From Hyphomicrobiales bacterium (GTDB lineage: Bacteria; Pseudomonadota; Alphaproteobacteria; Rhizobiales; Xanthobacteraceae): a stretch of DNA of 64,000 nt. Positions within the stretch are counted from its first letter, which is position 1, and each line of letters opens with the position of its first letter. The stretch spans positions 185 through 64,184 of the forward strand of contig JAFKKL010000010.1 of the NCBI GenBank assembly GCA_017305595.1, read 5' to 3'. Made by a program: the position numbers and the translations under genes. Shown in pieces: positions 1 to 64,000 of this stretch. The notes under the pieces are model-generated. The model ran no database searches, was not told the DNA's origin, and saw only the letters and a list, made by a program, of their open reading frames with translations.

Positions 1-669
1 TGCGCCCTTGATGTCGGCGGCGATGCCGGCGCGCGCCTTCTCGGGATCGCGCTTGACGATCGCGTCGAGAATTTCGGCATGGAAGCGCACCGCGCCGCCG
101 GTGTAGATGCGTTCGGGATTCTCGCGCAGGTCGAGATTGATGACCGGGCCGACCTTGAGCCACAGCGCGCGAATGATGCCGACCAGCGTCGGCGACTTCG
201 CCGCCTGATAGACCGCGAAGTGAAACTGCTTGTTGACCTCGACGGCGAGCGGCAGGTCCGGCGTGTCCGACAGGCTTTCGGCGCGCATTGCTTTTTCCGC
301 TGCGGCAATCGCAGGCAGATCGTCGTCAGTGTGATGCTCGGCGGCGAGCGCGGCGGCGTGGCCCTCGATGGCGATGCGGGTGGCGGTGATGTCACGAAAC
401 TGCGCCGCGGACATCACCGGCACGCGGATGGCGCGGTTGGGCGCGACCTCCAGCGCTTTGTCGGCGACGAGGCGCGACACCGCCGCGCGCACCGGCATGA
501 TGGAGACGCCGAGCACTTCGGCGGCGCCGCGCAGCGACAGCTTCTCGCCGGGGGCGAGTCGCCCCGAGATCAACAGGTCGGCGATCCGTGCATAGGCCCG
601 TTCGCCCAGCGTCAGCCGCTCCAGCGGCTCTTCCAGCACCAGCGCGGCGGGCAGGTTCAAGGCATTCAC
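1..669 (-). CDS. GntR-family (FadR/FCD-type) transcriptional regulator; C-terminal end lies outside the window
   Basis: Not in the ORF track because there is no stop inside the window. Hand translation of the minus strand from 669 gives VNALNLPAALVLEEPLERLTLGERAYARIADLLISGRLAPGEKLSLRGAAEVLGVSIMPVRAAVSRLVADKALEVAPNRAIRVP..., a GntR winged-helix N-terminus, open in frame to position 1. Start is GTG 669 or TTG 660 (GGAG about 8 nt upstream). The + ORF 79..678 is its antisense shadow. Confidence 0.8.
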   Translation of the reverse strand, partial: MNALNLPAALVLEEPLERLTLGERAYARIADLLISGRLAPGEKLSLRGAAEVLGVSIMPVRAAVSRLVADKALEVAPNRAIRVPVMSAAQFRDITATRIAIEGHAAALAAEHHTDDDLPAIAAAEKAMRAESLSDTPDLPLAVEVNKQFHFAVYQAAKSPTLVGIIRALWLKVGPVINLDLRENPERIYTGGAVRFHAEILDAIVKRDPEKARAGIAADIKGA

Positions 670-734
670 TCCGGTTAGGAGCCGCAAATAGCGAGAACGG
701 GACTCGACAAGCAAGGCAACTTTTGTCAGTCTAA

Positions 735-753
735 CCGTGATCACAGATCACGG
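735..753. promoter_or_regulatory. Perfect 8-3-8 inverted repeat CCGTGATC-ACA-GATCACGG in the GntR/ABC divergent intergenic region; candidate GntR operator
   Basis: Read directly at 735-753. It contains GT..AC cores, as in FadR/GntR-type operators, and lies between the divergent regulator and transporter genes. Confidence 0.4.
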
Positions 754-838
754 CAAGAAGCACCTCATCCAAAGAATGGTGCGCGCCACGGGACGAGGAC
801 GCCGCCGATGCGCGGCCACCACAGGGAAGGGAACATTC

Positions 839-2095
839 ATGGCTGACAATCCGCAGTTCACGCGCCGCCGCCTGCTGCAATCGGCAGGCGGGCTGGCATT
901 GGCGTCCACCGTCGCCGCGCCGTCGGTGCTGCTGGCGCAATCGTCCGACGTCATCCGCATCGGCCACCTGACGCCGCGCACCGGCTTCCTCGGGCCGCTC
1001 GGCGAATACGGCGTGATGGCCATCGACCTCGCGGTCGAGGAGATCAACGCCAAGGGCGGCGTGATGGGCCGCAAGATCGAACTGTTGAAGGAAGACTCGG
1101 TCAACCCACAGACCGCTTCCACCAAGGCCGAGCGCATGATCGAGCGCGACAAGGTCGCCTGTATCATCGGCGAGATTTCCTCGGCGTCGTGTCTCACCAT
1201 CGCGCAGGTGGCCCAGCGCAACAAGACGCTGTTCATCAACACCGGCGGCAACTCCGACGCGCTGCGCGGCTCCGACTGCAAACGCTACATGTTCCATGTC
1301 GAGTCGCAGAACTCGATGTATGTGAAGACGGCGGGCCGCGCCTTCCTGCGCGACGGGCTGGTGAAGGGCAAGAAGTGGTACTCGTTGACGGCGGACTACG
1401 CCTTCGGCCATGACCTCCTGAAAGTGTCGAAGCGCTTCATGCAGGCCAACGGCGGCGACTTCGCCGGTGACGATCTGGTGCCGACCGACGCTGCCGACTT
1501 CTCGTCGTATCTCTTGAAAATCCGCGACGCCAAGCCGGACCTCGTGGTGATCAACCTCGCCGGCAACCAGATCACAAACTTCCTGAAACAGTATGCCGAG
1601 TTCGGCCTGAAATTCCCGGTCGGCGGCTTCGGCTTCGACACCGCGCTGGCGTGGGCGGCGGGCAAGGGCAATTTCGTCGGCACCTGGCCGGTGGTGTGGC
1701 ATCACATGATCGACACCGCGGGCACCAAGGCTTTCGTCGGCGCCTTCACCAAGAAGTACAACAAGCCGCCGGAGAATCAGGCGTGGGGCGATTACATCGC
1801 CATGAAGATCGTGGCGCAGACCATCAACGATCTGAAGTCGCTGGAATCGCCGAAGATCATCGAGCATTTCGAGAAGGGCGCGAAGTTCGATCTTCTGAAG
1901 ACGCGCGAAGGTTACTTCCGCGCCTCCGATCACCAGCTGATGCACGAGATGTATACGGTGACGGCGCTGCCCGCCGACAAGATCAAGAACCAGTGGGACA
2001 TCTTCAGTTCGGGCGCGCCGGTGCCGGGCCCGGATGAAAGTCTCGAAGTGATTGCAGCGACCAAGGAAGAAAACAGCTGCACGTTCCCGACCTGA
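839..2095 (+). CDS. ABC transporter substrate-binding protein, Leu/Ile/Val-binding (HAAT) family, Tat signal
   Basis: ORF 737..2095 trimmed to ATG 839 (purine-rich GGGAAGGGA just upstream). MADNPQFTRRRLLQSAGGLALAS...AQS is a twin-arginine signal. The body resembles LivJ/LivK-type periplasmic binding proteins. Confidence 0.9.
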   Translation: MADNPQFTRRRLLQSAGGLALASTVAAPSVLLAQSSDVIRIGHLTPRTGFLGPLGEYGVMAIDLAVEEINAKGGVMGRKIELLKEDSVNPQTASTKAERMIERDKVACIIGEISSASCLTIAQVAQRNKTLFINTGGNSDALRGSDCKRYMFHVESQNSMYVKTAGRAFLRDGLVKGKKWYSLTADYAFGHDLLKVSKRFMQANGGDFAGDDLVPTDAADFSSYLLKIRDAKPDLVVINLAGNQITNFLKQYAEFGLKFPVGGFGFDTALAWAAGKGNFVGTWPVVWHHMIDTAGTKAFVGAFTKKYNKPPENQAWGDYIAMKIVAQTINDLKSLESPKIIEHFEKGAKFDLLKTREGYFRASDHQLMHEMYTVTALPADKIKNQWDIFSSGAPVPGPDESLEVIAATKEENSCTFPT

Positions 2096-2110
2096 TCGGG
2101 ACATTGACTG

Positions 2111-2136
2111 CGGCCGGACGCTGACCCGTCCGGCCG
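2111..2136 (+). terminator. Intercistronic hairpin (10-bp perfect stem CGGCCGGACG / CGTCCGGCCG, 6-nt loop) between the SBP and permease genes
   Basis: Read directly. It is followed by a T-rich stretch, tcattcctttctt. This is a typical attenuator or mRNA-stabiliser position after the binding-protein gene of an ABC operon. Confidence 0.5.
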
Positions 2137-2213
2137 TCATTCCTTTCTTGCCCGCGCCATTCTGCGGCGCGCATCGTCATTATCCCGTCGCAGCCGAGGG
2201 CCTTGCCGTGTCC

Positions 2214-3086
2214 ATGCTCCTGATGCAGCAGATCCTCAACGGATTGCTCGACGGCGTTTATTATCTCCTGATCGCGCTCGGGCTGTCGCTGATCTTCTCG
2301 CTCGGCGGTATCGTCAACCTCGCGCACGGCGCGTTCTTCGCCATCGGCGCGTATCTCACGCTGGTGATCTCGCCCTACCTCGGATTCGGTGGCGCGCTGG
2401 TGCTGTCGCCGGTGCTGGTGGCGCTGCTCGGCATTGTCATCGAGCGCACGTTGTTTCGTCGCTTCTATCGATCCGATCCGATCCTGTCGCTGCTGCTCAC
2501 CTTCGGTCTCGCGATGGTGGCGGAGCAGGCGCTGCGCATGATCTTTGGCGCACCGCCATTGTCGTATTCGATTCCGCAAGCGCTGCGCGGGCAGGTGATC
2601 GTCGGCAACTTCATCTATTCGTTCTATCGTGTGGTGCTGATCGGCATCGCGATCGCCTGCGTCGCGGGGCTCTGGTTCCTGTTGCAGAAGACGCCGTTCG
2701 GCCGCGTGGTGCGCGCCGGCGTGCAGAATCCGGACATGGTCGGCGCGCTCGGCATTTCGTTGCAGCCTTACATGGCGGCGGTGGCCGCGCTCGGCATCGG
2801 TCTCGCGGGCTTGGCCGGCGTGTTGCTGGCGCCGATCTATGCGGTGCATCCGGCGATGGGCAACGAGATCATCACGCCGGCTTTCGTCGTGGTGGTGATC
2901 GGTGGACTCGGTTCGTTCTGGGGCGTCGTCGTCGCGGCGTTGCTGGTCGGGCTGGTGAAAGGCGTGATGGTCGGCATCGGCTACTCAGCGGCGTCCACCG
3001 CGGCGATCTATCTCCTGATGCTGCTGGTGCTGCTGTTCCGGCCGCGCGGATTGTTCGGCGAACGCATGACGCGGCTGGAGCAATAG
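2214..3086 (+). CDS. Branched-chain amino acid-type ABC transporter permease (LivH-like)
   Basis: ORF 2052..3086 trimmed to ATG 2214. MLLMQQILNGLLDGVYYLLIALGLSLIFSLGGIVNLAHGAF is a classic LivH-type N-terminus, and the protein is hydrophobic throughout. Confidence 0.9.
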   Translation: MLLMQQILNGLLDGVYYLLIALGLSLIFSLGGIVNLAHGAFFAIGAYLTLVISPYLGFGGALVLSPVLVALLGIVIERTLFRRFYRSDPILSLLLTFGLAMVAEQALRMIFGAPPLSYSIPQALRGQVIVGNFIYSFYRVVLIGIAIACVAGLWFLLQKTPFGRVVRAGVQNPDMVGALGISLQPYMAAVAALGIGLAGLAGVLLAPIYAVHPAMGNEIITPAFVVVVIGGLGSFWGVVVAALLVGLVKGVMVGIGYSAASTAAIYLLMLLVLLFRPRGLFGERMTRLEQ

Positions 3087-3089
3087 ATC

Positions 3090-5609
3090 ATGCGACAGCT
3101 CTTTCCCGCGCCGCTCGTCGCCGCTTTCGTCAGCCTCATCGTGTTGCCGCCGGTGCTGCTGGCGCTCGGCCTCACCATGACCTCCGCCACCGAAGTCGTA
3201 GTGTTCGCCATGGCCTGCATGGCGCTCAACATTCTCGTCGGCTATACGGGCCTCGTGTCCTTCGGCCACGGCGCATGGTTCGGGCTCGCGGCCTACGCGG
3301 CGGCGCTGCTTCAACGCGACCTGATGCCGGGCTCGTTCGTTGGTCCCGTGATCGGCGGCATGGTTATCGTCGCGCTGCTGGCGGCCCCGTTCGGCTACCT
3401 GTTCCTGCGCCGGCGCGGCGTCTATTTTGCGCTGCTGACATTGGCGCTGGCGGCGATGCTCTACGTGGTCGCGTTCCGCTGGACCGACGTGACCGGCGGC
3501 GAGAACGGACTCGGCGGCATCACGCGGCCGACCTGGTTCGGCATCGATTTCGAATCCTCCACCAACTATTACTGGCTGGTGGCGGCGATTGCCTTCGTCG
3601 TGCTGATCGTGCTGTGGCGCTTCCACAATTCCACCGTCGGCTCGGTGCTGGTGGCGATCCGCGAGAACGAGCAGCGCGCGCGCTTCCTCGGCTATCCGGT
3701 CAATCAGTACAAGCTTGCGGCCTTCGTGCTGTCGGCCTCCATCACCGGCCTCGCCGGCATCCTGCTGCTGTACAAGAACCGCATGACGTCGGCCGATCCG
3801 ATCAACGTCGCCTTCTCCGGCGAGCTGCTGGCGATGGTGGTGATCGGTGGCATGCGCAGTTTCATCGGCCCGGCCATCGGCGCCCTGTTCTACGTGCTGT
3901 TTCGTGAGTTTCTCTCGATCTACACCGAGAACTGGCTGTTCTGGCTCGGCCTGATCTTCGTGACCTTCGTGGTGTTCTCGCCCACCGGTCTCGTCGGCGT
4001 GTGGGAGCGCGCCACTGCGCCGTTCCGCAAGAAGGTGGTGGAAGATGCCGCGATGTCGGCGCGCAAGATCGAGGCGCTGCCGCTACCGGACTTCCTGCGC
4101 CCGACCGCGCATGTCGACGGCGCGGTGCTCGCCGCCGACAACATCGTCAAGAGTTTTGGTGGCATCAAGGCGGTGCAGGGCGTCGATATCGCAGTCGCAG
4201 ATCGCACGCTTCACGCGTTGATCGGGCCGAATGGCGCGGGCAAAACGTCCGCCTTCAATCTGTTGTCCGGCATGTTCGCGCCGGATTCAGGCGCGGTGAC
4301 GTTGCTCGGCAAACCCATCGCCGGACGAACGCCGGAAGCCATCGCCAGCGCCGGCATCGGTCGCTCGTTCCAGATCACCAACCTGTTTCCGGCGCTGAGC
4401 GTCGGCGAAAACATTCGCTTGGCGGTGCAGGGCCGCCATCCGCGCCGCTTCGATCCGTGGACCAATGCGCTCTCGATTGCCGATATCAATCGCGAGACCG
4501 ACGCGGTGATCCGCTATCTCGGTCTCGCCGGCATCGAGCGCGCGGAAGCCGGCGCGCTGTCCTATGGCGGACAGCGACTGCTGGACATGGGCGTCGCGCT
4601 GGCCACCGCGCCGCGCGTGCTGCTGCTCGACGAACCGCTGGCGGGCCTGGCGGCCGCCGAGCGCGAACGCATCGGCGCCATCATCAAGCGCATCTCGACC
4701 GATCTGCCGGTGCTGCTGGTCGAGCACGATATCGACCGCGTCTTTCAACTCGCCGACCGCGTCACCGTGATGAACGAGGGCCGCGTGCTGCTCGACGGCA
4801 CGGTGGAGGACGCGCGCGGCAGCGCCAAGGTGCAGGAGGTCTACATCGGCTCGGGCGCGGCGGCGGTGGCGGCGAAGCCGCGCGAGGCGGCGGCGACGCC
4901 GGAGCCACTGCTGGAGGTGTCGAACGTCGATACCTTCTACGGCAAGAGCCACATCCTCAACGACGTGAACTTCACGCTGCATCATAACGAGATCATCGCG
5001 CTGCTCGGCCGCAACGGCGCCGGCAAATCGACGCTGCTGAAAACGCTGATCGGCATCGCGCCGGCGGCGAACGGGTCGATCAAGCTCGCTGGTCATGAAC
5101 TCGTCGGGCGGCCATCGGCGGAATGCGCGCGGCTCGGCATCGGCTACGTGCCACAGGGGCGCGGACTGTTCGCCGGCATGAGCGTGGCGCAGAACCTCGA
5201 ACTCGGCGGCCTCAAGCGGCAGACAGGCCACGGCATCCACTGGACCCGCGAACGCATCTACGACTATTTCCCGCGCATCCGCGAGCGGCTCGACAGCCCG
5301 GCGGACTATCTCTCTGGCGGCGAGCAGCAGATGGTGGCGGTGGCGCGCGCGCTGTCCGGCGACGTGCGCGTGCTGCTGCTCGACGAGCCGTTCGAAGGGC
5401 TGGCGCCGGCGGTGGTCGAACAATTGTTCGAAACCTTCGACCGGTTGCGCAAGGAAGTCGCGATCATTATCGTCGACCATCATCTCGATCTCGCGCTGGC
5501 TTTGTCGGACACCACCGTCGCGCTGGAGCGCGGCCGGGTGATCCATCAGGGACCGTCGCGCGCGCTGCGCGACGACCTCGATCTGCGCCGCAAGGTGCTG
5601 TGGTTGTGA
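3090..5609 (+). CDS. Fused ABC permease + two ATPase domains (LivM-LivG-LivF in one 839-aa polypeptide)
   Basis: One uninterrupted ORF. aa 1-310 form a LivM-like membrane domain. aa ~345-587 form NBD1 (Walker A GPNGAGKTS, signature LSYGGQRLLD, Walker B LLLDEPLAG). aa ~607-839 form NBD2 (GRNGAGKST, LSGGEQQMVAV, LLLDEPFEG). It starts 4 nt after the livH-like stop. Confidence 0.9.
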   Translation: MRQLFPAPLVAAFVSLIVLPPVLLALGLTMTSATEVVVFAMACMALNILVGYTGLVSFGHGAWFGLAAYAAALLQRDLMPGSFVGPVIGGMVIVALLAAPFGYLFLRRRGVYFALLTLALAAMLYVVAFRWTDVTGGENGLGGITRPTWFGIDFESSTNYYWLVAAIAFVVLIVLWRFHNSTVGSVLVAIRENEQRARFLGYPVNQYKLAAFVLSASITGLAGILLLYKNRMTSADPINVAFSGELLAMVVIGGMRSFIGPAIGALFYVLFREFLSIYTENWLFWLGLIFVTFVVFSPTGLVGVWERATAPFRKKVVEDAAMSARKIEALPLPDFLRPTAHVDGAVLAADNIVKSFGGIKAVQGVDIAVADRTLHALIGPNGAGKTSAFNLLSGMFAPDSGAVTLLGKPIAGRTPEAIASAGIGRSFQITNLFPALSVGENIRLAVQGRHPRRFDPWTNALSIADINRETDAVIRYLGLAGIERAEAGALSYGGQRLLDMGVALATAPRVLLLDEPLAGLAAAERERIGAIIKRISTDLPVLLVEHDIDRVFQLADRVTVMNEGRVLLDGTVEDARGSAKVQEVYIGSGAAAVAAKPREAAATPEPLLEVSNVDTFYGKSHILNDVNFTLHHNEIIALLGRNGAGKSTLLKTLIGIAPAANGSIKLAGHELVGRPSAECARLGIGYVPQGRGLFAGMSVAQNLELGGLKRQTGHGIHWTRERIYDYFPRIRERLDSPADYLSGGEQQMVAVARALSGDVRVLLLDEPFEGLAPAVVEQLFETFDRLRKEVAIIIVDHHLDLALALSDTTVALERGRVIHQGPSRALRDDLDLRRKVLWL

Positions 5610-5628
5610 GGTGGACCCACCCACCTTC

Positions 5629-5718
5629 GTCATGGCCGGGCTTGTCCCGGCCATCCACGTCTCTCTGCTCGTCAACTGATGCAAAGACGTGGATGCCCGG
5701 CACAAGGCCGGGCATGAC
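5629..5718. repeat. Composite REP-like palindromic element, copy A
   Basis: Left arm 5629-5662 is GTCATGGCCGGGCTTGTCCCGGCCATCCACGTCT. Right arm 5685-5718 is its near reverse complement (AGACGTGGATGCCCGGCACAAGGCCGGGCATGAC). Each arm is itself a hairpin. The element is intergenic, directly after the ABC gene stop. Confidence 0.85.
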
Positions 5719-5770
5719 GATGAGAGACATGTAGTGTATTCAACTCAACTCATGCAGGACGTGTCTTAGT

Positions 5771-6718
5771 ATGTCGGACCAACAAAGCGTCGCCATCGTC
5801 GGAACGGGTCTGATCGGCTGCGCCTGGGCCGCGATCTTCGCGCGTGCCGGATGGCAGGTGCGGTTGACAGATCCGCATGCACTGACGCTTGAAGCCGCAC
5901 CACAACGCATCGCCGACGAACTGCGCGGACTGGCGCGGCATGGACTATGCGACGATCCCGAAGGCGCAGCAAAGCGGCTGACAGTGGCGCGCGATCTCGC
6001 GGACGCCGTCGCCGGCGTCACCTTCGTGCAGGAGAACGGTCCGGAGAAGATCGACGACAAGATCGCGATCTTCAAGGAGCTCGATCGCCTCGCGCCGCCG
6101 GGCGCGATCCTCGCCTCGTCCACGTCCGCCATCGTCGCGTCGCGCTTCACGGAAAACCTGCCGGGCCGCGCGCGCTGTCTCGTCGGTCATCCCGTCAATC
6201 CGCCGCATCTGGTGCCGCTGGTCGAACTGTGCGGCGCGCCGTGGACCTCGCCCGACACCATCGCCCGTGCACGCGAGGTCTATCTCGTCATCGGGCAGGT
6301 GCCGGTAACGGTCAATCGCGAGATCAACGGTTTTGTGCTCAATCGTTTGCAGGGTGCGTTGCTGGCGGAAGCGTTTCGTCTGGTGGGGGAGGGCTACGTC
6401 TCGGCGGAAGATCTCGATCACACCGTCAAGAACGGCCTCGGCCTGCGCTGGTCGTTCCTCGGGCCAATGGAAACCATCGAACTCAACGCGCCGGGCGGCA
6501 TCGCCGATTACTGCGCGCGCTATACCGGCTTCTACAAGGAGTTGGCGAAAGGCGCGGCCGGTCCGTCGGTGTATGAAAGTCCGAACGTCGACCGGGTGAT
6601 CGCCGCATGGCCGCATCAGGCCACGCCAGAGCGCCTCGCATCGCTGACGCGACGGCGCAATGAACGTCTTGCGGCGCTGGCCGCGCACAAGCAGAAACAA
6701 GCCGCGAACGACGCGTGA
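5771..6718 (+). CDS. NAD-dependent 3-hydroxyacid dehydrogenase of the 3-hydroxyacyl-CoA dehydrogenase family (lambda-crystallin / L-gulonate 3-dehydrogenase / L-carnitine dehydrogenase-like)
   Basis: Motifs seen: IVGTGLIGCAWAAIFARAG Rossmann motif, GHPVNPPHLVPLVEL, EINGFVLNRLQ, LGLRWSFLGPMETIELNAPGG. The end-to-end resemblance to CRYL1-type enzymes is recalled from memory, not searched. Confidence 0.8.
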   Translation: MSDQQSVAIVGTGLIGCAWAAIFARAGWQVRLTDPHALTLEAAPQRIADELRGLARHGLCDDPEGAAKRLTVARDLADAVAGVTFVQENGPEKIDDKIAIFKELDRLAPPGAILASSTSAIVASRFTENLPGRARCLVGHPVNPPHLVPLVELCGAPWTSPDTIARAREVYLVIGQVPVTVNREINGFVLNRLQGALLAEAFRLVGEGYVSAEDLDHTVKNGLGLRWSFLGPMETIELNAPGGIADYCARYTGFYKELAKGAAGPSVYESPNVDRVIAAWPHQATPERLASLTRRRNERLAALAAHKQKQAANDA

Positions 6719-6758
6719 GCGCGGTCCATTCCATTTCGATCGAGCAAGGAAGCCTGTC

Positions 6759-7682
6759 ATGAGCCGTAAAGTCATCATCACCTGCGCCGTCACCGGCGCG
6801 ATCCATACGCCGTCGATGTCGAAGGCCCTGCCGGTGACGCCGCAGGAGATCGCGGATGCCGCCATCGGCGCAGCGGAGGCGGGCGCCGCCATCGTGCATC
6901 TGCACGCGCGCAATGTCGAAACGGGGCAGCCGGATCAATCGCCGGAAGCCTTCGCGCCGTTCCTGAAAATCATCAAGCAGCGCTCCAACTGCGTGGTGAA
7001 CCTCACCACCGGCGGCTCGCCGACGATGATGGTGGAGGAGCGCGTGCGCCCGGCGGCGGTGTATCAGCCGGAGGTGGCGTCGCTCAACATGGGCTCGATG
7101 AATTTTGGCCTGTTCGGCATGCTCAACCGCTTCAAGGATTTCAAGCACGACTGGGAGCGCAAGCATCTCGAGAACAAGGACATCGTGTTCCGCAACACCT
7201 TCAAGGATATCGAGTTCGTGCTGCGCACGCTGTCGGAATCAGGCACGCGGTTCGAGTTCGAATGCTACGACACCGCGCATCTGCACAACCTCAATTACTT
7301 CCTGATGGAAGGTCTGGTGAAGCCGCCGCTGTTCGTGCAGACGGTGTTCGGTTTGCAAGGCGGCATCGGCGCGCATCCCGACGAAGTGCTGCACATGAAG
7401 CGCACCGCGGATCGCCTGTTCGGTGACAAGTATCGCTGGTCGGTGCTGGGTGCCGGCCGCAATCAATTGCCGATTGCGGCGATGGCGGCGGCGATGGGCG
7501 GCAACGTCCGCGTCGGCCTCGAAGACTCGCTGTGGGGTGGGCCGGGACGTCTGGCGGAGTCGAACGCCGAACAGGTCCGCGCGGTGCGCAAGATCATCGA
7601 GGGGCTCGGGCTTGAAGTGGCGTCACCCGATGAAGCGCGCGAGATTTTGCATCTCAAGGGCGGCGATACGCTGAAGGTGTGA
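6759..7682 (+). CDS. Beta-keto acid cleavage enzyme (BKACE / DUF849; 3-keto-5-aminohexanoate cleavage enzyme family)
   Basis: ORF 6660..7682 trimmed to ATG 6759 (AAGGAA 7 nt upstream). MSRKVIITCAVTGAIHTPSMS...IVHLHARN...NLTTGGSP are BKACE TIM-barrel signatures. Confidence 0.9.
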   Translation: MSRKVIITCAVTGAIHTPSMSKALPVTPQEIADAAIGAAEAGAAIVHLHARNVETGQPDQSPEAFAPFLKIIKQRSNCVVNLTTGGSPTMMVEERVRPAAVYQPEVASLNMGSMNFGLFGMLNRFKDFKHDWERKHLENKDIVFRNTFKDIEFVLRTLSESGTRFEFECYDTAHLHNLNYFLMEGLVKPPLFVQTVFGLQGGIGAHPDEVLHMKRTADRLFGDKYRWSVLGAGRNQLPIAAMAAAMGGNVRVGLEDSLWGGPGRLAESNAEQVRAVRKIIEGLGLEVASPDEAREILHLKGGDTLKV

Positions 7683-7699
7683 GCGCATTCGCTCCCTGT

Positions 7700-7772
7700 G
7701 TCATTGCCGGGCTTGACCCGGCAATCCATCCTTCTTGACGTGATGGATGCGCGGATCAAGTCCGCGCATGAC
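7700..7772. repeat. Composite REP-like palindromic element, copy B
   Basis: GTCATTGCCGGGCTTGACCCGGCAATCCATCC (7700-7731), a short spacer, then GATGGATGCGCGGATCAAGTCCGCGCATGAC (7742-7772). It lies between convergent genes and has nearly the same architecture as copy C. Confidence 0.85.
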
Positions 7773-7793
7773 GTCTCTCAAAAACCAGACGCT

Positions 7794-8576
7794 TTACCCC
7801 CGCAATGCCGCCAGCGTCTGTTCCGGCTGCTCCAGCATCATCATGTGGCCGGCGCCGGGCAGCACCACGGTGCGCGCGTCGGTGAGCGAGCCCGCCAGCG
7901 CCTTGCCGGATTTCAGCGGCGTCATCATGTCGCGCTCGCCGAGGATCAGCGTCACCGGCACCTTGATCTTCGCGGCCGCCTCGAGCGCGCCCTGATAGGC
8001 GTTGCAGGCGGAGAGATCGGTGAACAGCACGTCGCGCGCGACGTTCTTCAAGACGCGCTGCGCGCCGCCGTGCATCCACAGGCCGGGCAGCGGGCAGCCG
8101 CCGAGTTCGGCGCGGAAGCCGAGGCCCCAGATCGACATCATGTCGATGGCGCCGGGATCGTTGTCCTTGGCGTTCTGCAACAACTCCGGACCAACCGCCA
8201 TCGCGGCGGAGGTGCCGAGCAGGCTCAGCTTCGTCACCTTGTCGGGATGCCGCGCCGCGGTTTCGATCGCGATCAGCGAGCCCATCGAATGGCCGATCAG
8301 CCACGCGTCTTTCGCTCCAGCGGCGGTGATCAGCGCCGCCGTCCAGTCCGCTAACTCCGCGATCGACCCGAGCGGCTTGCCGCCGGAGTGGCCGTGGCCC
8401 GGCAGGTCGGGCGCCAGCAGATTATAGCCGTGATGCGCGAACCAGCGGCTGTGCAGCGACCATGTCGATGAATCGAAGCCCGCGCCGTGCAGCATCACCA
8501 CGGTCGGCAGCGATGCGTCGAAGTCGCGTCCGCCGCAGGCGATGAAAGTGTCGATCCCGTTGACCTTGAGCTGCAT
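7794..8576 (-). CDS. Alpha/beta-fold hydrolase
   Basis: Motifs seen: HGAGFDSSTW, nucleophile elbow GHSMGS, C-terminal GAGHMMMLEQP. It starts 3 nt downstream of the metY stop, so co-transcription is likely. Confidence 0.85.
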   Translation of the reverse strand: MQLKVNGIDTFIACGGRDFDASLPTVVMLHGAGFDSSTWSLHSRWFAHHGYNLLAPDLPGHGHSGGKPLGSIAELADWTAALITAAGAKDAWLIGHSMGSLIAIETAARHPDKVTKLSLLGTSAAMAVGPELLQNAKDNDPGAIDMMSIWGLGFRAELGGCPLPGLWMHGGAQRVLKNVARDVLFTDLSACNAYQGALEAAAKIKVPVTLILGERDMMTPLKSGKALAGSLTDARTVVLPGAGHMMMLEQPEQTLAALRG

Positions 8577-8579
8577 GGC

Positions 8580-9875
8580 TTAAACCTTCTGCGAGATGCG
8601 GAGCGCCTGGCCGAGGTCGTCGAGGATGTCCTGCGCCGCCTCGATGCCGACCGACAACCGCACCATTTCTTCGCCGATGCCGGCGGCCTTGAGCTGCTCG
8701 GCATCCATCTGCTGATGCGTGGTGCTGCCGGGATGGATCACCAAGGTCTTGGCGTCGCCGACATTGGCGAGATGGCTGATCATGCGCAGCGTTTCGAGGA
8801 ATTTCTTGCCGGCGGCGCGGCCGCCCTTGATGCCGAACGAAATGATCGAGCCCGCGCCGCGCGGCAGCAGTGTTTTCGCCAGTTCGTAGTCCGGATGGTT
8901 TTCCAGCGAGGGATGCAGCACCCAATCCACCGCCTTGTTGGCGGTGAGGAAATCCAGCACCGCCTTGGTGTTCGCCATGTGGCGATCCATGCGCGGGCCG
9001 AGCGTCTCGATGCCTTGCAAAATTTGGAATGCGTTGGTCGGCGACAGGCACGCGCCGAAGTCGCGCAGGCCCTCGGTGCGCGCGCGCATCATGAAGGCGA
9101 TCGGGCCGAACTGCTCGTCGAACACGATGCCGTGGTAGCCGGCATAGGGTTCGGTCAGCACCGGGAATTTACCCGACGCGCGCCAGTTGAAGCGGCCGCT
9201 GTCCACCAGCACGCCGCCGATGGCGATGCCGTGGCCGCCGAGCCATTTGGTGGCCGAGTTCATCACGATGTCGGCGCCGAGTTCGATCGGCCGGCTCAGA
9301 TACGGCGTAGCGAAGGTGTTATCGACGAGGAGCGGGATTTTCGCGTCGTGGGCGATCTGCGCCACCTTCGGAATGTCCAGCACCTCCATGCCGGGATTGC
9401 CGATGGTTTCGCCGATCACCAGCCGCGTCTTGTCCTTGATCGCGGCGCGCATGCCATCATGGTCGCGCGGATTGACGAACGTAGTGGTGATGCCGAAGCG
9501 CGGCAGCGTGTGGGTCAGGATGTTGATCGAGCCGCCATAGAGCGACGACGAGGCGACGATGTGCTCGCCGGCGCTCACCAGGGTGGCGATGGCGAGATGC
9601 AGCGCCGCCATGCCGCTGGCGGTGCACACCGCGCCGACGCCGCCCTCCAGCGCCGCGATGCGCTCCTCCAGCACCGACACGGTCGGGTTGGAGATGCGGC
9701 TGTAGATGTGGCCGGGGCGCTCGAGGTTGAACAGCGCCGCCGCGTGGTCGGCGTCCTGGAACATGAAGGACGTGGTCTGGTAGATCGGGACCGCGCGCGA
9801 TCCGGTCACCGGGTCCGGATGCTGGCCGGCATAGAGGCTGAGGGTCTCGAAGGCGGGCGGTTTCGGTGCGGGCAT
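8580..9875 (-). CDS. metY: O-acetylhomoserine sulfhydrylase (aminocarboxypropyltransferase), PLP-dependent
   Basis: [32 protein letters not shown]...[10 protein letters not shown]...[10 protein letters not shown] (PLP-lysine context). This is the typical MetY/MetZ Cys/Met-metabolism PLP family, 431 aa. Confidence 0.9.
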
Positions 9876-10012
9876 GTCGGCTCAACGTGCGATGAAAGGA
9901 TCATCGCCTATGCCACATTTCGCCGGGGATTGTTAGGGGTTGTCAGACCCGGAGGCCGCCGTTGCGAGTCTATCCCGTCCGCTTCTCGCAATGACGATTT
10001 GACAGCGGACGC

Positions 10013-10642
10013 CTATCGCTTCCGCGTCGGCTTCGCCACGCTGGCGTCGATCAGGGCGGTGGCGGCGGCGAGCGCCGATTGCGCGGGGCCGGAGGCCGAT
10101 TGCTGGCCGGTGACGTAGACGCCCTCGATCAGCAGCATCAATCCGTCGCCCAGCGCGCGGGGATCGCGCGCGCCCATTTCAGCCGAGAGTTCGCGCAGGC
10201 GTTGTCGCAGCGCCTTTTTGTGCGTCTCCGCAACGAGGCGCGCCGGATGGGTGTGGCCGGGATATTCCACGGCGGCGTTGGAGAGGCCGCAGCCGCGATA
10301 GCCGTCCTTCACCGCGCGGTTCGCCAATTCGCGGATATAGGCCAGCACATGCGCGCGCGGATCGCTGTAGGACTTGCCGCCGGGCTTCTCGAAGCGCGGC
10401 CAGAACTCGCGGTCGTAATCGGAGAGATACGCGGCGGCGAGATCGTCCTTGGAGGGAAAGGCGCGATAGAGGCTCGGCTTGGTGACGCCGGCGCGGCTGA
10501 CGATCTCGTCGACGCCGACGGCGCGGATACCCTCGCGGTAAAACAACTCGCGGGCCGAGGCACGAATCCGCTCCGCCGCGCGCGGCGGCTGCGCCGGCGC
10601 GGAGGTGGTCTGTGTCCTGGTCGGGGCGGAACGGCTTGACAA
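10013..10642 (-). CDS. TetR/AcrR-family transcriptional regulator
   Basis: ARELFYREGIRAVGVDEIVSRAGVTKPSLYRAFPSKDDL is the TetR helix-turn-helix signature. The gene is divergent from the MFS gene. Confidence 0.9.
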   Translation of the reverse strand: MSSRSAPTRTQTTSAPAQPPRAAERIRASARELFYREGIRAVGVDEIVSRAGVTKPSLYRAFPSKDDLAAAYLSDYDREFWPRFEKPGGKSYSDPRAHVLAYIRELANRAVKDGYRGCGLSNAAVEYPGHTHPARLVAETHKKALRQRLRELSAEMGARDPRALGDGLMLLIEGVYVTGQQSASGPAQSALAAATALIDASVAKPTRKR

Positions 10643-10644
10643 TG

Positions 10645-10694
10645 TTACTGACCGGTACCTATGTTGCGCGCCTTCAATACGTACCGGTCAGTAA
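10645..10694. promoter_or_regulatory. Pair of perfect 14-nt inverted repeats, TTACTGACCGGTAC (10645-10658) and GTACCGGTCAGTAA (10681-10694); candidate TetR operator(s) in the divergent promoter region
   Basis: Read directly and checked against ORF-track frame arithmetic. TTGACA at 10635-10640 lies immediately upstream. The second half-site ends 1 nt before the MFS ATG. Confidence 0.55.
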
Positions 10695-10695
10695 C

Positions 10696-11994
10696 ATGAG
10701 CCAGCCTTCCATTTCAAGTGGTCCGATGTCCAGCCGCCCGTTCGGCCAGAAGTACGCCTTCGTCGTCGTTGCGGTGATCTTCGTCGCGCTGCTCACCGCC
10801 GCCGGCCTTCGCGCCACGCCGGGCGTGCTGATCCTGCCGTTGCAGCAATCCTTCGGCTGGAGCATCGACACCATTTCGGTCGCCGCCGCCGTCGGTATTT
10901 TCCTTTACGGCCTCGCCGGTCCGTTCGCCGCCGCGGTGATGAACCAGTTCGGTATCCGCCGCACCGTGATGGGCGCGCTGGTGCTGATGTCGGCCGCCAC
11001 CGCCGCCAGCTATTTCATGACCAAGCCGTGGCATCTGTTCCTGACCTGGGGCCTGCTCACCGGCATCGGCTCCGGCGCGGTCGCCAACGTGCTCGGCGCG
11101 GTGATCGTCAACCGCTGGTTCGTCAAGAATCGCGGCACGGTGATGGGGTTGCTCACCGCCGCCACCGCCACTGGCACGCTGATCTTCATGCCCGGCCTTT
11201 CGATGGTGGTCGAGCGCGGCGGCTGGCAGCCGGTGGTGCTGATCATTGCCGTGTGCTGCGCGGCGCTGGTGCCGGTGATCTATTTCCTGGTGCCGGAGCG
11301 ACCGGGCTCGATCGGCCAGCGTGCCTACGGCAGCGATGTCGACGACGTGCCGCCGCCGGCGACCGGGCAGAATCCGTTCGTCGCCGCGATCTCTCACCTG
11401 ATCGAAGCCGCGAAGACGCGGACTTTCTGGTATCTGTTCGCGACGTTCTTCGTCTGCGGCTTCACCACCAATGGTCTTGTCGGCACGCATCTGATCGCAT
11501 TCTGCGGCGATTACGGCATCGCGCAGGTGCAGGCCGCGAGCCTGCTGGCGCTGATGGGCATCTTCGACCTGATCGGCACCACGCTTTCGGGCTGGCTCAC
11601 CGATCGCTTCGATCCGCGCAAGCTCTTGTTCGTGTATTACGGGCTGCGCGGCCTGTCGCTGATCTACCTGCCGTATTCCGGATTCTCGCTGTGGAGCCTG
11701 ACGATCTTCGCGGTGTTCTACGGCCTCGACTGGATCGCCACGGTGCCGCCGACCATGCGGCTTGCCAACGATGCGTTCGGCGACCGCAAGGCGCCGGTGA
11801 TCTTCGGCTGGATCGTCGCCGGGCATCAGTTGGGCGCGGCATCGGCAGCGTTCTTCGCCGGCGCGATGCGCACCGCGCAGGGCGATTACCTCGGCGCCTT
11901 CGTCATTGCTGGCCTCACCGGGCTTGTCGCAGCGGTGCTGTCGCTGATGATCGGCCGCAACCGCGACGCGACGGCGAGGCTCGCGCCGGCGTAA
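10696..11994 (+). CDS. MFS transporter
   Basis: ORF 10612..11994 trimmed to ATG 10696. It has a multi-TM hydrophobic profile with MFS-like loops (GIRRTVMG, DRFDPRKLL) and is paired with a divergent TetR. Confidence 0.85.
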   Translation: MSQPSISSGPMSSRPFGQKYAFVVVAVIFVALLTAAGLRATPGVLILPLQQSFGWSIDTISVAAAVGIFLYGLAGPFAAAVMNQFGIRRTVMGALVLMSAATAASYFMTKPWHLFLTWGLLTGIGSGAVANVLGAVIVNRWFVKNRGTVMGLLTAATATGTLIFMPGLSMVVERGGWQPVVLIIAVCCAALVPVIYFLVPERPGSIGQRAYGSDVDDVPPPATGQNPFVAAISHLIEAAKTRTFWYLFATFFVCGFTTNGLVGTHLIAFCGDYGIAQVQAASLLALMGIFDLIGTTLSGWLTDRFDPRKLLFVYYGLRGLSLIYLPYSGFSLWSLTIFAVFYGLDWIATVPPTMRLANDAFGDRKAPVIFGWIVAGHQLGAASAAFFAGAMRTAQGDYLGAFVIAGLTGLVAAVLSLMIGRNRDATARLAPA

Positions 11995-12020
11995 GGCGGC
12001 GTTGGCCTCAGGTCACGACC

Positions 12021-12089
12021 GTCATTGCCGGACTTGATCCGTCAATCCATCCGAGAGTGATGGATGCGCGGGTCAAGCCCGCGCATGAC
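12021..12089. repeat. Composite REP-like palindromic element, copy C
   Basis: GTCATTGCCGGACTTGATCCGTCAATCCATCC (12021-12052), a spacer, then GATGGATGCGCGGGTCAAGCCCGCGCATGAC (12059-12089). It lies between convergent genes. Confidence 0.85.
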
Positions 12090-12103
12090 GTCCGATGGAT
12101 TTC

Positions 12104-13153
12104 TCACGCCCACTTCGCCACATCCACCACAGCCTGCGCGAATGCGCGCGGCGCTTCCTGCGGCAGGTTGTGGCCGATGCCGCCCTTGATCAGGCGATGT
12201 TCGTAGCGGCCGGAGAAGCGGTTTGCATAAGAAGAAGACTCCGGGTGCGGTGCGCCGTTGGCATCGCCTTCCATGGTGATGGTCGGCGCTGCGATCTGCG
12301 GGAAGGTGGCGAGCTTCGCCTCCAGCGTGTCGTACTTCGCGTCGCCTTCCGCAAGGCCGAGCCGCCAGCGATAATTGTGGATTACCACGGCGACGTGATC
12401 GGGGTTATCGAACGCCGTGGCGCTGCGCGCGAAGGTGGCATCGTCGAAATGCCATTGCGGCGAGGCGAGCTGCCAGATCAGCCGCGCGAAGGCGGCGGTG
12501 TTCTGCGCGTAGCCGAGACGGCCGCGCTCGGTGGCGAAATAGAATTGGTACCACCATTGCAGCTCGGCCTGCGGTGGCAGCGGCTTGGCGCCGGCGGCCT
12601 GGCTACCGATCAGATAGCCGCTCACCGAGACCAGCGCCTTGCAACGCTCCGGCCATAAGGCAGCGATGATATCGGCCGAGCGCGCGCCCCAGTCGTAGCC
12701 GGCGAGCACGGCCTTCTCGATCTTCAGTGCGTCCATCATCGCGATGGTGTCGGAGGCCACGGCTGAAGGTTGTCCGTTGCGCGGCGTGTCGTCCGCGAGA
12801 AGCCGCGTCGTGCCGTGGCCGCGCAGATACGGCACGATGACGCGATAGCCGGCGTCCGCCAACAGCGGCGCGACGTCGGCATAGCTGTGAATATCGTAGG
12901 GCCAGCCGTGCAGCAGGATCACCACCGGTCCATTCGCCGGGCCCAGTTCTGCATAACCGATGCGTACCAACCCGGCGTCAATGGTCTTCAGCGGGCCGAG
13001 CGAGGTGTGGCTGCCGGGCTTGATCACGGGCAGCGGCGAGGACGTTGCACCTTGTGACGCGCCTTGCGCGGTCGTGATCGGACCGAGCCCGATCTGGGCG
13101 GCGGCAGCGGCGGCGAAGCCGAGCAGGCGGCGGCGGTTGAGGGAGAGGGACAT
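12104..13153 (-). CDS. Secreted (Tat) alpha/beta hydrolase, epoxide hydrolase / haloalkane dehalogenase-like
   Basis: MSLSLNRRRLLGFAAAAAAQ is a Tat signal (ATG 13153; the longer ORF starts at 13174). LLHGWPYDIHSY and GYDWGARSA give an Asp nucleophile context typical of epoxide-hydrolase-type folds. Confidence 0.8.
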   Translation of the reverse strand: MSLSLNRRRLLGFAAAAAAQIGLGPITTAQGASQGATSSPLPVIKPGSHTSLGPLKTIDAGLVRIGYAELGPANGPVVILLHGWPYDIHSYADVAPLLADAGYRVIVPYLRGHGTTRLLADDTPRNGQPSAVASDTIAMMDALKIEKAVLAGYDWGARSADIIAALWPERCKALVSVSGYLIGSQAAGAKPLPPQAELQWWYQFYFATERGRLGYAQNTAAFARLIWQLASPQWHFDDATFARSATAFDNPDHVAVVIHNYRWRLGLAEGDAKYDTLEAKLATFPQIAAPTITMEGDANGAPHPESSSYANRFSGRYEHRLIKGGIGHNLPQEAPRAFAQAVVDVAKWA

Positions 13154-13183
13154 CAGCGGACTCCGAAAATGCAAGGAAGGGGT

Positions 13184-13214
13184 GGCCGCGCCCCAAGGTG
13201 TGCGGGGCGCGGCC
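13184..13214 (-). terminator. Rho-independent terminator downstream of ohr
   Basis: 11-bp GC stem GGCCGCGCCCC / GGGGCGCGGCC with a 9-nt loop. On the minus strand it is followed by a T-rich tract (ccttccttgcatttt). Confidence 0.7.
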
Positions 13215-13225
13215 GTTGTTGCGGA

Positions 13226-13660
13226 TCAGGCGACGGTGATGGTCACGTCGATGTTGCCGCGCGTCGCCTTCGAGTACGGGCAGATCTGATGCGCGCCGTC
13301 GGCGATCGCCTGTGCCGTCTCGCGGGGCAGGCCCGGCAGGCTGACATTGAGGCGTGCCTGCAAGGCGAAGGCGTCGCCGCGCGTGACCAGATCGACTTCG
13401 GCGTCGACCGCGACATCCGCCGGCAGCGTCACCTTCTGCGCGGCGGCGGCGTGGCGCATCGCGCCGATGAAGCAGGCGGACCAGCCGGCGGCGAACAGTT
13501 GCTCCGGGTTGGTGCCGCTGCCCGGGCCGCCCGGCACCGACAGCGCGACGTCGAGGCGATTGTCCGAACTTTGGGCGCGGCCATCGCGGCCGCCGGTGGT
13601 GTGGGTATTGGCGGTGTAGAGAACCTTGGCGGGGGCGTCGGCAGATGCGGTGGTGGTCAT
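13226..13660 (-). CDS. ohr: Organic hydroperoxide resistance protein Ohr (OsmC/Ohr family)
   Basis: PEQLFAAGWSACFIGAM and HQICPYSKATRGNI carry the two catalytic Cys contexts of Ohr. It is 144 aa and divergent from a MarR/OhrR gene. Confidence 0.9.
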   Translation of the reverse strand: MTTTASADAPAKVLYTANTHTTGGRDGRAQSSDNRLDVALSVPGGPGSGTNPEQLFAAGWSACFIGAMRHAAAAQKVTLPADVAVDAEVDLVTRGDAFALQARLNVSLPGLPRETAQAIADGAHQICPYSKATRGNIDVTITVA

Positions 13661-13690
13661 GGCAGGCTCCTTCAGGTTAATTAGATCGTA

Positions 13691-13703
13691 TCCGATTTAA
13701 TCG
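13691..13703. promoter_or_regulatory. OhrR-box-like AT-rich palindrome, copy 1 (TCCGATTTAATCG)
   Basis: Located in the ohr-ohrR intergenic region. It shares the core CGATTTAATCG with copy 2. Confidence 0.45.
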
Positions 13704-13744
13704 TGTGCGGTACATAAAGCGGCGACCTGTCGTGTGTCAACCCT

Positions 13745-13759
13745 TCCGATTTAATCGGA
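13745..13759. promoter_or_regulatory. OhrR-box-like perfect 7-1-7 palindrome, copy 2 (TCCGATT-T-AATCGGA)
   Basis: Read directly and verified by frame arithmetic. It is an AT-rich inverted repeat between divergent ohr and ohrR, as expected for OhrR operators. Confidence 0.5.
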
Positions 13760-13793
13760 TGCGATATATATTCGGAGGCGTCCTCACATCTCC

Positions 13794-14351
13794 GTGTCGA
13801 AAGCGCCCGCGATGAGCCCCTCGAAGTCCGTTTCGCCCAAGATGGCGTCCAAGACAGCACACAAGACCGCGCCCAGGGCGACCGCGTCCAAAGCCGAACC
13901 GAAGTCGGCGGGGCCGAAGCTGGCCGATTTTCTCTGCTTCGCGATCTATTCGGCGAACCTCGCCTATGGTCGTGCCTACAAGCCGATCCTCGATCCGCTC
14001 GGCCTCACCTATACGCAATACATCGCGCTGGTAGCGCTGTGGGAGGAGAACGACCAGACCGTGAGCCAGCTCGGCGAGCGGATGTTTCTGGAATCCAACA
14101 CGCTGACGCCGATCCTGAAAAAGCTGGAGAGCCTCGGCTATCTGCGCCGCCGCCGCGACAGCGACGACGAGCGCGTGGTGCGCGTCAGCCTCACCGAGGA
14201 AGGCCGCCGCTTACGCGAGCGCGCGTCGCAACGCAATCTCGTCAAGGCATCGGGTTTCCCGATGGAGGATTTCGTCAAGCTGCAAAAGCAGGTGACCAAA
14301 CTCCGCGACAATCTGCTCGACGCGGTGAAGGAAGGCGGCGAGGGCGCGTGA
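13794..14351 (+). CDS. ohrR: MarR-family organic hydroperoxide sensor/repressor OhrR, with a K/A/P/S-rich N-terminal extension
   Basis: Sensing Cys context LADFLCFAIYSAN, then LGLTYTQYIALVALWEENDQTVSQLGERMFLESNTLTPILKKLESLGYL. Start is uncertain (GTG 13794, ATG 13812 or ATG 13842), but all candidates leave at least 30 aa of extension. Confidence 0.85.
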   Translation: MSKAPAMSPSKSVSPKMASKTAHKTAPRATASKAEPKSAGPKLADFLCFAIYSANLAYGRAYKPILDPLGLTYTQYIALVALWEENDQTVSQLGERMFLESNTLTPILKKLESLGYLRRRRDSDDERVVRVSLTEEGRRLRERASQRNLVKASGFPMEDFVKLQKQVTKLRDNLLDAVKEGGEGA

Positions 14352-14358
14352 TCGTCGC

Positions 14359-15060
14359 TCACGCATAGCCGACCCAGCCGCGAAAACTCAGCCCCGCATA
14401 GAACAGGCTGACATTGTCGAAGCCGGCCTCGCGCAGCATCGCCTCGTCATCCTCCGGCGACAGCACCGACAGTCTTGTGGCGATGGCGTGCTTCGCCGCT
14501 TCGGCGTGCGCGGGATCGGCGCCGGCGAAACCGACATGCCGCGCGATCCATTGCGAGCGCGCCGGTTCGTGCTGGTCGAACGAGATGTGGGCAATCACGA
14601 ACGGTGCGCCGGGCTTGAGACGGCGGCGGATTTCGCGAAGCGTCTCGCGCCGCACGTCGCGTGGGATGAAGTGAAACGTCAGCAAACTGCACGCGCCATC
14701 GAACGGGCCGTCCGGCGCCGCCTCGATGAAGCCGTGATGCAGACGAATGCGGCCGCGATGCGCGGATGCAATCTCCTCCGCCGTGCGCAGCATGTCGGCG
14801 GAGGGATCGACGCCGTCGAAGCTCCAGCCGGGTTGCGCATCGCCGAGTGCTTTCAGTTCGAGTCCGCCGCCGGCGCCATGCACCAGCAAGCCGCCGTCGT
14901 GCGGCACGCGTTCCGCCAGCAGCATGATCGTCATGCGATGCAGACCGTCGAAGCCTGGCACCTGTCGCGGCGGTCCTTCGGCATAAACGCGGGCATGACT
15001 GCTGCCGAACGCGGTTGCGGTAGAGGGGGGCATGGGCGGGTGGTGATTGTTATCATTCAT
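14359..15060 (-). CDS. Class I SAM-dependent methyltransferase
   Basis: ORF 14359..15327 trimmed to ATG 15060 (MNDNNHHPP...). LLVHGAGGGLELKAL resembles SAM-binding motif I. The size (233 aa) fits. Confidence 0.7.
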   Translation of the reverse strand: MNDNNHHPPMPPSTATAFGSSHARVYAEGPPRQVPGFDGLHRMTIMLLAERVPHDGGLLVHGAGGGLELKALGDAQPGWSFDGVDPSADMLRTAEEIASAHRGRIRLHHGFIEAAPDGPFDGACSLLTFHFIPRDVRRETLREIRRRLKPGAPFVIAHISFDQHEPARSQWIARHVGFAGADPAHAEAAKHAIATRLSVLSPEDDEAMLREAGFDNVSLFYAGLSFRGWVGYA

Positions 15061-15192
15061 GCTGTTTGGTGAAACAGAGAGGACATAGGCGTCAAGCGAA
15101 ACAGCGTGGCCGGGACGGCGCGCGAAGCCACGCAATCGCCATGCGGCGCATTTATGATCCTCAACACAAGATCGAACGACGGAGGACGAACG

Positions 15193-15480
15193 ATGTTCAA
15201 GGCATTTGTCGTTGCGATTGTCGCGACTGCCGTTTGCGTTGTTTCGATGGCGGCCCTGGCTGCGGAAACCAACCGCGACAAGATTCAGGGTATCGAGCGG
15301 ATCGATAGAAATACCGCGCGGCAGCACGATAAGCGACCAACGCGCGAATTCGGCGGCGTTCCACGTTCCACTGCGGACGAGCCTTGGGTCGGCAACCGAA
15401 CCGATGCCGCGGGAAATTCGTATGTCTACTTTCGCACCGGCGTCGGCACACCGTTCAGTCCGGGTAGCGTGCTGCGTTGA
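15193..15480 (+). CDS. Small secreted hypothetical protein (95 aa)
   Basis: ATG 15193 follows GGAGGA by about 6 nt. MFKAFVVAIVATAVCVVSMAALAAE is a Sec signal peptide. No family was recognised. Confidence 0.5.
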   Translation: MFKAFVVAIVATAVCVVSMAALAAETNRDKIQGIERIDRNTARQHDKRPTREFGGVPRSTADEPWVGNRTDAAGNSYVYFRTGVGTPFSPGSVLR

Positions 15481-15534
15481 TCCGACGTGATCGTGATCGA
15501 GCGATTGACCGTCGTCATGGCGGACGTCAAAAGG

Positions 15535-15564
15535 AAACGGCCGGGGCTTGCGACCCGGCCGTTT
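15535..15564. terminator. Hairpin AAACGGCCGGG...CCCGGCCGTTT between convergent genes (bidirectional terminator)
   Basis: A GC-rich stem flanked by an A-run on the 5' side and T residues on the 3' side. It lies between the small secreted ORF (+) and rpmB (-). Confidence 0.65.
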
Positions 15565-15596
15565 CTGTCTTGCAGCGATAAACTTTTATAAGGCGA

Positions 15597-15899
15597 TCAG
15601 GCCGCGGCGCTTGCGGTCTCGGCCTTCTTCTTTTCGATCTGGCGCTTCAGCTCGGCGGCCTTCAGCGACAGGTTGTCGATGTTCGCCTTGAGCAGGAAGG
15701 CATCGAGACCGCCGTTGTGGTCGACGCTCTTCAGCGCATTGGTCGAAACGCGCAGCCGCACCGAACGGCCCAGCGCATCCGACAGGAAGGTGACGTTGAC
15801 CAGGTTGGGCAGGAAGCGCCGCTTGGTCTTGATGTTCGAGTGGCTCACCCGGTGACCGACCTGGGGACCCTTGGCGGTCAGTTCGCAGCGGCGGGACAT
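15597..15899 (-). CDS. rpmB: 50S ribosomal protein L28
   Basis: ORF trimmed to ATG 15899. [33 protein letters not shown] is the invariant L28 N-terminus. Confidence 0.95.
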
Positions 15900-16136
15900 T
15901 GGAAAATTCCTCTTACTTCCCCAAGGCACACTGCAAGCACGCTGCGCGGCCGCGGGGGTCAAAAATCGCATCCATTTCAGGATCGGCGAACCTATAGGGG
16001 CAGCACGTCGCAAGGTCAAGCGCGCAACGCGCTTTGCCGGTGGTAGTCAAGATCAGTCAGCCCCGATGGGGGTGCCGGATTTCGCCTTCGATCTCAACCA
16101 TATAAACGACGTATTCGGTTCCGACATGGTGAAGGA

Positions 16137-17072
16137 ATGGTTTTTCCGGTATGTCCGCCGAAATGCATGTACGGAATGGTGCGGCTGGTTCCAGGATACC
16201 TATTTGTGAGCAGGTTGGCTGAAATCCCGTTCCGGCGTCTCCGGCTTTGGCCGCTCGCAGGCCGCCGTGCGACTCTCGCCATGATGCTGATGTTGCTTTC
16301 GGTCCCGCCGACCTTGGCGCAGGGGAAGCTGGATGCCCGCTACGAAGTGACCCTGGCTGGTATTCCGGTGGGCCGCGGGGCCTGGACCATCGAAATCGCC
16401 GAGGATCATTACAGTGCCACCGTGTCCGGAGCCACCGTCGGTCTGCTCAAGGCGATTTACGGGGGGCATGGCAACGGCGGGGTGCACGGCCGCGTCGTCA
16501 ACGGCCAGTTCGCGTCGGCCAGTTATACCGCGACCAGCGAAACCTCGAAGAAGGCCGAAACCATCCGCATTGTCATGAATGGCGGCAACGTCACCGAATC
16601 CAGCATCACGCCGGAACCGCCCGCCGACGATGCCCGCATCCCGGTAACCGACGCGCATCGGCGCGGGGTGCTGGACCCCATGACCGGCAGTATGATCCGC
16701 GTGTCGGGGACGGGCGATCCGCTCGGCCCGGAAGCCTGCAAGCCGGCGTCGGCGATCTTCGATGGCCGGATGCGCTACGATCTGCGGCTGGCTTACAAGC
16801 GGATGGACACGGTCAAGGCCGAAAAAGGCTATCATGGCCCGGCCGTGGTCTGCGGGATCTACTTCACGCCGGTATCGGGATACGTGCCGGATCGTGCCGC
16901 TATCAAATATCTCGCCAAGCAGAAGGCGATGGAGATCTGGCTGGTGCCGATCGCCGGCACGCGGGTGCTGGTGCCGTTCAAACTCTCGATCCCGACGCCG
17001 CTCGGCCACGGCGTGCTGGTCGCCACCCAGTTCAACGCCACCGCCCTTCCGCCCCGCGCCGCCTCGCGCTGA
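16137..17072 (+). CDS. DUF3108-like exported protein (start uncertain)
   Basis: A hydrophobic signal-like segment (LAMMLMLLSVPPTLAQG) is followed by YEVTLAGIPVGRGAWTIEI..., which I associate with DUF3108 proteins found next to rpmB in Rhizobiales. This is recalled, not searched. Confidence 0.55.
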   Translation: MVFPVCPPKCMYGMVRLVPGYLFVSRLAEIPFRRLRLWPLAGRRATLAMMLMLLSVPPTLAQGKLDARYEVTLAGIPVGRGAWTIEIAEDHYSATVSGATVGLLKAIYGGHGNGGVHGRVVNGQFASASYTATSETSKKAETIRIVMNGGNVTESSITPEPPADDARIPVTDAHRRGVLDPMTGSMIRVSGTGDPLGPEACKPASAIFDGRMRYDLRLAYKRMDTVKAEKGYHGPAVVCGIYFTPVSGYVPDRAAIKYLAKQKAMEIWLVPIAGTRVLVPFKLSIPTPLGHGVLVATQFNATALPPRAASR

Positions 17073-17403
17073 GCCGAACCGGAAAATTCTTGCGGCAAGG
17101 CCGGCGCAATCTCGCCATGGGTTTGCCGCAAGAATCCCGACGAAGAATCTCGTTGACTCTTGACGCGATCCCGTCCCGCATGGGTGTTAATGATTGCGCC
17201 GCATTCCTATCTCTTGTTTGACAGGAATCCTCTTGATGTAGTTATCCATGCCGCCACGCACCGCGAGATGTTGCGGTCATTCCGCGAGGGGCGGTGCGAG
17301 TCAGCGATTCGGGCGCGATTCGTTCCGGACTCGTTCCAAAGCTTAAGCCGCGGCGTGATTCACGTCGCATTGTGAGACAGGCTCGCGTGTTGTCGCACCG
17401 CCT

Positions 17404-20400
17404 GTGATTTCGGAAGCCCTGAACAATATGGTTGTTTCGTCAGCTTCGCCGTTCTCAACGCCTGTGCTCGAGCGTGCGCCAGGCAGCGGCGTCACCGCGG
17501 TGCTCGGCCCCACCAACACTGGCAAGACGCATCTCGCCATCGAACGCATGCTCGCGCATTCGTCCGGCATCATCGGGTTGCCGCTGCGTCTGCTTGCGCG
17601 TGAGGTCTACAACAAGATCGTCGCGCGCACCGGCGTCGAATCCGTTGCGCTGATCACCGGCGAAGAGAAGATCAAACCGTCGAAGCCGCGCTTCTGGGTG
17701 TCGACGGTGGAAGCGATGCCGCGCGATATTGACGTGTCGTTTCTCGCCGTCGATGAAGTCCAGATCGCGGCCGATCTCGAACGCGGTCACGTTTTCACCG
17801 ATCGCATCCTGAATCGGCGTGGCCGCGATGAGACGCTGTTACTTGGCGCGGCCACGATGCGGCCGGTGATTGAGAAGTTGCTGCCGGGCGCCAACATTCT
17901 GACGCGCCCGCGCCTGTCGCAGCTTGAATTTGCGGGCGATCGCAAGATCACGCGACAGCCGCGCCGCACTGCGATTGTCGCGTTTTCTGCCGATGAAGTT
18001 TACGCCATCGCCGAACTGATCCGTCGCCAGCACGGCGGCGCGGCGGTGGTGCTGGGCTCGCTGTCGCCGCGCACGCGCAACGCGCAAGTGGCGCTGTTCG
18101 AATCCGGCGATGTCGATTATCTCGTCGCCACCGATGCCGTCGGCATGGGTCTCAATCTCGACGTCGATCACGTCGCCTTCGCGTCCGATCGCAAATTCGA
18201 CGGCTATCAATTTCGTCGTCTGACGCCGGCGGAGTTCGCACAGATCGCCGGCCGTGCGGGACGTGCGACACGCAACGGCACCTTCGGCACCACGGGACGT
18301 TGTGCGCCGTTCGAGCCTGAACTCGTCAACGCGTTGCAGAACCACACCTTCGACAACATCAAGACCTTGCAATGGCGCAACGCGCAGCTCGACTTCCGCT
18401 CGCTCGACGCGTTGCAAGTTTCGCTGGCGCATACGCCGGATCATGCCGCACTGACCCGCGCGCCGATCGCCGAGGACCTGCGCGTGCTCGATCATGCCGC
18501 GCGTGACGGCGACGTCCGCGACATGGCGCACGGCGCGGCGGCGGTGGAGCGGCTGTGGGAGGCGTGCCAGGTTCCGGACTATCGCAAGCTGTCGCCGGCT
18601 GCCCACGCCGAACTGGTGACGACGCTTTATACCTTTCTGATGCGCCGGGGCCGCATTCCCGATGCCTGGTTCGCCGCGCAAATCGCGCAAGCGGACCGGA
18701 TCGATGGCGATATCGACACGTTATCCGGGCGGATTGCCCACATCCGCACCTGGACCTTCGTGGCAAATCGCCCGGATTGGCTGGCCGATCCGCTCTATTG
18801 GCAGGGAATTTCGCATGAACTTGAGAATAAATTGTCCGATGCCCTGCATGAACGGCTAACTCAGCGTTTCGTTGATCGCCGGACCAGTGTATTGATGCGC
18901 CGCTTGCGGGAAAACACCATGCTGAATACTGAAATTGGAAAGACTGGCGAAGTGATCGTGGAAGGCCATGTGATTGGCCGCCTCGACGGATTCATGTTTG
19001 CGCCCGACGCGGCGGAAGCGGGCTCCGAAGCCAAGGCCTTGCAGGCCACGGCACAGAAGGCGCTGGCCGGCGAGATTGACGCGCGCGCGGAGAAATTGTC
19101 GCAGGCGCCGGACGATCAGTTCGTGCTGGTCTCCGACGGCACCATCCGCTGGACCGGCGACGCCGTCGCCAAGGTGGTGGCGGGTGACGATGCGCTGCAT
19201 CCGCGCATCCGCATCGTCGCCGACGAACGCCTGAGCGGTGCGCCGCGCGATGCAGTGCAGGCGCGTCTCGACCTCTGGCTCAAGACACATGCGGAGAAGC
19301 TGCTAGGCCCGCTGTTCGAACTGGTGAAGGCCGAGGACGTCACCGGTATCACGCGCGGCATCGCGTTTCAATTGACCGAGGCGCTCGGCGTGCTGGAGCG
19401 ATCCAAGATCGCCAATGAGGTGAAGGACCTTGATCAGGCTTCGCGCGCGACCTTGCGCAAGTATGGTGTGCGGTTCGGCGCCTACCATCTTTACGTGCCG
19501 GCGCTGCTGAAGCCGGCGGCGCGTGCGCTCGCCTCGCAATTGTGGGCGCACAAGCAGGACAACGTCGACCTCGGCGCGCTGCTCGGCGCGCAGCATCTCG
19601 CTGGCAGCGGCCGCACCTCGTTCCCGGTCGACAAGGCACTGGATCGCGATGCTTATCGCGTGCTGGGCTATCGCCAATGCGGCGAACGCGCCGTGCGCGT
19701 CGACATTCTCGAGCGATTGGCCGACCTGATCCGTCCGGCGCTGGCATGGCGCGAGGCCTCGACGTTGCCGAAACCACCCGGCGCGTTCGACGGGCGCGGT
19801 TTTGTGGTGACGCAAGCGATGACGTCGCTGACTGGTTCGGCCGGCGAGGATTTTGCATCGGTTCTGCGCGCGCTGGGCTATCGCATGGAATTGAAGCCTG
19901 CGCCCGCGCCGACGCCTGAAACTATCGCTACTGATACGGCGGTTGTTGCCGACGCGTCCACGACGACCGATGACACGTCATCGGAAACTGCATCGACCGA
20001 CGCTGTGCCTGCCGAGGACGTCGCGGTTGCTGCCGCGAATGATGCTGCTGCGTCCGACGATGCGTTGCCAGGTGTCGACGAGCCATCTGTCGAGGCGCAG
20101 GCCAGCGAACCGGTTCAATCCGACGATGCATCGAGCGAAGCATCTTCCGAAACGTCACCCGAGGTCGAGGCCGCTTCAGCCTCCCCAGGCGAGCCTGTCG
20201 TTGCGACTGATGCCGCAACAGAAGCGTCATCGGATACGTCCGCAGATGTCGTTGCCGAGGCTGTTTCGACTGAGCCTGCCGTTGAGGCTGCAACTGCCGA
20301 GGCGACGCCAACCGAGACTGCGTCGACCGAAGCCGCTGCACCAGCGATGGTCGAGGTGTGGCGACCCGGCGGCCGTTCGGAAGATCGTCGGCCCCGGCAC

Positions 20401-20847
20401 GATCGGCATCGTCACCGTCAGCCGAATCGTCCGCAGCAGGGTGCGCAAGGCGCTCCGGCTGAAGGCGAAGCCGCGGATGGCGAGAAGCGGCAGCGGCATG
20501 GTCATGGCCGTCGCGACCGCTCGTTTGATTTCAAACGCCCAAACCGTCCTGCCGGCGAAGCTGGCGCGGCCTCGGAAGGGACGCCGGGCGAGGGCAGGCC
20601 GCCACGCGAGCGTGGCCACGGCAAGGACGCCCGCAAGGATTTCGGCAAGGGGCGGGACAAGGGCAAGTTTCAGGGCAAGGGCGGCCGTGATCGGCGTCCG
20701 GACGGCGGTGGGCCGTCGCATCGGCCGTTCGCAAGCAGCGCGCCGCGCGAGCGGGAGCGTGATCGTCCCGCAGATCCGAACTCGCCGTTCGCCAAGCTGG
20801 CGGCGTTGAAGGAGCAGCTTGCGGCCAATCGCAAGGATGCGAACTAG
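17404..20847 (+). CDS. Suv3-like superfamily-2 ATP-dependent helicase with a long disordered C-terminal tail
   Basis: Walker A LGPTNTGKTH, DEVQ box (AVDEVQIAAD), helicase C motifs (VATDAVGMGLNLDV, QIAGRAGR). 1147 aa. GTG 17404 or ATG 17428. Confidence 0.85.
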   Translation: MISEALNNMVVSSASPFSTPVLERAPGSGVTAVLGPTNTGKTHLAIERMLAHSSGIIGLPLRLLAREVYNKIVARTGVESVALITGEEKIKPSKPRFWVSTVEAMPRDIDVSFLAVDEVQIAADLERGHVFTDRILNRRGRDETLLLGAATMRPVIEKLLPGANILTRPRLSQLEFAGDRKITRQPRRTAIVAFSADEVYAIAELIRRQHGGAAVVLGSLSPRTRNAQVALFESGDVDYLVATDAVGMGLNLDVDHVAFASDRKFDGYQFRRLTPAEFAQIAGRAGRATRNGTFGTTGRCAPFEPELVNALQNHTFDNIKTLQWRNAQLDFRSLDALQVSLAHTPDHAALTRAPIAEDLRVLDHAARDGDVRDMAHGAAAVERLWEACQVPDYRKLSPAAHAELVTTLYTFLMRRGRIPDAWFAAQIAQADRIDGDIDTLSGRIAHIRTWTFVANRPDWLADPLYWQGISHELENKLSDALHERLTQRFVDRRTSVLMRRLRENTMLNTEIGKTGEVIVEGHVIGRLDGFMFAPDAAEAGSEAKALQATAQKALAGEIDARAEKLSQAPDDQFVLVSDGTIRWTGDAVAKVVAGDDALHPRIRIVADERLSGAPRDAVQARLDLWLKTHAEKLLGPLFELVKAEDVTGITRGIAFQLTEALGVLERSKIANEVKDLDQASRATLRKYGVRFGAYHLYVPALLKPAARALASQLWAHKQDNVDLGALLGAQHLAGSGRTSFPVDKALDRDAYRVLGYRQCGERAVRVDILERLADLIRPALAWREASTLPKPPGAFDGRGFVVTQAMTSLTGSAGEDFASVLRALGYRMELKPAPAPTPETIATDTAVVADASTTTDDTSSETASTDAVPAEDVAVAAANDAAASDDALPGVDEPSVEAQASEPVQSDDASSEASSETSPEVEAASASPGEPVVATDAATEASSDTSADVVAEAVSTEPAVEAATAEATPTETASTEAAAPAMVEVWRPGGRSEDRRPRHDRHRHRQPNRPQQGAQGAPAEGEAADGEKRQRHGHGRRDRSFDFKRPNRPAGEAGAASEGTPGEGRPPRERGHGKDARKDFGKGRDKGKFQGKGGRDRRPDGGGPSHRPFASSAPRERERDRPADPNSPFAKLAALKEQLAANRKDAN

Positions 20848-20865
20848 CGCGTACCGGGAGACGGT

Positions 20866-21135
20866 GTGGAGCGTCAGCGTCTCGATAAATGGCTGTGGCA
20901 TGCGCGGATCGTCAAAGCCCGCACCAGTGCCGCCGCGTTGGTCGAAGGCGGCCGGGTTCGCGTTAACGGTAGCCGTCAGAACGCCCCTGGCCATGGCGTC
21001 AAGCTTGGCGATGTCGTGACGATCGCCTTGGATCAAGGTGTGAAGGTGCTGAAAGTCACGGCTTTTTCCGAGCGCCGCGGCAATGCCGAAGCCGGGAAGC
21101 TGCTTTACGTCGATGTGCAAACCCCGTCGGAATGA
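20866..21135 (+). CDS. RNA-binding S4 domain protein (Hsp15/HslR-like)
   Basis: QRLDKWLWHARIVKARTSAAALVEGGRVRVNG is an S4-domain signature. 89 aa, GTG start. Confidence 0.8.
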   Translation: MERQRLDKWLWHARIVKARTSAAALVEGGRVRVNGSRQNAPGHGVKLGDVVTIALDQGVKVLKVTAFSERRGNAEAGKLLYVDVQTPSE

Positions 21136-21240
21136 TCCATTCGGCCTATTCGTCTGCCATGCAGGTCAACGCTTCCCTTGCGGCTTCGGGCCGACTGCGC
21201 TACGCCAACACTCAAAATTCGACCGCTTCCGGAGCTATGG

Positions 21241-21579
21241 ATGACCTACGTCGTCACTGAAAATTGTATCAAGTGCAAATACACCGACTGCGTAGAGGTC
21301 TGCCCCGTCGACTGTTTCTACGAGGGCGAGAACATGCTGGTGATCCACCCGGATGAGTGTATCGACTGCGGCGTGTGCGAGCCGGAATGCCCTGCCGACG
21401 CGATCAAGCCCGATAGTGAGCCGAACCTCGAGAAGTGGCTTGAGGTCAACGCGGCCCACGCCAAGAACTGGCCGAATATCACGCAAAAGAAAGAGTCGCC
21501 GCCTGATGCCAAGGATTTCGATGGCATGGAAGGCAAATTCGATAAGTATTTCTCCCCGGAGCCCGGAACCGGCGACTAA
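21241..21579 (+). CDS. fdxA: 7Fe ferredoxin (3Fe-4S + 4Fe-4S), FdxA type
   Basis: ORF trimmed to ATG 21241. [29 protein letters not shown]...[12 protein letters not shown] are the canonical cysteine clusters. Confidence 0.95.
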
Positions 21580-21837
21580 GACTGTTTGAGGATCGGCTGG
21601 GCTTGCCTTACGAGTGAGCGCGGTCGATAACAGCTAACTTAACCTTATTGCGAAGGTTGGCCTGTGGAACCCGGCAACGAAATTGTTGTCCGGGCATAAA
21701 TCATTGATTTTTGCAGGAAATGTGCTATTGTAAGGCACATCCAGCAAGCCGGACCCTGTTCGCGCCGCCGTTTTGGCCCTGATGGGTTCTCATGGAAAAC
21801 CTTGAACAGGAGCGCGAGCGTTTGTCGCGCACGAGCT

Positions 21838-22890
21838 GTGTCACAGAAAACGCGTAAAAAGAGTATCTCGAAGGGTGCGGGAAAAACCGCTGCGACTACT
21901 CGCAGCACACCCAAGAACCGTGCACGTGGATCTCACAAGACGGCGCGGGGTTCGGTCAAATCGTCGAGTGCCAAGACTTCAAACGCGAAGCCGGCCGCCG
22001 TCAAGCCGTCGACCGCCAAGTTGTCGGGCGCAAAATCTTCGACCGCCAAGCCATCGGCGGCGAAATCCTCCAAGAACAAAAGAAGTGAAATGCTGAAAAA
22101 GACTGCGAAAGCCGCCGAGAAGGTCGTTGCTTCCAAGCCCGCCGCCGTCAAGGCGACCGCTCCCAAGGCTTCAACCAAGGCTCCTGGCAAGCCGGTCGCT
22201 GCCGCCAAGCCGGCGCCGAGCAAGCCTGCGGTGGTCGCCAAGGTCGCGAAGGCGCCGGTTGCTCCGGTCCGCGCCGAGGAACCGAAGAAGGCGCTGACCC
22301 AGCGCCAGGGCTTCAAGACCAACGAATTCGTTGTCTATCCGGCTCATGGCGTCGGCCAGATCCTGGCCATCGAGGAGCAGGAGATCGCCGGCGCCAAGCT
22401 CGAGCTGTTCGTCATCAACTTCATGAAGGACAAGATGACGCTGCGGGTACCGACAGCGAAGGTCGTCAATGTCGGCATGCGCAAGCTGTCGGAGCCGGCG
22501 CTGGTCAAGCGTGCGCTGGAGACCCTCAAGGGCCGTGCGCGGGTGAAGCGGACGATGTGGTCGCGCCGCGCCCAGGAGTATGAAGCGAAGATCAATTCGG
22601 GCGACATCGTCGCAATCGCCGAAGTGGTTCGCGATCTCTATCGTTCGGAATCGCAGCCCGAGCAGTCCTACAGCGAGCGGCAGCTTTACGAAGCGGCACT
22701 CGACCGGCTGGCGCGCGAGATCGCGGTTGTTCAGCATGTCACTGAGACCGAAGCGATCAAGGAGATCGAGGGTCAGCTCGCCAAGAGCCCGCGCCGTGGC
22801 GCCAAGGCGGAGACCGAAGCCGATGCTGACGGCGATTCGGATATCGATGCCGAAGACGACGATAGCGCCGTCACTGACGCGGCGGCCTGA
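21838..22890 (+). CDS. carD: CarD/CdnL-family RNA-polymerase-binding regulator with a ~100-170-aa Lys/Ala/Pro/Ser-rich N-terminal extension
   Basis: The CarD_TRCF core starts at about nt 22303 (FKTNEFVVYPAHGVGQILAIEEQEIAG...). The open frame extends upstream to TTG 21802, with candidate starts GTG 21838 and ATG 22090. High GC3 is maintained through the extension, which suggests it is translated. Confidence 0.85.
   Translation: MSQKTRKKSISKGAGKTAATTRSTPKNRARGSHKTARGSVKSSSAKTSNAKPAAVKPSTAKLSGAKSSTAKPSAAKSSKNKRSEMLKKTAKAAEKVVASKPAAVKATAPKASTKAPGKPVAAAKPAPSKPAVVAKVAKAPVAPVRAEEPKKALTQRQGFKTNEFVVYPAHGVGQILAIEEQEIAGAKLELFVINFMKDKMTLRVPTAKVVNVGMRKLSEPALVKRALETLKGRARVKRTMWSRRAQEYEAKINSGDIVAIAEVVRDLYRSESQPEQSYSERQLYEAALDRLAREIAVVQHVTETEAIKEIEGQLAKSPRRGAKAETEADADGDSDIDAEDDDSAVTDAAA
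22009..22068 (+). repeat. Imperfect 30-bp tandem duplication inside the carD N-terminal extension
   Basis: Unit 1 at 22009-22038 is TCGACCGCCAAGTTGTCGGGCGCAAAATCT. Unit 2 at 22039-22068 is TCGACCGCCAAGCCATCGGCGGCGAAATCC. They encode STAKLSGAKS / STAKPSAAKS. Confidence 0.7.
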
Positions 22891-22922
22891 TCGCCTCGTC
22901 GCGCGAAAGCCTCCCTAAACAC

Positions 22923-22955
22923 AAAAGCCCGGCCTGATGGCCGGGCTTTTTGTTT
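22923..22955. terminator. Bidirectional rho-independent terminator (AAAAGCCCGGCC-tgat-GGCCGGGCTTTTTGTTT)
   Basis: A perfect 12-bp stem flanked by A and T tracts, between convergent carD (+) and the M48 protease gene (-). Confidence 0.85.
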
Positions 22956-22996
22956 CTGAGGCCGCATAGTCGATGAAGGCCGTTTGAAGCGGATCG

Positions 22997-24511
22997 TCAG
23001 TCCACCACGATCTTGACGTGCTCGCCCGGTTTGACCTTGCCTGTCGCCTCAAGGCCGTTGAGCAGACGAAAGCGCTGCTCGGGATGATCGACACCGGCCA
23101 TCCGCCGCGACAGCGATTCGACGGTGTCGCCGGGTTGAACCGCGACGATCTTGATGCGCAGCGGCCGCGCCGCCTGAATTTCTTCCAATGTCAGGCGACG
23201 GAACGACTTGACGGTGTCCTTGGCGTTCTGTTCGCTCTCAGCGCTCTTTTGCCGGGACGCGAAGATGAAGCGATAGACGTCGCTGCCGAAGCGCAATGCA
23301 TAGACCCGGAATTGCCACTGATCGCCACGCGCCGTGACGGATGCGGCGGGGAAGCCGTTGATCGTGAGCTGTTCGGTGGAGGCTTTATCGACGTTCTCCA
23401 TCCAGCCGGAATTGAGATAATCGCCTAGCGACTGCTCCGCCGGCACCCGCACCACGTCGAAACGCATCGCCTGGTCGCCGCCGTTGCGAACGCCGATGAC
23501 GGCTTGCGCCGTGTTGTCGAGCGTATAGCCATTCGGGGCCTGGAAGGTGAATCCGAGCTTCGGATGCAGGAAGCGTCGGCCGCGGACAAAGCCTTCGCTT
23601 GGATCCTCACCATAGACCATGTTGTCGATCGCGGCGAGATAGGCGTCGTGATCGCGCTCGCTGTTCTGCGGCGAACTGAATTGTCGCGCGATCGTCTGCG
23701 CGTTCTGCACGCGTTCAGGCGTTGCCGGATGTGATGACAGGAAGTCCTGCGATCGCGGGTCGATCGACACGCGCCCAGCCTTCAAAGCGGCGTTGCGCTC
23801 CATCGCGGTGAGAAACCGCGCCGCGCCGAACGGATCGAAATGCGCCCGCGCTGAAATGCCGACGCCGATGCCGTCAGCCTCGAATTCCTGCGACCGCGAG
23901 AAGCTCGCCATCGTCAGCTTGGTCTTGGCCAGCGCCAGCGCGGTGATGTCGGGGTCGTTGCCCATCTCCTTCACCACGCGCGTCACCAAAGCCGCGCGCT
24001 TGGCCTGGTCCTCGCGGATCGCGGCATGTTTCGCCAGCACGTGGGCCATCTCATGCGACAGCACCGACGACAACTCGGAGGTGTCGCTCGCGAGCGCGAT
24101 CAGCCCGCGCGTGACGTAGAGTTGGCCGGTCGGCAAGGCGAAGGCGTTGACGGCGCCGGAATTGAGAATCGTGACCTTGTAGGAGAGGTCGGGACGATCG
24201 GAGGCCGCTACCAGCCGGTTCACCGTTCTTGTGATCAGGTTTTCCAGCCGCGGGTCATCATACGCACCGCCATACGAAGCCAGAATGCGTTCGTGTTCAC
24301 GTTCGGTCGGTGAAAGGGGCGCCGCGGCGACACGCGCCGGCTTCGCCGACGTCTCGTTGGAGGGCGAGGCGGTCTGCAATCGCCCCATATTGGCACAGCC
24401 CGACAAAGCAAGTGCCACGCAAACACCAACGATCGCCGCCAGATGGCGGCGATGCAAACCGATGCCGTATGGGTATCCCGTTTGCTTCGTCACAGTCGCT
24501 ATCCGTCGCAT
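22997..24511 (-). CDS. M48-family zinc metalloprotease lipoprotein with a C-terminal LysM domain
   Basis: Lipobox LALSGC, HEMAHV zinc motif, and a C-terminal VAVQPGDTVESLSRRMAG...LNGLEATGKVKPGEHVKIV LysM-like segment. Confidence 0.85.
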   Translation of the reverse strand: MRRIATVTKQTGYPYGIGLHRRHLAAIVGVCVALALSGCANMGRLQTASPSNETSAKPARVAAAPLSPTEREHERILASYGGAYDDPRLENLITRTVNRLVAASDRPDLSYKVTILNSGAVNAFALPTGQLYVTRGLIALASDTSELSSVLSHEMAHVLAKHAAIREDQAKRAALVTRVVKEMGNDPDITALALAKTKLTMASFSRSQEFEADGIGVGISARAHFDPFGAARFLTAMERNAALKAGRVSIDPRSQDFLSSHPATPERVQNAQTIARQFSSPQNSERDHDAYLAAIDNMVYGEDPSEGFVRGRRFLHPKLGFTFQAPNGYTLDNTAQAVIGVRNGGDQAMRFDVVRVPAEQSLGDYLNSGWMENVDKASTEQLTINGFPAASVTARGDQWQFRVYALRFGSDVYRFIFASRQKSAESEQNAKDTVKSFRRLTLEEIQAARPLRIKIVAVQPGDTVESLSRRMAGVDHPEQRFRLLNGLEATGKVKPGEHVKIVVD

Positions 24512-24694
24512 CCTTTGATGCGGCTGCCTCCATCCTGAATACAGCGCCGCCCCGCGCCCCGGCTGCGTGCCTTGCAGTCGACGCGGGTCATTCTAAGACC
24601 TTTTGGCTTGCAATTGAATCAGAAGCCAAGCTCCGGACTGCAACAGTGCCGCGATTTCACCACGTGAGCCGATCCCCTTGTCCCGGACGATGCT

Positions 24695-25519
24695 TTAGCG
24701 GCGATCCAGAATTTCAAGCTGCCTGGTTCCGCGCAGTTGGATACGCGGACCGCTACGCTGCTCAACCCAGCCTCGCACCCGGACACGGCGGCCCGCCAGC
24801 GTCTTGATATCGATACCGTCCCTCGTTAGCGATCCTATCATCTGCCTCGGGATAATCACAGCGAAGTCTCGCACCCAGTGACGGCCAAAGTTGAGGTAGA
24901 ATGTTGTGCCCGACTGGCGGGCCGACAGTATCTTGCCCTCAACAATGATGAAGTGCCCCAGTTTTGCCAGAATATCGCCGGGGCTTTCCGCATTTTTGAT
25001 GGCATCCGGAATGGTCCAGACGCCTTGCCGGGTCTGTCGTGCGCGGGTTTCGGCTGCGGCCAGTTCCGCCGCGCAATCTGCGTCGGTCACGGTTCCCGCC
25101 GCAAGCGCTGCGCCCGCGCGGAGCAATTGAACTTGCAACGAGATGTCGTCTTCTGTGCGGGTGACGTAGCCATGTTGTCGGCCGTAACGGTCCGGCGCGT
25201 CATTGTTGCCTCGCAGCACCACATCCCGGTTAGCGACCAGCGCAGTCAGTATGGCCCTCGCGTCAGGCGAGGGCTCGATGCCGGCGAGTCGAATCTCGCG
25301 GCCGTCGGCCAGTCGCAACGTGCGCGCATCGACCACGTGGGCGACCCGGCCTTGTCCCAGCAACTCGCCGCCGCAGTCGGAGGCCGCGGCGCGCGCGAGA
25401 ACGACGATGTTGAGCATCAGTGCACAAGCGAGTGCCACCGACGTCGGCAACAGGCATTCTTTCAACGATGTTGCGAGACGCCGTTCATTCCGTTCGATGG
25501 AAAAAATGACTGCGCTCAT
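24695..25519 (-). CDS. Thermonuclease (SNase-like) family protein, exported or membrane-anchored
   Basis: ORF trimmed to ATG 25519. An N-terminal TM/signal segment is followed by RVAHVVDARTLRLADGREIRLAGIEP...DRYGRQHGYV...LLRAGAA, which follows the staphylococcal nuclease OB-fold pattern. Confidence 0.7.
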   Translation of the reverse strand: MSAVIFSIERNERRLATSLKECLLPTSVALACALMLNIVVLARAAASDCGGELLGQGRVAHVVDARTLRLADGREIRLAGIEPSPDARAILTALVANRDVVLRGNNDAPDRYGRQHGYVTRTEDDISLQVQLLRAGAALAAGTVTDADCAAELAAAETRARQTRQGVWTIPDAIKNAESPGDILAKLGHFIIVEGKILSARQSGTTFYLNFGRHWVRDFAVIIPRQMIGSLTRDGIDIKTLAGRRVRVRGWVEQRSGPRIQLRGTRQLEILDRR

Positions 25520-25642
25520 GCATCGGCGTCGGAATCGCAACGAACGACAAACGATCGGCAGCTTGCCGCATGCAAGGCGTTGCGCCATGATCGTTCCCTC
25601 AAGCGGTAACAGTGTCGCTTGGAATATAAACGCATCGGGAGG

Positions 25643-26854
25643 ATGAACGTGAGGGCGATTTTATCGGGTGTTATGGCGTCGCTGCTGGCGCTCACGGCGA
25701 ACACCGCGCTGGCGCAAAGCAAGCCGCCGTTGAAACTCGGTGCGATCCTCGACATGTCCGGTCTCTACGCCGACATCACCGGCCTCGGCAGCGAGACCGC
25801 GGCGAAGATGGCGGCCGAAGATTTCGGCGGCGAAGTGCTGGGTCGCAAGATTGAAATCATCGCGGCTGATCATCTCAACAAGGCCGATCTGGCGGGCAAC
25901 ATTGCCCGTGACATGCTCGACAATCAGGGCGTTGAGGCCATCATTGACGTTGCGGCGTCGGCGCCGGCATTGTCCGCGCTCGAGGTGGCCAAAGCGCGCC
26001 ACAAGATCATCATGTTCAGCGGTCCCGGTTCGATCCGCCTGACCAACGAAGCCTGCACACCCTACAGCATTCATTATGTCTACGACACCTATGCCCTGGC
26101 GAACGTCGCCGGATTGGCGACGGTCAAGCAGGGCCTGGATAGCTGGTTTTTTCTGACCGCCGATTATTCGTTCGGGCATGACCTCGAGAAAGACACCACC
26201 AACGTCATCGTCAAATCTGGTGGCAAGGTGCTGGGAAGCGTGCGGCACCCGACCAACGTCCCTGACTTTTCGTCTTATCTGCTGCAAGCACAGGCTTCGA
26301 AAGCGAAAGTGATCGGTCTTGCCAATGCCGGCGGCGATACCATCAACGCCATCAAGCAGGCTGCCGAATTCGGCTTGATGAAAAGCGGCCAGAAGATCGC
26401 GCCGCTTCTGGCCTATATCACCGACATCGATAGCGTCGGCTTGCAGACAGCCCAAGGCCTGCTGCTCGCCGAGGCCTTCTATTGGGACATGAATGACGAG
26501 ACCCGCGCCTTCTCCAAGCGCTTCATGGAGCGGGTCAAGCGCGTTCCGACGTCGTCGCAGGCCGGCGTCTATTCATCCGTGCTGCATTATTTGAAGGCGG
26601 TGAAGCAGGCCGGCACCACGGACGCGGCCGCCGTCATGAAGATCATGAAGGACACGCCGATCAACGACATGTTCGCCAAGAATGGCAAGATCCGCGAGGA
26701 CGGCCGCATGGTCCATGACATGTATCTGTTCGAGGTCAAGTCTCCGGCTGAATCCAAGGGCCGTTGGGACGACTATAAACTCCTCGCCACGGTGCCTGCC
26801 GATCAGGCGTTCCAGTCGTTGTCCGCATCGCGCTGTCCGCTGGTGAAGAAGTAG
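25643..26854 (+). CDS. ABC transporter substrate-binding protein, Leu/Ile/Val-binding family (orphan, no adjacent permease)
   Basis: ORF trimmed to ATG 25643 (GGGAGG upstream). It has a Sec signal ending ALAQS and LivK-like periplasmic binding fold motifs. Confidence 0.9.
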   Translation: MNVRAILSGVMASLLALTANTALAQSKPPLKLGAILDMSGLYADITGLGSETAAKMAAEDFGGEVLGRKIEIIAADHLNKADLAGNIARDMLDNQGVEAIIDVAASAPALSALEVAKARHKIIMFSGPGSIRLTNEACTPYSIHYVYDTYALANVAGLATVKQGLDSWFFLTADYSFGHDLEKDTTNVIVKSGGKVLGSVRHPTNVPDFSSYLLQAQASKAKVIGLANAGGDTINAIKQAAEFGLMKSGQKIAPLLAYITDIDSVGLQTAQGLLLAEAFYWDMNDETRAFSKRFMERVKRVPTSSQAGVYSSVLHYLKAVKQAGTTDAAAVMKIMKDTPINDMFAKNGKIREDGRMVHDMYLFEVKSPAESKGRWDDYKLLATVPADQAFQSLSASRCPLVKK

Positions 26855-26927
26855 TTGGCCACACCGCGCTGGTTCATGATTGAGCCAGCGCATTGGCGTC
26901 AAATAACATAAACAAAGGAACCGCCAG

Positions 26928-27716
26928 ATGAGCGATATCGTGTTGCAGGATCTCGATCAGGGTCTGTTGACGATCACCATGAACCGGCCCGATCGCCGCA
27001 ACGCGCTGAACGCTGAAATGGTGGCCGGGCTGATCGATGCGGCGCGGCGCGCTGCTGATGATCGTGAGGTGCGCGCCGTATTGCTGAAAGGCGCCGGTGG
27101 TACGTTCTGTGTCGGCGGCGACGTCAAGGCGATGGCGGCAGTGAAGGTGCCGCCGCCGCTCGAAGAAAAAGTGACCACGCTGCGGCGGGGCATGGAAGTT
27201 TCACGCATCCTGCATCAGATGCAGAAGCCGGTGGTGGCGCAACTCGATGGCGCGGCTGCAGGGGCCGGGCTGTCGATGGCGCTGGCCTGCGATTTACGCG
27301 TCGCCAGCGCGTCGGTGAAGATTACGACCGCTTTCGCCAAGGTTGGCTATTCCGGCGATTACGGCGGCACCTTCTTCCTCACTCAGATGCTGGGTAGCGC
27401 CAAGGCGCGCGAGCTCTATCTGTTGTCGCCGGTGCTGTCGGCGCAGGAAGCTCATGCGCTCGGCATGGTGACGCGGGTGGTACCAGACGCCGAGATCGAG
27501 ACGGCGGCACGCGATCTGGCAATGTCGCTGGCGCAGGGGCCGACGGTGACGCTCGGCTACATCAAGAAGAACATCAACAACGCCGAGAGCCTTTCACTCG
27601 AAGCTTGCTTCGACGGCGAGGCGCTGCATCATTCCCGTTGCAGCGATACGGCGGACCACAAGGAAGCCGCGGCGGCGTTCGTCACCAAGCGGACACCGGT
27701 TTTCAAAGGGCATTGA
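26928..27716 (+). CDS. Enoyl-CoA hydratase/isomerase (crotonase) family protein
   Basis: ITMNRPDRRNALN...GAGGTFCVGGDVK...VAQLDGAAAGAGLSMALACDLRVA are crotonase oxyanion-hole motifs. Confidence 0.9.
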   Translation: MSDIVLQDLDQGLLTITMNRPDRRNALNAEMVAGLIDAARRAADDREVRAVLLKGAGGTFCVGGDVKAMAAVKVPPPLEEKVTTLRRGMEVSRILHQMQKPVVAQLDGAAAGAGLSMALACDLRVASASVKITTAFAKVGYSGDYGGTFFLTQMLGSAKARELYLLSPVLSAQEAHALGMVTRVVPDAEIETAARDLAMSLAQGPTVTLGYIKKNINNAESLSLEACFDGEALHHSRCSDTADHKEAAAAFVTKRTPVFKGH

Positions 27717-27717
27717 G

Positions 27718-28482
27718 ATGACAAGCGATATGCGGCTGCGGCAGGTCTGTCTGGTTGCGCCGCATCTCGAGCCAGTGATCGGCGATCTTGCCGTGATCTT
27801 CGGGCTCAACGTGTGTTATCGCGATCCCCATGTCGGCAAGTACGGCCTGGAGAATGCGCTGTTGCCGATCGATACGACGCTGCTTGAAGTCGTCGCGCCA
27901 TTTCAGGATGGCACGGCAGCCGGGCGCTTTCTCCAGCGCACTGGCAATCGCGGCGGTTACATGGCGATTTTCGCCTGCGACGATCCGGATGAGCGCGGTC
28001 GCCATGCCGCGACGCTCGGCGTCCGCACCGCCAATGTCATCGATCATCCGCCCTATCATGGTGTGCAACTGCATCCGCGCGATTGCCGCGCCGCCTTCAT
28101 CGAGTTCAACCACACCGAAGGCAGCGACAATATTCGCGGGCCTTACCCGCCGGCTGGGCCCAACTGGCAGGCGTCGATCCGAACCGACGTGACGCAAGCA
28201 CTGCTTGGCGTTGAATTGCAGAGTCCCGATCCGGCAGGCTTAGCGCGGCACTGGAGTGCGATCATCGGCGCGCCGGTTAGCGCCGCGGACAACGGTGACC
28301 CCGAAATCGTGCTGGTGAACGGCCGCCTGCGTTTCGTCGCGGGCGCGGACGAATTGATGACCGGCGTGATGATGCAGGTCCGCGATGTCGATTCGGTTCT
28401 TTCCACCGCGAAGGCCAAGGGGCACGCCATCGACGGCAGCTCATTTCTATTGGGCGGTGTTGCGTTCCGGTTGACTAACTAA
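27718..28482 (+). CDS. VOC/glyoxalase-like domain protein (tentative)
   Basis: It starts 2 nt after the hydratase stop. The N-terminal RLRQVCLVAPHLEPVIGDLAVIFGL and internal repeats resemble glyoxalase-like (VOC) modules. This assignment is weak. Confidence 0.5.
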   Translation: MTSDMRLRQVCLVAPHLEPVIGDLAVIFGLNVCYRDPHVGKYGLENALLPIDTTLLEVVAPFQDGTAAGRFLQRTGNRGGYMAIFACDDPDERGRHAATLGVRTANVIDHPPYHGVQLHPRDCRAAFIEFNHTEGSDNIRGPYPPAGPNWQASIRTDVTQALLGVELQSPDPAGLARHWSAIIGAPVSAADNGDPEIVLVNGRLRFVAGADELMTGVMMQVRDVDSVLSTAKAKGHAIDGSSFLLGGVAFRLTN

Positions 28483-28529
28483 TCGGAGCGAACACTGCAG
28501 CCGCTGCCATATCTCAGGATCAAGCGAAC

Positions 28530-30680
28530 ATGACCGACGCGCCAATGACCAGCCGCATCCATCCGCTGGACAGTTTCTTCGCGCCCTCCAGCATCGCGAT
28601 CATCGGCGCATCGCGGGACGCGCTGAAAATCCCTGGCCTGCTGCTGACGTTCCTGCGTCGCAACGGCTTTCCCGGTTGGATATACCCGGTCAATCCGAAC
28701 TATCCGAACATCGATGGGCTCGCTTGTTATCCGTCCGTCGCCGACATCAAGCAGCCGATCGATCTTGCCATTGTCATCATTCCCGCGCGGGCGGTGTTGA
28801 ACGCGCTCAGGGAGTGCGCGGCTGTTGGTGTGAAGAACGCGATCATTATCTCGTCCGGCTTTGCCGAGGAGGGCGGCGACAGCGCGACGATGCAGGACGC
28901 TATAGCCGATCTCGCCCGCACGACCGGTATGCGAATCTCGGGGCCGAATGCCGAAGGATTTTACAACGAACTCGGCCAGGTCGCGGCGACGTTCAGCCCG
29001 ACTGTCGACGTGAAGCCCGATGCACCGCGCCTCTTGGCGACGCAACGGCGCATCGGCATCGTTGCGCAAAGTGGTGGTATCGGCTTTGCGATCTACAACC
29101 GCGCTCGCGCACTGGGGATCGCACTGAGTTATGTCGTCAGCGCCGGCAACGAAGCTGATCTCGGCGCGGGTGCGTTCTTCGACTACATGGTGCGCGATGC
29201 GTCCACCGACGTCATCTTGCTGTTTCTGGAAGGCATCCGCGATACGGATACGTTTCTCGCCGCTGCCGAGCGCGCGGCTGAAACAGGTAAGCCGGTGATC
29301 GTCGTCAAGGTCGGACGCTCCGGTGCCGGCGGCCGCGCCGCGGCCTCGCACACCGCCAGTATGGCGGGATGGTCGGCAGCCTACGACGCGGTGTTCGCCA
29401 GGTATGGCTTCATCGTTTCCAACGATCTCGACGAAGCGGTGACGATCGCGGCGGTGCTGACCGCGTCGCCGCTGCCGAAGGGCGATCGGGTTGCGGTGGT
29501 CACGGTGTCCGGCGGCGGCGGCATCTGGGGGGCCGATGTCGTGTCCTCGCAAGGGCTTCGGGTGCCCGAACTGTCGCCGCCGACGCAGGCCGCCATTCGC
29601 GACATGATTCCGTCTTATGGTTCGCCCCGCAATCCGATCGATATCACCGCGCAGGCGGTGCATAGCGGCGGATTGCAGAAGACCATCGAACTGCTTGCGC
29701 AGGGCGATGAGGTCGATGCCGTTCTTGTGGTGCTGTCGCTGTCGAACGAGACGCGGATTCCGTTCAAGATCGACGCGTTGAAGCCGTTGATCGATGCCCG
29801 GCACAAACCGATCGTGTTCTACACCTACACGCTGCCGTCGCATTTCGCGCGGACGGAATTGGCCAAGGCCGGCGTCGTCGTATTGTCCGGCCTCTCGCAT
29901 GTCGGCGTTGCAATGCGTTGCGCCGTGGAGCGTGCACGATTCAGGCTCGCCGCACCGCCGGATGACGGCGCGACGAAGCGGCTCGACCTGACGCGGTATC
30001 TGAACAGCGACAAGCTCTCGGAACATGACAGCAAGTGTCTGCTGGCGGCGGCGGGCGTATCTTTGCCAAATGAAATTCTGGTTTCGCATCGTGAGGGTCT
30101 CAACGAAGCGATTGCGCGCGTGGGTCTACCGCTGGCGATGAAAATCCAATCCGCTGATATTTCGCACAAGAGCGAGGTCGGCGGTGTTCACCTCAACATC
30201 GCGAGCGAGCAGGAGGCCGTGCAGGGGTACGACGATTTGCTGACGCGCACCAACGCGCGACGGCCAGACGCAACCGTTCAGGGGGTCCTGTTGACACCGA
30301 TGGCGAAGCCGGGGGTCGAAATCATTGTCGGCACCATGCAGGATGCAACCTTCGGCGCAATGATTATGGTGGGCTTTGGCGGCGTCACCACCGAGCTGTT
30401 CAAGGACGTGATCTATCGTCCCGCGCCGGTCGGTGCCGATGAAGCGATGACGATGCTGAATGAGTTGAAAGCCGCGCCGCTGCTGCACGGTTTTCGCGGC
30501 ACGCCAAAGGCCGATGTCGGTGCGTTAGCAACCTTGATAGCCCAAATCTCACAACTGGCGGCACGGGATCGCGATGCCATCGCGGAGATCGAGATCAATC
30601 CGGTGCTGGTGCATCCGGAAGGCGAGGGCACCACCATCGTCGATGCGCTGGTGGTGCCGATCGCGAAGGAAAGGCTTTAG
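28530..30680 (+). CDS. ADP-forming acyl-CoA synthetase (acetate--CoA ligase family; fused CoA-binding/ligase and ATP-grasp domains)
   Basis: N-terminal CoA-binding SIAIIGASRD...YPVNPNY, ligase-CoA domain (VAQSGGIG), and a C-terminal ATP-grasp half (LSEHDSKCLLAAAGV...MKIQSADISHKSEVGGV). 716 aa. Confidence 0.85.
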   Translation: MTDAPMTSRIHPLDSFFAPSSIAIIGASRDALKIPGLLLTFLRRNGFPGWIYPVNPNYPNIDGLACYPSVADIKQPIDLAIVIIPARAVLNALRECAAVGVKNAIIISSGFAEEGGDSATMQDAIADLARTTGMRISGPNAEGFYNELGQVAATFSPTVDVKPDAPRLLATQRRIGIVAQSGGIGFAIYNRARALGIALSYVVSAGNEADLGAGAFFDYMVRDASTDVILLFLEGIRDTDTFLAAAERAAETGKPVIVVKVGRSGAGGRAAASHTASMAGWSAAYDAVFARYGFIVSNDLDEAVTIAAVLTASPLPKGDRVAVVTVSGGGGIWGADVVSSQGLRVPELSPPTQAAIRDMIPSYGSPRNPIDITAQAVHSGGLQKTIELLAQGDEVDAVLVVLSLSNETRIPFKIDALKPLIDARHKPIVFYTYTLPSHFARTELAKAGVVVLSGLSHVGVAMRCAVERARFRLAAPPDDGATKRLDLTRYLNSDKLSEHDSKCLLAAAGVSLPNEILVSHREGLNEAIARVGLPLAMKIQSADISHKSEVGGVHLNIASEQEAVQGYDDLLTRTNARRPDATVQGVLLTPMAKPGVEIIVGTMQDATFGAMIMVGFGGVTTELFKDVIYRPAPVGADEAMTMLNELKAAPLLHGFRGTPKADVGALATLIAQISQLAARDRDAIAEIEINPVLVHPEGEGTTIVDALVVPIAKERL

Positions 30681-31477
30681 CGCCCCTTGAAGTTGGCGAC
30701 ACGACGCTCCTCGGTGGCTTTGACGCCTTCCTTGAAGTCTTCGGTGGCGCGCAGCCGCGTTTGCTCGTCGAGCTCGTGATTGGTCGCGGCCAGCACGCGA
30801 TCGGCCAGCCCCGCGCGCATCGTCGCGCGTGTCGACAACAGGCCGAGCGGTGAGCATTCGGCGATCTCGCTGGCAAGTTTTGTCGCCGCTGCGCGGACCT
30901 CGCTCAGCGGCACGCAAACGTTGGCGAGGCCCATGGCAAGCGCTTCTTCGCCGGTGACGCGACGGCTGGTATAGAACATCAGCTCGGCGTTATTCTTGCC
31001 GATCAACTCGGGCAGCGTTACCGTCAGGCCAAAGCCGGGGTGGAAGCCGAGCTTGGTGAAGTTCGCGGCGAAGCGCGCCTCCGGACAGGTGACGCGGAAA
31101 TCCGCCGACACCGCGAGCCCGAGACCACCGCCGATCGCCGCGCCTTGCACGGCGGCGATGATCGGCTTCTTGGCGCGGAATATACGCACCGCCTGAATGT
31201 AGAGGTGGTTGATGGGGCCGAGGCTGTCGGCTGGGTCCCCACCGGTCGGTCCGCTCTCCTGCCGGTTCGGATCGTTGAAGTTGGCGCCGGCGCAGAACGC
31301 CTTGCCCTGCGCGGCCAGCACGGTGGCGCGCATCTCCGGGTCGTTATCGATATCGGTCAAGGCATCGGCGATCTGGTTGATCAGCGAGATGTCGAAGAAG
31401 TTGAACGGCGGCCGCTGGATTTCGATGGTGGCGACGTGGCCGCTCTTGGTGAAGCCGATATCGGTGAACTTGCTCAT
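30677..31477 (-). CDS. Enoyl-CoA hydratase/isomerase family protein
   Basis: ORF trimmed to ATG 31477. TIEIQRPPFNFF...GKAFCAGANF...AAVQGAAIGGGLGLAVSADFRV. Confidence 0.9.
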   Translation of the reverse strand: MSKFTDIGFTKSGHVATIEIQRPPFNFFDISLINQIADALTDIDNDPEMRATVLAAQGKAFCAGANFNDPNRQESGPTGGDPADSLGPINHLYIQAVRIFRAKKPIIAAVQGAAIGGGLGLAVSADFRVTCPEARFAANFTKLGFHPGFGLTVTLPELIGKNNAELMFYTSRRVTGEEALAMGLANVCVPLSEVRAAATKLASEIAECSPLGLLSTRATMRAGLADRVLAATNHELDEQTRLRATEDFKEGVKATEERRVANFKGR

Positions 31478-31521
31478 AACGATCCTTGATGGTGTGAGTT
31501 GCGAGGTGATGGTGGTGTCGT

Positions 31522-32682
31522 TTAGCGCAATCCGAGCCCGCGCGCGATGATGCCGCGCAGCACTTCGGTGGTGCCGCCCTGGATGGTGAGTTTCGGCGCA
31601 AGCTTGGTAGCGAAGGCGAGTTGCTCGGCCAATGTTGCATGATTGGAGGGATCCACGTCGACGAAGGCCGCGAGATCGCGCACCCGATGCGGCAACTGCT
31701 GCTCCCACACCGTGCCGATGTCCTTGACGATCGAGGCTTCCACCACTGGCTCCTTGCCGGCCTGCAACATACCGGCAACCGAAACCGACATCCGCCGCAT
31801 GGTGTGCAGTTGCGCCACCAGGCGGCCGATACCTTCGGCGGCGCGCGTGTCCGGATTGGGGCCGACGGCGCGCACCAGTTCGGTCAGGACATAGTAGGTT
31901 TCAAGGAAACGTTCCGGTCCGCTGCGTTCATAAGCCAGTTCGCTGGTCGCCTGCTTCCACGCGCCGTCGATTTCGCCGAGCACATGATCGTCGGGTACAA
32001 AGGCATCGGTGAAAACCACTTCGTTGAACTCGGCCTGTCCGGTGATCTGCTTGATCGGATTCACGGCAATGCCCGGCGTCTTCATGTCGACGAGGAACTG
32101 CGTCAGGCCGTGACGGCGGTTCTCCTTGGTGGACGGCGAGGTTCGGAAGATCGCGATCATGTAGTCGGCGACGTGCGCCGACGAGGTCCAGATCTTGCTG
32201 CCGTTGATCAGCCAGCCGCCGTCGGTCTTGGTGGCCTTGGTTTTCGCCGCGAACAGATCGGAGCCGGAGTTTGGCTCGCTCATGCCGATGGAAAAGCATA
32301 CTTCGCCACGGCAGATGCGCGGCAGGATGTCCATCTTGATGTGCTCGGGGGCGTATTTCAGCAGCACTGGACCGCTCTGACGGTCGGCGACAAAAAAATG
32401 CCGGGTCGGCGCGTTGGCGACGCGCATCTCCTCGGTGACCACGTAGCGTTCGAGAAAACTGCGCTCGTGCCCGCCGTATTGCTTCGGCCAAGTCATGCCG
32501 AGCCAGCCGTGCGCGCCGACGCGGCGGCTGAATCCGCGTGCGTCATTACCTTCGCGTTGTGGCCGGTGTGGATCGAAAGTGCCGGCGGCGACCTCCTCGG
32601 CGAGAAAGGCGCGGACGTCCTTGCGAAGCGCTTCGCATTCCGGCGGCAGGCGGATCGGATCGAAACGGAGGGCTGCGGTCAT
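31522..32682 (-). CDS. Acyl-CoA dehydrogenase (probable catalytic subunit of a paired ACAD)
   Basis: ORF trimmed to ATG 32682. WPKQYGG, GMSEPNSGSDL, the TSSAHVADY region, and a C-terminal TIQGGTTEVLRGIIARGLGL (LCAD/IVD-type GGTxE rather than MCAD-type YEGT). Confidence 0.9.
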   Translation of the reverse strand: MTAALRFDPIRLPPECEALRKDVRAFLAEEVAAGTFDPHRPQREGNDARGFSRRVGAHGWLGMTWPKQYGGHERSFLERYVVTEEMRVANAPTRHFFVADRQSGPVLLKYAPEHIKMDILPRICRGEVCFSIGMSEPNSGSDLFAAKTKATKTDGGWLINGSKIWTSSAHVADYMIAIFRTSPSTKENRRHGLTQFLVDMKTPGIAVNPIKQITGQAEFNEVVFTDAFVPDDHVLGEIDGAWKQATSELAYERSGPERFLETYYVLTELVRAVGPNPDTRAAEGIGRLVAQLHTMRRMSVSVAGMLQAGKEPVVEASIVKDIGTVWEQQLPHRVRDLAAFVDVDPSNHATLAEQLAFATKLAPKLTIQGGTTEVLRGIIARGLGLR

Positions 32683-32710
32683 GTGATTTCGTCCTGAAGC
32701 AGGGCCAACC

Positions 32711-33775
32711 TTAACGCGACGCCACCAGCGGCCATAATTCGTCAGCGCCGCGCGCGGCGACGCACTTGCCGAGTTCGACTGCCCAATGGCTTTCGTTGCC
32801 GAAGTCGTCGCGCCACGCCAGCGCCCGCATCGTATAGCGATGCAGGATGTGCTCAGAGGTGAAGCCGATCGCGCCATGCACTTGATGCGCGATGGCGGCA
32901 CCCTTCTCCGCCGCTTCGGCGCAGCGGATTTTTGCGCTGACGGATTCAAGGAAAACCGCGTCGTCGAACCGTGACGCCTTGGCGATAGCATCGGCCGCCG
33001 AGCTTGCAGCCGCCAGCGCCGCCGCGGCTTCGCCTGCCAGTTTGGCGAGGTTGTGCTGCACGGCCTGGAATTTCGCGATCTTCTTTTCGAACGCGATGCG
33101 CTCGTTGGCGTATCCGACGCTGATCTCCAGCATGGATTCCAGTGCGCCTGCGATTTGCAGGCTGCGCGCCACGCCGCCCATCAGCAACAATGTGGTCGCG
33201 TCAAACTGCTGCGGTGCCGGCTTGATTGCAATGGGCTGTACCTTGTCGAAAGTGACGGTGTCGCTGGCATCGTTCGCGATGTTGAGCCCCGCTGTGATCC
33301 GGCAGTCCGCCGTATTGACGAGAGCGATCGCTAACTCGTTCGCGCTGTTGGCGACGACCGCGATGTGTCGTGTCTCGCTGGCGAAAGGGACGCTACGCGC
33401 GGTGCCGGATAGCGTGCCGTCATCGTTGAGAGCGATGCGATCTTTCGGTAAAGCGGGGGCCACCGTCATTGCGTCGAACGGCGAGGCGATGCCGGCCTGC
33501 GATAGCAGCCAGCCGGCCAGCATAGTTTCCGCCAGCGGCACTGACAGGCCGGCACGGCCGGCGGCGTTAAGCACGGCAAAGCCATCAGCGAGGCTAGCGC
33601 CGGAGCCATTGCAGTCTTCCGGTACCCACGACAGCGGCAGTCCGGCCTTGCTGAGCGCTTCCCACAGCGGCGCACGCCAGCTTGCATCCTTGCTGTGAGT
33701 GATGGTTTGCGGGTCGGCCAGGTCGGCGAAAATGCGCTCGGCCGTCGCCATTACGATGTTGTCGTTATCCGCCAC
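32711..33775 (-). CDS. Acyl-CoA dehydrogenase family protein (probable partner / beta-like subunit)
   Basis: Start GTG 33775 or ATG 33751. It has a C-terminal ACAD helical domain (HQVHGAIGFTSEHILHRYTMRALAWRDDFGNESHW) but no GGTxE/YEGT motif. It lies 29 nt upstream of the other ACAD gene. Confidence 0.8.
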   Translation of the reverse strand: MADNDNIVMATAERIFADLADPQTITHSKDASWRAPLWEALSKAGLPLSWVPEDCNGSGASLADGFAVLNAAGRAGLSVPLAETMLAGWLLSQAGIASPFDAMTVAPALPKDRIALNDDGTLSGTARSVPFASETRHIAVVANSANELAIALVNTADCRITAGLNIANDASDTVTFDKVQPIAIKPAPQQFDATTLLLMGGVARSLQIAGALESMLEISVGYANERIAFEKKIAKFQAVQHNLAKLAGEAAAALAAASSAADAIAKASRFDDAVFLESVSAKIRCAEAAEKGAAIAHQVHGAIGFTSEHILHRYTMRALAWRDDFGNESHWAVELGKCVAARGADELWPLVASR

Positions 33776-34063
33776 GGCGCTCCTCGTTGACGCAAGCACT
33801 CTTGATTGCGCGGCTCGAACGGGCCGGCACGGGCGCTCTGGTGGTCTCCAAAGGAATGATGCGAAAAACCCCACGCCCTGACAAGCCGCGATATGGGCAA
33901 GGCGATCTGCGGGAGGGTCATGCGGGTGCTCGCCATGCCACCGATTATTCCACGTAACGGATTTCTGGCGGCGTTGCCTCCGCCTTGCCTCGGGCCGATC
34001 AGGCGATATGGTGAGCGACATCAGGTCAAGCGGTCTCACAACACTCACAGGGAAGACAGAAGA

Positions 34064-34840
34064 ATGGCAAAGGACGGCATGTGTGCGATCATCACCGGGT
34101 CGGCGTCGGGTCTCGGCGCTGCCACGGCTGCGATACTGGCCAAGGACGGCGCGCGCATCGTCATCAACTATGCCTCGAGCAAGAAGGAGGCGGAGCAGAC
34201 CGCCGACTTGTGCCGTTCCACTGGTGGTGACGTTGTCGTCGTGCAGGGTGACGTATCGCGGGATGAGGATTGCAAGCGCATCGTCGCGGCGGCTGCGCCG
34301 TGGGGGCGTCTCGATGCCCTGATCAACAATGCTGGCACCACCAAGCATGTGGTTCACGAAGATCTTAACGGCCTCTCGGCCGAGGATTTCCAGCGGCTCT
34401 ACGGAGTCAACACCATCGGTCCGTTCCAGATGGTGCGCGCGGCGCGCTCGCTGCTTGAAGCCGGTGCGAAGGCCTCGGGCCGCGCTTCTGCTGTCGTCAA
34501 CGTATCGTCGATCGCGGGCCTGAGCGGCATCGGGTCGTCCGTGGCCTATGTCGCCAGCAAGGGCGGGCTGAACGCCATGACCTTGTCATTGGCCCGCGCG
34601 CTGGCGCCGCTAATCCGCGTCAACGCAGTGTGCCCCGGTTACATTGATACGCCATGGTTCGAGAAGGGTCGCGGCGTCGACGGTGCGAAGCAGGTCCGCG
34701 ATATGGTGAAAGCCAAAGTGCCGCTGAAGATTGCGTCGAGTCCCGAGGACATCGCCGGCGTGGTGTGCTTCCTCGCCGGGCCGCAGTCGTCCAACATGAC
34801 CGGCGAACTGGTACGCGTCGACGCCGGCTTCCACCTGTAA
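34064..34840 (+). CDS. SDR-family oxidoreductase
   Basis: ORF trimmed to ATG 34064. ITGSASGLGAATA (TGxxxGxG), NNAG, and S...YVASK (YxxxK). Confidence 0.9.
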   Translation: MAKDGMCAIITGSASGLGAATAAILAKDGARIVINYASSKKEAEQTADLCRSTGGDVVVVQGDVSRDEDCKRIVAAAAPWGRLDALINNAGTTKHVVHEDLNGLSAEDFQRLYGVNTIGPFQMVRAARSLLEAGAKASGRASAVVNVSSIAGLSGIGSSVAYVASKGGLNAMTLSLARALAPLIRVNAVCPGYIDTPWFEKGRGVDGAKQVRDMVKAKVPLKIASSPEDIAGVVCFLAGPQSSNMTGELVRVDAGFHL

Positions 34841-34853
34841 GAGATAAGAAAAG

Positions 34854-34882
34854 TCCGGCTCGCTGGCGTGAGCCGGATTTTT
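34854..34882 (+). terminator. Rho-independent terminator after the SDR gene
   Basis: TCCGGCTC-gctggcgt-GAGCCGGA followed by TTTTT. Coordinates were checked by frame arithmetic. Confidence 0.75.
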
Positions 34883-34901
34883 CACAGGCACTGGGCGAAG
34901 T

Positions 34902-35192
34902 TTAGCGTCCTTCCAGCCGATTGCCCGGATCGGAAATGACGCGGCGCGCCACCAGACGATTCCAGATGAACAGCACCACCAGCGCACCGATGGTGGCGGT
35001 GATGAATCCCGCGCCCTGGTTGGGGCCGTAATGCCCGATCGCCTGCCCGATGAAGGTGGCGAGGAAAGCGCCGGCGATACCCAGCACCGTGGTCAGTATG
35101 AAGCCGCTCGGATTGTTCGGACCGGGCGACACCAGGCGCGCGATAATGCCGGCGACGAAGCCGACGACGATGATCCAGATAAGCCCGCCCAT
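34902..35192 (-). CDS. GlsB/YeaQ/YmgE-family stress-response membrane protein
   Basis: ORF trimmed to ATG 35192. MGGLIWIIVVGFVAGIIARLVSPGP... is the transglycosylase-associated (YeaQ) signature. Confidence 0.85.
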   Translation of the reverse strand: MGGLIWIIVVGFVAGIIARLVSPGPNNPSGFILTTVLGIAGAFLATFIGQAIGHYGPNQGAGFITATIGALVVLFIWNRLVARRVISDPGNRLEGR

Positions 35193-35322
35193 GAGTGCTG
35201 TCCTTTCAGCAAGCTGCGATCGCAGCCGAGTGGAAATGATCGTTGGCAATAACGCGGTAGGATTGGTCTTGTCAGATAGGCGAACCGGCGGCGAACGCCG
35301 GTTCGCTCGAAGGCACAGGTCG

Positions 35323-35919
35323 TCAGAACTTGCCGGCGACCTCGCTCTCGCTTGGCACGCGGCCTTGTGGGGTGAACTCGTCGACCACTTCTGGCAGATA
35401 GCGCGACAACTCGCCGAGCAATTCGTCGCGTGACATGCCAGTCTTTGAGGTCAGCGCGTTGATGTTGTCGGCGCCGAGCGCATTGGCGAGATCGCCCGGA
35501 GAAATTTGTTTGTTCGGCCCTGAGGCGACCCATGAATCCGCGGTTTCGCCGTGGCCATTCTGCTGGAACTGCTTGAGCAGGTCACCGATGCCGCCGCTGA
35601 GGATGCTGCCCGCCGCGCCGCCCGCGAGCAGGCCGCCGAGGCCGCCTTTCAGCAGATCGCCGAGTCCACCGCCTCCGAGCGCACCGCCAAGTCCGCCGGG
35701 CAGGCTGGCGTTGATGCTACCGCCCGGTGCGGGTGCCGGCGGGGCGGTGTTGGCGGGAGCGGTCTCGGACTGGCTGCCCGTGAAATGCTTCACGGCCTTG
35801 TAGGCAAGCATCGCCAGTATAGCCATGGTCATCGGCGACATGCCTTCGCCTTTGGCGGTAGGATCGCTTGGGCCGCGCGGCCCGTTCTGCATGCCGTTGA
35901 GAATATCGAGCAAACCCAT
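35323..35919 (-). CDS. YidB-family (DUF937) protein with a Gly-rich central linker
   Basis: ORF trimmed to ATG 35919 (GGAGAC upstream). MGLLDILNG... and a C-terminal ISPGDLANALGADNINALTSKTGMSRDELLGELSRYLPEVVDEFTPQG parallel E. coli YidB. Confidence 0.8.
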   Translation of the reverse strand: MGLLDILNGMQNGPRGPSDPTAKGEGMSPMTMAILAMLAYKAVKHFTGSQSETAPANTAPPAPAPGGSINASLPGGLGGALGGGGLGDLLKGGLGGLLAGGAAGSILSGGIGDLLKQFQQNGHGETADSWVASGPNKQISPGDLANALGADNINALTSKTGMSRDELLGELSRYLPEVVDEFTPQGRVPSESEVAGKF

Positions 35920-36093
35920 CGATCCGTCTCCTATTATTTCAAAACCCGGCCCAGCCGAAGAATAGTGACCGAGCATCACCGTTACAAGACAACCTCCGAC
36001 CCCTGCCGCCAGGACTCGCTGCCGTAGGAATGGCGTCGGTATCCTGCTATCGGAATGACATACACGAACGCATAACAACGACGGACCCGCAAA

Positions 36094-37095
36094 TTGGTTT
36101 CCGCCCGACCGATTATTATCGCAGGCGCCGGCAGCATCGGCTGCTTTGTCGGCGGGATGCTGGCTGGCGGAGGCCGCGCCGTCGGCTTGTTGGCGCGGCC
36201 GCGTATCATCGCGGATATCGAGCGTCTTGGCTTGCGGACCTCCAGCTTCGAAGGCACAGATCGCTGCATTCCGGGGAGTCAGTTGCTGCTGGCAACCGAC
36301 GCTGCGGTACTTGCCGAGGCGGCCATCTTGCTGGTGACGGTGAAGAGCGCAGATACTGCCGCCATGGCCGATGAGATCGCCCGTCATGCGCCGGCCGATA
36401 CCGTTGTGGTCAGCCTTCAGAACGGTGTCGGCAATGCCGCGATCCTGCGCGAAAGCCTGCAAGGCCGGCAGGTTCTGAGTGGCATGGTGCCGTTCAACGT
36501 CATCGCGCTCGGTGAGGGCCGATATCATCGTGCTACCTCGGGCGATATCATGATCGATCGGGATCAGGCCGATACCGCCGCGCGGCTATCGGTCGACGGC
36601 CTCACGGTGCGTGCGAGCGACAACATGCCGAGCGTGCAGTGGGGCAAGCTATTGCTGAATTTGAACAATGCGCTCAATGCGCTGTCCGGCCTGCCGCTAC
36701 GCGAGCAACTGGCACAGCGGCCATGGCGGCGATTGCTCGCCGATCATATGAGCGAGGCACTACGCACGATAAAGGCCGAAGGGATATCGCCCGTCGCCTC
36801 CACCGGCGTTCCGCCCGTGTTGACGCCTCACCTGTTGCGATTGCCCGATGCGCTATTCCAGATCCTGGCGCGACGGACGATGCAGATCGATCCGATGGCG
36901 CGCTCCTCGATGTGGGAGGATCTGCAGCACGGCCGTCGCACCGAGATCAACTATCTGCAAGGTGTCATCGTCGCGCTGGCCGAGCGGCATCGGATCGATG
37001 TGCCGCTCACCCGTCGGATTATTGATCTGGTGAAAGCCGCCGAGCAGGCCGGCAAGGGTTCGCCGGGATTATCGCCCAGTCAAGTCCGGGGCTAG
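36094..37095 (+). CDS. 2-dehydropantoate 2-reductase (ketopantoate reductase, PanE/ApbA family)
   Basis: IIIAGAGSIGCFVGG Rossmann motif, GKLLLNLNNALNAL, SSMWEDLQHGRRTEINYLQG. Apparent TTG start. Confidence 0.8.
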   Translation: MVSARPIIIAGAGSIGCFVGGMLAGGGRAVGLLARPRIIADIERLGLRTSSFEGTDRCIPGSQLLLATDAAVLAEAAILLVTVKSADTAAMADEIARHAPADTVVVSLQNGVGNAAILRESLQGRQVLSGMVPFNVIALGEGRYHRATSGDIMIDRDQADTAARLSVDGLTVRASDNMPSVQWGKLLLNLNNALNALSGLPLREQLAQRPWRRLLADHMSEALRTIKAEGISPVASTGVPPVLTPHLLRLPDALFQILARRTMQIDPMARSSMWEDLQHGRRTEINYLQGVIVALAERHRIDVPLTRRIIDLVKAAEQAGKGSPGLSPSQVRG

Positions 37096-37478
37096 CGCCA
37101 GAGGCCGTAGCTGGCCCACTTCGATTCCGGGATAGGCTGGCCCAATCGATAGCTGAAGGCGGTGACCTTCATGCCGTCGGATGAGCCGGTGCAGGAAAAC
37201 GAGAACTGATACCAGCGGCCGCCGCTGCGAAACGCGCCACCGGTTCCGGTGACGGTGTTTCCGGAATGTCGCGGATGCGACACCACGTCGGTCTTGGCGC
37301 GATCTGGATGATAGGGATTGGAATCCCGCGAGATCTGTTTCATCGCGTAGAGATCACAGACCTGCTCGAGCCGCGTCTGCGGATCGAGTTTGCTCAGGCT
37401 GGCGAGAAAGCGGGCGTCGGACGCGAAGGCCGGCATTGCCGCAGCCAGCAGGATCGCGAGGGACATGATGAACTTCAT
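37092..37478 (-). CDS. Secreted DUF930-like protein
   Basis: Signal peptide MKFIMSLAILLAAAMPAFAS. LEQVCDLYAMKQI ... GGAFRSGGRWYQFSFSC ... IPESKW fits my recollection of the Rhizobiales DUF930 family. Confidence 0.55.
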   Translation of the reverse strand: MKFIMSLAILLAAAMPAFASDARFLASLSKLDPQTRLEQVCDLYAMKQISRDSNPYHPDRAKTDVVSHPRHSGNTVTGTGGAFRSGGRWYQFSFSCTGSSDGMKVTAFSYRLGQPIPESKWASYGLWR

Positions 37479-37680
37479 TGCGGGACCGTGGCAATCGGAA
37501 TGGCGCGGTGGGTGAAGGGCATCGCGGAATGAATCACGCTTCCGTCCGCTTAACCGATTAATCCCGCCGGCTCAAGGCGTCCCGGATCACGATCCAGCGT
37601 GCACGATAGGTCGCCCGACTGGCGAAATGCGGCATGGTCTGATAGAAGGCCTCATCCTTCGCCGATGTCGCGTGGGCCGT

Positions 37681-37757
37681 GGTCCCGTAGCTCAGCCGGA
37701 TAGAGCGACGGTTTCCTAAACCGTAGGTCGGAAGTTCGAGTCTTCCCGGGATCGCCA
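37681..37757 (+). tRNA. tRNA-Arg (anticodon CCT)
   Basis: GGTCCCGTAGCTCAGCCGGATAGAGCGACGGTTTCCTAAACCGTAGGTCGGAAGTTCGAGTCTTCCCGGGATCGCCA. The cloverleaf folds by hand: acceptor GGTCCCG/CGGGATC, anticodon stem ACGGT/ACCGT, loop TTCCTAA, T-arm GGAAG/CTTCC, encoded CCA. Confidence 0.95.
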
Positions 37758-37816
37758 ACCTCTGCCGCCGACGTCGTCGATGGCGCGACGCTCATCGCTA
37801 TCTATTGCGCCGAGAT

Positions 37817-38449
37817 TTACTCGGCGTCGTGTTGTCGTTCCGGCGCGGCGTCGACGAAAGCCGGGACGGTTTGCGTGGCGGCTTCGGCTTGCAGCAAGCG
37901 CGGATAGGCGGACAGGTCGACGCCGAACCGGCGCGCGTTGAATAACTGCGGGATCAGGCAGATATCGGCCAGCGATGGTTTTGCTCCGAAGCAAAATGGC
38001 CCCGCCTCGTTTGCGATCAACGTTTCGCAAGCCGCCAAACCCTCGCTGATGGCCCACGCCGCCCAGCCGGTGACCTTGTCCTCGGCGAGACCGAGTTGCC
38101 GCAGTTGCGCCAACACCTTAAGATTTTGCACCGGATGCGTATCGCAGGCGATCGCTTGCGCGAACGCCCGCACTTGCGCACGGCGGAGCGGATCGGTCGG
38201 CAGCAGCGGCGGTTGTGGGTGTGTTTCGTCGAGCCATTCGATGATTGCCAGCGACTGCGTGAGCGTGGTGCCGTCATCAAGCGACAGGGTGGGAACGAAG
38301 CCTTGCGGGTTGAGCTTGAGGTAGCTTTCCGCACGCTGCTCGCCCTTGCGCAGATGATGCGCGACGTGATCGACACTTACACCCTTGAGGTTGAGCGCGA
38401 TCCTCACTCGCCACGATGCGGTGCTGCGATAATAGCCGTGAAGCTGCAA
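37817..38449 (-). CDS. maiA: Maleylacetoacetate isomerase (zeta-class glutathione S-transferase)
   Basis: Start is probably TTG 38449 (GGAG about 7 nt upstream). LQLHGYYRSTASWRVRIALNLKG...LNPQGFVPTL...SLAIIEWLDE...ADICLIPQLFNARRF are GST-zeta hallmarks. Confidence 0.85.
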   Translation of the reverse strand: MQLHGYYRSTASWRVRIALNLKGVSVDHVAHHLRKGEQRAESYLKLNPQGFVPTLSLDDGTTLTQSLAIIEWLDETHPQPPLLPTDPLRRAQVRAFAQAIACDTHPVQNLKVLAQLRQLGLAEDKVTGWAAWAISEGLAACETLIANEAGPFCFGAKPSLADICLIPQLFNARRFGVDLSAYPRLLQAEAATQTVPAFVDAAPERQHDAE

Positions 38450-38523
38450 TGCGGAACTCCTTGCCGAACGTGCGGCGACCTGCCGCATGAGGATATGTTG
38501 AAGCGACGCCGAGCCGCGCGGCA

Positions 38524-39525
38524 CTACACCTTGATCATGCGCTTGCCGCGATTCTCGCCGGCGAGCAATCCGATCAGCGCCTGTGGTGTGTTTTCGATGC
38601 CGGCGATGACGTCCTCCTGTACTTTCAGTTTGCCGGCAGCGACCCAGGATTGCAGATCGGCGAGCGCCTGATCGCGCTGGTCCATGTAGTCCATCACGAT
38701 GAAGCCCTGCATCAGCAGACGCTTCACGACGATCAGACCCGGCACGCCACGCGGCCCGGTCGCGGACGGTATGCCGTCATATTGAGAGATGGCGCCGCAG
38801 CAGGCGATGCGGCCGTAAAGGTTCATCTGTGAGATGCATGCTTCGAGAATGTCGCCGCCGACATTGTCGAAATAAACATCAATGCCTTTTGGAGCCGCCG
38901 CCTTCAGCGCCTTGTAGGTAGCGCCGTCCTTGTAATCGACCGCGGCATCGAAGCCGAGCGTTGAGGTCAGCCAATGACATTTCTCCGCACCGCCGGCGAT
39001 GCCGACGACATGGCATCCCTTGATCTTGGCGATCTGGCCGACGATCGAGCCCACCGATCCGGCAGCCGCAGACACCACCACGGTTTCGCCCGCTTTGGGT
39101 TTGCCGACGTTCAGCAGGCCGAAGTAAGCAGTGAGGCCGGCGATGCCGTAAACGCTGAGCAGATGCGTCAGCGGTTCGATGCGCGGCATCTTGGCGAGAT
39201 GTTTCGCTGGCACCGCTGCGAAATCTTGCCAGCCGGTGTCGCCGAACACGATATCACCGGGGGCGAAACCGGGAGCCTTGGACGAAACCACTTCAGCGAT
39301 GGCGCCGCCGGCCATCACCGTGTTGGCCTCCACCGCCGAACGATAGGTCGCGCCATGCATCCAGGCCCGATTGGCGGCGTCGAGCGAGATATAGCGCACG
39401 CGCAGCAGCACCTCGCCATCCTTCGGCTCGGGAATTTTACCCTCGACCAGTTTGAAATGGGTCGGTGCCAGCTTGCCGCTCGGCTTCTCTACCAGCAGGA
39501 TTTGGCGATTGGGGCCGTTGGTCAT
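38524..39525 (-). CDS. NADP-dependent oxidoreductase (medium-chain reductase, YncB/CurA / alkenal reductase-like)
   Basis: FKLVEGKIPEPKDGEVLLRVRYISLDAANRAWM... and AAGSVGSIVGQIAKIKG (NADP-binding). Confidence 0.9.
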   Translation of the reverse strand: MTNGPNRQILLVEKPSGKLAPTHFKLVEGKIPEPKDGEVLLRVRYISLDAANRAWMHGATYRSAVEANTVMAGGAIAEVVSSKAPGFAPGDIVFGDTGWQDFAAVPAKHLAKMPRIEPLTHLLSVYGIAGLTAYFGLLNVGKPKAGETVVVSAAAGSVGSIVGQIAKIKGCHVVGIAGGAEKCHWLTSTLGFDAAVDYKDGATYKALKAAAPKGIDVYFDNVGGDILEACISQMNLYGRIACCGAISQYDGIPSATGPRGVPGLIVVKRLLMQGFIVMDYMDQRDQALADLQSWVAAGKLKVQEDVIAGIENTPQALIGLLAGENRGKRMIKV

Positions 39526-39621
39526 GAGGGGTCTCCGGATTGGCGTTGTTGCCGGAGGCTAGTCGGCACTGACGCGGGCGACAACAACAATCGTCGGGAT
39601 CGAGCGGATTGGTTTCGGCCG

Positions 39622-40950
39622 TTAAAAGAAGGCGAGGTCTTGGGCTCGCTTGCCGCTGACGCCGGTTGCATATTCGATGGCGAGAAACAGGCCACCGGCG
39701 ACAAAAATCCGGCGTCCCTGCGCGATCGCGAGCTCGGTACTCAATGTTACGGCGTCCTCGATAGTGACGGCGACATGGATTGCCGCGACCGGGTTGGCGC
39801 GCCGCGCAGCGGCGGCAATGTGCTCGGGTGGAGCGCCCTTATGATAGGCCGCCGTGCAAATGATCATATCGAACGCTGGCGCCAGCAGTGCGACGATCTC
39901 GTCGGCGCTCTTGTCGTGCGAGACGCCGGCCACCAGCAGCCAATCCTCCTTGCCGTGGGCTTGATGCAGGCCGGCGAGCGCGCGAGCGATGCCATCCGGC
40001 GTATGGCCAACATCGATTACGGTCAGCGGATCGCGGCGGATCGCTTCCAGCCGGCCCGGCCACTTGGTTTGCGATAGACCATCGCGGACGGCGCGAGTCA
40101 GCGCAGCGTCATTCAGCGGAGTCGATGCGGCTTGCGCCCAGCACGAGAACAAACTTGCGGCGATGGCGGCGTTGTTGATCTGGAATGAGCCGGACAGTCC
40201 GATGGTCAGATCGCGGAAGTGATATCCGTCAACGGTGAGGTCAAAGCGTTCGCCGCTCGATGTGGTTTGCTCGCTATGGATATCGATCTCGTCGCGAACG
40301 AACACGCTTTTGACGTCGCGGCTTCGATTGTAGGCGAGGAGATGATCGCGCAGCGGCCGGCAGTTCTCGCCATAAATGATCGTGCCGCTGGCCGCGCAGG
40401 CGTCGCTTTTGTCGGAGGCGATCAGGGCGAGCGAATTGCCGAGCAGGCTGACGTGCTCGAGATCGACCGAGGCGACGCAGGTCGTGGCGGCGCCGACCAG
40501 CCGCACTGGATCGTAGCGGCCGCCGATCCCGGCCTCGAACACCATGAAGTCGCATGCCTCCTGTTTAAAATATAGGCAAGCCAGCGCAAATTGGGCTTCG
40601 AACGCTCCGAATCGCTCGTTGCGCTGTCGCGAAAGGTTGTCGATGTTTTCCGCGATGTGAGCGATCAATTCGGTTAAACGCGCATCGTCGATCGAAACGC
40701 TATCGATCCGAAAGCGTTCGTTAAAACGATAGAGATGCGGCGAGGTGAAAAGTCCGGTCCGCAAGCCGGCGGCGCGGCCGATGCTGGCGCAGAATGCCGC
40801 GGTGCTGCCTTTGCCGTTGGAGCCGGTGACAACGACGGATCGACGTCGGAGACGCTCGCGGTCGATGGCAAGCGTATCAAGCAGCGCAGTGAGCCGCGCG
40901 AGGCAGATACCGTCGCCGTATTTGGGCAGATCAAACATGCAGCAGGCCAA
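39622..40950 (-). CDS. FolC-like Mur-ligase-family protein (folylpolyglutamate synthase paralogue; function unknown)
   Basis: VVVTGSNGKGSTAAF P-loop, TSPHLYRFNERFRI, FEAGIGGRYD, DLEHVSLLGNSLALIASDKS, GSFQINNAA, WPGRLE, VIDVGHTPDG. Start ATG 40950 or 40938. It overlaps the upstream ATP-grasp gene. Confidence 0.8.
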   Translation of the reverse strand: MACCMFDLPKYGDGICLARLTALLDTLAIDRERLRRRSVVVTGSNGKGSTAAFCASIGRAAGLRTGLFTSPHLYRFNERFRIDSVSIDDARLTELIAHIAENIDNLSRQRNERFGAFEAQFALACLYFKQEACDFMVFEAGIGGRYDPVRLVGAATTCVASVDLEHVSLLGNSLALIASDKSDACAASGTIIYGENCRPLRDHLLAYNRSRDVKSVFVRDEIDIHSEQTTSSGERFDLTVDGYHFRDLTIGLSGSFQINNAAIAASLFSCWAQAASTPLNDAALTRAVRDGLSQTKWPGRLEAIRRDPLTVIDVGHTPDGIARALAGLHQAHGKEDWLLVAGVSHDKSADEIVALLAPAFDMIICTAAYHKGAPPEHIAAAARRANPVAAIHVAVTIEDAVTLSTELAIAQGRRIFVAGGLFLAIEYATGVSGKRAQDLAFF

Positions 40951-41941
40951 TGGAGATGAAGGTATGACGCCAGATTGTCAGGATCAGGTCGTCCCGCCCG
41001 CTGTCCTCAAGAAAGCGGATCGACGGATTGGCATTGATCTCGATCACAGCCATGGCGGCGGGGTCGCCATCGACGCCGGTGAAAAGATCGACGGCAGCGG
41101 CGCGCAAGCCCAAGGCTTGAGTCGCGCGGCGCGCCAACGTCACGGCAAATTCGTGGTGATGCGGTCGTGCAAATGCCATCGCGCCGCCGGCGCTTCGGTT
41201 CATCCGTCCCGGCAATTCCCGACTTTGCCCCGCCGGGAGAATGCGGCCGGCTTCTCCGGCATCGTCGAAAGTTACGCCGCTCGGCGAGAGGCCGTGGGCT
41301 TGCAGATTGCGATCGTGCACGGCGAGCAGTTCGCGTAGCGAATGCATGCCGTCGCCTGTGAGAGTTGGCGGAAACTTGCGAACGGTGAAGACTTCGTTCC
41401 CGTCGAGCAGAAATATCCGATATTCGTCGCCGCTGACGGTCGGCTGAAGCAGGACCGAATCATAGAACTGCGCCACCTCGTCCATGTAGTTGACCAGTGT
41501 ATCCGGACCAGTCAGCGGCCGGGCGAAATCGCCGCGCGATCCATTCAGCGGCTTGGCGAAAGCATGGTGGTCGAGGCTGGCGAAATATGCCATCGCGTCG
41601 GTTCGTTCGTGGCCTGGCGGTCGATGCGCCCGATGGCGTGCATGCAGAAAGAAGTACTGACCAGACAGGGTGGATATCCCAGCGTCTTTGAGGATGCGCT
41701 GAGTGAAATATTTATCGTTCGCCAAGGTAGCTGCAGTAGCGTCGTTCTGCGGAAAGGCTGAGCAGCGACCGCCGCCGAAGCAATGGCTGGCTGTCTCCGA
41801 GGCTACCCTGAACAGCAATCCGGTATCACCGTCCAGAGACGTGAAACTCAGGCCGAGATTGGCGCAGGCGAATTCGGCATGGATGGTGTGATCGGGATAG
41901 AAGACCGGCTTGGACTGCCGAAGATCCTGAAGGGTGGGCAT
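40931..41941 (-). CDS. ATP-grasp ligase (RimK / cyanophycin-synthetase N-terminal-half-like)
   Basis: NDKYFTQRILKDAGIS, AKPLNGSRGDF, LLQPTVSGDEYRIFLLDGNEVFTVRKFPPTLTGDGMHSLRELL, AAVDLF...AVIEINANPS (Mg/ATP site). Confidence 0.7.
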   Translation of the reverse strand: MPTLQDLRQSKPVFYPDHTIHAEFACANLGLSFTSLDGDTGLLFRVASETASHCFGGGRCSAFPQNDATAATLANDKYFTQRILKDAGISTLSGQYFFLHARHRAHRPPGHERTDAMAYFASLDHHAFAKPLNGSRGDFARPLTGPDTLVNYMDEVAQFYDSVLLQPTVSGDEYRIFLLDGNEVFTVRKFPPTLTGDGMHSLRELLAVHDRNLQAHGLSPSGVTFDDAGEAGRILPAGQSRELPGRMNRSAGGAMAFARPHHHEFAVTLARRATQALGLRAAAVDLFTGVDGDPAAMAVIEINANPSIRFLEDSGRDDLILTIWRHTFISIGLLHV

Positions 41942-42232
41942 GAGTGTAACGGCGGCGTGAGGGAAAGAACGCTCCAGTGGAACGCACAGGTGAATTCTAT
42001 CTGATCGGACCCTGCCGATCCATCGTCAGCTTTGATCGTCCCGAGGTATAAGGAACCCTTGCCCAAAAATCCCCGTTGGCGGCGTGTCCGCACTCAATGG
42101 TTGCTTTTGGTTGATCCCGCACCGAAGATGGTTGACGTTCGACGCTGTGATAAGATGTCCTCAGAATGATTTTCATACAGAAGTGTTAAGATAAACGCCA
42201 CGACGCTCCGACAGTGTCATCGCGTAACTGCG

Positions 42233-43900
42233 GTGATGGTCGCGACGCCAGGAACGGCAATGCCCAAGGACATGATGGAAACCTTGATGATTCCATTTTC
42301 GCCGCGCTTCATCGTGCTGACGATATGCGCCGTGATCACTGCACTGCTTCTCGGCCTCGCGATTGTCGATCACAGGATCGTCAACCTGGTCGTCATTCCG
42401 ATTCTGATCTTCGGCGGGCTCACGCTGCTCGGCATTCACGATCTGGTGCAGAAGGATCATGCAGTTCTGCGCAATTATCCGATCTCGGCGCATTTGCGTT
42501 TTCTGCTCGAGGAAATCCGCCCGGAGATGCGGCAATACTTCTTCGAAAGCGAGAAGGACGGGATGCCGTTTAGCCGCGATACGCGGGCCGTGGTGTATCA
42601 ACGCGCCAAGATGGTGCTCGACAAGCGGCCGTTCGGGACGCAGGAGAATGTTTACTCCGACGGCTACGAGTGGATGCAGCACTCAATCGCGCCGAAGCCG
42701 CGGGTCACTGAAAAGTTTCGCATCACGATTGGCGGTCCGGAATGCACCAAGCCTTATTCTGCGTCGGTATTCAACATTTCGGCGATGAGCTTCGGCGCGC
42801 TCAGTCCCAACGCTGTTCGCGCGTTGAATGCGGGCGCGAAAAAAGGTGGATTCGCCCATGATACCGGGGAGGGCGGCGTCAGCCCGTATCATCAGGAGAA
42901 CGGCGGCGATCTGATCTGGGAGGTCGGTTCGGGCTATTTCGGTTGCCGGACGCGCGATGGCGCTTTCGATCCGGAGGCGTTTGCACGTGTCGCAAGCCTC
43001 GACCAGATCAAGATGGTGGAATTGAAGATCAGCCAGGGCGCCAAGCCGGGCCATGGTGGTGTCTTGCCGGCGGCGAAAGTTTCCGAGGAAATATCGCGGA
43101 TTCGCGGTGTGTCGATGGGCGAGGACTGCATTTCGCCTGCGGGCCACTCGGCATTTTCGACGCCACTCGAGATGATGGCATTCATCGGTGAGATGCGCCG
43201 GCTCTCAGGCGGCAAACCGGCGGGCTTCAAGCTGTGCATCGGCCATCGCTGGGAATTTCTCGCGATCTGCAAGGCGATGCTGCAAACCGGTATCTATCCG
43301 GACTTCATCGTGGTCGACGGCAACGAGGGCGGCACTGGTGCTGCGCCGCTGGAGTTCATGGATCATCTCGGGATGCCGATGCGCGAAGGCGTCAACTTCG
43401 TGCACAACGCTTTGGTGGGATTGAATATCCGCGATCGAATCAAAATCGGTGCATCCGGCAAGATCGCGACCGCTTTCGATATCGCCCGCGCGATGGCGCT
43501 GGGTGCGGACTGGTGCAATTCGGCGCGCGGCTTCATGTTCGCGCTCGGCTGCATTCAGTCGTTAAGCTGTCATACCGATCGATGTCCAACCGGCGTGACC
43601 ACGCAGGACCCCTCGCGTAATCGTGCGCTGGTGGTGCCGCACAAACTTGAGCGCGTTTACAATTATCATCACGCCACGCTTCACGCGTTGTCGGAATTGA
43701 TCGCCGCGGCCGGCCTCAGTCATCCAGATGAGATCCGGCCGGTGCACTTCTCGCATCGGCTCACAGGGACGGAGGTAATGTCGTTCGCGCGGCTTTATCC
43801 GGAATTGCGGCCGGGAGAGCTGTTGTCAGGCACGGAGAATCCGCGCTTCCGCGATGCTTGGGCAATGGCGCGGGCGGACTCGTTCGCGCCGGCGACATAA
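42233..43900 (+). CDS. FMN-binding glutamate synthase (GltB domain 2) family protein with an N-terminal membrane anchor
   Basis: TM segments FIVLTICAVITALLLGLAIV / VVIPILIFGGLTLLGI, then NYPISAHLRFLLEEIRPE, FNISAMSFGALS, GEGG, VELKISQGAKPGHGG, VVDGNEGGTGAAP. Start uncertain (42233-42287). Confidence 0.85.
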   Translation: MMVATPGTAMPKDMMETLMIPFSPRFIVLTICAVITALLLGLAIVDHRIVNLVVIPILIFGGLTLLGIHDLVQKDHAVLRNYPISAHLRFLLEEIRPEMRQYFFESEKDGMPFSRDTRAVVYQRAKMVLDKRPFGTQENVYSDGYEWMQHSIAPKPRVTEKFRITIGGPECTKPYSASVFNISAMSFGALSPNAVRALNAGAKKGGFAHDTGEGGVSPYHQENGGDLIWEVGSGYFGCRTRDGAFDPEAFARVASLDQIKMVELKISQGAKPGHGGVLPAAKVSEEISRIRGVSMGEDCISPAGHSAFSTPLEMMAFIGEMRRLSGGKPAGFKLCIGHRWEFLAICKAMLQTGIYPDFIVVDGNEGGTGAAPLEFMDHLGMPMREGVNFVHNALVGLNIRDRIKIGASGKIATAFDIARAMALGADWCNSARGFMFALGCIQSLSCHTDRCPTGVTTQDPSRNRALVVPHKLERVYNYHHATLHALSELIAAAGLSHPDEIRPVHFSHRLTGTEVMSFARLYPELRPGELLSGTENPRFRDAWAMARADSFAPAT

Positions 43901-43958
43901 TGTTTTCGAGCGAAGCGGTATCCGGTTCGCGTGAAGACAACGCGCCGAGGCAAAGTTT

Positions 43959-45838
43959 CTAGAACTCGCCGTGCAGGCGTCCTGAGAAGATCGAAACTGG
44001 ACCTCGGTCGGCGTTGTAAGCCGGATTGACGATCAGCTGATAGTCGGCCGTAAAGGTCAGTTGTTTGTTGAGCGCGAAGGCGTAGTAGGTTTCGAGAATC
44101 CGTTCGTTGCGGTAGTTCAGCCGGCCGTCGCCGATCAGCACGCCGAGCCCGCCGGCGGCAATGAAATCGCGATGGTCTTTCGACAACGCGTTGACCGCGC
44201 CGCCGATACCCACGACGTCGTCGGGGCGACCCCAGCGCGTGCCCTTGATCGATGCGCCGAGCGACAGGCTGGCGTCGATATCGGTGAACGCCATGATTTC
44301 CGTCTTGCCATCGTTCCAGCTCCAGCGCCCGAACAGGCCGATGTCATCCGTCAAGGCTTGTTCGAGATTGAGAACGTAGCCGTATTTGATGCGGCCACGA
44401 CGGGTCTGGGTGATATCGAGATTGAAAGCCGGAGTGGCGAGCGTTTCGCGATAGCTGCCGGAATAGGCGCTATTGAGCCAGCCGATGGTGCGCAGCTTGC
44501 CGGGTTGACCGAATAACGAATAGCGCGTCTCCAGTTCGACGACGTATTCGCCGCGCCGGAACAGGCGCATGTCGAAGTTGTTGGAATTGGACTCGGCGTC
44601 CATCAAGAAATAGCCGGCGCGCAGCGCATGAAATCGCGGCGAGGGTCTTTCGCATAGGCATTGCCGTCGAACACGTCGGTGACGGCGAATTTACCAGCCT
44701 GAACGGTCAGACGCGACACATCTACTTTGCCGGCGAGTTGCGTCGGACCGCTCGCGAGTTCTTCCTGCTCGCCGCCAAAGCCGAACGTCTGCCGCACGAA
44801 CAGCCGTGAGGTGTTGTAGTGCGGATAAGGGAAATCGGATTTTTGCGCCTCGCCACTGGGAAACCCGCCAGCGCCGACGGTGTCGCTGAGGCCGAAGCCC
44901 TGCGCCAGTTCGGGGTTGTAGTAGATCTCGCCGCCGTCCCACAGCCGCGCGTTGAGAAACAGGCTGTTGCTCCAGGTCGCCTTCATCTGGGCGTTCGGCG
45001 TTAGGCTGTTCGGGCCGGAGTAGGGCGCGCGAAAGGTCGGATACCCTTGCGCGAGATAAGTGGTCTGGCCGTGAATTTCCCAGCGGTCGGATTCCGGTTC
45101 GATCCACTTTGCTGGCGATGTCAAGCTGGAGGCGACATCGCCGATCTTGCGGTTGAGCCCGATGCGCAACGACTGGAAGTCATGAGTCGACGCGTAACGC
45201 GTGCCGGACGCGAACGTGACGTTGGTGCTGCCGAGATCGCTGTAGAGATACTCGAGCCGCGCCGACCAATGGGGCGCGAAGGCATATTCGATACCCGCGC
45301 CCGCGACCCAGCCGAACCGTTGCCGAAGCTGTTTTTCCTCGTCGCCGGATGGTGGCGTGTTGACGAAGCGCGTGCTGCTCCAGGCGAGGCCGCCGGTCGC
45401 GTAAGTCAGCCACGGTCCATTGACGATGCCGAGGCGCCCGCGCGCCGTGCCGACCATGTCGAATTTCTCGGTGACATCCGAACGGGCAGACCCCAGCGCG
45501 GAAATGACGGAGTTCGAATCAATGTAGTTGGGAAATGAAACATCGGCCTCGATCCCGAACAGGATACCGGACGGCGACACCCAATTGGCGCCCGCTTGGA
45601 GGCCGCTGATCATGCCGCCGAAAGTGTTGCTCGCGCCGATCGCGTTCGGATCGGCAAGGGTGGTCGAAGAATGGCCCCGGCCGAAGCCGGCATGGGCGCC
45701 GATATAAAGCCCATTCCAATCGACTGAAAGTGCGGCCGGGTCCGCCTTAAGCGGGCGCATTGGCGGCAGGTCGGCCGCCGTCGCCGCGCTCCCCAGTGCA
45801 GATAGGCCCGATGCAAGGATGATCCATACCGATTTCAT
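43959..45838 (-). pseudogene. OprB-family carbohydrate porin with an extra N-terminal Omp25/OMP_b-brl-like barrel module; reading frame broken near 44604-44640
   Basis: ORF 44603..45838 has a signal peptide, an ~235-aa small-barrel module (ends LRIGLNRKIG) and the OprB N-half up to DPRRDFM. ORF 43959..44606 has the OprB C-half, ending ..GRLHGEF. A second frame reads ALRAGYFLMDAESNSNNFD directly after DFM, so the two halves abut in different frames. About 35 aa that I expect from my recollection of the OprB family appear to be missing. Confidence 0.6.
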
Positions 45839-45915
45839 GACGTTGATGCTGCCCCGTCGTGCGTCATGCTTCTCAGCGAGATGTCGTTCAGCCTGTCTCC
45901 GCCCCGTTCTCCCTT

Positions 45916-45927
45916 CCGATTAATCGG
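45916..45927. promoter_or_regulatory. Perfect 12-nt palindrome CCGATTAATCGG in the porin 5' leader, embedded in CCCTTCCGATTAATCGG
   Basis: Read directly. The flanking CCCTTCCGATT..AATCGG is shared with the OhrR-box-like site at 13741-13758. Confidence 0.35.
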
Positions 45928-46019
45928 CGCTCGAACAAGTCGTTGGTCCGGCTGGCTTTCCTCGCCTCTAGTCCCGTCCGGCGCGATGCTGTGACGGAAT
46001 CGACCAGTCCTGTCATTAG

Positions 46020-46048
46020 TTATTATTGCAACTAATTCGCAATAGCAA
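46020..46048 (-). promoter_or_regulatory. Candidate sigma-70 promoter for the porin gene (TTGCTA-N17-TAATAA on the minus strand)
   Basis: -35 at 46048-46043 and -10 at 46025-46020 in an AT-rich island. It overlaps the inverted repeat TATTGC-N9-GCAATA (46024-46044). This implies a 5' UTR of about 175 nt. Confidence 0.3.
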
Positions 46049-46191
46049 CTAAGAAAGTTCAGCGAGGGTGTCTTTGCCAGCGGGATGTGACAGCCATGCA
46101 ACGGGCTGGCGTGATCGACCGATAGCGGCAGGAAGACTCGCCGGCTCGGTCAGTTAATAAGGCCATGTACGAGAGAGATATGGAGGTTCAG

Positions 46192-47019
46192 TCAGAAGCT
46201 GTCCGTCAGCGTAGCGGGATCGAACCGGTCGACGTCGGCCAATAGTTCGCAGAAGGCGCGGGCACCGTGGTCGAGCAGTTGTCGACCTCTGTCGGCGCTG
46301 GCGGCGGAGGCGTCGCCGATGGCGCCGCTGGGATGCAGGTCCTGCGCCTGCCACGCAAACGGCGCAGGCCGCTGTACGCTGAGCCAGCGGTAGTCACGCT
46401 CCATCGCAATTGAGCGCGGCTCGAAATTCTTGATCTGGTCGGCGCGAACTTGCGCGGGATAGGCCGCCAGCATGATTGAGGTTTCGATCGCGCCGCCGTG
46501 GATGCCGTGGCGGATTTCGCCGTCGGCGAACAATCCGTCCGGGGCGCCGAAGCGGCTCCACGCGGTGGTCACGGCGAGAAATCCGAGCCGGGCGCGTAGG
46601 TCTTGCGCCACCAGGCTCATCGCGGCGCTGTTGCCGCCGTGGCTCGACACCATCACCAGCTTGCGCACACCGGCGCGCGCGAGGCTTTCGCCCAATGCTG
46701 TCCAGTTGCGGATGGCGACATCGGGAGGCAAGGTCAGCGTGCCGGGAAAAGCGAGGTGTTCGGTCGAGATGCCGACGGCTTGCACTGGCAGGAAGGTCGC
46801 CGGGAGGTTCGCCGGCAGCAGGTCGCGCACCCGCGCCAGATAGGCGTCCGCAATCATCACGTCGGTGCCGAGCGGCAGATGCGGCCCATGCTGCTCGATG
46901 GCCGCGAGCGGCAGCACCGCGATCCATCGCGCGGCATCCTCGCGCGTCACATCGGACCAGTAGATGTCACGCCAGTCGCGGGGCGGGCAGGAAGCGGTCA
47001 TAGGGTCGTGGGCTCGCAC
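46192..47019 (-). CDS. Creatininase-family amidohydrolase
   Basis: LPLAAIEQHGPHLPLGTD, SSHGGN, HGGAIETS are creatininase/ArfB-family metal-site motifs. Alternative start ATG 47001. Confidence 0.85.
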   Translation of the reverse strand: MRAHDPMTASCPPRDWRDIYWSDVTREDAARWIAVLPLAAIEQHGPHLPLGTDVMIADAYLARVRDLLPANLPATFLPVQAVGISTEHLAFPGTLTLPPDVAIRNWTALGESLARAGVRKLVMVSSHGGNSAAMSLVAQDLRARLGFLAVTTAWSRFGAPDGLFADGEIRHGIHGGAIETSIMLAAYPAQVRADQIKNFEPRSIAMERDYRWLSVQRPAPFAWQAQDLHPSGAIGDASAASADRGRQLLDHGARAFCELLADVDRFDPATLTDSF

Positions 47020-47135
47020 AAGTTCGCGGAAAAATTCGGCATCATTCCTGACGCGCGGCGGCGAAGCGGCTACAACGTCCGCGTCGCCTGTTGCATCATG
47101 CCATCATGGGCCAGAATAATCGACGGAGATCAATC

Positions 47136-48158
47136 ATGAAGCTGGCCCCTCTCGCGTCATCGTTAAGCGCCTGCCTCGTGGGTGCCGTCCTTGCGCTGGC
47201 GACACCGGCCGTCGCCGAGACGCTGGACAAGGTCTCGTTCGGCACCAACTGGGTGGCGGAAGCCGAGCATGGTGGTTTCTTCCAGGCGCTGGCCGATGGC
47301 ACCTATCGTCGCTACGGACTCGACGTGACCATCGTGCCGGGCGGCCCAAACGTCAACAATCGCATCCTGCTAATCGCCGGCAAGCTCGACTTCTTCATGA
47401 CCGCGAACACGTTGCAATCGTTCGACGCGGTCGCCAACAAGGTGCCGGTGGTCGCGGTGGCGGCGATGTTCCAGAAAGATCCGCAGGTATTTCTGGCCCA
47501 TCCGGAATCCAAGGTCGCCAAGCTCGAGGACTTGAAGCCGTTAACGCTGTTTGTATCGAAGGAAGGCATCGGCAGCTACTTCCAATGGCTGAAATCCGAT
47601 TACGGCTTCAGCGAGGATAAGGTGAAGCCGTACACCTTCAACGCGCAGCCGTTCCTGGCCGATCCGAAAAGCGCGATGCAGGGCTATGTCTCGTCAGAGC
47701 CTTATGCGGTGGAGAAGCGCGCCGGCTTCAAGCCGACGGTGCTGCTGCTCGCTGACTATGGTTTTGACGCTTATTCGACACTGATCGAAACCCGCCTCAA
47801 TCTCGTCGATAGCAAGCCCGACCTTGTCCAGCGCTTCGTTGATGCCTCGATTGTCGGTTGGTACAACTATCTCTACGGCGACAATAAGCCGGGCAATGAC
47901 ATGATCAAGAAGCTGAACCCGGACATGACCGACGAACTGCTCGCTTATTCGGTCAAGGCGATGAGGGATCACGGCATCGTCGATTCCGGTAATGCCGTGA
48001 AGGATGGCATCGGCGCGATGTCGGATGCACGAATGGCGAGTTTCTTCGACAAGATGGTGCGGGCCGGTGTGGTCCGCCGCGACATCGATTATCGGGAGGC
48101 CTACACGCTGCGCTTCATCAACAAGGGCGTCGGCCTCGATCTTCGGCCGAAGCCGTGA
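47136..48158 (+). CDS. ABC transporter substrate-binding protein, NMT1/THI5 (nitrate/sulfonate/taurine/pyrimidine) type
   Basis: ORF trimmed to ATG 47136. Signal peptide ...ATPAVAE, then KVSFGTNWVAEAEHGGFFQA, typical of NMT1-like SBPs. Confidence 0.85.
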   Translation: MKLAPLASSLSACLVGAVLALATPAVAETLDKVSFGTNWVAEAEHGGFFQALADGTYRRYGLDVTIVPGGPNVNNRILLIAGKLDFFMTANTLQSFDAVANKVPVVAVAAMFQKDPQVFLAHPESKVAKLEDLKPLTLFVSKEGIGSYFQWLKSDYGFSEDKVKPYTFNAQPFLADPKSAMQGYVSSEPYAVEKRAGFKPTVLLLADYGFDAYSTLIETRLNLVDSKPDLVQRFVDASIVGWYNYLYGDNKPGNDMIKKLNPDMTDELLAYSVKAMRDHGIVDSGNAVKDGIGAMSDARMASFFDKMVRAGVVRRDIDYREAYTLRFINKGVGLDLRPKP

Positions 48159-48165
48159 TGATGTG

Positions 48166-48972
48166 ATGGTCGCAACCTCTCAAGCTTCGTCCGGGATTGT
48201 AGGCGGTAGCGCCGTTCGATTGCGCGGCGTCACCAAGGCTTACGACAATCGCGGTGTTGCGCTGGGGCCGATCGATCTCGATGTCCGACGCGGTGAATTC
48301 ATCTCCTTGCTAGGACCCTCCGGCTGCGGCAAGTCGACGGCGCTGCGCATCGTCGCCGGTCTGATCGCGCCGACCTCGGGCGAGGTGAATGTCGCGGGGT
48401 GCGCGGCTTCCGCGCAAACTGGCCGTTCGATTGGCTTCGTGTTTCAGGAGCCGACGTTGATGCCGTGGGCGAGCGTGCACGACAATGTGCGGCTGCCGCT
48501 CACGCTTGTCGGGATGCCGCGCTCCGATGCGGATCGCCGTGTCGATGATGCGCTGGCGCGCGTTGGGTTGTCGGACTTCGGCGCGGCCTTTCCGCGTGAA
48601 CTCTCCGGCGGCATGAAGATGCGGGTGTCGCTCGCCCGCGCGCTGGTCACCGAGCCGGGCGTACTGCTTTTGGACGAGCCGTTCGCCGCGCTCGACGAGA
48701 TTACCCGCTTCCGCCTGAACAACGATCTACTCGCGCTCTGGCACAGCCTCGGCAAAACGATAGTGTTCGTGACGCACTCGGTGTTCGAGTCGGTTTACCT
48801 GTCGCAGCGCATCGTGGTGATGACGGCGCGCCCCGGCCGCATCCACGCGGAAATCAAGATTGATGCGGCTGAGCGCGATGAAAATTTCCGTACGTCCGCC
48901 GAATACGTCGCCTATTGCAGGCAGGCATCGCAGGCACTGGCTCAAGCCAGCGGCGTGGAGGCCGCGCGATGA
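48166..48972 (+). CDS. ABC transporter ATP-binding protein (NitT/TauT family type)
   Basis: ORF trimmed to ATG 48166. GPSGCGKST, LSGGMKMRVSLARAL, LLLDEPFAALD. Confidence 0.9.
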   Translation: MVATSQASSGIVGGSAVRLRGVTKAYDNRGVALGPIDLDVRRGEFISLLGPSGCGKSTALRIVAGLIAPTSGEVNVAGCAASAQTGRSIGFVFQEPTLMPWASVHDNVRLPLTLVGMPRSDADRRVDDALARVGLSDFGAAFPRELSGGMKMRVSLARALVTEPGVLLLDEPFAALDEITRFRLNNDLLALWHSLGKTIVFVTHSVFESVYLSQRIVVMTARPGRIHAEIKIDAAERDENFRTSAEYVAYCRQASQALAQASGVEAAR

Positions 48973-49793
48973 GCGAGGTGACGACAAGCTCGGTGGGGGC
49001 TTTGAAGTTGTCGCGCGGCGCGATAGCGCGAATGGCGCTGCCGCTCGTGGTGCTGGCGCTGAGTATTTTCGCCTGGCATCTCATCGTCAGCATCAATGAC
49101 ATTCCGCCCTATGTGCTGCCGGGTCCAGCGTTGGTCGCTGAAACTTTGATTCAAGATTGGTCGATCCTGTGGGCGTCATTGCTGACGACCTTGCTCACCA
49201 CCTCTGAAGGCTTCGTCGCGGCGGCTGTTGGTGGCATCGCGCTGGCATTGTTGTTCAGCCAGTCGAAATGGCTTGAACAGGCGCTGTTGCCCTATGCTGT
49301 GATCCTCCAGGTGACGCCGGTGATCGCCATCGCGCCGCTGTTGTTGATCTACCTGCCGCAGCAGACGGCGGTGGTCGCGTGCGCCTGGATCGTCGCCTTC
49401 TTCCCGGTGCTGTCGAATACCACGCTGGGACTAAACTCGGTTGATCGCAATCTCGCCGGCCTGTTCAAGCTCTATCGCGCGTCGCGCTGGCAGACGCTGC
49501 GTTATCTGAAGCTGCCGGCGGCCTTGCCCTACACGCTCGGCGGCCTGCGCATCGCCGGTGGCTTGTCGCTGATCGGCGCGGTGGTGGCCGAGATCGCGGC
49601 GGGCTCCGCCGGCAGCGGCTCCGGCCTCGCTTACAGGATTGCGGAATCCGGATACCGGCTCAACATTCCGCGCATGTTCGCCGCATTGTTGTTGCTCTCG
49701 GTGGCCGGGGTCGTCATTTATATGGCGTTGGCGCTGCTATCGCATCTGTTGCTGCGGCGCTGGCATGAGAGTGCGCTGCGAAAGGAAAGCTGA
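48969..49793 (+). CDS. ABC transporter permease (BPD_transp_1 type)
   Basis: ORF trimmed to ATG 48969 (ATGA overlap with the ATPase stop). It has six hydrophobic segments and an EAA-like loop region (SVDRNLAGLFKLYRASRWQTLRYLKLPAALP). Confidence 0.9.
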   Translation: MSEVTTSSVGALKLSRGAIARMALPLVVLALSIFAWHLIVSINDIPPYVLPGPALVAETLIQDWSILWASLLTTLLTTSEGFVAAAVGGIALALLFSQSKWLEQALLPYAVILQVTPVIAIAPLLLIYLPQQTAVVACAWIVAFFPVLSNTTLGLNSVDRNLAGLFKLYRASRWQTLRYLKLPAALPYTLGGLRIAGGLSLIGAVVAEIAAGSAGSGSGLAYRIAESGYRLNIPRMFAALLLLSVAGVVIYMALALLSHLLLRRWHESALRKES

Positions 49794-50773
49794 TGACGAC
49801 CGCTGCTTCGGAAAAAATCGACCTGCTGATCTATGGCCCGACCAAGCCGGTCGTCGACAACGGCTTTTCCGAGCGGTTCGAACGGCACAAGTGCGAAACG
49901 CTGGAGGACGTCGAGCGGCTCGCGCCGGACGTCGTGCAGCGCATCCGCGGCATCGCCATCACCCACATGCGGCCGGCCGGCGCGGCGGTCTTGTCGCGCT
50001 TTCCCAAGCTGGAGATCGTGTCGAGTTTCGGCGTCGGCTACGACCACGTCGATTCCGCCTATGCCCGCGAGCACGGCATCATGGTCACCAATACGCCGGA
50101 TGTACTGACCGAGGAGGTCGCCGATACCGCGATGGGACTGCTCATTGCCACGCTGCGCGAATTCGTTAAGGCGGACCGCTACGTTCGCTCGGGACTTTGG
50201 GCCACGCAGGATTATCCGTTGACGGTCGGCTCGCTGCGGGACCGCAAGGTCGGCATGGTCGGTATGGGGCGCATCGGGCAGGCGATCGCGCGGCGGCTGG
50301 ATGCCGCCAAGGTGCCGGTCGTGTACCACTCGCGCAATCCGGCCGCGGGTGTCTCGCATCAGCATTATCCGAACCTGCTGGAGATGGCGAAGGCGGTGGA
50401 TACGCTGGTCGTCATCACGCCGGGCGGTGCGGCCACGGCAAATCTCATCAATGCGGAAGTGATGAAAACGCTGGGGCCGCGCGGCGTCATCATCAACCTC
50501 GCGCGGGGCAGCGTGATCGACGAACCGGCGCTGATCGCGGCGTTGAAGTCCGGCACCATTCTGGCCGCGGGCCTCGACGTGTTCGCCAAGGAGCCGCAGG
50601 TGCCGGACGAGTTGAAGGCGTTGCAGAACGTTGTGCTGCTGCCGCACATCGGATCGGCCTCGCTGGTGACGCGCAACGCCATGGATCAACTCGTCGTCGA
50701 CAATCTGAAGGCGTGGTTCTCCGGCAAGCCGCCGCTGACGCCGATCGCCGAAACACCAGTGAAAGACAGGTAA
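49793..50773 (+). CDS. D-isomer-specific 2-hydroxyacid dehydrogenase (glyoxylate/hydroxypyruvate reductase-like)
   Basis: VGMVGMGRIGQAIARR NAD motif, NLARGSVIDE, and LLPHIGSAS catalytic His context. The start overlaps the permease stop. Confidence 0.9.
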   Translation: MTTAASEKIDLLIYGPTKPVVDNGFSERFERHKCETLEDVERLAPDVVQRIRGIAITHMRPAGAAVLSRFPKLEIVSSFGVGYDHVDSAYAREHGIMVTNTPDVLTEEVADTAMGLLIATLREFVKADRYVRSGLWATQDYPLTVGSLRDRKVGMVGMGRIGQAIARRLDAAKVPVVYHSRNPAAGVSHQHYPNLLEMAKAVDTLVVITPGGAATANLINAEVMKTLGPRGVIINLARGSVIDEPALIAALKSGTILAAGLDVFAKEPQVPDELKALQNVVLLPHIGSASLVTRNAMDQLVVDNLKAWFSGKPPLTPIAETPVKDR

Positions 50774-50774
50774 C

Positions 50775-51476
50775 ATGCGGGTCGCGGCGATCCGAACCGG
50801 GATGCTTGCACTGCTGGTGGTGTTGCTTGCCGTCAGCGCGCCGGTGGTCGCGCAGAACGCCGCGAATCTGAAGAAGGACATGATCGGTCAGTGGGAGCTG
50901 TCCACGGCCGAGCGTGGCAAGACCTGTGTCGTGGCCTTGAAGCCCGATACGATGCCTCAAGGCATGAAGCTGGAGCTTGAGCCCGGCTGCGCCAATGCGT
51001 TGCCTTTCACCAAGGATATCGTGGCGTGGGGCATCAAGGGGTTGGATATCGTCCGCATGCAGGATGCATCGGGGCAATCGGTGATCGATTTCACTGAGGT
51101 CGAAAGCGGGATTCTCGAAGGCCGCCGCAGCGGCGAGGGAATCTATCTGTTGCAGAATCTGGCTGCTGCGCGGGCGCTGACGCGGTCGATGGATCAGATG
51201 ATCGGCAACTGGGCGATGGTGCGCGGCTCGGGCGCGGTCATTTGCACGCTTACTCTCACCAACACGGAAGCCGGCGGCGATAACTTCGCCGTCTTCGTCA
51301 AGCCGCACTGCGATGCCTCTGTCGTCGCGTTAGCGCCGACGCTGTGGCGGCTGGAACGCGGCGAAATGCTATTGATGTCGGCGCGCGGCGAGACTTGGCA
51401 TTTCGAAGCCGATGACAACGCGCAATGGCGGCGTGTGCCCGATAGCGCCGATCCACTGTTCATGATGCGGCAATAG
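50775..51476 (+). CDS. Exported protein with two tandem Inh/Omp19-type (protease-inhibitor-like) beta-barrel domains
   Basis: A signal peptide is followed by two repeats of the pattern G.W.L/M....C.L.L....C....L....W...G..L.L (MIGQWELS..KTCVVALK..PGCANAL.. and MIGNWAMV..VICTLTLT..PHCDASV..). Confidence 0.65.
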   Translation: MRVAAIRTGMLALLVVLLAVSAPVVAQNAANLKKDMIGQWELSTAERGKTCVVALKPDTMPQGMKLELEPGCANALPFTKDIVAWGIKGLDIVRMQDASGQSVIDFTEVESGILEGRRSGEGIYLLQNLAAARALTRSMDQMIGNWAMVRGSGAVICTLTLTNTEAGGDNFAVFVKPHCDASVVALAPTLWRLERGEMLLMSARGETWHFEADDNAQWRRVPDSADPLFMMRQ

Positions 51477-51496
51477 CGCACCGCGCGCTGATTGCG

Positions 51497-52024
51497 TTAA
51501 GCCGCGTTCATCGGCGGCACCGGCAGCGCGGTTACCGATTTGATCTTCTCCATGGCGAAGCGCGAGGTGACGTTCTTGAGCGCCACTGCGCTGATCAGCT
51601 TTTTGTAGAATACGTCGTAGCTCTGCATGTCGGCGGTGACGACGCGCAGCATGTAATCGACGTCGCCGGCCATCCGGTAGAACTCGACGACTTCCGGCAT
51701 GGCGCTGACCGCCTCGGCGAATTTTCGCAGCCACTCGTCGGAATGATCGCCGCTTTCCACCGAGACGAAAACGGTAATGCCGAGGCCGATCTTGGTCTGG
51801 TCGACCAGCGCGACGCGGCGGGTGATGACGCCATCGGCTTCAAGGCGCTGGATGCGCTTCCAGCATGGCGTCGAGGACAGGCCGACGCGGTCGCCGATTT
51901 CGGCAACCGACAGCGAGGCGTCGTCCTGCAGCACGGTCAGGATCTTGCGGTCGATGGCATCGAGCCGGCGGCCGGTGTCAGGTGCGGGAGCGGCGAGGTC
52001 TGTCATGAGAGGATGTTTTTCCAT
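51497..52024 (-). CDS. Lrp/AsnC-family transcriptional regulator
   Basis: LDAIDRKILTVLQDDASLSVAEIGDRVGLSSTPCWKRIQRLE HTH plus a C-terminal RAM/AsnC_trans_reg domain. Confidence 0.9.
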   Translation of the reverse strand: MEKHPLMTDLAAPAPDTGRRLDAIDRKILTVLQDDASLSVAEIGDRVGLSSTPCWKRIQRLEADGVITRRVALVDQTKIGLGITVFVSVESGDHSDEWLRKFAEAVSAMPEVVEFYRMAGDVDYMLRVVTADMQSYDVFYKKLISAVALKNVTSRFAMEKIKSVTALPVPPMNAA

Positions 52025-52078
52025 ATGGGGGCCGAATGATCCTCATATATAGGAAATTCTTCTATGGCAAGCCTCGGT

Positions 52079-53029
52079 TTAACCGGATTGCGTCGGGAGT
52101 GGCGGGCGTGCGTCTAAAAACGCTTCAACTTCAGCGCGTTGCGGGCAGGCGAAAGCGCCGCCAAAGCGGGTGCATTTCAGTGCCGCAGCGGCCGACGCGA
52201 AGCGCACCGCGGCGGGGATGGCCTGTCCCTCGATCAGCGCCAGGGTGAAGGCGCCGTGGAAAATGTCGCCGGCTCCCAGCGTGTCGACGGTGTGGACCGG
52301 AAACGCGGCCGTCTCCTGAAATGCTCCGGTCGGATCGAGCCAGAGCGTGCCTTGCGGGCCGCGTGTCGCTGCCAGGAAGGATGAGGTCAGCCCGGCGATT
52401 TTGCGCAGCGCCGTGGCGTCGTCGTCACTGCCAGCTGTCTGCCGCACGGCGTCGCTGGAGAAAATCAGGTGCGAGGACGCAGTCAGCAGTCCCTCGCTGA
52501 GCGACATGACGCCGTCGCCGTCGACCACCACCGGGATGCCTCGTCGCCGGGCCTCGGCGCAAAGATCGGTAGCGAAGGGCGCGCAGCGGCTCTCGATCAG
52601 CACCGCGCCGCAGTTCGCCAGCAGGGCGTCGGCATCGGGAAGCCGCACCTTCCACAAGGCGGGATCGCGGAAGGTGAGAATTGTGCGCTCGCCGCTTGGA
52701 TCGATCATGATGGCGGAGATCGGCGTCACCAGTCCCGGCACATGCACCAGATGCCGGCTGTCGATGCTTTCCTCTGCGAGTTTGTCGAAAATATACTGCG
52801 CGGATGTTTCGTGGGCGTCACCCATCGGGCCGCACAGCGCCGCGCGGCCGCCGAGCCGGACGATGCCAATGGCAGCATTGAGCGCGTTGCCGCCGGCGAT
52901 TTCCTCGAACTGGCTGGCCGGTACCTTGGAGCCGCGCGACGGAATCGCCTCGATGCGGAAGGCGAGATCGCGCACCGGCATCCCGATGCAGAGGATATGG
53001 GGTGGGTTCGAAGCGGCTGTGTCGATCAT
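52079..53029 (-). CDS. PfkB-family carbohydrate/nucleoside kinase
   Basis: GGNALNAAIG (GG motif) and the C-terminal DTLGAGDIFHGAF (PfkB signature 2). Confidence 0.85.
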   Translation of the reverse strand: MIDTAASNPPHILCIGMPVRDLAFRIEAIPSRGSKVPASQFEEIAGGNALNAAIGIVRLGGRAALCGPMGDAHETSAQYIFDKLAEESIDSRHLVHVPGLVTPISAIMIDPSGERTILTFRDPALWKVRLPDADALLANCGAVLIESRCAPFATDLCAEARRRGIPVVVDGDGVMSLSEGLLTASSHLIFSSDAVRQTAGSDDDATALRKIAGLTSSFLAATRGPQGTLWLDPTGAFQETAAFPVHTVDTLGAGDIFHGAFTLALIEGQAIPAAVRFASAAAALKCTRFGGAFACPQRAEVEAFLDARPPLPTQSG

Positions 53030-53071
53030 GGTGTGTCCATGGTCAATCGCTCGGCGACGATCTGGTTCCGC

Positions 53072-54019
53072 TCATTCCAAGGGTTGCAACCAGCGACCGA
53101 CCAGATGGTGCGCGATGGCGAACGGATGCGGCCCGGTGAGCCCGCCGGCATGTTGTCGCGCCAGCATCTGTGCCGCTTCGGCACGCGGAAACCAGCGGAC
53201 GTCCTCAAGTTCGGTGCGATCGATGACGATGTCGCGTGTCAGCGCTTCCGCCGTGCAGCCGATCATCAGCGACGACGGATAGGGCCACGGTTGCGTCATG
53301 TAGTACTGCACGTTGTCGCAGCGGATGCCGGATTCTTCCCACACCTCGCGGCGCACCGCGTCTTCGATGGTTTCCGCCGCCTCGACGAAGCCGGCGAGGC
53401 ACGACCACATGCCGGTGGGAAATTGCTTCTGGCGGCCGAGCAGGCAATCGTCGCCCGAGGTCACCAGCATGATAACGACCGGATCAGTGCGCGGAAAATG
53501 CTCGGCCTTGCAACTCGGACAATCGCGCCGCCAGCCGCCTTGCGTCGCACGGGTGCGGGTGCCGCAATTGGCGCAATAGGCGTGACGGCGATGCCAGCCC
53601 ACCATGGATTTGGCCATCGCGACGGCGGAAAGCTGCTCCGCCGGGATTGCGCCCTGCATCGCCATGCCGCGCAATTCGACGACGCCGACGTCGGAGCGGT
53701 TCAACAGTTTCTCGGCAGCATCGTCGGCGATGCCCATGCCGAACACCGGCGCATCGCCGCGCAGGCCCAGGAAGATAGTGCCGGGATTTGCGCCGAATTT
53801 CAGAGCCTCGTTCACGGACAACAGCGCGCGCACGCCACCATTTTCCTGCGCCACCACCAGCGAATCGCGAAAGACGACATAGGCGCTGGCGTCGTTCCGG
53901 GTTTCCAGCGCCATCAGTTTGGCGTCGTCGGTGCGCAGATGTGCGGCGCGCTCGAGCGCATTGGACACGAAGGCCGGCTGGCCGAGCGGAAACGGGCGAT
54001 CTGTTTTTGTTGTTGTCAT
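53072..54019 (-). CDS. nudC: NAD(+) diphosphatase / NADH pyrophosphatase NudC
   Basis: Zinc ribbon CANCGTRTRATQGGWRRDCPSCKAEHFPRTDPVVI, Nudix box GFVEAAETIEDAVRREVWEESGI, and the downstream QPWPYPSSLM NudC motif. Confidence 0.9.
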   Translation of the reverse strand: MTTTKTDRPFPLGQPAFVSNALERAAHLRTDDAKLMALETRNDASAYVVFRDSLVVAQENGGVRALLSVNEALKFGANPGTIFLGLRGDAPVFGMGIADDAAEKLLNRSDVGVVELRGMAMQGAIPAEQLSAVAMAKSMVGWHRRHAYCANCGTRTRATQGGWRRDCPSCKAEHFPRTDPVVIMLVTSGDDCLLGRQKQFPTGMWSCLAGFVEAAETIEDAVRREVWEESGIRCDNVQYYMTQPWPYPSSLMIGCTAEALTRDIVIDRTELEDVRWFPRAEAAQMLARQHAGGLTGPHPFAIAHHLVGRWLQPLE

Positions 54020-54453
54020 GAGGTGCTCAAGTCAGGTTGTTCGATCCACACTTTGCGCCGAAGTGCATCGATGAGTTCCTGCATGTCGCGCGGATCGTAG
54101 GACAGTGGCGGCATCACGCCCCAGACCGGGCGCGGCCATGCGGCGTCGGTGCGCCGGCGCGCGATGATATGGACGTGCAGTTGCGGGACCGCATTGCCGA
54201 GCGCGGCAACATTGAGCTTGTCGCAACGGGTGATCTCCCGCAGCGCGCGCGAGACGCGGGTGATTTCGGTCATCAACTGCGCCTGCGCCACCTCATCCAG
54301 ATCAATGAGCTCGACCGTCTCGGGGCGGCGCGGCACCAGCACAAGCCAGGGATAATGCGCATCCTTGATCAGGAGCACCCGGCATAGCGGCAGATCGCCG
54401 ACCGCGGCGGTGTCCTTGTCAAGCTGTGGATGAAGCGTCCAGTCGGCGGGCAT
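54016..54453 (-). CDS. HIT-family nucleotide hydrolase/transferase
   Basis: ORF trimmed to ATG 54453. NVAALGNAVPQLHVHIIARR is the histidine-triad core. ATGA overlap with nudC. Confidence 0.85.
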   Translation of the reverse strand: MPADWTLHPQLDKDTAAVGDLPLCRVLLIKDAHYPWLVLVPRRPETVELIDLDEVAQAQLMTEITRVSRALREITRCDKLNVAALGNAVPQLHVHIIARRRTDAAWPRPVWGVMPPLSYDPRDMQELIDALRRKVWIEQPDLSTS

Positions 54454-54578
54454 ACAGGTTCTCGAAGAGTTCCGGCACTGTCGCAGAGTGCGGCCTGGCA
54501 AACAACCGTTTCGGACGCACGGCTGCGGAACTACGCCGAGCGGCTTGCTTTCCGTGGCTTTTGGCCCCAAATAGGGAC

Positions 54579-54676
54579 CGGGAGATTGGCGGTGGACGAG
54601 CCTCTCGCCAACCGGGTCAGGTCCGGAAGGAAGCAGCCCTAACGAGGTCTGGATCGGGTCGCTCGTCAGTCTCCTA
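54579..54676 (+). ncRNA. ffs: Signal recognition particle RNA (4.5S, ffs)
   Basis: It contains the invariant domain IV core GGTCAGGTCCGGAAGGAAGCAGCC (54615-54638). The 5' GGGAGATTG...GACGAGC pairs with the 3' GCTCGTCAGTCTCC. It is followed by TTATTTTTT and sits in the conserved position upstream of dnaX. Confidence 0.85.
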
Positions 54677-54818
54677 CTTATTTTTTGGAGCGCTTTGCTG
54701 CTCCGCCGACGGACTTTGATGTCCCGGTCTGTCGGTGGTGGGCGAGACCTCGATAATCAAGCCCCGGACACTTCCGCAAGCCGGCTCCTCGTCAACTTAT
54801 GCAATTGCGGATCGCTTG

Positions 54819-56660
54819 ATGACCGACGCTGGCACCCCTGCAACGCCTTCCGACGAACAGGGCGGCTTTGATTTGGGCCGCGCTCCGGACACGCAGGGTG
54901 CCACCTATCGCGTGCTCGCCCGCAAATATCGCCCGACCAATTTCGACAATCTGATCGGCCAGGAGGCCCTGGTCCGCACCGTCTCCAATGCGTTCGAGAC
55001 CGGGCGGATTCCGCAGGCGTGGATTCTCACCGGCGTGCGCGGCGTCGGCAAGACCACCACGGCGCGCATTCTGGCGCGGGCGCTGAATTACGAACTGCCG
55101 GACGGCTCGATCAAGGGACCGACGGTGCAGATGCCGACACTCGGCACGCACTGTCAGGCGATCATGGAGAGCCGGCACATCGACGTGCTGGAGATGGACG
55201 CCGCCTCCCACACCGGCGTCGACGATGTCCGCCAGATCAACGACAGCGTGCGCTATGCGCCGTCCAGCGCGCGCTACAAGGTCTACATCATCGACGAAGT
55301 CCACATGCTGTCGACGGCAGCATTCAACGCTTTCCTGAAGACGCTGGAAGAGCCGCCGGCGCACGCCAAGTTCGTGTTCGCCACCACCGAAATCCGCAAA
55401 GTGCCGGTCACGGTGCTGTCGCGCTGCCAGCGCTTCGATTTGAAGCGTGTCGAGGCCGACGTGTTGATGGCGCATCTCGGCAACATCGCGTCGATGGAAA
55501 ATGTCGAGGCCGAGCCCGAGGCGCTGGGCATGATCGCACGCGCGGCGGAAGGCTCGGTGCGCGATTCGCTGTCGCTGTTCGATCAGGCCATTGCCCACGC
55601 CGCCGGCATCGTTCGCGCCGAAGACGTGCGGCAGATGCTCGGCCTTGCCGATCGCACCCGCGTCATCGATCTGTTCGACGCTCTGGCGCGCGGCGATATC
55701 GTCGCCGCATTCAAGGAATTTCGCGAGCAGTACGACACTGGCGCCGATCCGATCGTGGTGCTCAGCGACTTGGCCGAGTTCGTCAATTTCGTCACGCGTG
55801 TGAAGATCGTGCCTGCGACCGCCGACAATGTGGTGTTCGGCGAGACCGAGCGCGTGCGCGCCCGCGATTTCGCCGCAAAACTGTCGATGCGGGTGCTGTC
55901 GCGGATGTGGCAGATGCTGCTCAAGGGCATCACCGAGGTGCAAGGCGCGACGCGTCCCGCCGCGGCGGCCGAAATGGTGCTGGTGCGCATTGCCTATGTC
56001 GCCGATCTGCCGACGCCAGATGAAGCGATCCGCATGATCGAGCAAGGCGGCGGCGGTTCTTCGCTGTCGACGAGCTCGAGCCCGCGTGGTGCACCGTCCG
56101 GCGCGAGTGCGTCCGCTGCAATGCCGTCGACAATGTCAGCCGCACCCATGCGCCCGGCCTCGCCGCGCGCTGTCAATGAGGCGCCAGCCCGCGCGCAGAT
56201 GTTGTCGCCTGCGGCAAATCCTGCGCCGCGGGCGATGAAGATCGCGAGCTTTCCTGAACTGGTGGCGCTCGCCGCCACGCAGCGCGACTTGCAGACCAAG
56301 TCGGCGCTGGAGGCCGATGTGCGCCTCGTGCGTTTCGAGGACGGGCGGCTCGAAGTGGCGATGGAGCGCACCGCCTCGCGCGCTTTGATCGGTGAACTTC
56401 CACGCAAGCTGGAACAGTGGACCGGCCGGCGCTGGACCGTCATCGTCTCCAACGAGGAGGGCCAGCCGACCTTGCGCGAGCAGGCGACGGAGGCCCGTTC
56501 GGCGCGTGAGCGCAGCGCCGAAGCCGATCCTCGCGTGCGCGAAGTGCTGGCGCGCTTCCCCGGCGCCAAGATCGTCGAGGTTCGGCACCTTGCGCCGGAT
56601 TTGCCCGACGCCGATATCCCGGACGACGACGCTGCGGATTCATCCGACAGCGACGATTGA
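54819..56660 (+). CDS. dnaX: DNA polymerase III subunits gamma/tau
   Basis: ORF trimmed to ATG 54819. YRVLARKYRPTNFDNLIGQE, GVRGVGKTTTARILA, IIDEVHMLS, SRCQRFDL. Confidence 0.9.
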   Translation: MTDAGTPATPSDEQGGFDLGRAPDTQGATYRVLARKYRPTNFDNLIGQEALVRTVSNAFETGRIPQAWILTGVRGVGKTTTARILARALNYELPDGSIKGPTVQMPTLGTHCQAIMESRHIDVLEMDAASHTGVDDVRQINDSVRYAPSSARYKVYIIDEVHMLSTAAFNAFLKTLEEPPAHAKFVFATTEIRKVPVTVLSRCQRFDLKRVEADVLMAHLGNIASMENVEAEPEALGMIARAAEGSVRDSLSLFDQAIAHAAGIVRAEDVRQMLGLADRTRVIDLFDALARGDIVAAFKEFREQYDTGADPIVVLSDLAEFVNFVTRVKIVPATADNVVFGETERVRARDFAAKLSMRVLSRMWQMLLKGITEVQGATRPAAAAEMVLVRIAYVADLPTPDEAIRMIEQGGGGSSLSTSSSPRGAPSGASASAAMPSTMSAAPMRPASPRAVNEAPARAQMLSPAANPAPRAMKIASFPELVALAATQRDLQTKSALEADVRLVRFEDGRLEVAMERTASRALIGELPRKLEQWTGRRWTVIVSNEEGQPTLREQATEARSARERSAEADPRVREVLARFPGAKIVEVRHLAPDLPDADIPDDDAADSSDSDD

Positions 56661-56686
56661 AATTTTGCTGATGAAGAGGAACGATC

Positions 56687-57004
56687 ATGGCTGATTTTCT
56701 CGGCATGATGAAACAGGCCGCACAACTGCAATCGAAGATGAAGGCGATGCAGGACGAACTCGATCACGTCGAGGTCGAGGGCATTTCCGGCGGCGGCATG
56801 GTCACGGTGCGCATGACCGCGAAGATGGAAATCAAGGCGATCAGCATCGATCCCTCGCTGATGAAGGCCGAAGAACGCGAAATCGTCGAGGACCTCATCG
56901 TCACCGCCTGCAACGATGCGCGCCGCAAGGCGGAAGTCGCGATGCAGGAGAAGATGCAGGCGCTGACCGGCGGCCTAGGCCTACCGCCCGGGCTTCTCGG
57001 CTGA
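56687..57004 (+). CDS. ybaB: YbaB/EbfC-family nucleoid-associated protein
   Basis: [34 protein letters not shown]. 105 aa, in the canonical position between dnaX and recR. Confidence 0.95.
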
Positions 57005-57020
57005 GAGGATAGCGGCTGAC

Positions 57021-57626
57021 ATGGCATCGAGCGTCACCGGGCCGGAGATCGAGCGGCTGATTCAGTTGCTGGCGCGATTGCCGGGGCTCGGCCCCCGCTC
57101 GGCGCGGCGTGCCGCGCTGCATCTGATCAAGAAACGCGAAGCCCTGATGGCGCCGCTCACCGGCGCACTGCAGACCGCAATGGACCGGATTCAGGTCTGC
57201 AAGACCTGCGGCAATATCGACACCACCGATCCTTGCACCATCTGCACCGATCCGCGCCGCGATCCGGCGATCATCGTGGTGGTGGCGGATGTTGCGGACC
57301 TGTGGGCGCTGGAACGCGCCAACGCGATCAACGGCCTCTATCACGTGCTCGGCGCGACGCTGTCGCCGCTCGACGGTATCGGCCCCGACGACTTGGCGAT
57401 CGATTCGCTCGTGTCGCGCGCGCATCAGGCGCAGGTGAAGGAGGTCGTGCTCGCGCTCAATGCCACGGTGGATGGCCAGACCACGGCGCACTACATCACC
57501 GACCTGTTGCAGGACGCGGACGTCAAGGTAACGCGGATGGCGCACGGCGTTCCTGTCGGCGGCGAACTTGATTACCTCGACGAAGGCACGCTTTCGGCGG
57601 CGATGCGGCAGCGAACGCTATTCTAA
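57021..57626 (+). CDS. recR: Recombination protein RecR
   Basis: [20 protein letters not shown] (HhH), zinc finger [16 protein letters not shown], and a Toprim region. Confidence 0.95.
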
Positions 57627-57652
57627 TGGCGTTGCTCGTCCGTCATTCGTAC

Positions 57653-59023
57653 TCACGTCTTCGCGGCCTCGAGTGCTTTGAAGTGCCCGCGCTGCTGCAG
57701 CCATATCATCAGCAGCAGACTCGGGATCGCCACCAGCACGCTGACGACGAAAAATAGCGGCCAGCCGGCGGCGGCGGCGACATAACCCGCGCCGGACGAC
57801 AGATAGATGCGTCCGACTGACGCAAGCGCTGTCAGCAAAGCATATTGGGTTGCCGTGTGCAGCGGATTGTTGCACAGCGCCGACAGGTAGGCGACGAAGA
57901 TCACAGTGCCGATAGCGCCGGTGAATTGTTCGATGCTGACCGCGACCGCCAGCGCCCACTGTTGTGGCCCGACCAGCGCCAGCCAACTGAACGTCAGGTT
58001 GGAGATCGCTTGCAACAGCCCGCCGATCCACAGGCATGCGATCAACGGGCAGGCGCGCGCGAGAAAACCGCCGGCGAAGCCGCCGATCAAGGTCGCAGCG
58101 AGACCCAGTCCCTTGACGATGATGGCATAGTCATTGCGCGTGAAGCCGACGTCGATGATGAATGGCACCGTCATCGCGCCAGCGAAGGCGTCAGTGAACT
58201 TGAAAAGCATCACGAAGACCAGCACGACGATGGCATCGCGCCGGTTGAGGAACTCGACGAAAGCGCCGATTGCGGCATCGATCACGCGCTGCAATGACGG
58301 TTTGTCGCCAGTCGCGGCCTCGGTGCGGGTCGAGCCGTCCGGCTCGTGCGCCAACAGGACGGTGACGATGCCGATCACTACCAGCCCGGCCATCACCGCG
58401 AGGCTTGCCATCCAGGCGTGCAGACGCGGCAGGCCGAGATGTTCGAAGCCGGTCACGAGGAATAGCGCGCCGGCGGTGGAGGCCACCATGCCTATGCGAT
58501 AGGCGGCGACATAGGACGCCATGCCGGCGGCCTGTTCGCTTTCGTCGAGGCTTTCGACGCGGAAGGCATCGACCACGATGTCCTGCGTGGCAGATGCGGT
58601 TGCAACCATCAATGCGCCGAGCGCAACGAAGAATGGCGAACGCGCGGGGTCGGTCAATGCGAGCGCGAGGATCGCAGCCATCAGTAGCAGTTGTGTGAAG
58701 ATCAGCCAGCCGCGGCGACGGCCGAGCCATTTTGTCAGGATCGGCAGACGCAGGCCGTCCACCAGCGGCGCCCATAGAAACTTCAGCGTGTAAGGTGTGC
58801 CGACCAGCGTGAACAGGCCGATGGTGCCGAGGCTAACGCCGCTTTCACTGACCCATACCAGGAGCGTCGAGCCCGACAGCGCCAGCGGTAGCCCGGACGA
58901 GAAGCCGAGGAACATCACCACCAGCACGCGCGGTTGCAGATAGACCATCCACGCGTCGCGCCACGACGCGCGGGCCGGCGTGGACGAGGATGGCGTGGAC
59001 GAGGCGGCTTCCGGAGCGCTCAT
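57653..59023 (-). CDS. ampG: AmpG-family muropeptide/MFS transporter
   Basis: RVLVVMFLGFSSGLPLALSGSTLLVW..YTLKFLWAPLVD..LGRRRGW are AmpG hallmarks. Confidence 0.85.
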   Translation of the reverse strand: MSAPEAASSTPSSSTPARASWRDAWMVYLQPRVLVVMFLGFSSGLPLALSGSTLLVWVSESGVSLGTIGLFTLVGTPYTLKFLWAPLVDGLRLPILTKWLGRRRGWLIFTQLLLMAAILALALTDPARSPFFVALGALMVATASATQDIVVDAFRVESLDESEQAAGMASYVAAYRIGMVASTAGALFLVTGFEHLGLPRLHAWMASLAVMAGLVVIGIVTVLLAHEPDGSTRTEAATGDKPSLQRVIDAAIGAFVEFLNRRDAIVVLVFVMLFKFTDAFAGAMTVPFIIDVGFTRNDYAIIVKGLGLAATLIGGFAGGFLARACPLIACLWIGGLLQAISNLTFSWLALVGPQQWALAVAVSIEQFTGAIGTVIFVAYLSALCNNPLHTATQYALLTALASVGRIYLSSGAGYVAAAAGWPLFFVVSVLVAIPSLLLMIWLQQRGHFKALEAAKT

Positions 59024-59139
59024 GCCGCAGTGCTAGCTGATTCGCCGCATCGCCGCGCGCATCTGCAACGTGGATAGCAGGCGAACGAGAGGCGAACCGT
59101 GACGGATCGGCCAGTCGCGCCATATTTGTCGGCGAGGAA

Positions 59140-60351
59140 CTACTCTCCAGCCTGTAGCTTGCGGGGAACGGGAAACAGATCGACGCGAACATCCTTGGCG
59201 GCGCGCGAGGCATCGTCCGCAGCAGGCGCATCGGTGCTGAAATCGAGATCCTCGATCTTCACCGCGCGTTTGCCGATCTTGTTGACCGAGATCAGCACTT
59301 GCCGCACGTCCTCGTTGACCTGATCGAAATGGCTGCCGAGCCGGCTGACGCGATCGCGCAGCCGCTCGACGTCACCCATCATATGCATGACCTCGGTGCG
59401 CACTTCATCGGCGGCATCACGCATCCGCGCGTCCTTCAGCACCTGCTGCATCACCTGGATCGCCAGCATCAAGAGCGACGGTGACACCAGCACGACACGG
59501 GCGCGATAGGCTTTCTGAATGATGTCGTCGAAGCCGTCGTGAATCTCGGCGTAGACCGATTCCGATGGCACGAACATCAGCGCGGTATCCTGGGTTTCGC
59601 CAGGGATCAGGTATTTCTCGGAAATATCGGTGACGTGTTTGGTGATGTCTTGCCGCAGCCGCTGCGCGGCCGACTTCTTTTCCTCGTCGCTGCGCGCGTC
59701 ATGCAGCGCGGTGATCGCTTCCAGTGGGAATTTGGCGTCGATGCACAAGGGCCGCCCGTCCGGCAGGAACACCACGCAATCCGGCCGCTTTCCGGTCGAG
59801 AGCGTGTGCTGGAAGGCATAGGTATCCGACGGCATGCCGTCGCGGACGATGGCTTCCATGCGCGCCTGCCCGAATGCGCCGCGCGACTGCTTGTTGGCCA
59901 GTACGTCGCGCAGCGTCGTGACCTGAATGGTCAGTTCCGCAAGGTTCTGGTGGGCATTGTCTATGATGCCGAGCCGTTCGTGCAGCGCGTGCAGGCTGTC
60001 CATGGTGTGGCGCGTGGTCTGTTCCATCGATTGTCCGACCCGCTGCGTCACCGAATCGAGCCGCTCGTTGACGGTGCGCGCCATCTCCGCCTGCCGCCCC
60101 GCCAGCGCCTGCCCCATGGCGTCGACGCGGCCCGTGGCCTGATTCTGGATTTGCAGGAGTTCGCTGAGGCGTTCCTCCAGTTCGTTGGCGCGGATCGCTT
60201 GCGCCATTGCGCTCGCCGCGCGGAGGCGGCCGGTGCGGGCAATGACGACAATGATCCCAAGCAGCAACAGCACCGCGACGCCGGCGAGGGCAACCAGCGC
60301 CGTTCCGGTATCGATGCTCAATCCGCCGATGGTGAAGAGGTGTCCGCGCAT
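59140..60351 (-). CDS. rmuC: DNA recombination protein RmuC
   Basis: An N-terminal TM segment, a long coiled coil, then RPDCVVFLPDGRPLCIDAKFPLEA...ALMFVPSESVY (RmuC nuclease-like domain). Confidence 0.9.
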   Translation of the reverse strand: MRGHLFTIGGLSIDTGTALVALAGVAVLLLLGIIVVIARTGRLRAASAMAQAIRANELEERLSELLQIQNQATGRVDAMGQALAGRQAEMARTVNERLDSVTQRVGQSMEQTTRHTMDSLHALHERLGIIDNAHQNLAELTIQVTTLRDVLANKQSRGAFGQARMEAIVRDGMPSDTYAFQHTLSTGKRPDCVVFLPDGRPLCIDAKFPLEAITALHDARSDEEKKSAAQRLRQDITKHVTDISEKYLIPGETQDTALMFVPSESVYAEIHDGFDDIIQKAYRARVVLVSPSLLMLAIQVMQQVLKDARMRDAADEVRTEVMHMMGDVERLRDRVSRLGSHFDQVNEDVRQVLISVNKIGKRAVKIEDLDFSTDAPAADDASRAAKDVRVDLFPVPRKLQAGE

Positions 60352-60522
60352 GGCGCCAGCCTAGCCGATTCGGGGAACGATAAGAACGAAGATAGAACAT
60401 AAGTCGTGAATGTCGGGTTTATTTTGATAGTTAAAGAACATTGAGAAAGGCGCGGCGCGGCCGGTCCCGCGCCGGCCGTCCGGTGGATTGACCGCGGCCA
60501 TGGCCCGGCTTACATCGCCCGC

Positions 60523-61056
60523 ATGGCCATTCGTGAAATCATCGTTCTGCCCGACAAACAGTTGCGGCTCATTTCCAAGCCGATCGAGAAGGTCTCATCG
60601 GACATCCGCAAGCTCGCCGACGACATGCTGGAAACCATGTACGACGCGCCGGGCATCGGGCTCGCGGCGATCCAGATCGCCGAGCCGCTCCGCCTCGTCA
60701 CCATGGATATCTCCAAGCGTGAAAAGGACGAGGACGGCGAGAGCAAGCCGCACCCGCGCGTCTTCATCAACCCGGAGATCGTCGCTGCGTCGGAGGAACT
60801 GTCCGTCTACGAGGAAGGCTGCCTGTCGATCCCCGAATACTACGAAGAGGTCGAGCGGCCGGCGCGCGTGCGCGTGCGTTATCTCGATCTCGACGGCAAG
60901 GTGCATGAGGAAGACGCCGAGGGGCTTTTTGCCACCTGCATTCAGCACGAGATCGATCACCTCAACGGCGTGTTGTTCGTCGATTATCTGTCGAAGCTGA
61001 AGCGTGACCGCGTCATGAAGAAATTCACCAAGGCGGCGCGGCTGGCGGCGAAGTAA
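60523..61056 (+). CDS. def: Peptide deformylase
   Basis: [16 protein letters not shown], and QHEIDHLNG are the three PDF motifs. Confidence 0.95.
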
Positions 61057-61079
61057 TCGCAATCCCGACGGGACACGAG

Positions 61080-62012
61080 ATGTCGTTGCGCTTGATTTTC
61101 ATGGGGACGCCCGACTTCGCGGTGCCGACGCTGCTGGAACTGGCGGCGCACGGCCATGAGATTGTCGCGGCCTATACTCGCGAACCCAAACCCGCCAAGC
61201 GCGGCATGAAGCTGCAAGAGACGCCGGTTGCGTTCGAGGCGAAGCAACTCGGCATTCCGGTGCTGACGCCGAAGACGCTGAAGACACCGGAGGCGCTCGT
61301 GGAATTCGAAGCGCACCAGGCCGACGCCGCGGTGGTGGTGGCCTACGGCATGATCCTGCCGCAGACTATTCTCGATGCGCCCGCGCTGGGCTGCTTCAAT
61401 CTGCACGGATCGCTGTTGCCGCGCTGGCGCGGCGCCGCGCCGATCAATCGCGCGATCATGTCCGGCGACCGCGAGAGCGGCGTGATGGTGATGAAGATGG
61501 ATGCCGGCCTCGACACCGGCGACGTGGCCATGGCCGAACGGCTGCCGATCACCGATACAATGACTGCCGCCGATCTACACGATGCGCTGGCGTCGCTCGG
61601 CGCGGACCTGATGGTGCGGGCGATGGGCGCGCTGGAGCGTGGCGGGTTGCAACTTGTCAAACAAAGCGAGCTGGGCGTCACCTATGCCGCGAAGATCGAC
61701 AAGGCCGAGGCGCAGATCGACTGGCGCAAGCCGGCGCATGACGTACTGCGGCACATCCATGGACTGTCGCCGTTTCCCGGTGCGTGGACCGAAACGCCGC
61801 TCGATGGCGATCCCGTGCGGCTGAAAATCCTGCGCTGTGAAATGGCGAAGGGCTCGGGAGATCCAGGCACGTTGCTTGACGATCGGCTCACGGTTGCCTG
61901 CGGCGACGGCGCGATCCGCCTCATCGAGGTGCAGCGCGCCGGCAAGGCGCCGATGAAGGCCGCCGATTTCCTGCGCGGCACGCCGCTCAAGCCGCCGCTG
62001 CGGTTTGCCTGA
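61080..62012 (+). CDS. fmt: Methionyl-tRNA formyltransferase
   Basis: [32 protein letters not shown], and its position after def. Confidence 0.95.
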
Positions 62013-62752
62013 TGCCGCGCTACAGGCTCATCATCGAATACGACGGCGGGCCGTTTTGCGGTTGGCAGATTCAAGAGAACCAACGTTCCATTCAGGGCGC
62101 ATTGGAAGACGCGGTGGCTGCGATCAACGGCGCGCCGGCCCGCGTGAACGGTGCGGGCCGCACCGATGCCGGCGTACATGCGCTGGCGCAGGTCGCGCAT
62201 GTCGATATCGACAAGACATTGCCGCCAGGCCGTTTTCGCGACGGGTTGAACGCGCATCTGCGGCCGCTTCCGATCGGCGTGCTGGAAGCCGATGTTGTGC
62301 CGGAGACGTTCGAGGCGCGGTTCTCGGCGATCCGCCGTCACTACCGCTATCGTATCGTCAATCGCCGTGCCAATCTCGCCATCGACGCCGGCAAGGTCTG
62401 GCGGGTGCCGCGTCCGCTCGATGCTGACGCGATGCATGTCGCCGCGCAGCGCCTGCTCGGCAAGCACGACTTCACGACGTTTCGCGATACCGAATGCCAG
62501 GCGAAATCGCCGGAGAAGACGCTCGATCAGCTCGACGTCGCGCGCTACGGCGATGAGGTCGAGATCGTCACCTCCGCGCGGTCGTTCCTGCACAGTCAGG
62601 TGCGCTCGATGGTCGGCTCATTGGTGTGGGTCGGTGAAGGCCGTTGGAGCGCGGACGACTTGCGCGGCGCGCTCGATGCACGGGACCGGCGCGCCTGCGG
62701 CCCATTCGCGCCGCCCGATGGGCTTTATCTGGTGCGGGTCGATTACGACTGA
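62012..62752 (+). CDS. truA: tRNA pseudouridine(38-40) synthase
   Basis: [30 protein letters not shown] (catalytic Asp), HDFTTF. Confidence 0.95.
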
Positions 62753-63309
62753 GGCCCTACCCGCTTCATCGCATCCCAGAACAAATCCTGCCCGTCAGCG
62801 ACGTTAGCGGTCCAGTGTTCGGCGGCGAAGTCGTTGGCGTCGTCGGTGATGAACTTGAAGGCGCGCCACGGAATGCTGTGGCGCTGGCAGACATGGGCGA
62901 TGGCGTATAATTCCATGTCGACGATATCGACGCCCTTCTCCACCAGCCATGGATCAGTGGTGGTGACGAAGCTGTCACCGGTGCCGCAGATCACGCCGTC
63001 TCTGCCTGACGACAGACGATCGAACTCTGCGCCGAACGGCGTGCGGCCGCGCGGCGCCAACGGTTCGGCGATCATGTCGCGCTGGATGACGTGCGCGACT
63101 TCGACCAGTCCGCGCAGGCCCTCGTTGATCTTGCCGGCGGTGCCGTAGTTGATCACCAGCGCGGGCCGCAGCACCAGCAGCGCCAGCGTTGCCGCGCTGG
63201 CGGCGTTGACCTTGCCGACGCCGGTGTAGATCACCTCGACATTCGCGGGCGTGCGTGCCTTGCTGAGTTCGTCATCGATGGCGGTGAGAACGAGGATCTT
63301 GCCGCTCAT
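62743..63309 (-). CDS. Nucleoside phosphorylase-fold protein (MTA/SAH nucleosidase-like)
   Basis: [45 protein letters not shown] follow the MtnN/PNP_UDP_1 pattern. Its 4-nt overlap with the dapE stop suggests one operon. Confidence 0.7.
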
Positions 63310-64000
63310 GCGAAATAGCGGTCCAGAATGCCGCGATAGATTCGCGTCAGCTTCTCAAGGTCGCTGACCGGGGTGCGTTCGTCGATCTGATGCATGGTCT
63401 GGCCGACGAGCCCGAACTCGATCACCGGGCAGTAGTGCGTGATGAAGCGCGCATCCGATGTGCCGCCGCCGGTGTTGAGATCGGGCTTGCGGCCAGTGAC
63501 GTCATTGATCGCAGCGACGACGAGGTCGGTGAACGGTCCCGGCTGCGTGATGAAGGCATCGGCGTTGGACGGCTCCCACTCGATTCGCGCGCGGATGCGG
63601 TTGCCGCAGGCTGTGGTCATCCGCGTCTCGACCAGTTCACGTAGTGAGGCCTGCGTGTGATGGTCGTTGTAGCGGATGTTGAATTTGGCCGAAGCCCGCG
63701 CGGGGATCACGTTGCTGGCGGGATTGCCGACGTCGACCGAGGTGAACTCGAGGTTCGACGCCTGAAAGTGCGTGCTGCCGTGGTCCAGCGGCTCACTGTC
63801 GAGCGCGGTGATCAGCACGGCGATATCCGGGATCGGATTGGTCGCGCGATGCGGGTAGGCGACGTGACCCTGCACGCCATCAACGATCAGGGTGCCGGAC
63901 TGCGAGCCACGGCGGCCGACCTTGATGCAGTCGCCCATCTCCTCGACATTGCTTGGCTCTCCGAGCACGCAATGATTGAACTTCTCGCCACGTTCGTCGA
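63306..64000 (-). CDS. dapE: Succinyl-diaminopimelate desuccinylase, N-terminal part outside the window
   Basis: [49 protein letters not shown], and [12 protein letters not shown] are M20/DapE motifs. The ORF stays open to the window edge. Confidence 0.9.

Follow-up and report, generated by a model that had tools for sequence, protein, structure and literature searches.

A conserved pair of overlapping genes encodes an ATP-grasp ligase and a divergent FolC-type ligase

Introduction

Two overlapping genes of a Hyphomicrobiales bacterium, labelled "hypothetical" and "FolC" in databases, raise the question of what an ATP-grasp ligase and a FolC-like ligase make together. They lie in a stretch of 64,000 nucleotides, referred to below as the window. 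The original prediction compared them with a cyanophycin synthetase split over two polypeptides, noted a divergent flavoprotein gene beside them, and knew of no characterised pathway with such a pairing. Our search agrees on the last point: no description of an ATP-grasp and FolC-like pair was found in the literature or among curated families.

Organisation of the locus

The features of the locus are as follows.

40931..41941, minus strand: gene 1 of the pair, open reading frame for a stand-alone ATP-grasp amino-acid ligase of 336 aa
39622..40938, minus strand: gene 2 of the pair, open reading frame for a FolC/FPGS-family Mur-fold ligase, 438 aa from ATG 40938
40931..40938, minus strand: 8-nt overlap ATGTTTGA, with the FolC-like start codon over the ATP-grasp stop codon
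41942..42274, no strand assigned: divergent intergenic region 5' of the pair, 333 nt, presumed promoter region
42275..43900, plus strand: FMN glutamate-synthase-domain protein with a predicted membrane anchor (PF01645, 1.7e-85); no support for membership of the module

Both minus-strand reading frames are where they had been placed, but their overlap, first given as 20 nt, has to be corrected. The larger figure presupposes TTG at 40950 as the start of the FolC-like gene. Both the MFDLPKYG N-terminus, which is conserved, and the gene as called on an identical contig put the start at ATG 40938, hence an overlap of 8 nt with the ATP-grasp gene. On this second, independent contig both proteins are identical and the gene calls are the same. 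This ATG..TGA junction of 8 nt is the commonest type among the paired loci described below (47/124); overlaps of 4 nt and 1 nt are found in 16 and 19 of them. On sequence grounds the two genes constitute an autonomous, translationally coupled operon of two enzymes.

The intergenic region (41942-42274) contains no sigma-70-like site and no recognised promoter element. It has no Rfam match, no folate or riboswitch signal appears 5' of the pair, and none of its small ORFs is kept outside the closest relatives.

The two ligases

The ATP-grasp motifs claimed for the first protein (AKPLNGSRG, EINANPS and DEYRIFLLDGNEVF) are all found, and profile, PDB-sequence and structure matches all agree with this assignment. 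Its Pfam and NCBIfam matches are nevertheless all sub-threshold, the top one being the CphA ATP-grasp region (9e-17). The best profiles, i.e. the CphA G-domain region and the C-terminus of Ngg, score far under their family cut-offs, and no cut-off of a characterised family is reached; the MptN and RimK profiles match weakly, in the C-terminal third. The PDB sequence matches are CphA1 and GshAB, and the AlphaFold (AF2) model (pLDDT 87.9) has GshF (3ln6) and CphA1 (7wae) as top Foldseek matches. The protein is a carboxylate-amine ligase and belongs with GshF, Ngg and the G domain of cyanophycin synthetase in one clade, whose characterised members add a single amino acid at a C-terminal residue, on its alpha-carboxylate.

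By alignment K130, R175, K189, N248, S250 and R309 correspond to K261, R309, R323, N394, S396 and R458 of TeCphA1; the residues described as holding the acyl-phosphate and the incoming aspartate in that enzyme (PMC9427784) are kept in the protein of the window. The asparagine and the serine of the large loop are kept in GshF too, a glycine-adding enzyme, and the arginine matching R458 is not kept in distant members of the family, so the argument for an acidic amino acid is weak.

The second protein had been called FolC-type and not MurE-like. Its domains (Mur_ligase_M and Mur_ligase_C in the profile search), its TIGR01499 score (260 bits for a cut-off of 162.65) and its Foldseek matches bear this out, and the motifs TGSNGKGST, TSPHL..FNERF, FEAGIGGRYD, WPGRLE and DVGHTPDG are all present. 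Sequence matches include L. casei FPGS (2e-44) and E. coli FolC (1e-25). The AF2 model (pLDDT 83.5) gives a TM of 0.78-0.82 to FolC/FPGS structures, 0.82 being reached with M. tuberculosis FolC, and no CphA M domain appears among its top 50 Foldseek matches. With FolC/FPGS (TIGR01499; PDB 1fgs, 2vor, 1w78) it shares the fold, the P-loop, the omega-loop SPHLxRFNER, the FE motif, WPGRxE, DxxHxP and a lysine aligned to the carbamylated lysine. In both proteins of the pair the catalytic motifs are unbroken.

The paired FolC-like proteins nevertheless differ from canonical FolC. Across phyla they are 32-45% identical among themselves and 22-29% identical to canonical FolC; their TIGR01499 scores are lower than those of canonical FolC, and with 94-127 bits they stay below the cut-off of 360 for the E. 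coli-type equivalog. The motifs LPK[YF]GxG, GGR[YF]DPxR, DVGHTP, GGLFLAxE and a C-terminal LxFF are specific to the subfamily. Two elements of canonical FolC, its N-terminal loop and its GGRxDA(T/V)N segment, are replaced in the subfamily; we take both to lie close to the pocket for pteroate, and the substrate may therefore be something other than a pterin. The protein is best classified as a divergent FolC/FPGS-fold ligase, in an orthologous group of its own apart from housekeeping FolC. The two types coexist in lineages L091, where a higher-scoring canonical folC adjoins the pair, and L132, where a canonical-type fragment lies near it. L091 and L132 are unrelated, and the closeness of a canonical-type folC to the pair in both is a hint of folate.

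Conservation and origin of the pair

The original prediction proposed co-conservation across genomes as a check. A FolC-like gene lies directly 3' of the ATP-grasp gene at 124 of 126 informative loci overall; it does so at 80/80 genome loci, at 38/38 informative metagenome loci and for 5/7 distant cluster representatives (33-41% identity). The analysis covered 27 ATP-grasp lineages, with FolC-like genes sampled only via the ATP-grasp partner; the paired loci represent 25 of them, at 70% identity. The remaining two, P0244 and P0248 (about 40% identity), have no adjoining FolC-like gene. The divergences of the two paired proteins correlate (r = 0.97, Mantel p about 0.001).

The hosts are Nitrobacteraceae/Xanthobacteraceae, a Symploca cyanobacterium and further lineages of 45-78% GC; the GC of the loci themselves runs from 41% to 78%. 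The contexts differ from one lineage to another: sucAB-lpdA and kup; agmatine deiminase, a racemase and patatin; PrkA and ligA; YfhO. The pair evolves faster than core neighbours (55-86% identity vs 83-98%). It is stable by vertical descent in Nitrobacteraceae/Xanthobacteraceae and is present in distant bacteria too. The two genes thus behave as a conserved functional pair, as first proposed, and very probably form a dedicated two-ligase module. The three outcomes that the original prediction named in advance as fatal to it all turned the other way: the genes are co-conserved, the ATP-grasp protein reaches the cut-off of no characterised family, and the FolC-like protein groups apart from housekeeping FolC, beside which it occurs in L091 and L132.

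The module had also been described as less GC-rich than its surroundings and possibly acquired. The local dip holds: 40560-40740 has 50.3% GC, within the lowest 0.3% of 181-nt windows; the intergenic segment 41942-42232 has 52.6%. For the module as a whole the signal is weak: the pair has 61.2% GC vs 63.2% for the window, 12.6% of equal-sized windows being as low or lower, and the GC3 of its genes is 0.68 and 0.73 vs 0.73-0.82 in neighbours. Recent acquisition is not supported: this deviation is weak, our search of plasmids did not find the pair, and its chromosomal slot (GltS ... pair ... qor) is the same at almost every one of the 80 Nitrobacteraceae/Xanthobacteraceae loci examined that extend far enough (at one, L054, no GltS gene lies inside the 8-kb flank).

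Discussion

What would the two ligases make? By family analogy we favour a short glutamyl tail of mixed gamma and alpha linkage, carried by a cofactor of the folate-like or p-aminobenzoyl-glutamate type. In this reading, to which as a whole we give a probability of about 0.5, both enzymes would act in turn on one substrate, each using ATP to form an acyl-phosphate and then an amide bond. The FolC-like enzyme would, as FolC does, add L-glutamate to a glutamyl gamma-carboxylate or an aryl carboxylate; the free alpha-carboxylate so formed would be the site at which the ATP-grasp enzyme attaches an amino acid, probably an acidic one. Glutamate or aspartate seems a rather probable building block, while a folate-like cofactor as acceptor is put forward tentatively. 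To our knowledge every characterised FolC-family enzyme acts on pteroyl substrates. The pair is accompanied by no exporter, hydrolase or regulator gene, which makes an intracellular product probable.

Dedicated ligases place gamma- and alpha-linked glutamates onto cofactors in the F420 (CofE/CofF), sarcinapterin (MptN) and methylofuran (MyfA/MyfB) systems. The cap that CofF puts on F420 is an alpha-glutamate, and sarcinapterin arises when MptN attaches an alpha-glutamate. MyfA and MyfB build the polyglutamate chain of methylofuran in sequence (PMC8141765), and the folate tails of E. coli have been reported to contain alpha linkages in their distal part (PMC1971073). The pair differs from the three systems in that its ATP-grasp enzyme is CphA/GshF-type whereas theirs are RimK-type, none of them has a FolC-fold partner, and no C1-cofactor genes lie near the pair.

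It seems unlikely that the pair is instead a two-protein analogue of cyanophycin synthetase, making a free poly-amino-acid with a storage or structural role, either with an alpha-linked backbone extended by the ATP-grasp enzyme and side-chain carboxylates decorated by the FolC-like one, or with alternating alpha and gamma links. The G domains of CphA1/CphA2 are the best sequence and structure matches of the ATP-grasp protein, which keeps the carboxylate-activation and aspartate-binding residues. The gene order, ATP-grasp then Mur-fold ligase, is that of the G and M domains in CphA1 (N-G-M; TIGR02068; PDB 7lg5, 7wac, 7lgn), the tight 1:1 translational coupling would fit a complex, and there is a precedent in RimK and MyfB, which make polyglutamate from free glutamate (PMC8141765). 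However, the Mur-fold half is FolC-type and unrelated to the MurE-like M domain, the activities are on two polypeptides with no fused form seen, and the two proteins score 60 and 27 bits on TIGR02068 for a cut-off of 850. No cyanophycinase-like hydrolase or degradation gene accompanies the pair in any lineage examined. The N domain, which holds the polymer in CphA1, is also missing. Since the partner is FolC-type and forms its own clade, "split cyanophycin synthetase" is an analogy and not a homology.

The odds are also against a small free di- or tripeptide with a gamma-glutamyl bond, made in the manner of GshF or Ngg and serving as compatible solute, thiol-free glutathione-like molecule or signalling metabolite. 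GshF (GshAB; 3ln6), the top structural match, and Ngg (N-acetylglutaminylglutamine synthetase), matched in sequence at its C-terminus, are the nearest characterised ATP-grasp relatives after CphA; they make small peptides, and the amino acid that they add goes onto a C-terminal alpha-carboxylate, as we suppose for the pair's ATP-grasp enzyme. Two genes with neither exporter nor tailoring genes suit a simple cytoplasmic metabolite. Glutamate-related neighbours recur loosely (Asp/Glu racemase, DctA/GltP-type symporter, sucAB, the GltS-domain gene), but they vary by lineage and are therefore weak evidence. On the other side, we know of no characterised FolC-family member that uses free amino acids or dipeptides as substrates, and the pair shows no linkage to an osmotic or stress regulator. 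Its ATP-grasp protein, unlike GshF and Ngg, stands alone, with no gamma-glutamylcysteine ligase or GNAT domain, and has a FolC-type partner.

A three-gene system, in which the GltS-domain flavoprotein supplies or modifies a glutamate-derived substrate, is very improbable. The neighbour does have the announced Glu_synthase FMN domain (PF01645) and hydrophobic N-terminal segments; its longest ORF begins at GTG 42233, ATG 42275 (METLMIPF...) being the likelier start, as in homologues. In the window it adjoins the pair divergently across the 333-nt intergenic region, and it lies less than about 3 kb from the pair in most Nitrobacteraceae loci. But in these Nitrobacteraceae-type loci the gap ranges over 0.3-3 kb with other genes in between (Fpr-like, patatin and cupin genes in many relatives), the GltS-like protein is far better conserved than the pair (83-97% identity across Nitrobacteraceae loci), and in other lineages no such gene lies near the pair. 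The linkage is lineage-specific synteny only.

That the FolC-like gene is a housekeeping or redundant folC beside an unrelated ATP-grasp gene is hardly credible. It passes the TIGR01499 subfamily cut-off, public records annotate it as FolC, and the 64-kb window contains no second folC. Against this, the pairing is kept in 25 lineages and unrelated contexts, the clade is apart from canonical FolC with the E. coli-type equivalog failed, canonical types also occur by the pair in L091 and L132, and the pair diverges faster than core genes. Finally, a frameshift (sequencing error or mutation) in a gene that was ancestrally a fusion of ATP-grasp and Mur ligase, to which the overlap itself and nothing more points, is excluded, since separate ORFs with short overlaps are the rule at 124 loci, the independent contig has identical proteins and gene calls, and no fusion of about 770 aa is seen in the 124 paired loci, the top 150 cluster representatives or the 240 listed homologues.

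Whether it is the glutamate-containing tail that we favour, a peptide or a polymer, the product of this pair of ligases is probably new.

Two ligase genes that stay together

The analysis bears on three ORFs:

40931-41941, minus strand: ATP-grasp ORF, 336 aa
39622-40950, minus strand: FolC-like ORF in its longest form, with a TTG start at 40950
42233-43900, plus strand: GltS-domain gene in its longest ORF, with a Glu_synthase FMN domain (PF01645, 1.7e-85)

All the peptide motifs that the original prediction quoted for the two ligases were found in the translated ORFs, and the PF01645 match, preceded by hydrophobic N-terminal segments, agrees with its description of the divergent neighbour as an FMN glutamate-synthase-domain protein with an N-terminal membrane anchor. 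Every FolC-like homologue has the N-terminus MFDLPKYG, at which the gene call of an independent contig encoding identical proteins also starts. Thus the true start of the FolC-like gene is ATG 40938 and not TTG 40950, and the overlap of the two genes is 8 nt (ATGTTTGA, 40931-40938) instead of the 20 nt first claimed. The minus-strand junction reads ...CTG CAT GTT TGA, and ATG TTT GAT in the other frame. For the GltS-like gene, a GTG start at 42233 gives 555 aa; in its homologues the start corresponds to ATG 42275 (METLM[IL]PFSPRF), for a product of 541 aa.

A scan of a genome collection holding one genome per species recovered relatives of the ATP-grasp protein in 219 species. The best 80 of these 219, which belong to Bradyrhizobium, Tardiphaga, Xanthobacteraceae and related MAGs, were examined, and in 80/80 loci the FolC-like gene directly follows the ATP-grasp gene in the same orientation. 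Complete genomes with the pair include those of Bradyrhizobium sp. RDT10 (CP187939.1) and Tardiphaga sp. (NZ_CP197245.1), and the FolC-like protein of R. palustris BisA53 is UniProt Q07VG0. A search of cluster representatives with the ATP-grasp protein returned 1,925 clusters, many full length at 26-43% identity, and the gene context was looked up for seven distant representatives. Five of them (P0245, P0247, P0252, P0254 and P0258) keep the pair, as confirmed by tblastn, in loci whose GC content is 78% for P0247, 73% for P0252, 45% for P0254 and 41% for P0258, the last being from the cyanobacterium Symploca sp. SIO2B6. The two others, P0244 and P0248 (loci L083-L086 and L089-L090, about 40% identity), have no adjacent FolC-like gene; one of these unpaired lineages has bioB and a TOBE-domain gene as neighbours, the other dcd and surE. 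Finally, a metagenome scan seeded by a four-sequence alignment with distant ATP-grasp members returned 40 full-length loci, and the FolC-like gene comes next in all those with downstream sequence (38/38). Overall the pair is adjacent in 124 of 126 informative loci and retained in 25 lineages (at 70% identity), i.e. the co-conservation on which the original prediction hinged is real. The pairwise divergences of the two proteins correlate (r = 0.97, Mantel p about 0.001), the pattern that co-inherited partners should show.

The junction is an 8-nt overlap in 47 paired loci, a 4-nt overlap in 16 and a 1-nt overlap in 19, with short gaps elsewhere. An in-frame fusion was never seen among the 124 paired loci, nor did the homologues listed include any ATP-grasp–Mur ligase fusion protein; P0344, the only large fusion met, has no Mur ligase. 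These junction statistics and the absence of fusions rule out the frameshift of a fused ancestor that had been proposed as an explanation of the overlap, and the word “split”, in the sense of descent from a fused gene, has to be dropped for the same reason. A 776-aa “fusion” in locus L101 is a frame artefact of the ORF clustering, which yielded spurious long ORFs at high GC. The protein P0344 (1,042 aa) joins an ATP-grasp relative to a flavin amine oxidase and a squalene-hopene-cyclase-like domain, an unusual and unrelated architecture.

The ATP-grasp protein

The ATP-grasp protein reaches no curated family cut-off among the Pfam and NCBIfam profiles. Among NCBIfam models the best match covers positions 204-450 of the 862 in the cyanophycin synthetase model, its ATP-grasp region (9e-17); GshAB and the C-terminal part of Ngg are also among the best, and the hits to RimK, MptN and Ddl are weak. 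The scores are 26.9 bits for RimK TIGR00768 (cut-off 143) and 19.9 bits for Ddl TIGR01205 (cut-off 246), and the Pfam matches to ATPgrasp_ST and R2K_3 are below the gathering scores. Against PDB sequences, CphA1 (cyanophycin synthetase, with domains N, G and M) and GshAB score best. The AlphaFold model (pLDDT 87.9) retrieves with Foldseek GshF 3ln6 (8e-17), then CphA1 and CphA2 (6e-16 for CphA1 7wae), then Ddl. The resemblance to the ATP-grasp half of cyanophycin synthetase noted in the original prediction is therefore well founded.

The ATP-binding K130 and the Mg-binding E301-x-N303 of the ATP-grasp fold are invariant. In an alignment to Synechocystis CphA1, K130, R175, K189, N248, S250 and R309 correspond to K261, R309, R323, N394, S396 and R458, the CphA1 residue numbers being those used for TeCphA1. 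In TeCphA1 this set of six is responsible for binding ATP, for stabilising the acyl-phosphate and for holding the aspartate that is to be added (PMC9427784). Their conservation points weakly to an acidic amino acid as the substrate of the ATP-grasp protein. The indication is weak because the last arginine varies in distant relatives and the same asparagine and serine are found in GshF, an enzyme that adds glycine.

The FolC-like protein differs from housekeeping FolC

The FolC-like protein is composed of Mur_ligase_M and Mur_ligase_C domains. With 260 bits it clears the cut-off (162.65) of TIGR01499, the FolC subfamily model, on which distant paired homologues score 215-253 bits, and it fails the E. 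coli-type FolC equivalog NF008101 (126.5 bits, cut-off 360). Among solved structures it is nearest to L. casei FPGS (2e-44) and to the FolC of T. maritima and of M. tuberculosis, with E. coli FolC more remote (1e-25). The model (pLDDT 83.5) superposes on FolC/FPGS at TM 0.78-0.82; Foldseek places 16 FolC/FPGS entries on top (TM 0.70-0.82), MurE next at a TM of about 0.6, and no CphA chain in the top 50 matches. Of the two-domain FolC fold it has the P-loop, the omega loop, the DxxHxP motif and a lysine at the aligned position of the carbamylated one. The second gene is thus FolC-type rather than MurE-type, as initially proposed.

Paired FolC-like proteins of different phyla share 32-45% identity with each other and only 22-29% with E. 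coli FolC or with the canonical FolC of locus L091. In a neighbour-joining tree they cluster together, separate from canonical FolC, which is the separation from housekeeping FolC that had been predicted. They carry motifs absent from canonical FolC: an N-terminal LPK[YF]GxG, TGSNGKGS, GGLFLAxE and a C-terminal LxFF. In addition, their substrate-loop motifs differ from those of canonical FolC, GGR[YF]DPxR replacing GGxxDA(T/V)N, and DVGHTP replaces DxAHNP. The conserved tail GGLFLAxE...L-x-F-F ends all the paired FolC-like proteins (window 39622-39660, minus strand); it is conceivable that the ATP-grasp partner docks there.

In L091 a second, canonical FolC is encoded beside the pair (L091:8623-9903, minus strand), convergent with it and directly downstream. 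It scores 321 bits against 215 for the paired copy on TIGR01499, and 220 against 94 on NF008101. In L132 a fragment of a canonical-type folC lies one gene upstream of the pair (L132:79-609, minus strand). These two unrelated high-GC lineages provide the sole recurring hint of a folate link. No second folC is found within the 64-kb window. The own clade, the own motifs and the coexistence with canonical FolC in L091 (and with the fragment in L132) argue that the paired protein is a distinct paralogous subfamily, i.e. a member of the FolC superfamily that, by sequence, is no orthologue of housekeeping FolC.

Comparison with cyanophycin synthetase and other known systems

Like CphA1, the enzyme of multi-L-arginyl-poly-L-aspartate synthesis, the pair has a G-domain-type ATP-grasp protein with conserved catalytic and aspartate-binding residues. 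Unlike CphA1, which is a single N-G-M polypeptide, it has no N domain, its Mur-fold half is FolC-type instead of a MurE-like M domain, and it is encoded by two ORFs in all 124 paired loci. Against the 850-bit cut-off of TIGR02068 (CphA1), the two proteins reach 60 bits (ATP-grasp) and 27 bits (FolC-like). For these reasons the pair parallels cyanophycin synthetase in its logic, an ATP-grasp and a Mur-fold ligase, yet it falls outside that family. Nor is it to be identified with the methylofuran tail enzymes: these are both ATP-grasp proteins of the RimK type, and a FolC-like protein does not accompany them (PMC8141765).

A full-text literature search found no description of an ATP-grasp/FolC-like pairing, in line with the initial statement that no characterised pathway uses it, and no curated family was found either. 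The source annotations read “hypothetical protein”, “ATP-grasp domain-containing protein”, or automatic “FolC” or “cyanophycin synthetase”. Both folds and both chemistries are familiar; the fixed pairing, of which we found no description, appears to be the new element.

Neighbourhood and base composition

The gene order in Nitrobacteraceae is porin, GltS-like gene, pair, qor, GST; the stretch from the pair to qor also holds genes for a substrate-binding protein and for a symporter of the DctA/GltP type. There the neighbours are 83-98% identical, against 55-86% for the pair. In many relatives Fpr-like, patatin and cupin genes intervene between the GltS-like gene and the pair, at variable spacing, and no GltS-like gene was found near the pair outside Nitrobacteraceae-type loci. 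The proposed link of the GltS-domain gene to the pair does not survive this comparison: there is no co-occurrence across distant lineages, a three-gene system is rejected, and the association is inherited synteny. The window porin gene (43959-45838, minus strand), downstream of the GltS-like gene, is broken: residues 1-407 are in one frame and 437-658 in another, about 29 intervening codons are missing, and L003 and L030 have a single ORF of ~658-661 aa. The deletion, with a frameshift, lies near 44618-44627, so that the gene has either decayed to a pseudogene or been misassembled.

Outside Nitrobacteraceae the contexts are diverse. They include sucA, sucB and lpdA ahead of the pair, followed after it by a rhodanese-domain protein and kup; PrkA, folC and ligA; and YfhO. 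In one lineage of 62-66% GC (L102-L119, L124, L135 and L136) the pair is immediately followed by genes for a patatin-like lipase and an Asp/Glu racemase, with agmatine deiminase, N-carbamoylputrescine amidase and a GntR regulator close by; a patatin gene is also near the pair in some Nitrobacteraceae loci. Clustering of all ORFs of 48 loci gave no third gene common to the lineages, only lineage-specific synteny. Thus the pair is an autonomous module. Glutamate and dicarboxylate themes recur loosely among the neighbours, which is a hint only.

Two further proteins were seen next to the pair in particular loci. A ~370-aa protein with hydrophobic C-terminal segments and no Pfam or NCBIfam match adjoins it in two distant lineages (L094:2440-3549 and L132:723-1790, both minus strand), with 29% mutual identity (153 bits). 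On a 78% GC contig (L088:303-1235, plus strand) a gene for a secreted protein of the alkaline-phosphatase superfamily overlaps the ATP-grasp gene start by 4 nt and appears to be a third operon member there. Upstream of the pair there is no conserved small ORF that could be a precursor peptide (RiPP or RimK-like modification) and no Rfam match to a riboswitch or other RNA element at E <= 1. The promoter and terminator scan gave nothing above chance, and PADLOC returned zero matches to defence systems.

The original prediction saw the module as less GC-rich than its surroundings and possibly acquired. This is true of 40560-40740, where 50.3% GC falls in the lowest 0.3% of 181-nt windows, a real local outlier inside the FolC-like gene that encodes the omega loop into the following variable helical region. 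It holds only weakly for the pair as a whole, at 61.2% GC two points under the window mean (63.2%), a value equalled or undercut by 12.6% of equal-sized windows. In nearby genes GC3 is 0.73-0.82; the ATP-grasp gene has 0.68 and the FolC-like gene 0.73. Among the pair-carrying loci sampled, the slot between the GltS-like gene and qor is constant across Nitrobacteraceae; the trough is therefore no sign of recent acquisition. The search for plasmid carriage gave two remote ATP-grasp matches and no copy of the pair, and no mobility gene was noted near it. With the weak GC deviation and the fixed chromosomal slot, this leads us to reject a horizontally acquired island.

Discussion

The pair consists of two intact ATP-dependent ligases of known mechanistic classes, co-transcribed, translationally coupled and co-inherited across phyla. 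Characterised FolC-family enzymes add L-glutamate to a carboxylate that they first convert to an acyl-phosphate; this carboxylate is either the aryl one of dihydropteroate or the gamma one of the last glutamate. In the CphA-G/GshF/Ngg clade, the characterised enzymes act on a C-terminal residue, whose alpha-carboxylate they activate and to which they join an amino acid. The two enzymes would perform consecutive amide ligations on a single substrate, with a gamma link followed by an alpha link, or the reverse order, as the joint outcome. The product is probably cytoplasmic, because no exporter, tailoring enzyme or hydrolase accompanies the pair.

Our leading model, to which we give a probability of about 0.35, is that the pair would provide a folate-like cofactor with a glutamyl tail of mixed gamma and alpha linkages. 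To our knowledge all characterised FolC-family members act on pteroyl substrates; this specificity, the folC genes adjoining the pair in two lineages and the existence of precedents favour such a tail. F420 bears an alpha cap added by CofF, and sarcinapterin is made by MptN. In E. coli, folate tails are reported to contain alpha links in their distal part (PMC1971073), and MyfA and MyfB act sequentially on methylofuran (PMC8141765). The altered substrate-loop motifs of the FolC-like protein leave room for two other products, a free cyanophycin-like polymer, which seems to us improbable, and a small gamma-glutamyl peptide, which we judge equally unlikely.

Beyond the glutamyl tail on a folate-like cofactor, the pair may be an unrecognised two-protein CphA-like synthetase, assembled from a CphA-type G module and a FolC-type module. 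It would make either mixed-linkage or branched (poly)glutamate, i.e. a new oligo- or poly-glutamate-type product, or alpha-extended folate tails; this broader reading is tentative and somewhat doubtful. We know of no gene assigned to the alpha-linked extension of folate polyglutamate tails.

The pair is a robust, widespread module of two genes only, and so directly testable. If it is a two-protein CphA-like synthetase, hundreds of genes annotated FolC would do something else. If the product is a new glutamyl-type tail, peptide or polymer, a systematic misannotation would be corrected, and Alphaproteobacteria that abound in soil and freshwater (Bradyrhizobium, Tardiphaga, Rhodopseudomonas, Rhizomicrobium), together with one cyanobacterium or more, would have an extra biosynthetic route. 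The pair would then also be a second, independently assembled case of the cyanophycin synthetase logic of an ATP-grasp and a Mur-fold ligase.
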